This document shows positions 1 through 64,000 of a stretch of DNA of 64,000 nt, one piece after another. Position 1 is the first letter of the stretch. Every line of letters begins with the position of its first letter. The position numbers and the translations under genes were made by a program. The stretch comes from Alphaproteobacteria bacterium. Lineage in GTDB: Bacteria > Pseudomonadota > Alphaproteobacteria > Caedimonadales > UBA1908. The stretch is taken from the NCBI GenBank assembly GCA_021298595.1, contig JAJTHL010000021.1, positions 36,310 to 100,309 on the forward strand, read 5' to 3'. A model generated the notes under the pieces. The model was not told where the DNA came from, did no database searches, and saw only the letters and a list, made by a program, of their open reading frames with translations.

Positions 1-488
1 GTATGGGGGTTTTTCGCATTTTTAAAGGTCCCTAGGCGCACCTCGTACTCATTGCGCACATCAATCACCACGACCTCGGGATCTTGCAGCAGGGCGTCCC
101 ACTGACGACTATCCACATAAACGCCTTTGGCTTTGTTAGGATCAATACCCTCGACCCCTAAGGTCACGATCTCTTTTTTGAGACGGACTTTAGTTCTTAG
201 GAACGGTTGGTCTTCTGAAAAGGACTCTTTATACTCAAGGCCTGTAAAACGCCCATCAGCTTCAAGAAAGGCTTTGAGGGCGTCGATTCCGGCGCGGGTA
301 CCCGCAACGGTGCCGTTAATGCCTTCTTTGGCAAGCAGCAAGGTGCCTTTCACGTGATGCTGGCGCAATAGGCTTAAGAGCCTCGGCTGCAGGTCTTTAT
401 AATCCTCAAGACGCACAAACTGATAAAGGGCTGCCACAACGATACTTGGCCCAGTCGAAAAAGGGGTTGCGGGGGAAAGATCAGACAT
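1..488 (-). CDS. trhO: tRNA uridine(34) hydroxylase / rhodanese-domain protein TrhO (YceA, UPF0176), C-terminus off the left edge
   Basis: Not in the ORF track because it is truncated. Reverse translation from ATG at 486-488 gives [75 protein letters not shown]. This is the typical YceA/TrhO N-domain plus the start of the rhodanese domain. Confidence 0.75.
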
Positions 489-557
489 GAATCTTCTCAC
501 AAAAAGGGGATCAAACGTCCTTTCTTTCTACGCCAAATGGCGGCCCCAAAGCAAGAC

Positions 558-1145
558 TTAATGGGTGCGGCGCAAGGTCGGCAAGCCTAGAATCTCTGGA
601 ATATTGGGGTCTTTGGCGTGGAAAAAGGTATAAGACAAGGTGAGTGTCCCAATCTCTGCCATGCGGGGGTCGTTCACAATTTCGGGATCCACAAAGAACT
701 GAACGGGCATATCGATCACTTGACCCGGCGGGAGCGTTTGCTCTTCAAAACAAAAACAATCGATTTTGTTAAAGTACTTACCGGCTTTTTCCGGCGTTAC
801 GTTATAGGTCGCAATGCCAACAAGGGGCTGGGAGGATTTGTTTTTTACCTGATAGAAGGCAAGGGCAGATTCGCCGGCGCGCACCTCAATCTCGTGTTGG
901 AGTGGTCTAAAATGCCACGGCAGGTCGCGGTGGGTATTGGCGCTAAAGCGCACCTTAAAGACCCGGTCCACAATGTGCGTCGCGCCCTCGGCCACAATTT
1001 TCGGGGTTCCCCCATAGCCCGTCTTTTGACAAAAAATACGGTAAAGAGGAACAGAGGCGAAAGACAAGACAATCATCGCAAAGAAAAGAGTTCCTATAAC
1101 GATGGCAACCCGCCGGTTTTTGGCTTTTAAGTCAGCAGCGCTCAT
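558..1145 (-). CDS. ctaG: cytochrome c oxidase assembly protein CtaG/Cox11
   Basis: ORF 558..1196. Contains the TM helix plus VPLYRIFCQKTGYGGTP and CFCFEEQ motifs of Cox11. ATG at 1145 (MSAADLKAKNRR) is the likely start. Confidence 0.9.
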   Translation of the reverse strand: MSAADLKAKNRRVAIVIGTLFFAMIVLSFASVPLYRIFCQKTGYGGTPKIVAEGATHIVDRVFKVRFSANTHRDLPWHFRPLQHEIEVRAGESALAFYQVKNKSSQPLVGIATYNVTPEKAGKYFNKIDCFCFEEQTLPPGQVIDMPVQFFVDPEIVNDPRMAEIGTLTLSYTFFHAKDPNIPEILGLPTLRRTH

Positions 1146-1251
1146 CCGCCCACACGCACAAGGGCAAGACCGTAAAAAAGAATCACAAGCACACACAAAA
1201 CAAGACCAAGGGCGGCATTGCGGGTACGAAGAGTGGCGGGTAGGTCTTTTT

Positions 1252-2174
1252 TCATGTGTAGGTTCTCACGACATAGTCCACGATCATACTCAAAAACAAG
1301 ATGAACAAATACGCAATGGAAAAAACAAAAAGGCGTATGGCTTCTTTTTCGCCGCCCTTAATAACGCGCCTGGAAAGTTCCAGGTAAACCGCGCCGAGGA
1401 TCAAGGATACAGCGCCGTAAAGGGGCCCGAGATACCCAAGTCCCCACGGTAAAAGGGCGCTTAATGCCAAGGCAAGGGCGTACACCACAATATGTTGTTT
1501 TGTCACTTTGATGCCGCGCGTGACAGGCAGCATGGGCACACCCGCCAAGGTGTAGTCTTGACACCTATAAAGGGAAAGGGCCCAAAAGTGAGAGGGCGTC
1601 CAAATGAAAATAATCCAAAACAAAAGAAGAGGCAATATCCCGACGTCGCCCGTGACACTCACCCACCCAATAAGGGGAGGAAACGCACCTGCCCCGCCCC
1701 CAATGACGATGTTTTGGGCCGTGCGTCTTTTAAGATAGGCGGTGTAGAAAAAAGTATAATAAAGAATCGAGACACACAAAAGGGCAGCTGCCAAAAAGTT
1801 TGTGGCAAGGGCCATAAGCACCACCGACGTCACGCACAGTAAAACCGAAAAACAAAGCCCGTCCTGGGGCGCGATACGCCCGGCGGGGATGGGTCTTTTC
1901 TGGGTGCGCGTCATGATCATATCAATGTCACGGTCGTACCACATATTAAAGGCAGCCGCCCCTCCGGCTCCAAGGGCAATGGAGAGGAGGGAAATAAAAA
2001 GCACATATGGGTGAAGGTGGCCTGGCGCCAAAAGGGCGCCGATGAACGCCGTAAACACCACAAGGGACAAGACGCCAGGCTTGAGCAGGGTCACAAAATC
2101 CCTGACACTCGCATCACGGCAATCTTCAGCATAAGGTCTTTGGCCTGTTGCAGGAGAAGGGGTTGAAAGCGCCA

Positions 2175-2175
<1 letters not shown>
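1252..2175 (-). CDS. ctaB: protoheme IX farnesyltransferase (heme O synthase)
   Basis: 307-aa polytopic UbiA-family protein (NMWYDRDIDMIMTRTQKRPIP) located between ctaD and ctaG. Start overlaps the ctaD stop by 1 nt. Confidence 0.9.
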
Positions 2176-4657
<2,482 letters not shown>

Positions 4658-4829
4658 TATAGCCTTTTTATCCGCAAAGCGGTACACCCAATGGAAATTT
4701 TATTTATTTTTTTGTTAATCTTTAGGATCAAAGAAAATCCCGCCCTTTCTCTTAAGTTTGCGGTTTAAAGAAGTTTGGGTTAGAGTGGGCTGTTATTAAT
4801 CTTACAAGGCCCAAAGGAGGGGGGCTGCC

Positions 4830-5564
4830 ATGGTCTTGTCCTTATCCACTTTTTGGCGTTATTCCAAGACATTAAAGCCTGTATGCGGTGCGCTTACCTT
4901 CCTTTTTTTGGGTGTGGGGCTTTGGTTTTCCTTGTGGGCCTCACCCCAAGATTATCAACACGGGGAAGCCGTGCGCATCATGTACGTCCATGTGCCTGCC
5001 TCGTGGCTGAGCCTTGGGGTTTACACCTTCATGACCTTGTGTAGTTTTGTGGCCTTTGTGTTTAGAGCCCCCCTTGGCGACATTGCCACGCGCGCAGCCG
5101 CCCCCCTTGGCCTTACTTTCACCTTCATGAGTCTTGTCACAGGGTCTCTTTGGGGAAAGCCCATGTGGGGCACCTGGTGGGTGTGGGACGCAAGGCTCAC
5201 CTCCATGTTTGTTTTGTTCCTATCGTACCTTGGTTATGCGGCCCTCCTTCGTGCCCACGATGACCCTGTTAGAGGGGGACGCGTCGGCGGGCTTTTGATC
5301 ATGGCAGGGTTCGTGAATATCCCCATTATCAAGTTTTCTGTGGAATGGTGGCAAACTCTTCATCAACCAGCCAGCGTTCTACGTCTTGCTGGCCCCAGCA
5401 TTGACCCCAGTATGTTGATTCCCCTTTTTGTGATGGCGGGAGCGTACGCGTTTCTTTTTATGACGCTGCTTCTTGTGCGCATGGAAGCCGTCTTGATGGG
5501 ACGAAAGCTTCACACCCTTGAGCCTCTTATGGGCGAGATTCGCCCTTTGAAGGAGGCTACATGA
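4830..5564 (+). CDS. ccmC: heme exporter protein CcmC
   Basis: 244-aa polytopic protein with the WGxxWxWD tryptophan-rich motif (WGKPMWGTWWVWDARL). RBS AAAGGAGGGGGG lies upstream. Confidence 0.93.
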   Translation: MVLSLSTFWRYSKTLKPVCGALTFLFLGVGLWFSLWASPQDYQHGEAVRIMYVHVPASWLSLGVYTFMTLCSFVAFVFRAPLGDIATRAAAPLGLTFTFMSLVTGSLWGKPMWGTWWVWDARLTSMFVLFLSYLGYAALLRAHDDPVRGGRVGGLLIMAGFVNIPIIKFSVEWWQTLHQPASVLRLAGPSIDPSMLIPLFVMAGAYAFLFMTLLLVRMEAVLMGRKLHTLEPLMGEIRPLKEAT

Positions 5565-5710
5565 CCCCTTACCTTCCTTATATTGCAGGATCATATGGGC
5601 TGTCTTTTTTATGCCTGAGCCTTCTTGGGTTTTTGTGTGTGCGCCAGCACCGTCAAAGACGGGCGCGCCTTTTGTCCCTTAAGCGTCAGCTAGACCAAGA
5701 CGATTCATGA
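5561..5710 (+). CDS. ccmD: heme exporter protein CcmD (small membrane protein)
   Basis: Not in the ORF track (49 aa). MTPYLPYIAGSYGLSFLCLSLLGFLCVRQHRQRRARLL.. has one TM helix and a basic tail. ATGA overlaps link it to both ccmC and ccmE. Confidence 0.75.
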   Translation: MTPYLPYIAGSYGLSFLCLSLLGFLCVRQHRQRRARLLSLKRQLDQDDS

Positions 5711-6171
5711 CCAAACGCCGACGCCAACGCCTGTGGTTTATGGGAGGGATGTTCACCTGTCTTGCAGCCGGGACCCTTGTCTTAACGTTGGTCTTTCGGG
5801 ATAACATTGTCTTTTTCTATACACCAAGCGAATGTATGGTCAAAGCCAAGGTGGGCGAAACGCTACGTGTGGGCGGCCTTGTCCAAGCGGGCAGTATCAT
5901 CCATCAAACAAAGGGCACCATCCCGCACGTGACCTTTGAGCTTGGTGACGGCGCGCATACCATTACCGTTATCTATGAAGGGATTTTGCCGGATCTATTT
6001 CGCCCAGGACAAGGGGCCGTCGTCGAGGGGCGCTTTGAGGCTGAGCCCGCGCGCCTTTTTCGCGCGAGTGTGGTGCTTGCCAAACACGATGAAACCTACC
6101 GCCCGCCAAAAGGGGACACCCCCCTTGATGCGGACCGTTTAGGTAAAAGCCTGGCGCGGGGAAACGCATGA
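5707..6171 (+). CDS. ccmE: cytochrome c-type biogenesis heme chaperone CcmE
   Basis: 154 aa with an N-terminal anchor, an OB-fold body and the heme-binding LAKHDE(T)Y motif. Confidence 0.93.
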   Translation: MTKRRRQRLWFMGGMFTCLAAGTLVLTLVFRDNIVFFYTPSECMVKAKVGETLRVGGLVQAGSIIHQTKGTIPHVTFELGDGAHTITVIYEGILPDLFRPGQGAVVEGRFEAEPARLFRASVVLAKHDETYRPPKGDTPLDADRLGKSLARGNA

Positions 6172-8099
6172 TCTTTGACCTTCCGGTGTCTGTTGCAACC
6201 CTTGGGCAAAGCGCCCTTCTTTGCACCTTTGTCATCACCTGCCTTCAAAGCGTCTTTGGCCCCATAATGCGCCATTTTTTTCAAGGACAAGCTCTTGGCT
6301 TGTGGCGCGCATCACTGCTTTTCTCTTGGGGGCTCATCTCCCTCGCCTTTGGTGGTTTGATCTATGCATATGTGTCGGGCGATTTCAGCCTTAAAAATGT
6401 CTTTGAAAACAGCCATACCCACACGCCGCTCTTGTACAAAATTACAGGCGTGTGGGGCAATCACGAAGGCTCGATCCTTTTGTGGACATGGCTTCTTATG
6501 ACCTATACCACCGTCTTTGCGTGGATGCGGGCGCCCAAAAAAAGCGCCCTTTTTCGCGCCGCCGTTTCATGGCACCAAAGTGTGATCTTGGCCCTGACCT
6601 TAGGGTATGTGGTCTTTTTTTCCTCCCCCTTTGAAGCCCTTTCTGGGTCGTTGTCCCAAGGGCTAGAGCTCAACCCCCTGTTACAAGACGTCGCCCTTTC
6701 GTTTCACCCCCCAACCCTTTACACGGGTTATGTGGGATTTTCCCTTGTGTTTTCCTGCGCCCTCGCGGCAAAAGATTATTCCTTGTGGCACCGCACGGCC
6801 CAGCGCTGGACTCTGTGGTCATGGAGTTTTTTAACCCTTGGCATCACCCTTGGCAGCTGGTGGGCATACTACGAGCTGGGATGGGGTGGTTGGTGGTTTT
6901 GGGATCCCGTTGAAAACGCCTCCCTTATGCCGTGGCTTGTGGCAACGGCCCTGTTGCACCTGTGGCCAGGGCAAAAGGACACGTCTGCCCCCACCAAAAC
7001 GGTCGCCGTTTTATGTGTCATGACCTTCGGCCTTGCGCTTTTAGGGCTTTGCCTTGTACGTTCGGGCATTCTTTCCACGGTTCACGCCTTTGCAAGTGAT
7101 CCCCTTCGCGGCACGTATCTGACGATCATGACTCTTGCCCTTGTCCTTTGGGGCGGGTTTCATCTTGTGAAAGCCGGCGCGCCCGCACCCCACACGCCTA
7201 AACCTTGGGACCTGAACAGAGCAACACTTTTAAAGGGGCAAACCTTTTTAATGATGGGGCTTCTTTTTATTGTGGTGTTAGCAACCCTTTATCCCCTAAT
7301 GAGCGAAAGCATCTGGGATCTGAAGCTGACCATCGGTGCCCCTTATTTCGAGAAAACCTTTGTGCCGCTGGCGTTCATTGGGCTTCTTCTCATGGGTGCG
7401 GCCCCCCTTGTGCCGTACGCGTCGCTTCCCTGGGAGGCCCTTAAAAAGCGCTTGGCGACCCCTTTTTGGCTCACAGCCTTACTGGGCACATGTCTTTTAT
7501 ATCTTTGGGATCCTTACGCCTGGCGGACATTTTGCGGCCTGTGTCTTTCCTTTTGGCTGGGCGCGACCACCCTTAAAAAATGGCTTTTTTTAAACAAGAG
7601 TGCCACAAAAGTGTCTTTAATAAGCGCCCTCTCCCAGCAAAATGTGCGCCAGCACGGTATGGCACTCGCGCATGTAGGCATTGCGTTTCTTGCCATGGGC
7701 ATGTCTTTGCAAAGCTATGGCAAAAAGGAAACCATGGTCGCCCTTAGGGTTGGCGAAAGCACCACTTTCGAAGGGTACGCCGTGACCCTTGAGGACGTTA
7801 TGCGCTATGACGGCCCCACCTATACGGCCGATCAAGCGCGTCTTGTGATAAATCCAGGCGGGATCCTGTCAAAACCCGAAAAACGCTTTTATCCGTCCCG
7901 GGAGCTTTTAACCTCAAAAACGTCCCTTACCCGCGACGGGATGTCTCTTTTTTATACTGCCCTTGGGGGCCTTTTGCCTGATCATAGGTGGGCGCTGCGC
8001 CTTTACCATCATCCCCAGGTGATTTGGATTTGGCTTGGTGCTATAATCGCGGCTGCGGGAGGCCTCCTGTGCCTCAGGGCTTATACGAAAAAGGAGTAA
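6168..8099 (+). CDS. ccmF: cytochrome c-type biogenesis heme lyase subunit CcmF
   Basis: 643-aa polytopic protein with a WWFWDPVENASLMPW tryptophan-rich motif. Position after ccmE fits. Confidence 0.93.
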   Translation: MIFDLPVSVATLGQSALLCTFVITCLQSVFGPIMRHFFQGQALGLWRASLLFSWGLISLAFGGLIYAYVSGDFSLKNVFENSHTHTPLLYKITGVWGNHEGSILLWTWLLMTYTTVFAWMRAPKKSALFRAAVSWHQSVILALTLGYVVFFSSPFEALSGSLSQGLELNPLLQDVALSFHPPTLYTGYVGFSLVFSCALAAKDYSLWHRTAQRWTLWSWSFLTLGITLGSWWAYYELGWGGWWFWDPVENASLMPWLVATALLHLWPGQKDTSAPTKTVAVLCVMTFGLALLGLCLVRSGILSTVHAFASDPLRGTYLTIMTLALVLWGGFHLVKAGAPAPHTPKPWDLNRATLLKGQTFLMMGLLFIVVLATLYPLMSESIWDLKLTIGAPYFEKTFVPLAFIGLLLMGAAPLVPYASLPWEALKKRLATPFWLTALLGTCLLYLWDPYAWRTFCGLCLSFWLGATTLKKWLFLNKSATKVSLISALSQQNVRQHGMALAHVGIAFLAMGMSLQSYGKKETMVALRVGESTTFEGYAVTLEDVMRYDGPTYTADQARLVINPGGILSKPEKRFYPSRELLTSKTSLTRDGMSLFYTALGGLLPDHRWALRLYHHPQVIWIWLGAIIAAAGGLLCLRAYTKKE

Positions 8100-8102
8100 C
8101 GT

Positions 8103-8684
8103 ATGACAACGCCTGAGAACCTTCCCCAAAATAAGCGTTATCTTTATCTTTTTCCGGTCTTGGTCGTGGCCATTGTCTTAGGACTTATGCTGCTTGATCT
8201 GCACAAGGATCCCTTTCCCCAAGCGGGACACCAGGTAGGAAAACCCGCCCCCACCTTTAGCCTGCCCCTTGTGATGCCCACGCCCGCCGGCATCACACAA
8301 CTTTCATCGGCTGATCTTAAGGGGCAGTATACCGTTATTAATTTTTTCGCCAGCTGGTGTAAGTATTGCCGGCGAGAGCACGAGACCCTCAAAGAACTTG
8401 GGGGCCTTCAAGAAAAAAGACACTTTCGGTTATGGGGCGTGAATGTCCACGACACTAAAGAAGCCGTCACCAAGTGGTTTGATGAGGTGGGAAATCCCTA
8501 CGAAAAACTTGGTTTTGACCCCAAAGGTGCGAGCGCTCAGCTATGGGGCGTCATTGGCACACCGCATCTGTTCATCGTGGATCCCCACGGGGTTATTATT
8601 TATCAAGTGAGCGGCTCTTTAACCCACGAGCGGCTGGAGCGTGATGTTCTGCCCCTTTTGCCGACGCCCTCCCATGCGCCTTAG
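8103..8684 (+). CDS. ccmG: thiol:disulfide interchange protein CcmG/DsbE
   Basis: 193 aa with an N-terminal anchor and a thioredoxin fold carrying WCKYC (CxxC) and GVIGTPHLFIVD. Confidence 0.9.
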   Translation: MTTPENLPQNKRYLYLFPVLVVAIVLGLMLLDLHKDPFPQAGHQVGKPAPTFSLPLVMPTPAGITQLSSADLKGQYTVINFFASWCKYCRREHETLKELGGLQEKRHFRLWGVNVHDTKEAVTKWFDEVGNPYEKLGFDPKGASAQLWGVIGTPHLFIVDPHGVIIYQVSGSLTHERLERDVLPLLPTPSHAP

Positions 8685-9087
8685 TATCTTTTGCAAAATC
8701 ACCCTTATTTGTATGGGCTTTTCCTGTGGGGCGGTGGCCAATTTCACCCCCCTTGGCACCCTCTCAGATCCTGCCCTTGAGGCGCGCGCAAAGGCGCTTA
8801 GTCTCATGGTCAAATGCCCCACGTGCAAAGGACAATGTATCGCAGACTCCAACGCCGCCATGGCCCAAGACCTACGCCTTTTTGTGCGCGAAGGTGTCAT
8901 GAAGGGCGCCAGTGACCAGGAAATTTTGGACGCCCTTGTGGCGCGCTTTGGCCCCAGCGTCCTGTTTGATCCGCCGCTCTTACCCCAAACCGCCTTTCTT
9001 TGGGGAGCACCTTTCTTGTTCGCCGGCGCCGGCATCCTTTTGGTCCTGCGCGCACGGCGCGCGGCAAGAGCAAGACGCCCCGTATAG
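8674..9087 (+). CDS. ccmH: cytochrome c-type biogenesis protein CcmH/CycL
   Basis: KCPTCKGQCIADSNAAMAQDLRLFVRE motif (CxxC followed by SIADSNA-like sequence) and a C-terminal TM helix. Start at MRLSIF (8674) is assumed rather than the upstream ORF-track start. Confidence 0.85.
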   Translation: MRLSIFCKITLICMGFSCGAVANFTPLGTLSDPALEARAKALSLMVKCPTCKGQCIADSNAAMAQDLRLFVREGVMKGASDQEILDALVARFGPSVLFDPPLLPQTAFLWGAPFLFAGAGILLVLRARRAARARRPV

Positions 9088-9229
9088 CCCCCCCTTCAAA
9101 AGCCCTTTCCTTCGATGCACGACTTGCATTTTTGTCTAAAAGCCTTAAAAGTGTTGCAGCATGGCGTTAAGATTTGTGGTAAAGTGGCGCTTAGAATTCT
9201 GTCCTTTGTAACGTGTTAGAGGGTAATTA

Positions 9230-12004
9230 ATGTTTCAAGATCTTTTGAAGAAGTTGTTTGGCAGCGCCAATGACCGCGCCATTAAAAAGCTTCATCCCCT
9301 GGTGAAAGAAATCAATAAGTACGAGGCTTCCCTTGAGGGTTTAAGTGACGAAGAACTTCAAGCAAAGACTCCTTACTTCAAAGAACGTCTATCCCAAGGG
9401 GCGTCCCTTGATGACATTTTGCCCGAGGCCTTTGCCGTCGTGCGTGAGGCGTCCAAGCGTGTGCTTGGCATGCGTCATTTTGACGTTCAAATGATGGGCG
9501 GTATTATCCTGCACAAGGGAATGGCCGCCGAAATGATGACCGGTGAAGGTAAAACCCTTGTGGCGACCTTGCCCTCATACCTCAACGCGCTTACGGGGCG
9601 CGGCGTGCATATCGTGACCGTCAACGACTACTTGGCCAAGCGTGACGCCTCTTCCATGGGCAAGATCCACAGCTTTTTGGGGCTGAGTGTGGGGTGTATT
9701 GTCCATGATCTAAGCGACGACGAGCGCCGGCGTGCCTATGGATGTGATATCACTTACGGCACCAACAACGAGCTTGGGTTTGACTACCTGCGCGACAACA
9801 TGAAATTCCGACGCTCTGATATGGTGCAGCGTGACTTTTTCTATGCCGTTGTGGACGAGGTTGACAGCATTCTTATTGACGAAGCGCGCACCCCTCTTAT
9901 TATTTCTGGCCCAGCCGAAGATTCCTCCGAGCTTTACCGCGTCATCAACACGGTCATCCCACAGCTTGCGCCTGAGCACTATGAAAAGGATGAAAAGGCC
10001 CGCTCTGTGACCTTGACCGAGGCCGGCGCCGAGAAAATCGAAGGTATCCTTGCCGATATGGGTCTTGTCAAAGGCAAATCCCTTTACGAACCTCAAAACG
10101 TGTCGTTGGTCCATCACGTGAACCAAGCACTTAAGGCTCATACTCTTTTTACTAAGGACGTTGACTATATCGTGAAGGATAACAAAGTTATCATCATCGA
10201 CGAATTCACTGGTCGTATGATGGACGGGCGTCGTTATTCCGAAGGCCTCCACCAAGCCCTTGAAGCAAAAGAGCATGTGGAAATCCAAATGGAAAACCAG
10301 ACGCTCGCCTCCATCACCTTCCAAAACTATTTTCGTTTGTATGAAAAGCTTTCGGGGATGACGGGAACGGCCATGACAGAGGCCGCTGAGCTTGGTGATA
10401 TCTACAAGCTTGAAGTCGTACAAATCCCTACAAACTTGCCCCTTGCCCGTAAGGACGAAGACGACGAAGTCTACCGCACCGCGCGCGAAAAGTATGAAGC
10501 CATTATTAAACTGATTGAAGAATGTCGTGCGCGCAACCAACCGGTCCTCGTGGGCACAACCAGCATTGAAAAGTCAGAGCTTGTCTCTAGCCTTTTGAGT
10601 AAGGCCAAGATCCCTCACCAAGTGCTAAACGCCAGATACCACGAACAAGAAGCCCGTATTATCGCCCAGGCAGGCGCACCAGGCGCTGTCACCGTTGCCA
10701 CCAACATGGCAGGACGTGGGACCGATATCAAACTTGGAGGAAACTTAGACGCTCTCCTTGAGGAGGCCTTTGTGGGGGTCGATGATCCAAGCAAACGCCA
10801 AGAGATCGAAATAAAAATTCGCGCACAACTTAAAGAAGCCGAGGCGCAGGTTAAAGCAGCCGGCGGTCTTTTTGTCCTGGGAACCGAGCGCCACGAAAGC
10901 CGGCGTATCGACAACCAGTTGCGCGGTCGTTCGGGCCGTCAAGGTGACCCTGGTCAATCGCGCTTTTTCTTGTCTTTAGAAGATGATCTCATGCGTATCT
11001 TTGGCTCTGACCGTTTGGACAGCATGCTGCAAAAGCTAGGCCTTGAAGAAGGCGAAGCCATAGTACACTCGTGGATTAACAAAGCCCTTGAGCGCGCTCA
11101 AAAGAAAGTCGAGGCCCGTAACTACGAGGTCCGCAAACATCTCTTGAAATACGACGACGTCATGAACGATCAACGAAAGGTCATTTACGGCCAACGCCGT
11201 GAACTTATGGACAACGACGATGCCAGCGACATGATTCAAGATATGATGGAAGAGGTCGTCGAAAGCCTTGTGGCGCGCTGCATTCCTGAGGGCACCTACG
11301 CTGAGCAGTGGGATACGGACACCCTCCATGAAGAGTGTTTGCGCGTTCTCAATCTTGATCTGCCCATCGCCACCTGGGCCCAAGAAGAAGGGATTGCCGA
11401 AGGCGAAATTCAAGAACGCCTCATGAACGCTCTTGAAAAAAAGATGGAAGGCAAAGAACGAAACTACGGCGCTTCCGTCATGCGGGCGGCCGAAAAAAGC
11501 ATTCTTCTGCGTGTCTTAGATCAAGTCTGGAAAGACCACCTCCTATCCCTTGATCACCTACGCCAAGGCATTAACCTGCGTGCCTATGCCCAAAGGGACC
11601 CCTTAAACGAGTACAAGCATGAAGCCTTCTTGCAATTCCAAGAGATGCTCGCACGCGTGCGCGAAATGGTCGTCAGCGCCCTGACACACCTTCAGTTTGA
11701 GGAGAGTTTTCAAGGCGGCGTTTATGAAGATACCTTTGAGGATTTAGCACCTTCCAGCGCGGCAGCGCCCTTACATTTGACAGCTCATGCCACCAGCGCC
11801 CGTGAGATGCCCCACACCGACCCCCAGCTTGAGGGCGCGTCTGCTTTTGCTCCGCAAGAGATCTCTTCACAAAAAGCCGATCACACGGCAAAGGAACACT
11901 TTTCAGTTAAAGTAAGCTCCATTGCTCCTCCTGCCAGCCGTAATGCCCTTTGTCCTTGCGGGTCAGGACTTCGCTATAAGCACTGTCACGGAAAAGTGGC
12001 TTAA
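9230..12004 (+). CDS. secA: preprotein translocase ATPase SecA
   Basis: 924 aa with [13 protein letters not shown] Walker [20 protein letters not shown], and the C-terminal zinc motif [14 protein letters not shown]. Confidence 0.98.
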
Positions 12005-12011
12005 GCCCTCC

Positions 12012-13178
12012 ATGACAATACCTTTAAGCGCCGATGTTTGGGATCCTGTAGCTTTGACATCGGCGCTCATTCGTTGCCCCAGTATCACACCCCAAGATGC
12101 AGGCGCCCTCGATGTGGTGGCGGCCGCCCTAATCCCTCTTGGCTTTGAGGTGCACGATCTGACCTTTGAAGGAGGCGGTGGCCCCCGCACACGCAACTTG
12201 TTTGCCAAGCGTGGTGAGGGCGCCCCGCATTTTTGTTTTGCGGGTCATACGGACGTCGTGCCTGCTGGTGCCGAAGACGCGTGGCGTCACCCCCCCTTTG
12301 CGGGCGTGTCAGACGGGACTTATCTTTGGGGGCGGGGTGCCGTTGATATGAAGGGCGCGATCGGCGCTTACCTTTGCGCCCTGGGAACTTTTCTTAAAAA
12401 TCCTTTCACAAGGGGAACCCTCAGCCTTATGATCACGGGAGATGAAGAAGGCACGGGAGTGAACGGCACCCCCAAAATCCTTGAGTGGTTAAAAGGGCGC
12501 GGCGAGAGCATAGACTTGTGTTTAGTCGGAGAACCCACATCATGCACACATATAGGTGACACCCTTAAAATTGGCAGGCGGGGAAGTCTAAATGGGATCC
12601 TTGTTGTCCATGGCATGCAAGGGCATGTGGCCTTTCCTCAAAAGGCCGATAACCCATTGCCACGGCTTGTGGAGACACTTTTTCACTTAGGAGCGGGCCC
12701 CACAGAAGCACCCAGCACACTCTTTGAACCTACGCGTCTTGAAATTACGTCCATAGATGTGGGAAACCCCACGGTGAATCTGATCCCCGCGAAAGCAACT
12801 GCCCGTTTTAACATTCGCTTTAGTGACGCCCAAACGCCGGACAGCTTAGGGGCGTGGCTAAAGGAAACGTGTCAGCTCCATGCCGGATCCCATGAGCTAA
12901 CACTTTGCCTTAGCGGCGTTGCGGAAAGTCTTACCCCCGGTCCCTTAACAGACTTCCTTCAAGATACCGTAGAAAGTTCCACGGGTCTAAGGCCTTGCCT
13001 TTCCACAAAAGGGGCGACCTCTGATGCCCGTTTTATTCGCCACATCGCCTCCGTCATCGAACTGGGCCTTCAAAATCACACTATGCATCAAGTTGATGAA
13101 CATGTACCCCTCCAAGACCTCCATGACTTAACAGCTCTTTACGGGGCTATTCTTACTCAATATTTTTCTCGTTCTTAG
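12012..13178 (+). CDS. dapE: succinyl-diaminopimelate desuccinylase
   Basis: M20 peptidase motifs (FAGHTDVVP, RGAVDMKG, ITGDEEG). ATG at 12012 was chosen so the gene does not overlap the secA C-terminus. Confidence 0.85.
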   Translation: MTIPLSADVWDPVALTSALIRCPSITPQDAGALDVVAAALIPLGFEVHDLTFEGGGGPRTRNLFAKRGEGAPHFCFAGHTDVVPAGAEDAWRHPPFAGVSDGTYLWGRGAVDMKGAIGAYLCALGTFLKNPFTRGTLSLMITGDEEGTGVNGTPKILEWLKGRGESIDLCLVGEPTSCTHIGDTLKIGRRGSLNGILVVHGMQGHVAFPQKADNPLPRLVETLFHLGAGPTEAPSTLFEPTRLEITSIDVGNPTVNLIPAKATARFNIRFSDAQTPDSLGAWLKETCQLHAGSHELTLCLSGVAESLTPGPLTDFLQDTVESSTGLRPCLSTKGATSDARFIRHIASVIELGLQNHTMHQVDEHVPLQDLHDLTALYGAILTQYFSRS

Positions 13179-13258
13179 CAGATAATGTATCGTTGCCTAT
13201 AACCCATTCGCGGCGTTGCGGTTTTTCAAAATCGCCTGTCCTCTAGAAAAGAGCCCCT

Positions 13259-14677
13259 TCATGCTTCTTCATCACGCGCGGCGTGAAAAGGCAATTTTCT
13301 ACTTTTCATCCAGACGTAAACGGGGATTCCACCCATGACAAGAAACGAGCCAAAAAAGACGATTTCCTCGCCTGCCCCCGCAATGGTGCCAAAGGAATAG
13401 AGAAGGGCAAGGCACGTCACCATCACATGCTTTACGACCAAAGGTGCAGTCCCCCGGTGGTAATCGCGTAGCAAGAAAAAGAGCTCAGCCGCGCTGGAAT
13501 AGAAATAAGGTAAGAGGACTGCGAAGGTCGTCAGGGTGACTAGAAACCTCAATTGCTCTGTCAGTCCTGCTTCATAATTCAAAAACAGCAAAATCGATAC
13601 CAAAGAGGATGAAATGAAAAGCCCTACCACAGGAAGCCCCCGCTTCGAGACCCTGGCAAAGATCTCGGGAAAGAGATGATCCCGCGCCGCCGCCAGGGGA
13701 ATTTGCCCCAAAAGGAGAATCCATCCATTAAGCCCCCCAAAGCTTGCGATGGCCCCGCACACGGCCACAGCTGTAAGCGCCCATGGGCCCAGCGCCACAC
13801 CGCTTGCGCTGGCGAAGGCGGCGGGATCCGCAGCCGTGGTTGGGATACTAAGAATACCCATGACCGCGGCAGAGGAGCCAATATAAAGGAGGGCTGTGAT
13901 GAAGGTCCCAAGCATGGTGGCACGGGGAATGGTTTTGGAGGCGGCTTTGATATTCTCGGCCGGGATCGTTGCAGACTCAAGGCCCATAAAGGTAAAAAGA
14001 GTCACGGCCGCCGCCCCCGAAAGGCCTTGAAAGATCCCTGTCCCTGGGGTGAGGAGGGGTGAAAAATGTGCCAGATTCACATGAAAAAATCCCACGGCGC
14101 ACATGATCAAAAGGGGAAGAATTTTTAAAAATGTGGTAAGAATTTGAACATCACCGACGGTGCGCATGCTGCGCATATTGAGGAAGGTCAACCCCCAAAT
14201 AAAGGAAAGCGCGGTGGCAAGGGCGTACAAGGGATGCGCGCCAAGTCCTGGAAAAAGGGCTGTCAAAAAACCCACAAGGGCAATGACAACGGCACTATTG
14301 CTGACCCAAATAGAGACCCAATAACTCCACGCTACTTGAAATCCCACAAAATCCCCAAAGGCCTTGCGGCTATAGACGTAGGGGCCTCCTGTCTTGGGAT
14401 AGCGCTCGCTTAACTTTGCAAAAACCATGGACAAGCACAATGCCCCAACGGTTGTCACGCCCCACCCCACAAGGCCAATGGAGCCGTACACAGCCACCGT
14501 TGACGGCAGGAGGAAAATCCCGGCGCCCACCATATTGCCGATCACAAGGGCCGTTGCATGAAGAAATCCAAGTTCCTTTGGGGTCGCCACGCGCGCGCCT
14601 CCTTGTCTTGTTGAAAGTGCCACCATAGGGTCAGGGCTGGCCCCTGTCAAGGAGGGGGCTTTTCCCTTAAAACCCAT
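13259..14677 (-). CDS. APC-superfamily amino acid permease/antiporter (basic amino acid/polyamine type)
   Basis: 472 aa with about 12 TM segments. N-terminal VIGNMVGAGIFLLPS and GGPYVYSRKAFG motifs are typical of APC transporters. Substrate is not inferable. Confidence 0.8.
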   Translation of the reverse strand: MGFKGKAPSLTGASPDPMVALSTRQGGARVATPKELGFLHATALVIGNMVGAGIFLLPSTVAVYGSIGLVGWGVTTVGALCLSMVFAKLSERYPKTGGPYVYSRKAFGDFVGFQVAWSYWVSIWVSNSAVVIALVGFLTALFPGLGAHPLYALATALSFIWGLTFLNMRSMRTVGDVQILTTFLKILPLLIMCAVGFFHVNLAHFSPLLTPGTGIFQGLSGAAAVTLFTFMGLESATIPAENIKAASKTIPRATMLGTFITALLYIGSSAAVMGILSIPTTAADPAAFASASGVALGPWALTAVAVCGAIASFGGLNGWILLLGQIPLAAARDHLFPEIFARVSKRGLPVVGLFISSSLVSILLFLNYEAGLTEQLRFLVTLTTFAVLLPYFYSSAAELFFLLRDYHRGTAPLVVKHVMVTCLALLYSFGTIAGAGEEIVFFGSFLVMGGIPVYVWMKSRKLPFHAARDEEA

Positions 14678-14722
14678 GGTCCACCGTATACTTTGTCTTT
14701 ATAAGACGCCCTTTTATCCTTG

Positions 14723-14751
14723 TTGACAAATATAAAGCTCATTTCTATAGT
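14723..14751 (+). promoter_or_regulatory. sigma70-like promoter of the first repeat-family gene
   Basis: TTGACA (14723-14728), exactly 17 nt, then TATAGT (14746-14751), about 60 nt upstream of ATG 14812. Confidence 0.6.
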
Positions 14752-14811
14752 TTTCACGTTACAAATGATCCGATTCTTCCCTTAACGCGCTCAAACAGAA
14801 AGGAAACGCCC

Positions 14812-15873
14812 ATGACCCGTCAGTCGTTTTATACCCTCCTTTTAGCTGGAACCCTTTTAGGGTCAGCTTCCCCTACCTTTGCCACAGACCCAAAAGAAGT
14901 CTTGGACGAGGTGATTGCTGCTTACAACAGCACAAGCTCTGGCACTCCCTTGCATGCTGAGTATATTCCAGAAAACATCAAGGGCTTACTTTTGAAGATG
15001 TTGTCCGAAAAAAGGAGTCTTGAAGAAGGTAATAAGGACGCTTTGGACGCCCTTGAAGCTGAAAAAAAAGAAAAATCCACTCTATTGAAACTCAATCAAG
15101 AGCTAAAAAGTGAAAAGGAAGGGTTTCGCCTGCAAGTGGAAGACCTGATGTCTGCCCCTGTCTTTGGGCCCGTGTCCTCGCCCACCCCCACGCCCCTTTC
15201 TGACGAAGGCACCAAAGCTCCTGACCCTGTGATGTCCGTTAGCACGCTCTCAGAAGAACTTGAGGCCGCCCGAAAAGAAAAGGACCAAGCGTCCGCCCAG
15301 GCACGAGCGTTGCAAGAACAATTCAAAAGCGCCGAGGAACAGCACGCGCGTGACCTCGCCCTACAGGCGGCAGCGCTTTCTGCGGCACGTGAAGACCATG
15401 AAAAAGAGATCGCCCTGCGCGCCGCAGAGATTGCTGGCCTGAAAGAAGAGCAAGCAGAAAAGCTACGCGCACTCCAAGAGACCATGACAAAAGAAATTGC
15501 CTTCCGCCATCGCTGCTTAGAAGAGCTTGCCGCCCTCATTCCAGCGACCCCAAGCACGCCCAAAAAGTCTGGCAATGAACTGAGCAGACTCGGCGCCGAG
15601 GTAGGCCGCTGGAGCAAAGCCTTGAACGGGATCGGACAAGCCCTGAACGAGCGAGACGGCAGCAAAGGCGGTCGCTCTTCCTCCGCTGACCATCTTCCTC
15701 CTTATTTACGGGCCTTTCTCCTGGTGCCCGTTGACTTTGAAGTCTACCGCTACCTTGCCATGAACCCCGATGTGCAAGAGGCCGCGTACACGCAAACAGC
15801 CGAGAGCCCCGAAAAATTTGCTCTGGCTCACTTTGCTTTTCACGGCATCAAAGAAGGCCGCGCCTACAAGTAA
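14812..15873 (+). CDS. secreted coiled-coil protein with one C-terminal NPDV/EGR repeat (family member A1)
   Basis: Signal peptide MTRQSFYTLLLAGTLLGSASPTFA|TDP. Long A/E/K/L/Q-rich heptad-like region. Ends in PVDFEVYRYLAMNPDVQEAAYTQTAESPEKFALAHFAFHGIKEGRAYK followed by the stop. RBS AAAGGAAA. Confidence 0.8.
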   Translation: MTRQSFYTLLLAGTLLGSASPTFATDPKEVLDEVIAAYNSTSSGTPLHAEYIPENIKGLLLKMLSEKRSLEEGNKDALDALEAEKKEKSTLLKLNQELKSEKEGFRLQVEDLMSAPVFGPVSSPTPTPLSDEGTKAPDPVMSVSTLSEELEAARKEKDQASAQARALQEQFKSAEEQHARDLALQAAALSAAREDHEKEIALRAAEIAGLKEEQAEKLRALQETMTKEIAFRHRCLEELAALIPATPSTPKKSGNELSRLGAEVGRWSKALNGIGQALNERDGSKGGRSSSADHLPPYLRAFLLVPVDFEVYRYLAMNPDVQEAAYTQTAESPEKFALAHFAFHGIKEGRAYK

Positions 15874-15886
15874 GCGTTCAAAAGTT

Positions 15887-15926
15887 TCCCCTGGGGCGCC
15901 CTGCCCCAGGGGGACTTTCATTTTTT
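15887..15926 (+). terminator. rho-independent terminator
   Basis: Stem tcccctggggc / gccccaggggga followed by ctttcatttttt. Confidence 0.65.
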
Positions 15927-15968
15927 CAAAAAGCTTAAAATCACCCTTTTCTTTCAACCCCTTGATAA

Positions 15969-15997
15969 TTGACACCCTCCCCCCCATTTTCTAGGCT
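15969..15997 (+). promoter_or_regulatory. sigma70-like promoter with a C7 tract in the spacer
   Basis: TTGACA (15969-15974), 17-nt spacer ccctcccccccattttc, then TAGGCT (15992-15997). Confidence 0.45.
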
Positions 15998-16064
15998 GAT
16001 CTTATCACAAATGTTCGTAACCTTTTGTGATCTTGGACCAAATTTATGATGAAAGGACTGTCCC

Positions 16065-16655
16065 ATGAAACTTCTTTTGACTCGTACCGCCCTCGTGGCC
16101 GTCGCCACTCTCACCTTTAGCACCCTTGCCCTCGCCTCCAACCCCCTTGAAGAGGCCATGAACAACTACCGCGCAAGCGTCCCCACAGCGCCGGCCATCA
16201 CGCCCTCGGGGCTTGCGCCTGAATATCAGGAGTTTTTCACCCATTTGATGGCCAAAAAAGAGGCCGAAAAAGAGGCTTTTCTTCAAGAGGTCGCGGCCCT
16301 TCGCACGCAAGTGAAGCAAGTGGCCGCCCAGGGCGGTGCGGCCTCCAGCGCCAAAAAACCCAGCAACGAGCTTGACCGCGCTGCTAAGGGCGCGAAAAAA
16401 ATCGGTCGCGACGTGGGCAACCTATTCAAGGATAAAAAGGATGAGGCCAAAGAGCCCACCCCGCCCTTTGCCAGCACGCTGCCCGCTCCTTTGCAACACA
16501 CCCTTCAAGCACCCGATGATTTTAGCAGCGCCCTGTACGGCATGCTAAATCCCGACGTGCAAGAAGCGGCACAAAAAGACGGGCAAAATGTAACTGACTT
16601 CTTGACCGCCCATTTCGTGACCTTTGGGGTCAACGAAGGCCGCGCGTATCATTAA
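16065..16655 (+). CDS. secreted short coiled-coil protein with one C-terminal NPDV/EGR repeat (family member A2)
   Basis: Signal peptide MKLLLTRTALVAVATLTFSTLALA|SNP. C-terminus is APDDFSSALYGMLNPDVQEAAQKDGQNVTDFLTAHFVTFGVNEGRAYH followed by the stop. Confidence 0.8.
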   Translation: MKLLLTRTALVAVATLTFSTLALASNPLEEAMNNYRASVPTAPAITPSGLAPEYQEFFTHLMAKKEAEKEAFLQEVAALRTQVKQVAAQGGAASSAKKPSNELDRAAKGAKKIGRDVGNLFKDKKDEAKEPTPPFASTLPAPLQHTLQAPDDFSSALYGMLNPDVQEAAQKDGQNVTDFLTAHFVTFGVNEGRAYH

Positions 16656-16917
16656 AAGGGTTGGGGGGCTGGAAAAAGCCCCCCTGCCGCGCGCCCCTAT
16701 CTTCATGATTCCCCTTTGACTTTTCAGATTAACACACGCCTTGGCCTCTGATTGATTGGGGTCATTTTTGCGAGATCTTCAAAAATGACAAGATTTCTTT
16801 CCGGTTTTTTGTTGACAAGTGCCAGCGGGTCATGTTTTATCTTTCCTAATCTGTGCCAAATGGTAAGTAGTACCCAGCGCCAGACATCTTTTGCAAACCA
16901 ACCCCAAGGAGCAGTAC

Positions 16918-18588
16918 ATGCAAAAAAACTTCCTTCGTTCCCTTCTCGTGGCGACCGCCCTTTCCAGCCTTGCAAGCCCTGTCTTTGCAAGCGATCCCTT
17001 TCAGGAGGCCTCCAAAAGCACAAACATGCGCGTCACTGGTAAGTCCGATCACCTTACCTTTATCGAAGACGCCAAAAAACTTTTTATGCATGCCCTGAAT
17101 CAAGGGTCTGCTGCTGTAGCAGAAAAAGAGAAAGAATTTCAGGCGCAGTTGGCTGCTCTGACAGAAGCAAAAGACAAAGAAATAGAGGCGGCTGCAGAGC
17201 AACTGCGCGAAGCACAGGCAAAACTTTCGTCCCCGTCGTCAGGGGGGTCTTCCTCCAGCGGTGACGCTGAAAGAGTCCGTGAACTCCAAGCACAACTCAT
17301 CAACCTTACACAGCAAAAGGCGGCCGCTGAAAAAGCTGCGAGGGAAAACCAACAAGCTGCAAACCTAAAAGAGATGTTGCTTCAACAAGTTTCCCGCGCG
17401 AGGGAGGAACAAGAAGCCCTTGCAAAAGAACTCAAAGGCGATCTGGATACGTTGACGGAGCGGCACGGAAAAGTGCAAGAAGCGCTGAGAGAAGCCATCG
17501 AAGCCAAGGATCAGGCCGAAGCACATTCTCAAAAGGCAACAGAATCTTTGCGCGAGGTACAGCGTCAGCTTAGTGAGGCACAAGAACTTTCTCGACAAAG
17601 GCATGAAACCCTAGAAGCACAAAATAGCCAAATCGAGCAGCTTACCGAAGAGCTTCGCGTGGCAAACGAAAACCTTGCCAAGGCAGCAGACCCTTCAGCC
17701 ATGGCAGGGTTACAAGAGCAAGTAAAAGAGCTTGAGGCACAAAAAGCCGAGGCCCTAAAAGACGCAGAAGCCCAGAAAAAGGCTGCAGAAGAGGCAGTCG
17801 CCCGCGTTGCGGAGCTCGAAAAAGCAACGAACGAGTTGGAAGCTAATCTTGTGGCAGCGCGCAACACCATCGCACAAAAGGAAGAAGCGCTTCAGAAGTT
17901 GAACGAGGAGCTTGCGCGTCACGCAGCTGAGATCAACTCAACAAAATCCCTCCACCAACAAGCCGCGGAACAAGCGACCGACCTCACAGCTGAGGTTAAG
18001 CGTTTAGGCGAAGTGATCGCAGCAAAAGAGCTAGAGCTTACGGCCGCCCTCTCTTTCAAGGAGCAAGCAGAGGCTCTTGCTAAGGAAGCCGCCAAGAAAG
18101 AAGAAGAAAAAGCTGCACTGAGGGAAGCCCTCGACAATCAAGCCGCGCTTTTGCGTGAAGCACAAGAAGCAATGGCGCGACAAAAGGATGCCTTGGAGCG
18201 TCAAATTTTTGATCTTCAACTCAAGCTTGCGGCCTATGAACCCGCTGCCAAGGGCGATGGGTCTTCTTCAGACACCACCACAACGGTTGTGGCAGGCCCC
18301 TTTGATGCGACGCTGTATTTGGTCAACAACTATGACATCTACGAAGCCGCCCTCAGCCTGGGTCAAGACCCCTTGGCCTTTGCCGAAAGCCACTATAATT
18401 CCTTTGGCCAAGGTGAAGGACGCTCTTACGCCAATGCCCTGCCCGCTGATTTCGATGTTGAAGGTTATCTTGCCATCAACGGGGATATCGCAGCAGCAGC
18501 AGTGAGCAACAAGCATGATCCAAAGATCTTTGCCATGCATCACTACCTCACGTCAGGTAAGGGTGAAGGCCGGGCTTATAAAGCCTAG
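16918..18588 (+). CDS. secreted long coiled-coil protein with two C-terminal NPDV/EGR repeats (family member A3)
   Basis: ATG at 16918 is preceded by AAGGAG (the ORF track starts at TTG 16891). Signal peptide MQKNFLRSLLVATALSSLASPVFA|SDP. About 400 aa of uninterrupted A/E/K/Q/L coiled coil. Ends ..LPADFDVEGYLAINGDIAAAAVSNKHDPKIFAMHHYLTSGKGEGRAYKA followed by the stop. Confidence 0.85.
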   Translation: MQKNFLRSLLVATALSSLASPVFASDPFQEASKSTNMRVTGKSDHLTFIEDAKKLFMHALNQGSAAVAEKEKEFQAQLAALTEAKDKEIEAAAEQLREAQAKLSSPSSGGSSSSGDAERVRELQAQLINLTQQKAAAEKAARENQQAANLKEMLLQQVSRAREEQEALAKELKGDLDTLTERHGKVQEALREAIEAKDQAEAHSQKATESLREVQRQLSEAQELSRQRHETLEAQNSQIEQLTEELRVANENLAKAADPSAMAGLQEQVKELEAQKAEALKDAEAQKKAAEEAVARVAELEKATNELEANLVAARNTIAQKEEALQKLNEELARHAAEINSTKSLHQQAAEQATDLTAEVKRLGEVIAAKELELTAALSFKEQAEALAKEAAKKEEEKAALREALDNQAALLREAQEAMARQKDALERQIFDLQLKLAAYEPAAKGDGSSSDTTTTVVAGPFDATLYLVNNYDIYEAALSLGQDPLAFAESHYNSFGQGEGRSYANALPADFDVEGYLAINGDIAAAAVSNKHDPKIFAMHHYLTSGKGEGRAYKA

Positions 18589-18608
18589 CTTTTACGCCGA
18601 CCCAATCC

Positions 18609-18638
18609 GGAAAAAGGCTCCCTCGGGGGCCTTTTTCC
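18609..18638 (+). terminator. rho-independent terminator-like hairpin
   Basis: ggaaaaaggctccc / gggggcctttttcc hairpin 20 nt after the stop, followed by gtttct. Confidence 0.6.
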
Positions 18639-18681
18639 GTTTCTTGGGGCCCGCCTGTTTCTTCTTCGTATCATTTTACAT

Positions 18682-19158
18682 TTGCAGCCACGGGCGCGCG
18701 CTTTTATACTTTTCCTAGACAAGATAGGACAGGACTATGACGCTGCGATTTGTTTTGCCTCTTCCTATACCCTTGACGGGGTGGACATTATTAAAGAGCA
18801 AGACATGGACACAAAAGCCATTCGTATGAAACTCTTATTTAAGGAGGCAGATGACCTTGCGGATTTTCGCGAAATCCTTCAAGACCCAGCGTTTTCACCC
18901 CCCTTGAAAACGTTTTTAGCAACCCACCACGTGACGTACGGTGATCACGGCGACCACTTTGTCATGACCGTTCCCCGGGAAAGCCTAACACACCTGACCC
19001 CTTTTTTAACCCATATCTTTGAGTGTGACATTGCCCCCTACTTGCGCTTTTTTGATCAACGCCCTGCCAGGCCGGTGTTCTTTACCCAGCCCCAAGCCCC
19101 CCATGAGGCGGGTCGTAACGGGCCCCTTTGCAAGTCACCCCCCCCCCTTACTTTGTAA
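18682..19158 (+). pseudogene. truncated paralog of the IKEQD-domain subfamily (N-domain only, no signal peptide, no repeats)
   Basis: LDGVDIIKEQD..HFVMTVPRESLTHLTPFLTHIFECDIAPYLRFFDQRPARPVFF aligns with the N-domains of the 19274, 20604 and 22203 genes. It has only a TTG start and no hydrophobic leader, and it stops where the paralogs begin their repeats. A C10 run sits at 19138-19147. Confidence 0.55.
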
Positions 19159-19273
19159 ATTAGGTCCAGAACCCTTCTTGATTTAAAGCTACATATCAAA
19201 TTGTTGATTATCATTACTTGACCGTTTGGTAAACAGATACCACATAACAGATGTATTCACTTTCGGAATGTTA

Positions 19274-20287
19274 ATGATGAAACAAATTCTTTCCAGCCTG
19301 CTCTTGGGCGCAACTCTTTGCATAGGCGGCTCTTCCCTGGCTACGGCGTCATCTTCTCTCATGGTTGGCCCCGTTGAATACATCAAAGAACAGGATTCTG
19401 CCTCTGGCGCTCTGCGTGTAAAGGCTGTAATCACCGATGCAGTGAATGTGTTCAAGGCTCGAGCCAAGTTTCAAAACCCAGACTTCATCGCCGAGCTCAA
19501 GCCGCGCCTTGAAGCAGGAGACGTGACCTATCAAGATCTAGGACGCAGCGTGCACGTGACAATTCTTCGCTCGCTTTTTGATCGTCATCTGCCTGAACTG
19601 AGACGTTTTTTTGGCAATGATGTCGCCAAGTACTTGCCCGAATATGACCGCGCGCCGGCAAGCGCTGTTTTGTTTGACACACCCCGAGCCTTCAATCCCT
19701 ATCTTTATGGGCTTTATAACCCTGACGTCCAAGCAGCTTACAACCCAGCGAAGGACGGCGCGTATGAAAATTTCATGAGGGCACACTTTTTTAACTTTAG
19801 GGTTCGTGAAAACCGTTCCTACAAATTGCCCGATGACTTTTCGTCAGCCAATTATTTAAAGCTTAATCCCGACGTTGCCAGCGCAGCGTACACAGACGCA
19901 GATCCAAACTTCTTTGCCATAAGCCATTATGTGCAACATGGACGGGGCGAAAAAAGGGCGTACGCGCCGACCCTTCCCGCTGATTTCGATGCCAACGAGT
20001 ACTTTGCCTTGAATCCTGATGTGGCAAAGAACGCCCCCGTCAGAGAGTTTATCGGGGGTAAAGACGCCGAGTTTGCAAAAGAACATTACCTCAAGCATGG
20101 GTTCGCGGAGGGAAGGGCTTACAAGGCTGACGTCCCCGCAGATTTTAGCACTTGGGGCTACTTACTTAAAAATCAAGATGTTGCACAACACGTGCGAGAC
20201 AGAGGCGTTGACTTTTTTGCTCAAGATGCATATGCAAGGGCGCACTACATGCACCATGGGCAACATGAAAAAAGACTTTATAGATAA
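19274..20287 (+). CDS. secreted protein: IKEQD-type N-domain plus four C-terminal NPDV/EGR repeats (family member B1)
   Basis: Signal peptide MMKQILSSLLLGATLCIGGSSLATA (start could be 19268, 19274 or 19277). Repeats run from about 19679. Ends ..HYMHHGQHEKRLYR followed by the stop. Confidence 0.85.
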   Translation: MMKQILSSLLLGATLCIGGSSLATASSSLMVGPVEYIKEQDSASGALRVKAVITDAVNVFKARAKFQNPDFIAELKPRLEAGDVTYQDLGRSVHVTILRSLFDRHLPELRRFFGNDVAKYLPEYDRAPASAVLFDTPRAFNPYLYGLYNPDVQAAYNPAKDGAYENFMRAHFFNFRVRENRSYKLPDDFSSANYLKLNPDVASAAYTDADPNFFAISHYVQHGRGEKRAYAPTLPADFDANEYFALNPDVAKNAPVREFIGGKDAEFAKEHYLKHGFAEGRAYKADVPADFSTWGYLLKNQDVAQHVRDRGVDFFAQDAYARAHYMHHGQHEKRLYR

Positions 20288-20603
20288 TTGAACTCACTCA
20301 CAATAAAGCCGCCCCTTTACCGGGTGGCCTTGTTGCGATCACTTTTCGTTCCTTCCTTTCATTTCTTTAACCTCCCTCAAGGCGTAGGGCGCTTTTCTTT
20401 TTGCTGACATCGCCCCCTCCTTACACTTTTTGATCTACACCCTTCCCGGCCGGTGTCGTTTCCTCCACCTCCTCACTTTGCTTATTTAAATATTGAGCTT
20501 TTCTTAATTTGAAAAACACTTGTTAACTTTTCATTGAAACTTACTTGACTTCATGGTAAAAAGGTACCATATGAAAAATATATTCACTTTTGGAGTTGTA
20601 TTG

Positions 20604-21602
20604 ATGAAAAAAATTCTTTCTAGCATGATCCTAGGGGCGACCCTTTTCATGGGCGCCTCTTCCATGGTCACAGCGTCTTCTCGGGTGATTGACGGCGTTG
20701 AAATCATCAAAGAGCAGGATTCTGCCTCTCGCGCTGTGCGTGTGAAAGTTATTATCACAGATAGTCAAGATTTGGCGGAGATTCGATACGGTCTCCAACG
20801 AAAGGATCTCATGAGCGAGCTAAAGCCGCACCTTGAGGCAGGAGACGTGACCTATCAAGATCTAGGAAACGCCATTCACATGACAATTCTTCGATCGGTT
20901 TTTGATCTTCACCTTCCTGAACTAAGCGATCTTTTTGAAGATAACCTGGCCAAGTACTTACCCCAGTTTGACCGCGCGCCGGCGCGCTCTGTCTTGTTTG
21001 AGACACCTCCAGCCTTCAATCCCTACATTTATGGGCTTTATAACCCGGACGTAAAGGCGGCTTACAACCCCACAAGAGACGGCGCATACGAGAACTTCAT
21101 GAAGGCGCACTTTTTTAACCATAGGCTTCGTGAAAATCGTTCCTACAAGTTGCCCGATGACTTTTCATCAGCCAATTATTTAAAGCTTAATCCTGATCTT
21201 GCCAGCGCAGCCTATGCCCAGCCAGACCCAAACTTCTTTGCCATTAGCCATTATATACAAAACGGACGTGATGAAAAAAGGGCGTACGTGCCGACCCTTC
21301 CTACTGATTTCGATGCCAATGAGTACTTTGCCTTGAATCCTGATGTGGCAAAGGCCGCCCCTCAATTTTCTTGGGAACAAGAAAAGTTTGCAAAAGAACA
21401 TTACCTCAAGCATGGGTTTGCAGAAGGAAGGGCTTACAAGGCTGACGTCCCCGCAGATTTTGATCCTTTCACGTACCGCTACAAAAATCCCGACGTTCAA
21501 AACTATTTAGAAAAAAATAACGTTCCCATCGCTGCTTGGAATGCCCATGCAAGGGTGCACTACATGAAAAATGGGCATCGCGAAACAAGAATTTATAAAT
21601 AA
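20604..21602 (+). CDS. secreted protein: IKEQD-type N-domain plus four C-terminal NPDV/EGR repeats (family member B2, tandem duplicate of B1)
   Basis: GGAG lies 8 nt upstream of ATG 20604. Signal peptide MKKILSSMILGATLFMGASSMVTA. Collinear with and highly similar to B1. Ends ..HYMKNGHRETRIYK followed by the stop. Confidence 0.85.
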   Translation: MKKILSSMILGATLFMGASSMVTASSRVIDGVEIIKEQDSASRAVRVKVIITDSQDLAEIRYGLQRKDLMSELKPHLEAGDVTYQDLGNAIHMTILRSVFDLHLPELSDLFEDNLAKYLPQFDRAPARSVLFETPPAFNPYIYGLYNPDVKAAYNPTRDGAYENFMKAHFFNHRLRENRSYKLPDDFSSANYLKLNPDLASAAYAQPDPNFFAISHYIQNGRDEKRAYVPTLPTDFDANEYFALNPDVAKAAPQFSWEQEKFAKEHYLKHGFAEGRAYKADVPADFDPFTYRYKNPDVQNYLEKNNVPIAAWNAHARVHYMKNGHRETRIYK

Positions 21603-21613
21603 CGAAGACCCCT

Positions 21614-21651
21614 TACAACAAGGCCGCCCCAAGTGAGGCGGCGTTGTTGTA
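21614..21651 (+). terminator. rho-independent terminator-like hairpin
   Basis: tacaacaaggccgcc / ggcggcgttgttgta stem (one bulge) followed by atcatttttt. Confidence 0.6.
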
Positions 21652-22202
21652 ATCATTTTTTATATCTTTTTCTTTCGCTTTTGTGACCCCTGCCCCTCAA
21701 GTTGCAGGGGATTTTTATTGCCTGACATTGCAAGCGTTACGATGCTTGGATAACTACCTCTTTTAGTGCATGCGCCTCAGGGGCGCGCGTCGCGCGTCTT
21801 TTGCCTGCACCGCGCTCCATCAAAGACCAAGGCGTTTTACCTGCGCGGTCTCGCTTCGTGGGTTCTTCAAAAATTATTTTCGACAGATGCGTCTTCCTAA
21901 GGGGGAATGGGAACACGCTTGCCCCAAGCGATTGAACCAGAAAAGAGCGTCTTAGCTCTTACCAAACAGGCATTATTTTGCCATAGAGCCTTTTATCTCA
22001 TTAGGCAAAAAAATCCTTCGTGAGTTCCCCCAGCTCCTCAATGGGCGCTTAGGCATTTGTGCGTCTTGCAGGGCCTGGCACGCCAGAAAGGCATCTACCA
22101 ACAGATCTAATTTAGAAAATAAAGCTCGTAATCCAATTTTTAATCTGATGGAAATAATTTTGTTTGTACAATTTGAGATAAATGGATAGCCAAAGAGCGA
22201 TC

Positions 22203-22895
22203 ATGCGCCCCTTACTTTTTTTCCTCGCCATAACCATTGCCTGGTTTCATAGCCCTTCAATCAGGGCCAGTGAACTTGATTTAAAAGGCGTTTTTGTAGA
22301 AAAACAAGAGGATCCTAAAACCCACAGCGTGCGCGCAAAAGTGACCATCACAGATCCCATCAAACACCAAAAACTTAATATACATCTCCAAAATCCCGCT
22401 GTTATGATGCTTTTGCAGCCAGTTATGCAAAATAAAAATCTGATGATTGACCAAAAACCAGATTCTGTCACAATTTTGGCAAGTGAAGGACTTATTCAGC
22501 AAACGATCCCCCTCCTCGATCTAATGCTACCAAAGGAAAAAGGAACCATTGAGGCTTATGTACGCCTCTTCAAGCAGGCACCCGCCAAACAAGTTCTTTT
22601 TAATCTCCCCCATGATTTTTCTTCGCAAAACTATCTGGCTTTAAATCCCGATGTGGCTCAACACGCAAAGGAGAACAATCTGGATCCAGAGGCCTTTGCT
22701 GCGCGCCACTACGCAGAATCTGGACATTTGGAAAATAGGATTTTCACACAGTCCCTGCCCCAGGACTTTAATCCAGAACGCTACCTTGCTTTAAATCCTG
22801 ACGTGGCGGCGGTGGCGGGGCTCGAAAAAGACCCCCAAGCCTTTGCCGTTTGGCATTATCTCCATCACCCCCATGAACAGAGATCATACAAATAA
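22203..22895 (+). CDS. secreted protein: IKEQD-type N-domain plus two C-terminal NPDV/EGR repeats (family member B3)
   Basis: Signal peptide MRPLLFFLAITIAWFHSPSIRA. GVFVEKQEDPKTHSVRAKVTITD aligns with B1/B2. Repeats are PHDFSSQNYLALNPDVAQHAKENNLDPEAFAARHYAESGHLENRIF and LPQDFNPERYLALNPDVAAVAGLEKDPQAFAVWHYLHHPHEQRSYK followed by the stop. By eye it is more AT-rich than its neighbours. Confidence 0.8.
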   Translation: MRPLLFFLAITIAWFHSPSIRASELDLKGVFVEKQEDPKTHSVRAKVTITDPIKHQKLNIHLQNPAVMMLLQPVMQNKNLMIDQKPDSVTILASEGLIQQTIPLLDLMLPKEKGTIEAYVRLFKQAPAKQVLFNLPHDFSSQNYLALNPDVAQHAKENNLDPEAFAARHYAESGHLENRIFTQSLPQDFNPERYLALNPDVAAVAGLEKDPQAFAVWHYLHHPHEQRSYK

Positions 22896-23125
22896 AAGGC
22901 CAGGTAACCATGCGGATTCTCTGACAAATGAGTGGCACATTCTTCGTTCATCAAAAATTTTTCATATGACCATGCCATGAGAGATCATTTTGGACCTTTC
23001 AGTGATCCACCCGCTTTCAGATCCCCATGCTTTCGTTATACAAAGCCCCTATGAAAAGTGATCAACCCCTTGAAATAAAAAGAACAATTTTGAAATCTTA
23101 AATATTTCTTAATTTTGACTTAATA

Positions 23126-23154
23126 TTGACAATGAGTCCTTACCTTTATAGAAT
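23126..23154 (+). promoter_or_regulatory. sigma70-like promoter
   Basis: TTGACA (23126-23131), 17 nt, then TAGAAT (23149-23154). Confidence 0.55.
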
Positions 23155-23205
23155 CGCTTCGTTCTAATCCGTGAGATTAGCCTTCTAGTTTTGGAGTTTA
23201 AGATA

Positions 23206-24303
23206 ATGATGCATCGCCGTGCACGTTTATTTTCGTGCGTTGTTTTTATTGCCGTATCGACAACATTTTGTCACGCAAGTTCGCCCGAGTTTGACCTTGA
23301 GCAATCTGCTCGTCCCGTTTCTTACATCTCCTCTGTGACGTCGTCGGTAAGTGACGCGCTCCATTTTGCCATGGATAACTTTTTTGCCGCGATCAGTAAA
23401 TCATGCCGCTCAGTTGCCACACGGTTGCGTCTTGCAGATAATAGCTCTCATCAAAGCCCCTTCATGGGCTTTGCACACTACAAAGCGAGAAATCCCTACT
23501 GGCATGCCCTCCCCTCTTCTCTTTTGACGGAGCTCAGGCAAGATAAATGGGCATCGAGCCATTTCATTTGGCTCCCTCATCCCCTGGAAAAAGAAACCTT
23601 TCTAAGAGATTTCACTCCCCCCCAAAGCACTCAGACAGACTCTGACCAAACTGTGGAAATGCTTAAAGACGCCATCGAAGAGCAGCAAAAGAACAGAAGG
23701 GTGATCGGGGCCGATACAGATCCTCATTGGGTCAACCCACAGAAGTTGTCCCCCGAGGAAAAATTTGAGTTGTGCCAACAGGAACTTAAAGAGGCTGTTT
23801 CTAAAATCAGCGCTTTAGAGAAATCCCATGAGAAAGAAATATCCGTCCTCAAGCGTGCTTACCTCAAAAAAGAGACGGCCTACCTTCAAAAAATTAGTTT
23901 ATTGGAAGAACAGCTTTATGCTGTTTTGCGGGCACAATTTTCCATGCCCGATGATTTTGACCCAAATGTCTACTTAGCCCTCCATGAACATCTAAAAAAA
24001 TATACAGATGAAAAAAATATGACAGCAGAGGAAGCGCATGAATTTGCTGTCACTCACTATAAAAACTATGGCGGTCCTTTAGAGCATTTGCCCTATAAAG
24101 TCGGCATGGAGACATCAATAATACTCCCACATAGCACGTCTGCTGACCAACCAGCCCTTGGCATACCCGATGGTTTTCCAGAGGATCTGATCTCTGTTTT
24201 ATTAGAAACCCCTGAACTGATTATCCAGGCGCACCAATATAGGTTGAATCTAGAAGAATACACGCGTCGATATCTTGCCCTTACCTCTGCTGGTAGAGCC
24301 TAA
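23206..24303 (+). CDS. secreted protein with a central coiled coil and one clear plus one degenerate NPDV/EGR-type repeat (family member C)
   Basis: GGAG upstream of ATG 23206. Signal peptide MMHRRARLFSCVVFIAVSTTFCHA. MPDDFDPNVYLALHEHLKKYTDEKNMTAEEAHEFAVTHYKNYGGPLEHLPYK is followed by a degenerate IPDGFPEDL..YTRRYL segment. Confidence 0.7.
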   Translation: MMHRRARLFSCVVFIAVSTTFCHASSPEFDLEQSARPVSYISSVTSSVSDALHFAMDNFFAAISKSCRSVATRLRLADNSSHQSPFMGFAHYKARNPYWHALPSSLLTELRQDKWASSHFIWLPHPLEKETFLRDFTPPQSTQTDSDQTVEMLKDAIEEQQKNRRVIGADTDPHWVNPQKLSPEEKFELCQQELKEAVSKISALEKSHEKEISVLKRAYLKKETAYLQKISLLEEQLYAVLRAQFSMPDDFDPNVYLALHEHLKKYTDEKNMTAEEAHEFAVTHYKNYGGPLEHLPYKVGMETSIILPHSTSADQPALGIPDGFPEDLISVLLETPELIIQAHQYRLNLEEYTRRYLALTSAGRA

Positions 24304-24310
24304 GCCCCCC

Positions 24311-24341
24311 AAAAAAGCCTGGCTTGATGCCAGGCTTTTTT
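24311..24341 (+). terminator. rho-independent terminator
   Basis: aaaaaagcctggc ttgat gccaggctttttt: perfect stem plus T-run. Confidence 0.8.
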
Positions 24342-24413
24342 GCTTATAATTAATCATTTATAAAGAAAGACCCTATATGATCATCTTATGATTGTTGTCA
24401 GGCGGGGGCTTTT

Positions 24414-24767
24414 ATGCGTCATTCTTTTTTATTGCTTCTCACACCTTTAGTAATGACTTTTGGATTCCCTCTTAAGGCCTCGGACCCCACTCCGTGGGAT
24501 TTAAAAGAGGGCCGTGACTTGCTGAGTCATCCCCAGACACTTTCCCACCCAGGAACGCAAAGTGTGACTCGCCCGCCTATGGCCTCCCAGAAGGGCGCGT
24601 GTGCGGCTCAAACGAGTTGGAATACAAAAACGGTTCCGTGCCCCCCTTTGTCCTTGCAGCAGAATAAGGAAAAGGCTCCACCTTCTGATTCCGAAGAGGT
24701 GGTTGAGCGAGCACGAACCCAGGGTGTGATTGAGGATTACCGCATAAGTGACCCTCTCACCAATTAA
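24414..24767 (+). CDS. small secreted hypothetical protein
   Basis: 117 aa. Signal peptide MRHSFLLLLTPLVMTFGFPLKA|SDP has the same A|SDP junction as the coiled-coil subfamily. P/S/T/Q-rich with no repeat. Bracketed by two terminators. Confidence 0.5.
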   Translation: MRHSFLLLLTPLVMTFGFPLKASDPTPWDLKEGRDLLSHPQTLSHPGTQSVTRPPMASQKGACAAQTSWNTKTVPCPPLSLQQNKEKAPPSDSEEVVERARTQGVIEDYRISDPLTN

Positions 24768-24795
24768 GAAATACCATAAAAAAGACATGAAACTA

Positions 24796-24824
24796 AAAAG
24801 CCCGGTTTGAGCCGGGCTTTTGTT
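24796..24824. terminator. bidirectional terminator hairpin between the small secreted ORF and lepB
   Basis: aaaaagcccgg tttga gccgggctttt, with A-run and T-run flanks. Confidence 0.7.
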
Positions 24825-25628
24825 TTATTTAATAAGTTTAAAAAGGCGCTTGTAGCGAATGGCTGTGGGCCATTTCCATACTTCCCACCACCTGGCTGTA
24901 GTGGAAAAGAAAATAAGCTCAGCCCGGCCCACTAGATTTTCAGCCGGAATAAAGCCCACGGTTTCCTCGAGGCGGCTGTCACCCGAATGATCGCGGTTAT
25001 CCCCCATCATAAAGTAATGTCCTTCTGGCACCAAAAATTCCCTCGTGTTATCAAGACGTCCCTGACCAAAAGGTTCGTGTTTTAGCATGGTGTGCTTTAA
25101 GTCACCTGGAAGGGTTTCCACATACTGCGGCACCTTTTCGCCCGCCTCATTAAAGACACGGTTTTCCTGACGAGAGGACCCCACAAGCTTGAGGTGATCC
25201 ACAAAGTCTTCTTCGCGGGTAAGGGGGCAAGGATGACCGTTGATGTACAAGACCCCTTCTTTCATCTGTATGCGGTCGCCCGGAAGGCCAATAAGACGCT
25301 TGATCCAGACTTCATCCTGTTGGTGGGGAGGCGTAAAGACCACAACCTCGCCGCGCTTGGGTTCACTGCTAAAAAAACCTGTAATACGCCCTGAAAACAG
25401 AGGCGGGGCAAAAGGAATCGAGTACTTGCTATAGCCGTACTGATATTTTGAAACAAAGAGGAAGTCGCCAATCAGAAGCCCTGGCTTCATGGAGTCAGAG
25501 GGAATCACGTAAGGTTTGAAAAGAAAGGTATGGATCCCTAGCACGAGCACAAGCGCCCAAAAAAGAGACACGATTTGCTGTCCTAAGGTTTCTGGTTGTT
25601 TTTTCTTGGCCACGGTGCGTCCTTTCAT
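24825..25628 (-). CDS. lepB: signal peptidase I
   Basis: 267 aa with an N-terminal TM helix, SDSMKPGL (catalytic Ser), KRLIGLPGD (catalytic Lys box) and GDNRDHSGDSR. Confidence 0.95.
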   Translation of the reverse strand: MKGRTVAKKKQPETLGQQIVSLFWALVLVLGIHTFLFKPYVIPSDSMKPGLLIGDFLFVSKYQYGYSKYSIPFAPPLFSGRITGFFSSEPKRGEVVVFTPPHQQDEVWIKRLIGLPGDRIQMKEGVLYINGHPCPLTREEDFVDHLKLVGSSRQENRVFNEAGEKVPQYVETLPGDLKHTMLKHEPFGQGRLDNTREFLVPEGHYFMMGDNRDHSGDSRLEETVGFIPAENLVGRAELIFFSTTARWWEVWKWPTAIRYKRLFKLIK

Positions 25629-25791
25629 TTGTGAACACTTGAGCTCACGGCGTTAAATCTCTCTTTTGTTATATACAGGTCTTGGCCCTTCAGCAAGGCA
25701 AGGGCTGTAATTTTTAGTTATAAAAAGCATATTGGCACCTGCCCCCCCCTATGGCACTTTAAGATGGCGAACATCAAGGATTTTACTGGTT

Positions 25792-27162
25792 ATGAGTCAC
25801 AACGTTTCCCTTCACGTCATCGTGCTGGCCGCAGGACACGGCACGCGGATGCGCTCAGAAATACCTAAGGTCATGCACACCCTTTCAGGGTTTCCTTTGG
25901 TAGAGCACGCGCTCCTCGCCGCAAAAAACCTAAAGGCCACCAGTACGACTTTGGTCGTGTCACCGTCCCTTTTACCCAGCGTGGCGCCCCTTCAAGAAAA
26001 AGACAGCGCTCTTAATGTTGCGGTGCAGCAAGACGCGAACGGCACGGCTGGTGCGGTCCTTGCAACCAAGGATATCTTGTCCCATGCCCAGGGGGTTGCC
26101 CTTATTCTTTTTGCCGACACACCCCTTGTGCGACCCCAGGTCCTGAGCGCCCTTGTGTCAACGCTCCTGGCAGACCCCAAGCGCGCCCTGACGATCCTTG
26201 CCCTAGAGGCCCCGAATCACCCCCATTACGGCCGAGTGATCTTAGACCCTGACCATCCCGAGCGCGTCACACGCATTGTAGAGGTCAAGAATGCAACACC
26301 AGAAGAAGAGGCCCTCTCCCTTTGTAATGCGGGCCTCATGGCGGTCAGGTGTGAATATCTTTTTGAGCTCCTCTCTCAGGTCACCCCAAACGTCCTAACC
26401 AAAGAGTTGTATTTAACGGACATTATCGCCCTTGCAAGAAAAGCTGGTCTTTTCGTCGGATGGGAAAAGGCTGACTTTACCGACGCCATGGGCATCAACA
26501 CACGAAAAGACCTCGCCACCGCCGAGATCATCATGCAAGGGCGCCTGCGCGAAAAAGCCTTGGACCAAGGTGTTATGATGGTGGATGTCACAACGACGTA
26601 CCTGTCCCTTGATACAACCTTTGGAAGGGACGTGATCCTTTATCCCCACGTGTATTTTGGGCGAGGCGTCACCCTTGGGGATGAAACCCAGGTCCACAGT
26701 TTTTCTCATCTGGAAGGGGCAATCCTTGAAAAAGGGGTGAGTGTGGGCCCCTATGCCCGCCTTCGCCCTGGCACGCATCTTAAGGAAGGGGCGCGCGTCG
26801 GCAACTTTGTCGAACTTAAGGCGACAACCCTCGGGGCGCATTCAAAGGTCAATCACCTAACGTATCTCGGTGACAGCACCGTTGGCGACAACTGCAATAT
26901 CGGCGCTGGCACCATTACCTGCAATTATGACGGGCAGAACAAGCATAAAACCCATATCGAGGACGATGTCTTTGTGGGCTCCAACAGCACGCTGATCGCG
27001 CCTTTGCATCTGGGGCGCGGCGCTTACGTGGGGGCTGGCAGCACCCTCACCCAGAATGTTGCGCCGGGCGCCCTTGCTCTTTCCCGCACGCCCCAAAAGG
27101 AAATCCCTGGGGCTGCCCTTCGTCTTCAAGCTCGTTTATCTTCAAAAAAGGAGTCTTCTTAA
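25792..27162 (+). CDS. glmU: bifunctional UDP-N-acetylglucosamine pyrophosphorylase / glucosamine-1-phosphate N-acetyltransferase
   Basis: LAAGHGTRM nucleotide-binding motif and a C-terminal left-handed beta-helix with hexapeptide repeats. ATG at 25792 (MSHNVSLHVIVLAAG). Confidence 0.93.
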   Translation: MSHNVSLHVIVLAAGHGTRMRSEIPKVMHTLSGFPLVEHALLAAKNLKATSTTLVVSPSLLPSVAPLQEKDSALNVAVQQDANGTAGAVLATKDILSHAQGVALILFADTPLVRPQVLSALVSTLLADPKRALTILALEAPNHPHYGRVILDPDHPERVTRIVEVKNATPEEEALSLCNAGLMAVRCEYLFELLSQVTPNVLTKELYLTDIIALARKAGLFVGWEKADFTDAMGINTRKDLATAEIIMQGRLREKALDQGVMMVDVTTTYLSLDTTFGRDVILYPHVYFGRGVTLGDETQVHSFSHLEGAILEKGVSVGPYARLRPGTHLKEGARVGNFVELKATTLGAHSKVNHLTYLGDSTVGDNCNIGAGTITCNYDGQNKHKTHIEDDVFVGSNSTLIAPLHLGRGAYVGAGSTLTQNVAPGALALSRTPQKEIPGAALRLQARLSSKKESS

Positions 27163-27165
27163 TCC

Positions 27166-29004
27166 ATGTGCGGCATTCTTGGCATTCTTAGCACCCGTCC
27201 CGTTGTCCAACGCCTGATTGACGGGCTAAGGCGTCTTGAGTACCGAGGGTATGACTCTGCAGGAATTGCAGTCTTAGAAGGAACTGAGATTCAACGCCTT
27301 CGCGCATCTGGTAAAATCGCCGCCCTTGAGCGCCTTCGCGCGGATGACCCCTGCCTTGAGGCCGGCACCCTTGGCATTGCCCACACAAGATGGGCGACCC
27401 ACGGCGCCCCCACGCAAATAAACGCCCATCCCCACCAAAGCGAAACCATCACCTTAGTCCATAACGGCGTGATTGAAAACCACGCGGAGCTGCGCGAATC
27501 GCTCATGCGTGACGGCTTTACCTTTGTCAGCGAGACCGACACCGAGGTCGCTGTCCATTTGATCGAGCAGCTGCGCGCGCAAACTGGTAGCCTTCTTAAA
27601 GCCGTCCACGAGGCGTCCCACCGCCTTAAAGGTGCTTTTTCCTTGGCAGTCCTTTCGTCCCAAGATCCAGATACCCTGGTCGGCGTCAGGCGCGCCTCTC
27701 CTTTAGCTGTGGGGTACGGAAAGGACGAGTTCTTTTTAGGCTCTGACGCCCTTTCTCTTGCAGCTCTCACCCAAACCATTACCTTCCTTGAAGAAGGGGA
27801 CATTGCAGTCCTTACCCCAGCGGGGATTACCCTGTATGATGATACCTTGGCACCAGTCACGCGCGAGATCGTCGAGACAACCCTGACAGCAGACCTTATC
27901 AGCAAAGGGGGCTATCCCCACTTTATGCTTAAGGAAATTTACGAACAACCCGACGTGCTGCGTCATCTTTTACAGCACTACACCGAGTCACCAGACGCGC
28001 TGACCTTTCCCTTTTCCTGGCAGAACGTCCCGCGCCTGACCATCGTTGCGTGCGGGACCGCCTATTATGCCGGGATGGTTGCCAAATACTGGTTCGAGCG
28101 TTTTGGCGGCATCACGGTTGATATTGATATTGCCTCAGAATTCCGCTACCGCCAGCCGCCCCTGCCTGAGAAGGGTGTCGCCCTTTTTATCTCACAGTCC
28201 GGCGAGACGGCAGACACACTGGCGGCCCTGGAATACGCCAAAAGCCATGGCCAATACTGCATGGCACTTCTCAACGTGGAAAGCAGCTCCATGGCGCGCG
28301 CCGCCCACCAAGTGCTCCCCTTAAAGGCGGGGCCCGAAATTGGCGTGGCCTCAACCAAGGCCTTCACGGCCATGATTGCGGTCTTGGCCCTTTTGCTTTT
28401 GCGTATAGCCAAGGAAAAGGGGCGTCTGACACAGGAGGAGTGTGACGCCCATCTCGAAGACTTAAGGCGCCTACCAGTCCTGATGGAAGAGGTCCTGACC
28501 CACAGGGCAGAGCTTCGCGCCCTTGCCGAGATTCTGACAACCTCCCGGGATGTTTTGTATTTGGGACGCGGGGGGTCGTACGCCATGGCTTTGGAAGGGG
28601 CCCTGAAACTTAAGGAGATTTCTTATTTACACGCCGAAGGATACGCGGCCGGCGAGCTAAAACACGGGCCCATCGCCCTGCTTGCGGATAATGTTCCCGT
28701 TGTGACCTTGGCGCCCCAAGACGAACTTTTTGATAAGACCTATTCTAACATGCAAGAAGCGCTGGCGAGGGGTGCCCGCCTTATTCTTTTGTCCGATGCG
28801 GGCGGTGTGACCAAAGCGCGCCTGGGAGGTCGAGCCCCCGAGGCCGAGCGCCTATCGGTTTTTGAAGTGCCGCGCACGACGTACCTCACAGCTCCCATCC
28901 TTTATGCCCTGCCCTTGCAGCTTTTTGCCTATGAAGCGGGTCTTCATTTGGGCGCGGACGTCGATCAACCACGCAACCTTGCCAAGTCCGTCACCGTTGA
29001 ATAA
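27166..29004 (+). CDS. glmS: glutamine--fructose-6-phosphate aminotransferase
   Basis: MCGILGI N-terminal nucleophile, two SIS domains and the C-terminal ..DQPRNLAKSVTVE. Confidence 0.97.
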   Translation: MCGILGILSTRPVVQRLIDGLRRLEYRGYDSAGIAVLEGTEIQRLRASGKIAALERLRADDPCLEAGTLGIAHTRWATHGAPTQINAHPHQSETITLVHNGVIENHAELRESLMRDGFTFVSETDTEVAVHLIEQLRAQTGSLLKAVHEASHRLKGAFSLAVLSSQDPDTLVGVRRASPLAVGYGKDEFFLGSDALSLAALTQTITFLEEGDIAVLTPAGITLYDDTLAPVTREIVETTLTADLISKGGYPHFMLKEIYEQPDVLRHLLQHYTESPDALTFPFSWQNVPRLTIVACGTAYYAGMVAKYWFERFGGITVDIDIASEFRYRQPPLPEKGVALFISQSGETADTLAALEYAKSHGQYCMALLNVESSSMARAAHQVLPLKAGPEIGVASTKAFTAMIAVLALLLLRIAKEKGRLTQEECDAHLEDLRRLPVLMEEVLTHRAELRALAEILTTSRDVLYLGRGGSYAMALEGALKLKEISYLHAEGYAAGELKHGPIALLADNVPVVTLAPQDELFDKTYSNMQEALARGARLILLSDAGGVTKARLGGRAPEAERLSVFEVPRTTYLTAPILYALPLQLFAYEAGLHLGADVDQPRNLAKSVTVE

Positions 29005-29058
29005 AGGAATGGCTGACCCACTTCGGTGGGCCTGCCGTTCCTTTGCTTTAGCAAAAGC

Positions 29059-29760
29059 TTATTCTTGATTTGATTCGCTGAGAAATGGAAAGGGAAACTT
29101 AGGACCTGCATAGCGGACGTCATCCCTAAAGAGCCACAGACCGTGTAGAGTGTCGATGAGCACGAGCCGGTCTTTTTTTGAGCAGCTTGTCGCCCCTCTC
29201 AAAAAGTTTAATCGAATTGCTTTATTTCTTTCTTCTAACCCATGGATCCACTTTGAAATCCTTATATCGAGATCCTGCTTTGAAAAAGATGCAGACGTCT
29301 CAAGAGACAGAAAAGCATCTCCAAATAAGACCTTTGTTACCATAAAGGGATCTATTTTTTGAGCATCTACAAGGTCCTCCACCTGTGATTTTGTCTGAGA
29401 AGGAGGCGCGTAACGAAGATCTTCCCTTAAATTAAATACTAAATGTTCCTTCTGTAACAAGGGATCCCGGACATACCTCATCAAGGGATGTGTGAGATCC
29501 CATTCAAACTCTGCCTGAAGACGGTCACACATTCTGGCAAGGTAAGAGAGTCGGTCCATCCACAAAGTCAGTACTTCATCGACTTTCTCAAGATATTGGC
29601 GTCTTTCATTGACGTCGTCAAAATGGTCAAAGTTTGCCTCTTGCGCGGTGGCTGCGTGCTTAGAAAGAATAACGTCCTCTCTTATTTCTTCGTCTGCCTG
29701 GCAAAAAGAGGTGGTAAAAAAAATAGCCATAAGGCTGTAAAGAGTCGCGCAGATACGCAT
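29059..29760 (-). CDS. secreted hypothetical protein
   Basis: 233 aa. Signal peptide MRICATLYSLMAIFFTTSFCQA. No motif I recognise. Starts 3 nt after the mltG stop. By eye it is AT-richer than the flanking genes. Confidence 0.6.
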   Translation of the reverse strand: MRICATLYSLMAIFFTTSFCQADEEIREDVILSKHAATAQEANFDHFDDVNERRQYLEKVDEVLTLWMDRLSYLARMCDRLQAEFEWDLTHPLMRYVRDPLLQKEHLVFNLREDLRYAPPSQTKSQVEDLVDAQKIDPFMVTKVLFGDAFLSLETSASFSKQDLDIRISKWIHGLEERNKAIRLNFLRGATSCSKKDRLVLIDTLHGLWLFRDDVRYAGPKFPFPFLSESNQE

Positions 29761-29763
29761 GGG

Positions 29764-30837
29764 TTAATTCCTTTCGTGAGACTGTAACGGTTCTAGGGGT
29801 GCCTCTCTTGCCTTTTTTTGTGATTGATAGATTTTGCGCCACGCGCCGTGGTGTTTTTTATGCGCCTCGTAGGTTGCCGAGAAAACATGCCCGCCTTTCC
29901 CATCCGCCACAAAATAAAGGTCTTCTGTCTTGGCAGGCATCATAACCGCTTGAAGGGCGGCGCGCCCCGGATGACAAATGGGAGTGGGGGGAAGCCCCGC
30001 GTGCACATACGTATTAAACGGCGTTTCCTCTTTGAGATCTTCTTTTGAAAGGGCCCCACTAAGGGGCGCTCCTCTTTTAAGCCACAGACCGTACCTAACC
30101 GTTGCGTCACACTGAAGGGGGATGCCTTTGCGCAGGCGGTTAAAAAAAACAGCCGCAACGTAAGGACGCTCCCTCGCGATGGCTGTTTCTTTCTCGACGA
30201 GAGAGGCAAGGATAAGGGCGTCTTTAGGCGTGGCAAGCGGCAAAGACGGTGCACGTCCTTCCCAAAGGGGCATAAGCCATTTTTCTTGGGCTTTTTTCAT
30301 ACGCATAATAAGAGCCTCTATGCTTTCACCCCGTACAAATTCGTAGGTTTCGGGCAGTAACGACCCTTCTTCAATGGAGGGGATAGGTTCCTTGGAAAAA
30401 AGGTCTTTTTTCCCCTCTAAGGCCCTGATCAAAAGGGGTGTTTCCCACCCTTCCGGCAGGGTTATTTTGTGACGAAGAACGCGCCCCATCTGCAGCTGAT
30501 CCAAGATGTAGGCAGGCGTCACCTGACCCTGAAACGCGTACTCGCCAGCCTGAAGAACGACACCCTGATGAAAAAGACGCACGCCCACCCGAAACTTCAA
30601 GGATGAGGGGATGAGGCCCTCTTGGAAGAGAGTTTGGCTGATTTTCTTTAAAGACGCCCCCCGTTCAAAGAAAACAATTTTTTCCTTAGGCAGGATCATA
30701 ATTTGCCGGAAAGACTCCTTTGCCTTGTAAAGAAAAATGGCACAAAAAAGGCTCATCCCCAACAAAATGATGGAGATGAGCTCGACAAAAGGACGGATTC
30801 CTCGTTTAATCAAGACGACCAAAAATAAGAGACGCAT
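29764..30837 (-). CDS. mltG: endolytic murein transglycosylase MltG (YceG family)
   Basis: N-terminal TM helix, LPEGWE and ASLVEKET motifs. Start is uncertain: ATG 30837 overlaps the end of fabF by about 30 nt. Confidence 0.85.
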   Translation of the reverse strand: MRLLFLVVLIKRGIRPFVELISIILLGMSLFCAIFLYKAKESFRQIMILPKEKIVFFERGASLKKISQTLFQEGLIPSSLKFRVGVRLFHQGVVLQAGEYAFQGQVTPAYILDQLQMGRVLRHKITLPEGWETPLLIRALEGKKDLFSKEPIPSIEEGSLLPETYEFVRGESIEALIMRMKKAQEKWLMPLWEGRAPSLPLATPKDALILASLVEKETAIARERPYVAAVFFNRLRKGIPLQCDATVRYGLWLKRGAPLSGALSKEDLKEETPFNTYVHAGLPPTPICHPGRAALQAVMMPAKTEDLYFVADGKGGHVFSATYEAHKKHHGAWRKIYQSQKKAREAPLEPLQSHERN

Positions 30838-32068
30838 TGGTCCCCCCAAACCCAAACGCGTTGGAAAGGGCCCGGCGCACCTTTTTTTCTTTTGCTTTTA
30901 AGGGAATAAGGTCGATACCTTGACAACTTTCCGAGGGGTTTTCCAGATTAAGCGTTGGGGGCATGACCCCGTCCCGGATGGACAAAATCGAGAAGATGGC
31001 CTCCACACCGCCCGCAGCCCCCAGAAGATGACCAATGGCCGACTTTGTTGAGGACATGGACAGATTTTCGCACGCAGATCCAAAAAGACGTTTTACGGCG
31101 CCAAACTCGATCTCATCCCCAAGGGGGGTCGAGGTCCCGTGGGCGTTGACATAATCAATCTCTTCTGGGGCAATTTTGGCGGTCCTAAAGGCCCCTTCCA
31201 TGGCGCGAAAGGCGCCCGCACCGTCAGGGGTCGGCGCCGTCACGTGATACGCATCTCCTGATATACCGTACCCAAGGAATTCGGCGTAAATACGCGCGCC
31301 GCGCTTTTTTGCGTGTTCGTATTCTTCAAGCACCACAACGCCAGCTCCTTCTCCCATGACGAACCCGTCACGGTCGCGGTCCCAAGGGCGGGAAGCCTTT
31401 TCAGGCTCGTCAATGCGTGTTGACAGCGCGCGCGCAGCCGCGAATCCCGCCATACCCACAGGGCAAATAGCAGCCTCTGCGCCCCCTGCCACCATCACGT
31501 CAGCGTCGCCGTATTGGATCATGCGCGCTGCGTCCCCAATGGCGTGGTTTCCTGTGGCACACGCCGTCACACAAGCATGGTTTGGCCCCTTAAGACCGTA
31601 CTTGATGGACACATGCCCTGACACCAGGTTAATGAGAGAGGCTGGGATAAAGAACGGGGATACCCGGCGAAATCCTTTTTGATGGAGGGTCAAAACCGTT
31701 TCCTCAATACGAGGAAGGCCTCCAATACCGGCACCAATCATGACGCCTGTGCGAAAACGCTCTTCATCGGTTTGAGGCGCCCATCCAGAATCTTCCATGG
31801 CTTGGCTTGCAGCCCCTACCCCATATACAATAAAGCGGTCAACTTTGCGCTGGTCTTGAGGCGGCATATAAAGATCTGCCTTAAACGCCCCCTCAACGCC
31901 TTCTCCCTCAGGCACAAGGCCCCCGATATTAACGGGAATGTCTTTCGTGTCAAAGCGCGTGATGCGCCCAATCCCAGAACGTCCGGCCAAAAGATTGGCC
32001 CACGTGGTCTTAGCGTCCCCTCCTAAGGGGGTTACAAGACCAATTCCCGTCACAACGACTCGGCGCAT
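30806..32068 (-). CDS. fabF: beta-ketoacyl-ACP synthase II
   Basis: 420 aa with the active-site ACATG Cys, HGTSTPLGD and SNAFGFGGTNASL. Confidence 0.95.
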   Translation of the reverse strand: MRRVVVTGIGLVTPLGGDAKTTWANLLAGRSGIGRITRFDTKDIPVNIGGLVPEGEGVEGAFKADLYMPPQDQRKVDRFIVYGVGAASQAMEDSGWAPQTDEERFRTGVMIGAGIGGLPRIEETVLTLHQKGFRRVSPFFIPASLINLVSGHVSIKYGLKGPNHACVTACATGNHAIGDAARMIQYGDADVMVAGGAEAAICPVGMAGFAAARALSTRIDEPEKASRPWDRDRDGFVMGEGAGVVVLEEYEHAKKRGARIYAEFLGYGISGDAYHVTAPTPDGAGAFRAMEGAFRTAKIAPEEIDYVNAHGTSTPLGDEIEFGAVKRLFGSACENLSMSSTKSAIGHLLGAAGGVEAIFSILSIRDGVMPPTLNLENPSESCQGIDLIPLKAKEKKVRRALSNAFGFGGTNASLIFGRLD

Positions 32069-32087
32069 ACGCTAATCCTCAAGGTTC

Positions 32088-32333
32088 TTAGGCAGAAAGG
32101 GCTTGTTGCTCTTGAATATAGTCGATGGCAGCTTGGACTGTCAGAATCTTTTCAGCTGCTTCATCGGGAATCTCAACGCCGAATTCTTCTTCAAAGGCCA
32201 TGATTAACTCAACGGTTCCTAAACTATCTGCACCAAGATCATCCACAAAGCTTGCGGCTTCCGTCACCTTGGATTCGTCCACGCCGAGGTGCTCTACGAC
32301 GATCTTCTTAACGCGTGCAAAAATGTCACTCAT
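32088..32333 (-). CDS. acpP: acyl carrier protein
   Basis: 81 aa with the [20 protein letters not shown] phosphopantetheine Ser motif. Confidence 0.97.
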
Positions 32334-32472
32334 GAATTCTATCCTTATGTATACGTCTGTTACTAAAATAAAGGGGTCTTGGCCCCTTCAAACCCCCTCC
32401 AGACCCAGGGGGGGTAACCTGGGCCCGATCTTAGCGTGCTTTTGATCTGATCGGAAGGGGAAAATAGCTTTT

Positions 32473-33207
32473 TTAAATCATGGCAAGTCCACCATTGACA
32501 TGAAGCGTTTGCCCCGTGATATAACCGGCCTCTTGACTGGCAAGAAAACAAACAGCCGCTCCAATATCTTGGCCGCTTCCCATGGCACCCATGGGAATCG
32601 ATTTTAAAAGCGCTTCCTTTTGGGCGTCTGGCAACACTTCTGTCATGGCAGAGGTCATAAACCCAGGTGCCACACAGTTAACGGTAATCCCGCGCGTGGC
32701 GACTTCTTGGGCCAAAGATTTGCTCATACCAATGAGACCCGCCTTGGCCGCGCAGTAATTGGCTTGTCCTGGGTTACCCGTTACACCCACCACAGAGGAA
32801 ATATTGATGATACGCCCCCACCGGCGCTTCATCATTCCCTTGAGAGAGGCGCGAATCAACATGAACGCGGCCTTGAGGTTGACATCCAAGACCGCTTGAA
32901 AGTCTTCATCTTTCATGCGAAGCGCAAGACCATCCCGGGTGATGCCGGCATTATTCACGAGAATATCAATCTCGCCCACAAGGGTTTCTGCGTTTGCCAC
33001 AAGGTTGTTCACTTCCTCCGCTTGATCCAAGCGGCACAGGGCGGTGTGGGCGCGGGGAAGCTCACTTGCCAAAGCCTCAAGGGCCTCTTTGCGTGTGCCG
33101 CTTAGCACCAGGGTCGCTCCCTGGGTTGACAGCGCGCGCGCAATCTCCATACCAAGACCGCCCGCCGCCCCTGTCAAAAGGACTTTCTTTCCGTCTAATG
33201 AAAACAT
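32473..33207 (-). CDS. fabG: 3-oxoacyl-ACP reductase
   Basis: SDR motifs TGAAGGLG, NNAG and YCAAK, in fab operon context. Confidence 0.93.
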   Translation of the reverse strand: MFSLDGKKVLLTGAAGGLGMEIARALSTQGATLVLSGTRKEALEALASELPRAHTALCRLDQAEEVNNLVANAETLVGEIDILVNNAGITRDGLALRMKDEDFQAVLDVNLKAAFMLIRASLKGMMKRRWGRIINISSVVGVTGNPGQANYCAAKAGLIGMSKSLAQEVATRGITVNCVAPGFMTSAMTEVLPDAQKEALLKSIPMGAMGSGQDIGAAVCFLASQEAGYITGQTLHVNGGLAMI

Positions 33208-33218
33208 GCTTTTTCTCC

Positions 33219-34151
33219 TTATCCCAAATAAGCGTCAATGTCTGCAGGCGTGCCAAGGGTCACGGTTTCAAGGGTGGGCGCAATGCGCCTAGCCAGGCCC
33301 GTCAACACTTTGCCGGCCCCCACTTCCACAACGCGTGTCACGCCGCGCGCGTCAAACCCTTCCACCGTCTCGCGCCAGCGCACGCGTCCCGTCACCTGGG
33401 ACACAAGAAGATCCCGGACTTCTTCTACTTTTGCCTCATGGGCCGTCACGTTGGCAATCAAAGGTAGGTTCAAGGGTGAAAGGGGTATCTTGGACAAGGC
33501 TTCCGCCATGACTTTGGCTGCAGGCGCCATGAGGGACGAGTGAAAAGGCGCACTGACCGGTAGCTTGACTGCGCGCTTGACACCCCGGGTTTTGGCTTCT
33601 TCCAAAGCGCGCTCGATGGCATCCGCGTGCCCGCTGATCACAACCTGTCCCCCACCATTATCGTTGGCAATGTCACAGACTTGTCCCCTTGCCGCTGCCG
33701 TCACGATGGCCTCGGTTGTCTCAAGGTCCACGCCTAAAAGGGCTGCCATGGCGCCAATCCCCACGGGAACCGCGTCCTGCATGGCAAGCCCCCTGATCCG
33801 TAGCACTTGTGCTGCGTCCCGTAAAGAAAGGGCGCCCGCCGCCACAAGCGCTGTGTATTCGCCAAGGGAATGCCCCGCCACACAGGCAGCGCGCGGCGCG
33901 GCGATGATTACGCCGCCCTCTTTTTCCAAAACGCGCACCACTGCCGTGCTGACGGCCATGAGAGCTGGCTGGGTATTTTGGGTCAACATCAGCTCTTTTT
34001 CATCGCCCCCGAACATGAGGGTGCTCAGCTTTTGGGATAACGCGTCATCCACTTCTTGAAAAACCTCCCGTGCCACCGCAAAGGTGTCGTAAAGGTCTTT
34101 ACCCATTCCGATAAATTGTGATCCCTGGCCGGGAAAAACGAAGGCGTCCAT
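33219..34151 (-). CDS. fabD: malonyl CoA-ACP transacylase
   Basis: FVFPGQGSQ and GHSLGEY motifs. ATG 34151 is preceded by AAGGAG. The upstream extension in the ORF track is probably not translated. Confidence 0.93.
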   Translation of the reverse strand: MDAFVFPGQGSQFIGMGKDLYDTFAVAREVFQEVDDALSQKLSTLMFGGDEKELMLTQNTQPALMAVSTAVVRVLEKEGGVIIAAPRAACVAGHSLGEYTALVAAGALSLRDAAQVLRIRGLAMQDAVPVGIGAMAALLGVDLETTEAIVTAAARGQVCDIANDNGGGQVVISGHADAIERALEEAKTRGVKRAVKLPVSAPFHSSLMAPAAKVMAEALSKIPLSPLNLPLIANVTAHEAKVEEVRDLLVSQVTGRVRWRETVEGFDARGVTRVVEVGAGKVLTGLARRIAPTLETVTLGTPADIDAYLG

Positions 34152-34286
34152 GGTGTCTCCTTGATCCTTTATCATGGGCATAGAGTTAGCAGGGTTAAGG
34201 ACGTCATTCAAGAATGCACAAGATTTTCTCTCTCTGTACAGCGCCTCATTCCATGCTAAAATACGCAAAAAACAGGGAAGCAGTAT

Positions 34287-35948
34287 ATGAAGCCGGTCAT
34301 TCCAGGCCTTGCAGGGGAGCTCACAAAAGCGGGGCTTCTTGGCGCTGATCAGGCGCTCGTTTTATTGCAAGAACAGCGCGCCACCGGAAAACCCCTTGAA
34401 ACCCTTATTGTTTCTTTTGGGTTTTTGGAAACCCAGATCCTGCATGCCTTTCTTGAGGATCAAAACAAGGTCCGCCTTTATGACCCCGAGATACATCACG
34501 TGGATCCCCTTCTTACAGAGTCTTTTGGCTACCATGAGGCTCTTCGCCATAAAACTTTACCGCTCTTTCAAGAGGGCGACACCCTGCACGGTGTTTTTGT
34601 GGACGTGCACGACGTAATCGCCCAAGACGCGCTTAAAAAGGCCTTTCCCCAATGCACCCGCGTGACAGCCTATCTTATTCGCCCCGACGCCTTTCAAGAA
34701 AAACTTGATCACGTTTATGATCAAAGGGTGGATTTATCGTTTTTTCTTGAAAGCCTCAGCCACGACTCTTCCCACGCCAAAAGCGGGGCGCAGCGCTTTT
34801 TGGACGCCCTTTTTCTTCGCGCCGTGAGGGAAAGGGCCTCGGACATTCACATGGAGCCTGATCAATTTTTTGTACGGGTTCGTAACCGCGTGGACGGGGT
34901 TCTGCGCCAAACGGTCATCTTTCACAAAGATCACTGGTCAGCTGTTTGTGTGTGTCTGAAAATCATGGCGGGCCTCAATATTGCACAAACAAGGCAACCC
35001 CAGGGCGGTCGCTTTCACTACGTCGTCGCGGGCAGGCCTGTTGATTTTCGTGTCTCGATTCATCCAACCCAGCACGGTGAGAATATTGTTTTGCGCCTTC
35101 TGGATCGCCTTTACGGACTGATGCCCCTCAAAGATTTGGGATTTTGTGACAGGCAAGTGGATATCTTGAAAAGTGTTTTAAAAAGCTCTGACGGTCTTAT
35201 CCTTTTGACAGGACCGACGGGTGCTGGAAAAACAACGACGCTTTATTCGATGCTGGCCCACCTCGACGCACAAGCACGTAATATTATGACCCTAGAAGAG
35301 CCCATTGAATATAGCCTAAAGGGTCTTCGACAAAGCGAAATCAAGGATTTGGGAGGAGTGCGCTTTGGCGAGGGTGTCCGCTCTCTCCTGCGGCAGGACC
35401 CGGACGTGATTTTCATCGGTGAAATTCGTGATGAGGAAACAGCGTCCATGGCCCTTCGTGCGTCCATGACGGGGCATCTGGTTCTTTCAACCCTTCACAC
35501 CAACGATACCCTATCGGTGGTGCAACGCCTCAAAGATCTGGGGGTGCCAGCCCACCTTATTGAAGGGAATCTCCTATGCCTTGTGGCCCAGCGTCTTTTG
35601 CGTCGCCTTTGCCCTGAATGTATGGAAAGCAGCGCCCAAGGCAACACCCCCAAAGGATGCACCGCTTGCCATTGGACCGGTTACAAGGGACGTTTTGCCA
35701 TTGCAGAAGTTTTGCCCCTCACCCTGGACCTTGAACATAAAATGGTGCAAGGACACGCAAAAAGCGCTCTTCTTCAAGATCTTCAGGCCAAAGGGTTTGA
35801 AACCCTGTGGGATCGGGGCCTTGGGCATGTCCGAAGCGGCGCCACCAGCTATCAGGAACTTTGTCGTGTGGTCAGGCGCCACGGTTGGGAGAGCGCCCCT
35901 GCCGATTTACAACAAAACGAAAAGGGGTATCGTCGTGCGGAAGGATAA
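34287..35948 (+). CDS. GspE/PilB-family secretion ATPase (type II secretion / type IV pilus assembly)
   Basis: 553 aa. N-terminal T2SSE_N-like domain. Walker A GPTGAGKTTT, Asp box MTLEEPIEY, Walker B DPDVIFIGEIRD, His box TGHLVLSTLHTND, and tetracysteine CPEC..CTAC. Confidence 0.9.
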   Translation: MKPVIPGLAGELTKAGLLGADQALVLLQEQRATGKPLETLIVSFGFLETQILHAFLEDQNKVRLYDPEIHHVDPLLTESFGYHEALRHKTLPLFQEGDTLHGVFVDVHDVIAQDALKKAFPQCTRVTAYLIRPDAFQEKLDHVYDQRVDLSFFLESLSHDSSHAKSGAQRFLDALFLRAVRERASDIHMEPDQFFVRVRNRVDGVLRQTVIFHKDHWSAVCVCLKIMAGLNIAQTRQPQGGRFHYVVAGRPVDFRVSIHPTQHGENIVLRLLDRLYGLMPLKDLGFCDRQVDILKSVLKSSDGLILLTGPTGAGKTTTLYSMLAHLDAQARNIMTLEEPIEYSLKGLRQSEIKDLGGVRFGEGVRSLLRQDPDVIFIGEIRDEETASMALRASMTGHLVLSTLHTNDTLSVVQRLKDLGVPAHLIEGNLLCLVAQRLLRRLCPECMESSAQGNTPKGCTACHWTGYKGRFAIAEVLPLTLDLEHKMVQGHAKSALLQDLQAKGFETLWDRGLGHVRSGATSYQELCRVVRRHGWESAPADLQQNEKGYRRAEG

Positions 35949-35977
35949 TCATTTCCCTTATTTTTCAAGAGGCCTAT

Positions 35978-37171
35978 ATGCCTAACTTTGGTTATTACGC
36001 CCTGACCAAGGAAGGGATCAAGCAAAAGGGATGGGCCACCGTTCAGGATGAAACGTCTTTACGGCGTGTGCTCTCAGACCAAAACCTGACCCTTATTCGT
36101 CATTGGCACGCCCTGCCACAGTGGTGCCAGGGAAGGCGTGTCAAAGACACAGATCGTCAAGAGCTTTTTGCACATCTTGCAGCCCTTCATCATGCGGGAT
36201 TTCCTTTAGAAGAAGCCTTTGAGCACTATCAAGGCTCCCCTTACACTGTATGGTTGTGCCGTGAAATCGCAAGGTCCCTGTGCCAAGGGCACACGCTCAC
36301 AGCCGCCCTAACGCCTTTTTCAGACATGTTTGATCGCACGTGTTTTTGCATTCTTAGTGCAGCTCAAACCCCTACACAAATGTCGGATGCCCTGACCCAT
36401 TTAGCCGAGCATTTCGAGTGGCGCACGCGCACCAAACAAGAGGTTGTAAAGTCTTTGATCTACCCTTTGTGCCTTTTAAGTGTGGTCACGTTCTTGATCG
36501 GCTTCTTGATGACCCAGGTTGTCCCCCAAATGGAACAGTTTTTGGCTCTGAGCGGCACTGAACCTGCGTTATCCGCCCAGATTTTAAAAGAAGTTTGTAC
36601 GGTTATAGAACAATTTGGCGGTCATTTTTTGGGGATCATTTCATTTATAATCGTAGTACTGATTGTAGGTGTACGTTATGTTCCAGACATCAGGATGAGG
36701 ACCGAGCGAGCAGTTCGGCAAATTCCCGTTGTCGGAGCCCTCTGGCATGAAAATCAGGTGCGAGTTTTCTTGCACAGCCTTTGCTTAATGTTACGTGCGG
36801 GCGTTTCTCTTCTTGACGCGCTTAAAGAAGCAACAACTTCTCAAAAAACTGCTTTTCAAAAGGATATGCAGGCGCTCATTCACAAGGTTTCTCAAGGATC
36901 CTCACTCGCCCATGCCATGGAACAGTCGCGGCTCTTCCCTAAAGAAGCTGTGCGCCTTTGCGCCCTTGGTGAAAAAGCTGGATCCCTTGAGCGCTATTTA
37001 AGCCGTGCGTCCTCCTTAATCAGCCACCGATTTCAACACAAAACACAAAAGTTTTTAGCGCTGCTTGAACCCTGCAGTCTTGTTTTTGTTGGCGGGCTTT
37101 TGGTGTGGATTGTTTCATCGGTTTTTGTGCCCCTTTACGAGCATATCACCCTCTTAGAGCGCACGTCATGA
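35978..37171 (+). CDS. GspF/PilC-family inner-membrane platform protein
   Basis: 397 aa from ATG 35978 (MPNFGYYALTKEG). Two-domain architecture with 3 TM segments (LIYPLCLLSVVTFLIGFLMTQVVPQMEQF). Position directly after the ATPase fits. Confidence 0.8.
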   Translation: MPNFGYYALTKEGIKQKGWATVQDETSLRRVLSDQNLTLIRHWHALPQWCQGRRVKDTDRQELFAHLAALHHAGFPLEEAFEHYQGSPYTVWLCREIARSLCQGHTLTAALTPFSDMFDRTCFCILSAAQTPTQMSDALTHLAEHFEWRTRTKQEVVKSLIYPLCLLSVVTFLIGFLMTQVVPQMEQFLALSGTEPALSAQILKEVCTVIEQFGGHFLGIISFIIVVLIVGVRYVPDIRMRTERAVRQIPVVGALWHENQVRVFLHSLCLMLRAGVSLLDALKEATTSQKTAFQKDMQALIHKVSQGSSLAHAMEQSRLFPKEAVRLCALGEKAGSLERYLSRASSLISHRFQHKTQKFLALLEPCSLVFVGGLLVWIVSSVFVPLYEHITLLERTS

Positions 37172-38337
37172 GCGAAACGTTTCTCCTTTACACCCCCCAA
37201 GGCGGCGCCTGGATTAAAGACGGCCACATGGAGGACATTGAGTGCCGAAAAGCACCTTTGCACCCTCCTCATGCTTACACCTTGCTTCTTGATGGATTTG
37301 ATGAGGCTTTTTTGCAAGAACCATGGCCGGTCCTCTCGTGGCATGAGAAAAACTCATACGCCAAAAACCGTACACTGACGACGCATAGCGCCTTAAACGT
37401 ACACTTTATGCGCGCACACGCAAACATCTTACAAAGCGCTAGCACCACGTTTAACGCCGACGCTTTAAACGTTTCTCCCCACAGTTTTTTAAAAGGGGTA
37501 AGTTTGCTTGCCTGGCATTTAGGACCTGCGTTTGAGGAGCCGACCTTGCTCTACCTCACCCTTCCATTACAAAGTCGACGCCTTTACCTGTTCAAGGATG
37601 GAGCACCTCTTTTTAGCCGCACGCTGACTTCCAGTGATCATGCTCTTCAAGATGATATTGACGCAACGCTTTATCATGTCGAGCGCTCCTTTCAAGTGCC
37701 AAGCAATCATATTGCCACCATATCCTGGGACGCCTCGGACCTCCTTTCCTTTCTTCAAAAGCAACGGCGCGCCCGTCTTGCGTTTAGCCATCCTCTGGTA
37801 AAAACATGTGTACGACTCCGACGAAAGCGCATAACGTTGGTCGGGGCGTGTGCTGCCAATATCGTATTGGCAAGCCTTACCGCCTACCAAGGCACAGATC
37901 TTTTCAAAAAGCGTGAAGCAATTCAAAATCTTGACCTTAAATTGAACTCCCTAAGCCAAACTGTCAAAGGCGTTACAAACGCCGCTGCCACTTCTTATGC
38001 CCCTCTTTTCGCTTTTGAGCGCCTTAAAACAGCGCCCCACCCGCTCCATGACCTAAAGGCGCTGGCCTCTTTTAATACAAAGACCATGGGCATCCAGGCC
38101 CTTTCTTGGAAAAAAATACAAAGAAACAAAGCGGCCTTAGAAGTACAAGTTTGTGCACGCACCCCCCTCACCCATCAGGCTTTTGAAGCTCTTGTGGTGA
38201 CACAACAAAAAAGCATCCCGCGCTCTGTTCCTCTCGCCCTTGCCGAAGAAGCCACACCCGTCATTCACTTAGAGGAGGCCCTCCCACCCAGTCATCCCTG
38301 CATCGCGCTTCAATCACCTCACAGGGGGCGTCCATGA
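37168..38337 (+). CDS. hypothetical bitopic protein, GspL- or PilM/PilN-fusion-like by architecture
   Basis: ATGA overlap with the previous gene. About 240-aa cytoplasmic domain, one TM helix (ITLVGACAANIVLASLTAY), a coiled coil and a periplasmic domain. The assignment rests on topology and context only. Confidence 0.4.
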   Translation: MSETFLLYTPQGGAWIKDGHMEDIECRKAPLHPPHAYTLLLDGFDEAFLQEPWPVLSWHEKNSYAKNRTLTTHSALNVHFMRAHANILQSASTTFNADALNVSPHSFLKGVSLLAWHLGPAFEEPTLLYLTLPLQSRRLYLFKDGAPLFSRTLTSSDHALQDDIDATLYHVERSFQVPSNHIATISWDASDLLSFLQKQRRARLAFSHPLVKTCVRLRRKRITLVGACAANIVLASLTAYQGTDLFKKREAIQNLDLKLNSLSQTVKGVTNAAATSYAPLFAFERLKTAPHPLHDLKALASFNTKTMGIQALSWKKIQRNKAALEVQVCARTPLTHQAFEALVVTQQKSIPRSVPLALAEEATPVIHLEEALPPSHPCIALQSPHRGRP

Positions 38338-38861
38338 TTTTTCTTATGACTCATCTGCGTCACCTTTGGATCCTTTGTCTGGTCCTTGGGTTTGTATGCG
38401 GCTCGCTTTTTTGGTATCGGCAACAGACAGAGAGCGTTTATGAAGAAAAACTTGAAGCAGTAAGAGGACTGACCGCACAACAAAACGCATTTCTCAAAGA
38501 CCGCGCCTTTTTCAATGAAAAAAAGGGGCTTTTATCGCAGATGGCAAAGCAAAAATTTGTCTGTGACCCGCCGCCGTCCTATCCCGAACTTAAAGATCTT
38601 ATCCTTCTTGATGCAAAAGCCTGTCATTTTGAGAAAATTCGTGTAGAAAGCGCTCCGCCTCGGCGTCTTGAAAATCTCCACCACCGCCCTGTTATCCTGT
38701 ATTTTCAAACTGCGCTAGATACCGACCTTTATGGGTTTCTAACACGCCTTGAAACACATCTGCCGGCTGTTGTCCAATGGACGTTCTTGTCCCTTTTTGA
38801 AACTGCTGATGGCCACCTTCAAGGAGAAGTACATGGGGACTTAATGAATCATGCGCCTTAA
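38334..38861 (+). CDS. hypothetical bitopic protein, PilO/GspM-like by architecture
   Basis: ATGA overlap. N-terminal TM helix (LWILCLVLGFVCGSLFWY), a coiled coil, and a C-terminal alpha/beta segment (VILYFQTALDTDLYGFLTRLETHLPAVV) reminiscent of PilO/GspM. Confidence 0.4.
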   Translation: MIFLMTHLRHLWILCLVLGFVCGSLFWYRQQTESVYEEKLEAVRGLTAQQNAFLKDRAFFNEKKGLLSQMAKQKFVCDPPPSYPELKDLILLDAKACHFEKIRVESAPPRRLENLHHRPVILYFQTALDTDLYGFLTRLETHLPAVVQWTFLSLFETADGHLQGEVHGDLMNHAP

Positions 38862-39240
38862 ATATCATTCATTTTTGTTGGCTCTGATGGTCACCGGCAA
38901 CGCTGTCGCACACAATGAGCGGCCTTTATCCCTTTTTCACACCCCCGAGCATATTCAAAAGGTTATGCGTCTGCGCGCCGCCGGCCCCATTCCCTCTCAT
39001 CACACGACATCCAACGCCCGACCCGCGCACGTTCGTCTGGACGGCCTTATGTACTTTGGTCCCACGTCTTGGCGCTTATGGATTAATGGTAAACCCTACG
39101 ACAAACGGGTGTTTCCAAACCTAACCGTTGTGCGGGTCACGGCAACCCACGCAACCTTTTCGTGGCAGGATCAGGGTATCACCCACAGCTTTACGCTTGC
39201 CCCGTCCCATAGTTTTCCCCATAACAAAGGTTCACCATGA
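38851..39240 (+). CDS. hypothetical periplasmic protein, PilP / GspC-HR-like by pattern
   Basis: Signal peptide MRLKYHSFLLALMVTGNAVA. VRLDGLMYFGPTSWRLWINGKPYDKR..VVRVTATHATFSW resembles the small beta-domain of PilP/GspC. Overlaps both neighbours. Confidence 0.35.
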   Translation: MRLKYHSFLLALMVTGNAVAHNERPLSLFHTPEHIQKVMRLRAAGPIPSHHTTSNARPAHVRLDGLMYFGPTSWRLWINGKPYDKRVFPNLTVVRVTATHATFSWQDQGITHSFTLAPSHSFPHNKGSP

Positions 39241-39911
39241 CTCATTCCTGTCTTACTTTTGAGCATATCCAGTTGCACCGCAAACAAAATCTCGTCTTTG
39301 AAGATCTTTGCTATAGATTCGACCACGGAAAACGTTATGCCCTTATGGGACCAAACGGAAGCGGAAAGTCATCTCTTTTGCACGTGGCCATGGGACTTGT
39401 GGCGCCCCAAAAAGGTGTGTGCACCCTCCTTGGAGGAGCGCCCGCACGGGCGCGCATCCGCGTCAGTTACCTGCCCGAGAAACTCTTTTTTTTTCCGTCC
39501 CTTGCCGCCAAAGATCTTTTAAGGACCTTGACCACAAGCCCTGATCACCGTGCGCGTGCAGGTGACTTTCTAAAAACACTGGAGTTTAGCAACGGGCTTT
39601 ATGACAAATCCTTGAGAGATCTTTCGAAGGGAAGTTATCAAAAAATCCTCCTCAGCATTTGTCTGACGGCTGAAAAGGAACTCTACCTCCTTGACGAGCC
39701 AACAACGGGCCTTGATCCAGAGAGCATAGACAAGGTCCTGAAGATGATGGCAGATCTTTCCACGCAAGGTCGCACGGTTTTGTTCACAACGCACAACATC
39801 GAAGAGACTAAAGACGTCGATACGCTGCTCACGCTTCAAAACCACCGACTCTTTCCTCTTGAAAAAAAGAAAGCAATCGATTATCATAAGAATACTTGGG
39901 GTGCTTTATAG
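39237..39911 (+). CDS. ABC-type ATPase with degenerate signature and Q-loop, no cognate permease adjacent
   Basis: Walker A GPNGSGKSS, Walker B LYLLDEPTTGLD and H-loop TTHN are present. The signature reads LSKGSYQK instead of LSGGQ, and the Q-loop position reads YLPEK. ATGA overlap with the upstream gene. Confidence 0.75.
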   Translation: MTHSCLTFEHIQLHRKQNLVFEDLCYRFDHGKRYALMGPNGSGKSSLLHVAMGLVAPQKGVCTLLGGAPARARIRVSYLPEKLFFFPSLAAKDLLRTLTTSPDHRARAGDFLKTLEFSNGLYDKSLRDLSKGSYQKILLSICLTAEKELYLLDEPTTGLDPESIDKVLKMMADLSTQGRTVLFTTHNIEETKDVDTLLTLQNHRLFPLEKKKAIDYHKNTWGAL

Positions 39912-39949
39912 GCCCTGAGATGAAGACGAGTATCGCTCAAAAGGAGGAT

Positions 39950-40423
39950 ATGATGATGAGAGCACTTGACTTAACACCCCTTTTCCGTTCCAGCATTGGA
40001 TTTGACCGTTTGTCCCGTTTGGTGGACTCTGCCCTTCGCGCAGAAGAAGGCATGGGTGGGGGCGGTTATCCCCCCTATAACATTGAACGGCTAGATGAAC
40101 AAACATACCGCCTGACCATGGCCGTTGCAGGCTTTAAAGATCATGACCTGAGCATCACTGTTCAAGACAACACCTTGACTGTGTCAGGACGCGCGCGCCC
40201 TGAGGAAGAAGGCATCGAGTACCTTTACCGCGGCATTGCCGGACGCGCGTTCGAGCGCCACTTTCAACTGGCTGACTTTATTAAGGTCGGCCGCGCGAGC
40301 CTTGAAGATGGGATCCTTCGCATTCTTCTCGAGCGTGAGATCCCCGAGGCCCTTAAACCTCGTCAGGTGATGATTGAAACCGCCAAAGCGGCCCCCAAAG
40401 CGGGCCTCATAGAACATAAATAA
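39950..40423 (+). CDS. ibpA: small heat shock protein (Hsp20/IbpA family)
   Basis: MMMRALDLTPLFRSSIGFDRL.., YPPYNIE, and the alpha-crystallin core AVAGF..LSITV..NTLTVSG. AGGAGG is upstream. The exact ATG (39950, 39953 or 39956) is unresolved. Confidence 0.9.
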   Translation: MMMRALDLTPLFRSSIGFDRLSRLVDSALRAEEGMGGGGYPPYNIERLDEQTYRLTMAVAGFKDHDLSITVQDNTLTVSGRARPEEEGIEYLYRGIAGRAFERHFQLADFIKVGRASLEDGILRILLEREIPEALKPRQVMIETAKAAPKAGLIEHK

Positions 40424-40564
40424 CAGCTAGGTTACTCCTCACAAACGGGCGATTCCCAGCGGCTCGCCCGTTTCTTAGGGCCTAAAATTAACTTCCTGCT
40501 TATAAACGGCTTCCCACCCTTCATAATAAATTCAATATACCCTTGGCAAGGATTTATAAAAATA

Positions 40565-40593
40565 TTGACAAAAAATGAAAAAACCTTTAAAAA
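40565..40593 (+). promoter_or_regulatory. candidate sigma70-like promoter
   Basis: TTGACA (40565-40570), 17 nt, then TAAAAA. The AT-rich context makes chance matches easy. Confidence 0.35.
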
Positions 40594-40658
40594 AATTTTG
40601 ATTTATGAATAAATCGATTAAATCACTCAAGCTCTAATCTTAATACAAAGGATTTATT

Positions 40659-41783
40659 ATGAAAAACTCATGTTCTCTTTTCCGTCTTCTGTTGATGGGA
40701 ATTGCTCTTGCCATGACCCCAACTTGTGGTGCGTCCCCTGACACCGACATGAAAGAGGATAACATCTTCCCCTTCACCCTCCTTCCTCAAGAAGTTCAAT
40801 GGCAGACTTTTGGCCATCTCACCCCTACCGAACACGCAAAAGTTGCCCCCACATGCAAGCTATGGCATCAAAGCTTTCAAGAGCATCTCGCAAACCCTTT
40901 GCGCTCTGAGCGAGGCCAAATGTTGCATGACCCCGTGACACCGTTTCAGCACTTTACACCTGTTGAAGCCGAAAAAAGTCTTACCCTTACCCTTGAACAA
41001 GACGGCTTTGTCTTTGTTCCCTTTGGTCACGAGGCGTTCCTTAAAAATCTGAACGTAATAAGTGATCAGGATGTAATCCCTCTTCTGCCTCATCTTTACG
41101 CCAAGGCTTTTGGCACGAAAGAGGATCCTCTCTCTCCTGAAGATGTCGCGTGCCTTAAGGCTGTGATGCCCTGGTCACGGATCGCACTCACCTCGACGAA
41201 TCAAGAAACCTCTAAAGAGAAAGCGCTGGAAAGCCTTCTTGGTCTTGAGGGTAACCCACGTCTTGTCCGTTTTTCAAAAGAGCTGCCTTTACAGCTTTTA
41301 AAAAGCGAGCCACGAACTTTGGTTCTAACATTCTCAGAACTAACCCAGCATCAAGACTTTTTACCCCCCTTTTTCGCGGCTCACCCCGATCAACAGGTGC
41401 ATTTAGTCGCAGATGACGCGTATTTTGCGCAAAAGTATAATACCTCTAACTGGCATTTTGCGTTTATTCCAAGCGAAAAAATTCTTGATTTGCCTGCAAA
41501 AAGTCTTTCAACGGTGCGCCACCTCATCTTGTCCGACCCCCACCATATGGTCACCGGTATGGGGTCACGCTTCTTGATGGATGCAAAAGATCTTCTTTCC
41601 GTTGATATAAAAGGTTTTAACAAGGTGCAAACCCTTCAGCCGGGCTTCTTGAAAAACGCAACGTCCCTTTGTGAGCAGTCAAAGAAGAAGATTCAGCAGT
41701 TTAAAGATGAAGTGGCCAAAGGAAGGCCAGCTTTGCACCCTGATTTTAACCCCGTAGCTTATTTGTCGAGCGGCGCCCTTTAG
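40659..41783 (+). CDS. signal-peptide protein with F-box-like motif and LRR-like C-terminal region (paralog 1)
   Basis: Signal peptide MKNSCSLFRLLLMGIALAMTPTCGA. LLPQEVQWQTFGHLTPTEHAKVAPTCKLWHQ matches the LPxE..(I/F)..L...E..(K)V...CKxW spacing of eukaryotic F-boxes without gaps. The C-terminal L..VDIKGFNKVQTLQPGFLKNATSL is LRR-like. Confidence 0.65.
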   Translation: MKNSCSLFRLLLMGIALAMTPTCGASPDTDMKEDNIFPFTLLPQEVQWQTFGHLTPTEHAKVAPTCKLWHQSFQEHLANPLRSERGQMLHDPVTPFQHFTPVEAEKSLTLTLEQDGFVFVPFGHEAFLKNLNVISDQDVIPLLPHLYAKAFGTKEDPLSPEDVACLKAVMPWSRIALTSTNQETSKEKALESLLGLEGNPRLVRFSKELPLQLLKSEPRTLVLTFSELTQHQDFLPPFFAAHPDQQVHLVADDAYFAQKYNTSNWHFAFIPSEKILDLPAKSLSTVRHLILSDPHHMVTGMGSRFLMDAKDLLSVDIKGFNKVQTLQPGFLKNATSLCEQSKKKIQQFKDEVAKGRPALHPDFNPVAYLSSGAL

Positions 41784-41825
41784 AATCCCCATAGAAAAAT
41801 AAGGACACCCACCTTTACTTGTCAG

Positions 41826-41871
41826 CATCCCTTTTGGCTTTTTGATCAAAGAAGTCAAAAGGGATGTTTTT
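41826..41871 (+). terminator. rho-independent terminator
   Basis: catcccttttg (41826-41836) pairs with caaaagggatg (41856-41866), followed by ttttt. The loop is itself near-palindromic. Confidence 0.7.
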
Positions 41872-41942
41872 AGCCTTTAACGCGACGTAAAAAGCTTTAG
41901 GATACCTGGGTTCTCAGGTGAGCCTTTGCCGTTTCACCTTAC

Positions 41943-42185
41943 TTATCCTTTGACGCCCTTTAAGAAATGCTGCCTATGCTCCTCTTGAAGGTTGCGTTGA
42001 TGACCTCCCTCCACATCGATGATGGACAAAAACGTGCATGACCAAAGTACACATTGCCTTCTTTGAAAACACCCACATGGTTGGGACCTCGGTGGCAAAG
42101 ACTTTCCACCATGACGCGCACAAGCCCTTCGGAATCTGCAAGGGGCCTCTGGCGCCAACATCACAAGCCCTGCAATTCCGCACAT
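41943..42185 (-). pseudogene. decayed 5' fragment of a glutamine-hydrolysing asparagine synthase (asnB-like)
   Basis: Begins MCGIAGLV (class II amidotransferase nucleophile) and later reads LSIIDVEGGHQ. The intervening CHRGPNHVGVFKEGNVYFGHARF is only readable in another frame, and a T5 run at about 42031-42035 restores the frame if read as T6. No synthetase domain follows. Confidence 0.55.
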
Positions 42186-42364
42186 GGTTCATTTTCCTTT
42201 GGTCCATGGATAAAAAGTCATCATTGGTTTTTTCGTGGGCTCGGCAAGGGCGCGCCCCCGTGGCGACGGGGATAACCCTCTTTTTCTTTCGTCACGCAAA
42301 ATACCTAACGACTTAAACCATAAGCACTCTCCCTCTTGCACTCAAAGGAAAATACAAAATAAAT

Positions 42365-42394
42365 TTGACAATTTTTTTTTAATGATCCTATGTA
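42365..42394 (+). promoter_or_regulatory. sigma70-like promoter with a T9 tract in the spacer
   Basis: TTGACA (42365-42370), 18-nt spacer atttttttttaatgatcc, then TATGTA (42389-42394). Confidence 0.4.
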
Positions 42395-42424
42395 GAAACA
42401 TACAAATCAAAAAAAGGATTTTAC

Positions 42425-43579
42425 ATGAAACAATTTCTCTCTCTTTTCAGTCTTCTCTTGGTCGGCGCCAGTCTTGCTGTCAGCCCTGTATGTCAGGCGT
42501 CTGCCACCCCTCTTGACGATACAGAAAATCCGTCTTCCCTCAGTCGCCTTCCCGTGAAACTTCAATGGATCATTTTAGAAAAACTCACCCCTGAAGAAGA
42601 AGGCCGCGTCGCCACCGATTGCAACCTCTGGCACCAAGGTGCTCAAGAACATTTAACAGCGCCCTTGCGCCTTGAATGCGATCAGATGCTCTATGACGTC
42701 CCTACACCGTTTCGGGACTGGTCGCTTTTGGCCGCAAATAGGGCTCTTGCTCTGACCCTTGACGAAGACGGCTTTGTCTTTGTACCCTTTGGCCCCTACT
42801 ATTTTCCAGAACACAGCACCGCGCTTTGTGATGAGGACGTCGCCCCTTTCCTGTCGCAACTCTATGAAAAAGCGTTTAGCGAGAAAAAAGAAGCCCTTTC
42901 ATCCCAAGATCTCTTGTGCCTAAAGGCAGTCCTTCCTTGGTCACGTGTGGTGGTGGATCTACAAAAAGAGGGGATGAAAGCAAAGGCCTTAAACGTCCTC
43001 CTTGACCTTAAGGGTAACCCATCACTTATTCGCTTTTCACAGGCTCTAACGCGTGAAATAGTGCAAAATACCCCCCACACTCTGGTTTTAACCAATCAAG
43101 AGCTGAAGCATTATCAAAGAAGGCTCAAGGATCTTTTTGGAGCGCACCCAGATCAATGTGTTCACTTAGTGACAGAAGTGCCACGTAACATAGTGATAAG
43201 GAGTCCCTCTTTTCCATCCTCCGAGCCCATAGGCTGCCTTGCCTTGAGGGAAGGGCTTTTGAGCGGCGTGCGCCATCTTAGGGTGTCAAACCCCCATCAT
43301 GAAGCCGCCCTCGTGGGAAAGTTCTCACTCGCACCAGATCTTATCTCCCTTGATATAAAAGACTGGAGCGCGCTTAGGCAAGTATTCGAGCACTTTGCCG
43401 AAGGCGGCGTCTCTCTTGTCTCTTTTGACCCGAGGGGACTTACCGGTGTCGTCAAACTTGATGAGACCTTTCTTCACCACGCCACAAACCTCAATGATGA
43501 CTCAAAGAAGAAAATCGAGCGGTTCAGAAAAGAGGTGGAAGAACGACACACAAAAACGCAAAAAAAGCGTGTCGGTTAA
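42425..43579 (+). CDS. signal-peptide protein with F-box-like motif and LRR-like C-terminal region (paralog 2)
   Basis: Signal peptide MKQFLSLFSLLLVGASLAVSPVCQA. LSRLPVKLQWIILEKLTPEEEGRVATDCNLWHQ. Collinear with paralog 1 (LTLDEDGFVFVPFG, CLKAVLPWSR, VRHLRVSNPHH). Confidence 0.65.
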   Translation: MKQFLSLFSLLLVGASLAVSPVCQASATPLDDTENPSSLSRLPVKLQWIILEKLTPEEEGRVATDCNLWHQGAQEHLTAPLRLECDQMLYDVPTPFRDWSLLAANRALALTLDEDGFVFVPFGPYYFPEHSTALCDEDVAPFLSQLYEKAFSEKKEALSSQDLLCLKAVLPWSRVVVDLQKEGMKAKALNVLLDLKGNPSLIRFSQALTREIVQNTPHTLVLTNQELKHYQRRLKDLFGAHPDQCVHLVTEVPRNIVIRSPSFPSSEPIGCLALREGLLSGVRHLRVSNPHHEAALVGKFSLAPDLISLDIKDWSALRQVFEHFAEGGVSLVSFDPRGLTGVVKLDETFLHHATNLNDDSKKKIERFRKEVEERHTKTQKKRVG

Positions 43580-43584
43580 GGACG

Positions 43585-44418
43585 TTAATACCCAAACTGG
43601 GTTTCGGGCAAGGTTTGTCCGCCGTCCACAACTAACGACTGTCCCGTGATATAGTGCGCCTCGTCACTGGCCAAAAACAGGTGCGCGTGGGCAACCTCAT
43701 GGGGGGTGCCAAGGCGACCCATGGGGATGGGGGCGACGCGCTCTTTGATCGCCTGTGGGGAATTTTTCTCGAAAAGCCCTTCTGTTTCAATATTGCCAGG
43801 CTCGACGGCGTTCACCGTTATGCCGTCCCGGGCAAGCTCAACCGCGATGGTTTTCATAAAACCCGTCAGCCCCGCCTTCGCCGCCGTATAGTGGGACTTT
43901 CCAGGAAGTCCCACGCGTGGTCCGGAAATCGAAGACGTATACACAATGCGGCCATATTTTTGTTTTTTCATTTGGGGAAGAACGGCTTTGGTCACCAAGA
44001 ACACACCGTCTAAATTGGTTTCAAGGGCCTCGCGCCACTGGGCATAGGTCATGTCTTCGGCCTTAGTGAAGGGAAAAAGGCCAGCGGCGTTATGGATCAA
44101 AACATCAAGGCGTCCGTGTATTTTAAGAATCTCCTCCACAACGCGCCTCATGTCTTCTTCCTTGGTGATGTCGGCGACCGAATACCTGATGTCTCCTCCC
44201 TTGGCTTTAAGATCGTTTGTCACCTTTTTCAGCTTTGTTTCGGTCCGGCTGATGATGGTCACGCGCGCGCCTTCCCCCACAAAAACGTCGGCAATGCCAC
44301 GGCCAATCCCTTGACTGCCGCCTGTGATCAAAACGACTTTATCTTTCAGGCGGTCTTGGGCGTGAAGGCTCACGCTCCAAAATCCTACCAACATCAACGC
44401 GAGGCTTTGTTTTATCAT
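43585..44418 (-). CDS. short-chain dehydrogenase/reductase with an N-terminal signal peptide
   Basis: MIKQSLALMLVGFWSVSLHA, then TGGSQGIGRG, NAAG and YTAAK SDR motifs. ATG 44418 was chosen to avoid overlap with the upstream gene. Confidence 0.8.
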   Translation of the reverse strand: MIKQSLALMLVGFWSVSLHAQDRLKDKVVLITGGSQGIGRGIADVFVGEGARVTIISRTETKLKKVTNDLKAKGGDIRYSVADITKEEDMRRVVEEILKIHGRLDVLIHNAAGLFPFTKAEDMTYAQWREALETNLDGVFLVTKAVLPQMKKQKYGRIVYTSSISGPRVGLPGKSHYTAAKAGLTGFMKTIAVELARDGITVNAVEPGNIETEGLFEKNSPQAIKERVAPIPMGRLGTPHEVAHAHLFLASDEAHYITGQSLVVDGGQTLPETQFGY

Positions 44419-44446
44419 CGGATTATCTTTTCTTTGCTGGCATGTC

Positions 44447-45388
44447 TTACAGGGCGTCACCCCATTCCTTTTTCTTGTAATCATGATAAAGCGCTTTCTG
44501 CTTTTTCGAGATCGTCCGGCGCACCAGCGCCCCTTCTGCCTCGCACGCGTCCAGGATTATGTGCCCGGAACGCTTTAAGGGGGGGCGCACAAGTCTGCCG
44601 TGGGGAAGGGCTGTTTCCTGGGGAGACACAACCAGATAACTGTATTTTTCAAACTCAAAAGGGTGGGTAACGTCTTTAACCTGACGGTGAAGGGCCTCTC
44701 GCTTAACGGGCACATTAAAGTGGCACCAGTCCGGCGCCCTTAAGGGACAGGGAGCCGCGTGGGGGCAAGGGGCCACCATATGCGCGCCCTTTTGCAACAG
44801 AAAATCCCTTGCCTCAAGAAGTCCTTTGGCGTGGCTCGGCGTCCCGGGTTCCACCATGATAAGATAACGCGCCGCACACGCATACCCACGCGCCAGCACC
44901 TCAAAACGGCGCGCGGGATCAAGCTCTGCCCACACATAGCTTAAGACCACCAAATCAGCAGGCTCGGCGCCTTGGTACGACAGAAGATTTTCCTTTTGAT
45001 GTATAATCGCAAGGGCGTCGTCTTCTTTCCACAACTCTTTCGCAAGGGACAAAAGCTCTGCATCTTGCTCAACCAAGGTGGCTTTTTGAAGGGGCGCAAG
45101 CCCCTTAAGAGCCCATATTACCGTCCCCGGACCCGCCCCCAGATCCAAAAGACTTGTTATCTTATCCATATCTGGCACAAAGCCCAGGACCGAGCGCAAG
45201 GCCGCGTAGGTGCTGGGCATTCGGGTTGCAAGGTACGACAGACGCTGGGCACGCGTGTGCATGCGCACATCCCCATGCCCATGATACCGGGCCGTTAAGG
45301 CCGCGCGCTCTTGCTGCAGAATAGATAACGACGTGTCATCACAAAGCTTTTTCAAGCGTTGATATAAAAGGGGTGGCAGGTCAATCAA
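44447..45388 (-). CDS. Rsm22-family SAM-dependent methyltransferase
   Basis: LDLGAGPGT SAM motif and a C-terminal Cys cluster (CPHAAPCPL..WCHF) as in Rsm22-like proteins. Family call is from memory of the motif pattern. Confidence 0.65.
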   Translation of the reverse strand: MIDLPPLLYQRLKKLCDDTSLSILQQERAALTARYHGHGDVRMHTRAQRLSYLATRMPSTYAALRSVLGFVPDMDKITSLLDLGAGPGTVIWALKGLAPLQKATLVEQDAELLSLAKELWKEDDALAIIHQKENLLSYQGAEPADLVVLSYVWAELDPARRFEVLARGYACAARYLIMVEPGTPSHAKGLLEARDFLLQKGAHMVAPCPHAAPCPLRAPDWCHFNVPVKREALHRQVKDVTHPFEFEKYSYLVVSPQETALPHGRLVRPPLKRSGHIILDACEAEGALVRRTISKKQKALYHDYKKKEWGDAL

Positions 45389-46344
45389 GGTGATTTCTTT
45401 CTTTGAGGAAGGGCACTTGGGTGCGCCTTTTCATATACTGCTTTCAGGTGCGAGGTCTGCACTTCTGTGTAACGCTGGGTGGTGGAAAGGCTTGCGTGGC
45501 CCAAAAGCTCTTGAATGGTGCGAAGCTCTCCCCCGGACGCTAAAAGATGCGAGGCATAACTGTGACGCAGGCTGTGGGGCGTTGTGTGAGTGGGCAAACA
45601 AAGCTCTACCCGCAGGCGGCGTACTTGCCGCTGGGCAACGCCGGGGGCGAGCCGAGCGCCTCTGGCCCCTAGGAAAAGGGGCGCTTTGGAATTTTCTTTT
45701 TGGGGATGCACGTGCACGCACGCCTCAATGGCTTTTTGAACCACGGGCAAGAGCGGCACCAGGCGCTCTTTACGCCCCTTTCCCATAAGGCGCAGCTGCG
45801 CGCGCGCAGGCACGACGTCTTCAACGTTAAGAGAAAGCGCCTCACTCAGACGAAGGCCCGCGCCGTAAAGAAGGGTGAGAAGACATTGATCACGCTTGTC
45901 CATCCACACTTCGGTGTTTTCTTGGGGGGCGCTGGCGGTCAGGGTGCTTGCGTCCTCTTCGCTTAAGGGACGGGGCAAAATGGTCGAGAGTCTTGGCGAT
46001 TTCAACGCGTCTAGCGCGTTGTTTTCAATCCCGTAACGCAGATGTAAAAAGTGGTAAAACGTGCGGAGCGCTGACAGAGCACGGGCATTGGAGCGCGCGC
46101 CCACGCCGCGCGTAAGGCGTGTGGCAAGAAAACTGCGCACCTCTTGGGGCGTCAGGTGCCCAAGAGCCGCGGGAGAAAGAATGCCCTCTCCCCGAAAGTC
46201 TTGTAGGAAAGTAAGGAAATCTTGCAAGTCCTTGCCATAATTCAAAACCGTATGGGGGCTTGCGTCTTTTTCGACCACAAGGCTTGTTTGCCACGCCTCC
46301 AAAAGCCCTGAAAGAGCATCCCCCAAAAAGGTCAGATCTGCCAC
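45385..46344 (-). CDS. xerC: tyrosine recombinase XerC (chromosome dimer resolution)
   Basis: LLYGAGLRLSEALSL, and HSLRHSYASHLLASGGELRTIQELLGHASLSTTQRYTEV containing the catalytic Y. Tightly packed in a core operon (tal-xerC-rsm22). Confidence 0.8.
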   Translation of the reverse strand: MADLTFLGDALSGLLEAWQTSLVVEKDASPHTVLNYGKDLQDFLTFLQDFRGEGILSPAALGHLTPQEVRSFLATRLTRGVGARSNARALSALRTFYHFLHLRYGIENNALDALKSPRLSTILPRPLSEEDASTLTASAPQENTEVWMDKRDQCLLTLLYGAGLRLSEALSLNVEDVVPARAQLRLMGKGRKERLVPLLPVVQKAIEACVHVHPQKENSKAPLFLGARGARLAPGVAQRQVRRLRVELCLPTHTTPHSLRHSYASHLLASGGELRTIQELLGHASLSTTQRYTEVQTSHLKAVYEKAHPSALPQRKKSP

Positions 46345-47004
46345 TTATTTGTCCAGGATCGTTTGGCCCGTTGCTTGCCAGTCCTTTTCAAAAAGCTCGA
46401 GGCCCTTTGTGGTCAGCGGATGGGCATAAAGTCCCTCGAGGACCTTGGGCGGCAAAGTCGCAACGTGGGCACCTGCCTTAGCGGCTGCGACCACATGATC
46501 GGCGTTACGTACAGACGCCGCCAAAATCGCGGTTTCATAGCCACCCTTTTCATAGATTTCACGGATGTCAGCAATAAGCCCAACACCGCTTTCACCAATG
46601 TCATCAAGCCGTCCCATAAAGGGTGATATAAAGGTCGCGCCCGAGTTTGCCGCAAGAAGTGCTTGGGCCGCTGAAAAACAAAGGGTTACGTTCACACCAA
46701 TGCCTTGCTTGGTCAAACGGTCACAGGCCTTAAGGCCGTCCTTGGTCAGCGGCACCTTAATAATAATGTTGTCGGCAATGGCGCTGAGGACTTCAGCTTC
46801 TGCCAGCATACCGCTGACGTCAGGCAGAGTTACCTCAGCGCTGATGGGGCCTTCAACCAACGAGCAGATTTGGGCCAGCACGTCCTTGATGGCCCGACCG
46901 CTTTGGGCGATAAGGGTCGGGTTCGTTGTCACACCCATGATCATACCAGTGCTGGCCCACTGCTCGACCTCGAACACATTGGCGCTATCAATAAAAAATT
47001 CCAT
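46345..47004 (-). CDS. tal: transaldolase / fructose-6-phosphate aldolase (short type 3B)
   Basis: 219 aa: MEFFIDSANVFEVEQW..GVTTNPTL..KVPLT (Schiff-base Lys region). Confidence 0.88.
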   Translation of the reverse strand: MEFFIDSANVFEVEQWASTGMIMGVTTNPTLIAQSGRAIKDVLAQICSLVEGPISAEVTLPDVSGMLAEAEVLSAIADNIIIKVPLTKDGLKACDRLTKQGIGVNVTLCFSAAQALLAANSGATFISPFMGRLDDIGESGVGLIADIREIYEKGGYETAILAASVRNADHVVAAAKAGAHVATLPPKVLEGLYAHPLTTKGLELFEKDWQATGQTILDK

Positions 47005-47121
47005 CTTGATTCCTTTCTTTGACTTTCTTTAACCCTAACGAAAGATTTCTGTCGCTACAAGCGCCCTTGACCTTAAAAAAACACCGCGTTAGAGTGCCAT
47101 CATCATCTGTCGTCAGCCACT

Positions 47122-47197
<76 letters not shown>

Positions 47198-47230
47198 CCT
47201 TATTTTTAAGAATTTCGCACTTTATTGAAC

Positions 47231-47268
47231 GTCGCCCTTTGCACGCGCGGGGCAAAGGGCGACGTTTT
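47231..47268 (+). terminator. rho-independent terminator after tRNA-Thr
   Basis: Perfect 12-bp stem gtcgccctttgc / gcaaagggcgac with a 9-nt loop, followed by gtttt. Confidence 0.8.
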
Positions 47269-47278
47269 AGAGAGGGGA

Positions 47279-48385
47279 TTACTTTTTACGCAAAATCACA
47301 GACAAGTACCACATGGTGGGGTCATCCTTGATCACTGTGTGATCAATCAAAGTGAACAAATTGCCAAGATAAGGCACAAAAGTCTCTAAGGTGTGATAGA
47401 AGCGACCTTGACGGAGGACATGTTGCCCTTCGGAGTTCATAAATTCAACTTTTTGAGAGGGCTTTATAAGGTCAGGTATCTCAGTAGCGCGCACTTCATC
47501 CGGAACAATGGAAACACCCACAGGGATCGCAAAGCCAAGACTAATATCACTTTTCGTATCTTAGAAAATCAAACCCGGGTTTTGAATCTCTTCACATGTT
47601 CTTTTTTGAAAGGCTTCCCACTCTGGCTCTCCTGGCGTGGGCGTCAAAAATGTCAGGGTCGCATAACCGCCAGGTTTTGTCGCCAACGCCATATTCTTGA
47701 TCATGGTGCTTGTTTCTTGAGGGTCCAAAAAGTGCAATACTTTATTGGCGTTCACAAGGGAAAAACGGCTGTGCCAATCCTCTGGGATCTTCAGTTCGGG
47801 ATCCGCCAAATTGCCTTTTCTATAAGAAATCTGGGGCGTCAGGTTTAGTTTACCGCATACTCTGGCAACTTCTTGCTTAAATGCGCCAATCTGCTTTCTG
47901 TGAATATCGATGGTGGTCACTTTTTTCCCAAGGGCAAGAGCCACAAGGGTATCGGGACCCATACCCGGACCAATATCAAGAATTTCATCGGCGTCGGACT
48001 TCATACACAACGAAGCAAAAGGGCCAAGGACTGTGGCAGATGGGGGAAAACTATAGCCGGCTTCACTCTTAATTTTTCCCACACCGTCCCGAGAAATACC
48101 GCCGTCATCCTCGAGAATGGCCTGGGGATCTTGGGGCAAAAGCCGCAAAACCAGTTTAGCCCGCACACGCGATCTCACATCTTCAACGGCTTTGTCGACG
48201 GCATCAGCGCACGAAAGCCCCGCGAAATCAGAAAACTGTACGCTTGCATGGCGGCTTTGGTCTTCTAAGGACTCTAACGCATTCCTGCCCTGGCCATCAC
48301 AGGCCTAACCAGCGGTGGCCGTTGCGCTTAACACACACCAGACGCTTCCAATGATCATTGAAAAGTTCTTAACTAGTATTTTCAT
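47279..48385 (-). pseudogene. signal-peptide class I SAM methyltransferase interrupted by two in-frame stop codons
   Basis: A single frame reads MKILVKNFSMIIGSVWCVLSATATAG-TAG(48305-48307)-ACDGQ..ILDIGPGMGPDT..LATKPGGYATLTF..NPGLIF-TAA(47561-47563)-DTKSDISLGFAIPVGVSIV..RKK. The two ORF-track entries 47561..48178 and 47279..47521 are pieces of it. Confidence 0.65.
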
Positions 48386-48534
48386 GTTTCCTCAATAAAA
48401 CATTTTTGACAAACCGAAAATTCGTACACTTCCTTATTTGATGTGTCAATTTGGAAATCTAGTCAGAGGGCATTTTTGGCAACCCCGTCCATGACCTCAC
48501 AGGCAGATCGTTACAATGTTTATGTTGACAAATC

Positions 48535-48563
48535 GTAAAGAAATATATAAATAATGAGTGCGT
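48535..48563 (+). promoter_or_regulatory. sigma70-like promoter of the kinase-like repeat protein
   Basis: TTGACA (48535-48540), 17 nt, then TAAATA (48558-48563), about 45 nt before ATG 48606. Confidence 0.5.
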
Positions 48564-48605
48564 TTTATAGATTTGCTTTCTATTTAAAATTCACTGGATA
48601 ACGTC

Positions 48606-64000: not shown

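Follow-up and report, generated by a model that had tools for sequence, protein, structure and literature searches.

Two neighbouring genes, here named pA and pB, raise the question of what a bacterial protein would do with both a cleavable export leader and an F-box, the segment by which eukaryotic proteins join ubiquitin ligases. The genes are situated in a 64,000-nucleotide stretch of DNA, in the following called the window, and each of them encodes a predicted Sec-type leader, an F-box-like segment, a middle domain and leucine-rich repeats (LRRs). Judging from the deduced proteins and their relatives, pA and pB are probably exported to tamper with the ubiquitin system of a host.

Results

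The gene pair and its predicted leaders

The two open reading frames described in the original prediction were confirmed on the forward strand (Table 1), and with 43% identity (E 4e-79) the deduced proteins are paralogues. All motif strings quoted in that prediction were found again; LPQEVQWQTFGHLTPTEHAKVAPTCKLW corresponds to residues 42-69 of pA and LPVKLQWIILEKLTPEEEGRVATDCNLW to residues 42-69 of pB, while LLSVDIKGFNKVQTLQPGFLKNATSL is situated near the C-terminus of pA. A protein identical to pB is present on at least 22 metagenome contigs. Fragments from three RNA libraries matched pA at positions 40698-40848, 41026-41330 and 41437-41751; they were sparse and could be explained by DNA carry-over. 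The AlphaFold model of pA had a pLDDT of 85 and a pTM of 0.80.

Table 1. Features in and around the pA/pB locus. Positions are those of the window; residue numbers are those of the protein named.
Feature	Position	Strand	Description
GspE/PilB-like ATPase, GspF/PilC-like platform, three ORFs without family match	34287..39240	+	T2SSE, MshEN and T2SSF domains
Hairpin (AAACGGGCG...CGCCCGTTT)	40443..40473	+	20 nt past the HSP20 stop; sequence reading
pA	40659..41783	+	ORF, 374 aa; leader, F-box-like segment, conserved middle domain, 1-2 BspA-type LRR units, helical tail
pA Sec-type leader	40659..40733	+	residues 1-25, MKNSCSLFR-LLLMGIALAM-TPTCGA, followed by S; predicted by sequence rules
pA F-box-like segment	40776..40874	+	residues 40-72; PF12937 22.6 bits, PF00646 E 0.05
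pA conserved middle domain	40956..41468	+	about residues 100-270; DGFVFVPFG, LYAKAF, LCLKAVMPWSR, HPDQxVHLV; invariant columns in A1
pA BspA-type LRR unit(s)	41496..41678	+	about residues 280-340, RHLILSDP...LLSVDIKGFNKVQTLQPGFLKNATSL
Decayed asnB (asparagine synthase) remnant	41997..42185	-	in the pA-pB spacer; tblastn
pB	42425..43579	+	ORF, 384 aa; architecture of pA plus one more LRR unit
pB Sec-type leader	42425..42499	+	residues 1-25, MKQFLSLFS-LLLVGASLAV-SPVCQA, followed by S; predicted by sequence rules, aligns with the family
pB F-box-like segment	42542..42640	+	residues 40-72; 47% identical to the pA segment, part of profile A3

Both leaders consist of a basic n-region, a hydrophobic core of 10 residues (mean Kyte-Doolittle hydropathy 2.24 in pA and 2.38 in pB) and a P...C-x-A stretch followed by S, with a predicted cut after residue 25 at a small-x-small site. 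The call is a rule-based reading of the n, h and c regions, and by that reading the cleavable Sec leader proposed for both proteins holds as a prediction; the same layout was found, in alignment, in 26 of 29 relatives. Neither a lipobox nor a twin-arginine motif was read in the pA leader.

F-box homology at the level of the family

Searched one by one, the proteins gave no accepted Pfam F-box assignment: pA scored 22.6 bits against the F-box-like family PF12937 (E 8.8e-5), below the gathering score of 24.3, and 14 bits against PF00646 (cut-off 20.5), and pB alone had no Pfam F-box match at E<10. At the family level, however, PF12937 was matched by 21 of the 29 full-length relatives (best E 3e-11) and PF00646 by 18 of them. 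At E<1, a 49-residue profile made from the window clade only returned 25 sequences from the PDB, every one of them an F-box protein, among them FBXW7 (5e-6), FBXO42 (5e-5) and Skp2 (2e-4), and its alignment with the canonical segment of distant relatives was free of gaps (hhalign 98%, E 1.6e-13). The profile of the canonical clade in turn found 30 F-box chains, including Legionella AnkB (5k35_A) at E 3.6e-7. On these profile comparisons the F-box homology of pA and pB is clear at the family level, and the ungapped motif reported to follow the leader is homologous to the eukaryotic F-box.

No F-boxes in the family are more degenerate than those of pA and pB. Each keeps 8 of 13 consensus positions, compared with 11-13 in FBXW7, FBXL5 and Skp2; the LP, C and W are retained in both segments, and the hydrophobic pair of helix 2 is lost in both (E-G in pB). 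The F-box region of the pA model contains helices at residues 44-52, 56-62 and 67-86, at a pLDDT of only about 75, and a Foldseek search with the whole pA chain found no F-box protein and nothing significant. Of the earlier suggestion that the pair hijacks host SCF ligases, the homology to F-boxes stands, but for pA and pB specifically such hijacking is uncertain because of this degeneration.

Middle domain and repeats

The middle domain of pA had no family match in Pfam or NCBIfam. It was modelled with a pLDDT of 88-98 as alternating strand and helix, an alternation that is regular from residue 117 to 318 in the pA model, and its Foldseek matches were weak and restricted to LRR ectodomains. 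The C-terminal thirds had been described as BspA-type repeats, which proved right in kind but not in extent, as about 1-2 units were counted in pA and about 2-3 in pB. Neither protein alone matched LRR_5 (PF13306), whereas 11 of the 29 relatives did (best E 4.9e-16), and in large relatives the repeat unit (profile positions 276-346) had as many as 11 matches. Since the relatives match and pA and pB alone do not, the C-termini of the pair are homologous to LRR_5 but too short to score.

Repeats of this type behind an export leader could also belong to envelope or surface LRR proteins. According to such a reading, pA and pB would be BspA-like adhesins or binding proteins in which the F-box is a relic without Skp1 binding; a stranger version is that the F-box fold may have been re-used in the bacterial envelope, outside the eukaryotic cytosol. 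BspA-type LRR proteins are typically found at the cell surface and have Sec leaders too, and a Sec leader puts the protein outside the cytoplasm. The surface protein 4gt6, whose LRR_5 repeats are of the same type as those of the relatives, gave weak sequence and structure matches and is among the best of the weak structural matches. The relic would also fit the degenerate F-boxes of the pair and the loss of the LP dipeptide from several other paralogues. BspA-like proteins differ from the pair in that their repeat arrays are long and an F-box is missing. Against the relic, the F-box segment is at least as conserved as the remainder of the protein (81% versus 78% identity between orthologues, and a mean column identity of 49% versus 40%). 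Moreover, the same assembly encodes leader-bearing paralogues with fully canonical F-boxes, to our knowledge the F-box has no function besides Skp1 binding, and no anchor motif (lipobox, beta-barrel or sorting signal) was seen in pA or pB. We consider the relic reading unlikely.

The neighbouring GspE/F genes

A GspE/F operon 0.7 kb upstream had been put forward as a speculative export route. The end of GspF is 3.5 kb from pA, and the distance of 0.7 kb applies only if the ABC ATPase gene, which ends at 39911, is counted as part of the string. This gene is followed by HSP20, the hairpin and pA. A pattern scan did not call the hairpin as a terminator. The AT-rich spacer between hairpin and pA contains AAGGA (40649-40653) and the hexamer TTGACA (40565-40570), so that position 40565, originally given as the start of the locus, is outside the ORF. 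The hairpin and the spacer with its ribosome-binding site weakly suggest that pA may be transcribed on its own.

If pA and pB were dedicated type II secretion substrates of the adjacent machine, they would travel by Sec to the periplasm and from there through the GspE/F apparatus. The genes are indeed adjacent and co-directional, the GspE/F string is syntenic in relatives, and family members lie on both of its flanks in three sister genomes. Substrates of the type II system require a Sec or Tat leader, which the rule-based reading finds in both proteins, and in Legionella such substrates get into the host cytosol (PMC5478897). On the other hand, the ATPase was under both the GspE and the PilB cut-offs of NCBIfam (416 vs 391 bits), and ATPase and platform were both below the equivalog cut-offs of type II secretion and type IV pili, for which reason these genes are not assignable to the one system over the other. 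The three ORFs after GspF matched no family, no secretin or prepilin motif was found within the 64-kb window, and pA has a ribosome-binding site and spacer of its own after the hairpin. A second array of the family is located in the same assembly near a patatin-like gene, away from GspE/F, and the arrays in two other genomes (L002 and L010) likewise do not adjoin it. The 2025 review of the Holosporales favours the type VI system and makes no mention of type II secretion (PMC11909080). An export of pA and pB by this machine is thus rather improbable, and the proposed route was not upheld.

The source organism

The nearest named relatives of SecA were from Paracaedimonas, Caedibacter, Nucleicultricaceae and Bealeia, all Holosporales endosymbionts, at 66-69% identity, which is barely higher than the 66% to a Stellaceae metagenome-assembled genome. 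Among the protein relatives, the best characterised one comes from Ca. Bodocaedibacter vickermanii (P0019, E 1.5e-53). Bulk metagenomes of freshwater, lake and 'fungus' type were the only places where the locus was found. By its sequence relationships the source organism, an uncultured alphaproteobacterium from freshwater, is allied to the Holosporales endosymbionts of protists, and the eukaryotic host on which the original prediction depended is probable.

A free-living bacterium could alternatively use the proteins as anti-grazing factors, which would act on protist predators after ingestion without stable symbiosis. The locus is widespread, recurring with hardly any variation in at least 20 freshwater metagenomes from at least 13 studies, and the genes of the window make up a complete set for aerobic life and housekeeping (COX1, CcmF, PtsP, SpoT, GlmS/U and Fab genes). 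Host association is, however, obligate in all characterised members of the related lineages (PMC11909080). The asnB gene between pA and pB, intact at the same position in three related contigs, has decayed to a remnant with a stop and a frameshift in which only codons 1-62 of the intact 574-aa gene of L001 are matched by tblastn, and this decay suggests reliance on external supply. A protein diluted in lake water or in a food vacuole would also hardly reach Skp1. We therefore regard anti-grazing as very unlikely.

Evolution of the family

Members of the family form tandem arrays, with copy numbers that differ between sister genomes. Their identity is 30-47%, compared with 58-99.5% for neighbouring genes, and the dN/dS of pB and its orthologue in L014 was 0.35, against 0.006-0.17 for comparison genes at equal dS. 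Expansion of the family together with rapid change under constraint shows an effector-like evolution. As classified by their domains and predicted leaders, pA and pB belong, as two diverged members, to an F-box/LRR family with a Sec-type leader that is lineage-specific and duplicates in tandem.

Discussion

The reading we prefer, at a probability of about 0.5, is that pA and pB are exported members of this family in a bacterium allied to protist symbionts and would act on the Skp1/Cul1 ubiquitin system of the host. Chance resemblance of a motif in unrelated secreted proteins, as the sub-threshold Pfam score of pA and the missing match of pB might imply, is refuted by F-box matches that are consistent, significant, exclusive and at the same position across the family.

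The proposed action on host Skp1/Cul1 may be depicted as follows: The Sec machinery would export the protein and signal peptidase I would cut off the leader of 25 residues, whereupon the mature protein would exit the cell envelope across the outer membrane; no outer-membrane export route for pA and pB was identified. If the bacterium lives free in the host cytoplasm, as does Ca. Bodocaedibacter, which has Sec and T6SS only (PMC8163844), the protein would then already be in the host cytosol. There the N-terminal F-box would dock onto host Skp1/Cul1, and the middle domain and LRR units may recruit a host protein for ubiquitination, or else the protein might merely titrate Skp1. A bolder version, that the Sec leader alone suffices for F-box ubiquitin-ligase mimics in a bacterium that is naked in protist cytoplasm and has no injection apparatus, is advanced tentatively and is doubtful.

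A Sec leader on an F-box protein had been pointed out as unusual. The leader itself stands as predicted, but it is less paradoxical since effectors that depend on Sec are established for 'Ca. Liberibacter' and phytoplasmas; they act inside host cells, and the bacteria, which live directly in the cytoplasm, need no injection device (PMC9844206). Liberibacter is, like the source organism, an alphaproteobacterium with two membranes. The Liberibacter and phytoplasma effectors are mostly small (10-20 kDa), have no F-box or LRR and show no sequence relationship to the family.

In architecture the family can, by description, be likened to NEX1a of the amoeba symbiont Neochlamydia, in which F-box and LRR expansions evolve by birth and death and copy number varies widely between close relatives (PMC4209131). 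An N-terminal F-box, C-terminal LRRs and tandem, fast-diverging arrays are found in the window family as well. In a Shigella assay, NEX1 members were shown to have a type III secretion signal (PMC4209131), in place of which the window family has a predicted cleavable Sec-type leader. The family further differs from NEX1 in belonging to another phylum (Alphaproteobacteria), in its copy number, which is far lower (about 8-10 seen), and in a larger middle domain (about 170 residues). The GALA/RipG proteins of Ralstonia are plant-pathogen proteins delivered by the T3SS, without a Sec leader, and their LRRs are of a plant-like subtype, not the BspA type. Set side by side by description, they share with the window family the order of an F-box followed by LRRs, and are in the account of PMC13243912 proposed to join host SCF complexes. 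Legionella pneumophila AnkB (5k35), one of the Dot/Icm F-box effectors, has a homologous F-box and a lifestyle with aquatic protist hosts; the accounts of PMC2790608 and PMC2916131 describe it with ankyrin repeats instead of LRRs, T4SS delivery and a C-terminal CaaX motif, and it lacks a Sec leader.

Bacterial F-box-LRR effectors are thus already known, and it is the variant with a Sec-type leader that is new here. The theme of a convergent F-box-LRR expansion, seen in Chlamydiae and Ralstonia, reaches with this family into a third lineage with a different export signal. Host-interaction mechanisms of the Holosporales were described in 2025 as poorly understood, with the T6SS as the sole delivery candidate named and no mention of ubiquitin, F-box or LRR proteins (PMC11909080). 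The leader-bearing family supplies concrete candidate effectors for this field, together with a delivery model open to testing, in which a symbiont dwelling in the cytoplasm exports them by Sec. Should delivery by Sec only prove true, candidate host-manipulation effectors would be described for the first time in the Holosporales-like radiation, and a class of F-box effectors would for the first time be defined by its Sec-dependent export.

The proteins pA and pB and their close relatives are now annotated as 'hypothetical', without a precomputed Pfam domain, and can be assigned by family-level profiles. NCBI labels for relatives include 'F-box protein'.

Homology of the N-terminal segment to the F-box

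The window ORFs pA and pB encode paralogous proteins (43% identity, E 4e-79 in a pairwise comparison), and every sequence string quoted in the original prediction is present in the window. Taken singly, the two sequences give borderline evidence for an F-box: pA matched the Pfam family F-box-like (PF12937) with E 8.8e-5 and 22.6 bits, below the gathering score of 24.3, and pB alone had no F-box match in the Pfam scan. A word-indexed search returned only 8 relatives; an exhaustive profile search returned 1,149 at E<1e-3, about 25 of them full-length with the N-terminus covered. By alignment, 29 full-length proteins share one architecture of leader, LPxE...VCKxW segment, middle domain and repeats. 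When these relatives were scanned individually, F-box-like was matched in 21 of the 29 (best 3e-11) and F-box (PF00646) in 18 (best 3e-7).

The profile of the whole family gave marginal F-box matches only against the PDB (E 0.02-0.7), and for this reason a stricter test used a profile built from the 49-residue segment of the window clade alone, that is, of pA, pB and their close relatives. All 25 PDB sequences found with it at E<1 were F-box proteins, including FBXW7 (5e-6), FBXO42 (5e-5) and Skp2 (2e-4) as well as FBXL3, FBXL5, KDM2A/B, Dia2, FBXO22, FBXO4 and FBXL17. The same segment aligned without gaps (hhalign 98%, E 1.6e-13) to that of the canonical clade of distant relatives, whose own profile found 30 F-box chains at E<1e-3, Legionella AnkB among them. 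Several relatives are labelled 'F-box protein' or 'F-box-like domain-containing protein' by the NCBI pipeline. On these profile comparisons a chance origin of the resemblance is excluded, and the segment in pA and pB is judged to be a diverged F-box.

Coordinates of the features discussed.
Feature	Sequence	Position	Strand	Remarks
pA	window	40659-41783	+	ORF, 374 aa
pB	window	42425-43579	+	ORF, 384 aa
asnB (asparagine synthase) pseudogene	window	41997-42185	-	about 62 N-terminal codons left, stop and frameshift
GspE/PilB-like ATPase, GspF/PilC-like platform and three ORFs	window	34287-39240		three ORFs of about 389, 175 and 129 aa
Four leader-bearing proteins	window	19226-20287, 20553-21602, 22182-22895, 23191-24303		about 50-residue-repeat ends; low-GC stretch, 44-46%
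938-aa ORF	window	48606-51422		mostly internal repeats, no family match
Second tandem array	JBKCZQ010000035.1 (L012) of GCA_046316735.1	7507-14457		about 6 F-box/LRR_5 genes

The Sec-type leader

The N-termini of pA and pB consist of a basic n-region, a 10-residue hydrophobic core and a Pro-containing c-region ending in C-x-A|S. The predicted Sec leader is thereby seen in both proteins, and its layout recurs in 26 of the 29 relatives, the remaining three being truncated gene calls. It is also carried by same-assembly paralogues with fully canonical F-boxes, and the combination of leader and F-box, with a gap of only about 15 residues, is thus the design of the family. The cut after residue 25 was taken from the alignment; a rule-based site finder placed the sites too early. 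Readings as a lipoprotein (no lipobox; T-P-T-C in pA, S-P-V-C in pB), a Tat substrate (no twin arginine) and a membrane anchor (hydrophobic core of only 10-13 residues, too short) were rejected. The pB orthologue of another strain was called without a leader, and in-frame upstream of it (positions 3414-3486 of the related locus L014) the hydrophobic core (VVIFKLLLIGITLT) is encoded without an ATG, which points to an alternative start codon or a decaying leader.

Middle domain and repeats

The middle domain (residues ~100-270) is highly conserved, with the motifs DGFVFVPFG, LYAKAF, LCLKAVMPWSR and HPDQxVHLV, and had no match in Pfam or NCBIfam. It was modelled with AlphaFold from the 29-sequence alignment (overall pLDDT 85, pTM 0.80); a first model from an 8-sequence alignment (pLDDT 60.5, N-terminal 130 residues <50) was discarded. 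In the model the domain (pLDDT 88-98) shows a regular alternation of strand and helix continuing into the C-terminal repeats. Foldseek against the PDB gave no significant match, the best weak ones being LRR ectodomains and the BspA-like protein 4gt6. Together with the alternation, these argue that the body of pA and pB is probably one irregular LRR-like solenoid.

A BspA-type LRR_5 (PF13306) match was found in 11 of the 29 relatives scanned individually (best 4.9e-16). The unit, profile positions 276-346, occurs in up to 11 copies in large relatives. The BspA-type C-termini originally described are supported by these relatives, but only about 1-2 units are recognisable in pA and about 2-3 in pB.

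Another repeat of about 50 residues, LPxDF..YLxLNPDV...fAxxHYxxxGxxExRxY, had no Pfam or NCBIfam match, and the longer family members (P0002, P0005, P0006, P0009-P0013) have it as their C-terminal tail. It is present in one to three copies at the C-terminus of each of the four clustered leader-bearing proteins, with one in the fourth, and a possible vestige is found in pA (LHPDFNPVAYLSSGAL). The repeats of the 938-aa ORF also match DNA immediately 3' of the sister MAG's F-box genes, and this ORF therefore probably carries the same NPDV...HY..G..EGR module.

Distribution and evolution of the family

The gene content of the window is that of an ordinary chromosome (SecA, CcmF, COX1, GlmU/S, Fab genes, PtsP, SpoT). 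Among named taxa, SecA is closest (66-69% identity) to that of Ca. Paracaedimonas acanthamoebae, Caedibacter spp., Nucleicultricaceae and Ca. Bealeia, which are without exception Holosporales protist symbionts; the margin is small, a Stellaceae MAG also reaching 66%. A single-gene SecA NJ tree, cited cautiously and for its topology only, the bootstrap being trivial and yielding no support value, places the window lineage beside these clades. The locus (40659-43579) was found nearly unchanged in at least 20 freshwater or lake metagenomes from at least 13 studies (2017-2025), with pB 100% identical on at least 22 contigs, which makes the population look near-clonal and widely dispersed. It is also present in two 'fungus metagenome' runs, a label that could hint at a host.

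Syntenic neighbours are 58-99.5% identical between the window and the sister MAG MCMED-G24 (TAL 99.5, HSP20 96, XerC 88, GspE 85), whereas the F-box/LRR proteins share only 30-47%. There are 2 copies at this locus in the window and about 5 in MCMED-G24, where another tandem array adds 5 or more; a literature search on the name of this MAG returned no papers. GCA_046316735.1 holds an identical pB and, on another contig, the second array listed in the table, in which most genes have leaders and canonical F-boxes and one is apparently split (185 + 203 aa); within a few genes of the array there is a patatin-like gene, and GspE/F is not nearby. An array of four genes is present in a more distant MAG. 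For pB and its orthologue in another strain dN/dS was 0.35, against 0.10 for SDR, 0.16 for Rsm22, 0.17 for XerC and 0.006 for TAL at the same dS; by this measure pB is constrained yet fast-evolving.

Export and possible function

The reading judged most likely is a family of Sec-exported, host-directed F-box/LRR proteins. The original prediction regarded a Sec leader on an F-box protein as unusual; most of this apparent paradox would disappear for a bacterium living naked in the host cytoplasm. Of the protein relatives, the best characterised (E 1.5e-53) belongs to Ca. Bodocaedibacter vickermanii, a proven endosymbiont found free in the Bodo saltans cytoplasm, whose secretion systems are limited to Sec and T6SS (PMC8163844). 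Besides this cytoplasmic location, precedents are the Sec-dependent effectors of Liberibacter and phytoplasmas (PMC9844206) and the Legionella T2SS substrates that reach the cytosol (PMC5478897). The Neochlamydia NEX1a family (PMC4209131) is a parallel, differing in the export signal.

The main rival is that pA and pB are envelope or surface LRR proteins with a relic F-box, and it is favoured by the degeneracy of this segment in both. Each keeps 8 of 13 F-box consensus positions, compared with 11-13 in human reference F-boxes and 8-13 in other family members; LP, Cys and Trp are retained, but in place of the helix-2 hydrophobic pair pA has H-A and pB has E-G. In the AlphaFold model the three F-box helices are correctly placed, with a pLDDT of only ~75 there, and between pB and its orthologue the F-box segment is conserved no less than the rest of the protein.

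The F-box/LRR domain logic is already known, and automatic annotation labels relatives as F-box proteins. New are the lineage, the presence of a Sec leader throughout the family and the middle domain without family match. Ubiquitin, F-box and LRR all go unmentioned in a 2025 review of Holosporales (PMC11909080).

The GspE/F genes and organisation of the locus

The upstream GspE/F string keeps its synteny in all relatives examined and may represent a minimal or divergent type II or type IV-pilus-like system. A link of pA and pB to a T2SS encoded there, the candidate route of the original prediction, is possible but unsupported: family members flank the string in three sister genomes, but the ATPase scores below the cut-offs of both GspE (416 bits) and PilB (391 bits), the three ORFs that follow have no family match, the 64-kb window has no secretin or prepilin motif, other arrays are located away from GspE/F, and pA is apparently transcribed on its own. 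Prepilin-motif, Pfam and NCBIfam scans of neighbouring ORFs detected no further secretion components.

Both genes have an AAGGA box 6 nt 5' of the ATG and are preceded by an AT-rich spacer with a TTGACA hexamer, and a GC-rich hairpin is present 3' of the HSP20 gene upstream of pA. Sites from a generic promoter and terminator scan were not enriched relative to shuffled sequence. Separate transcription of pA from the upstream genes is weakly suggested. Sparse pA fragments in three RNA libraries are weak evidence of its transcription, because DNA carry-over is possible. The HSP20 gene itself (39902-40481), directly upstream of pA, is covered at high depth (34) by a contig from a freshwater metatranscriptome and is 96% identical to the sister MAG copy, and therefore appears highly expressed and highly conserved. 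The spacer of 641 bp between pA and pB contains the asnB pseudogene; three related contigs have an intact asnB (574 aa) at this place, and the remnant points to ongoing gene loss in the window lineage.
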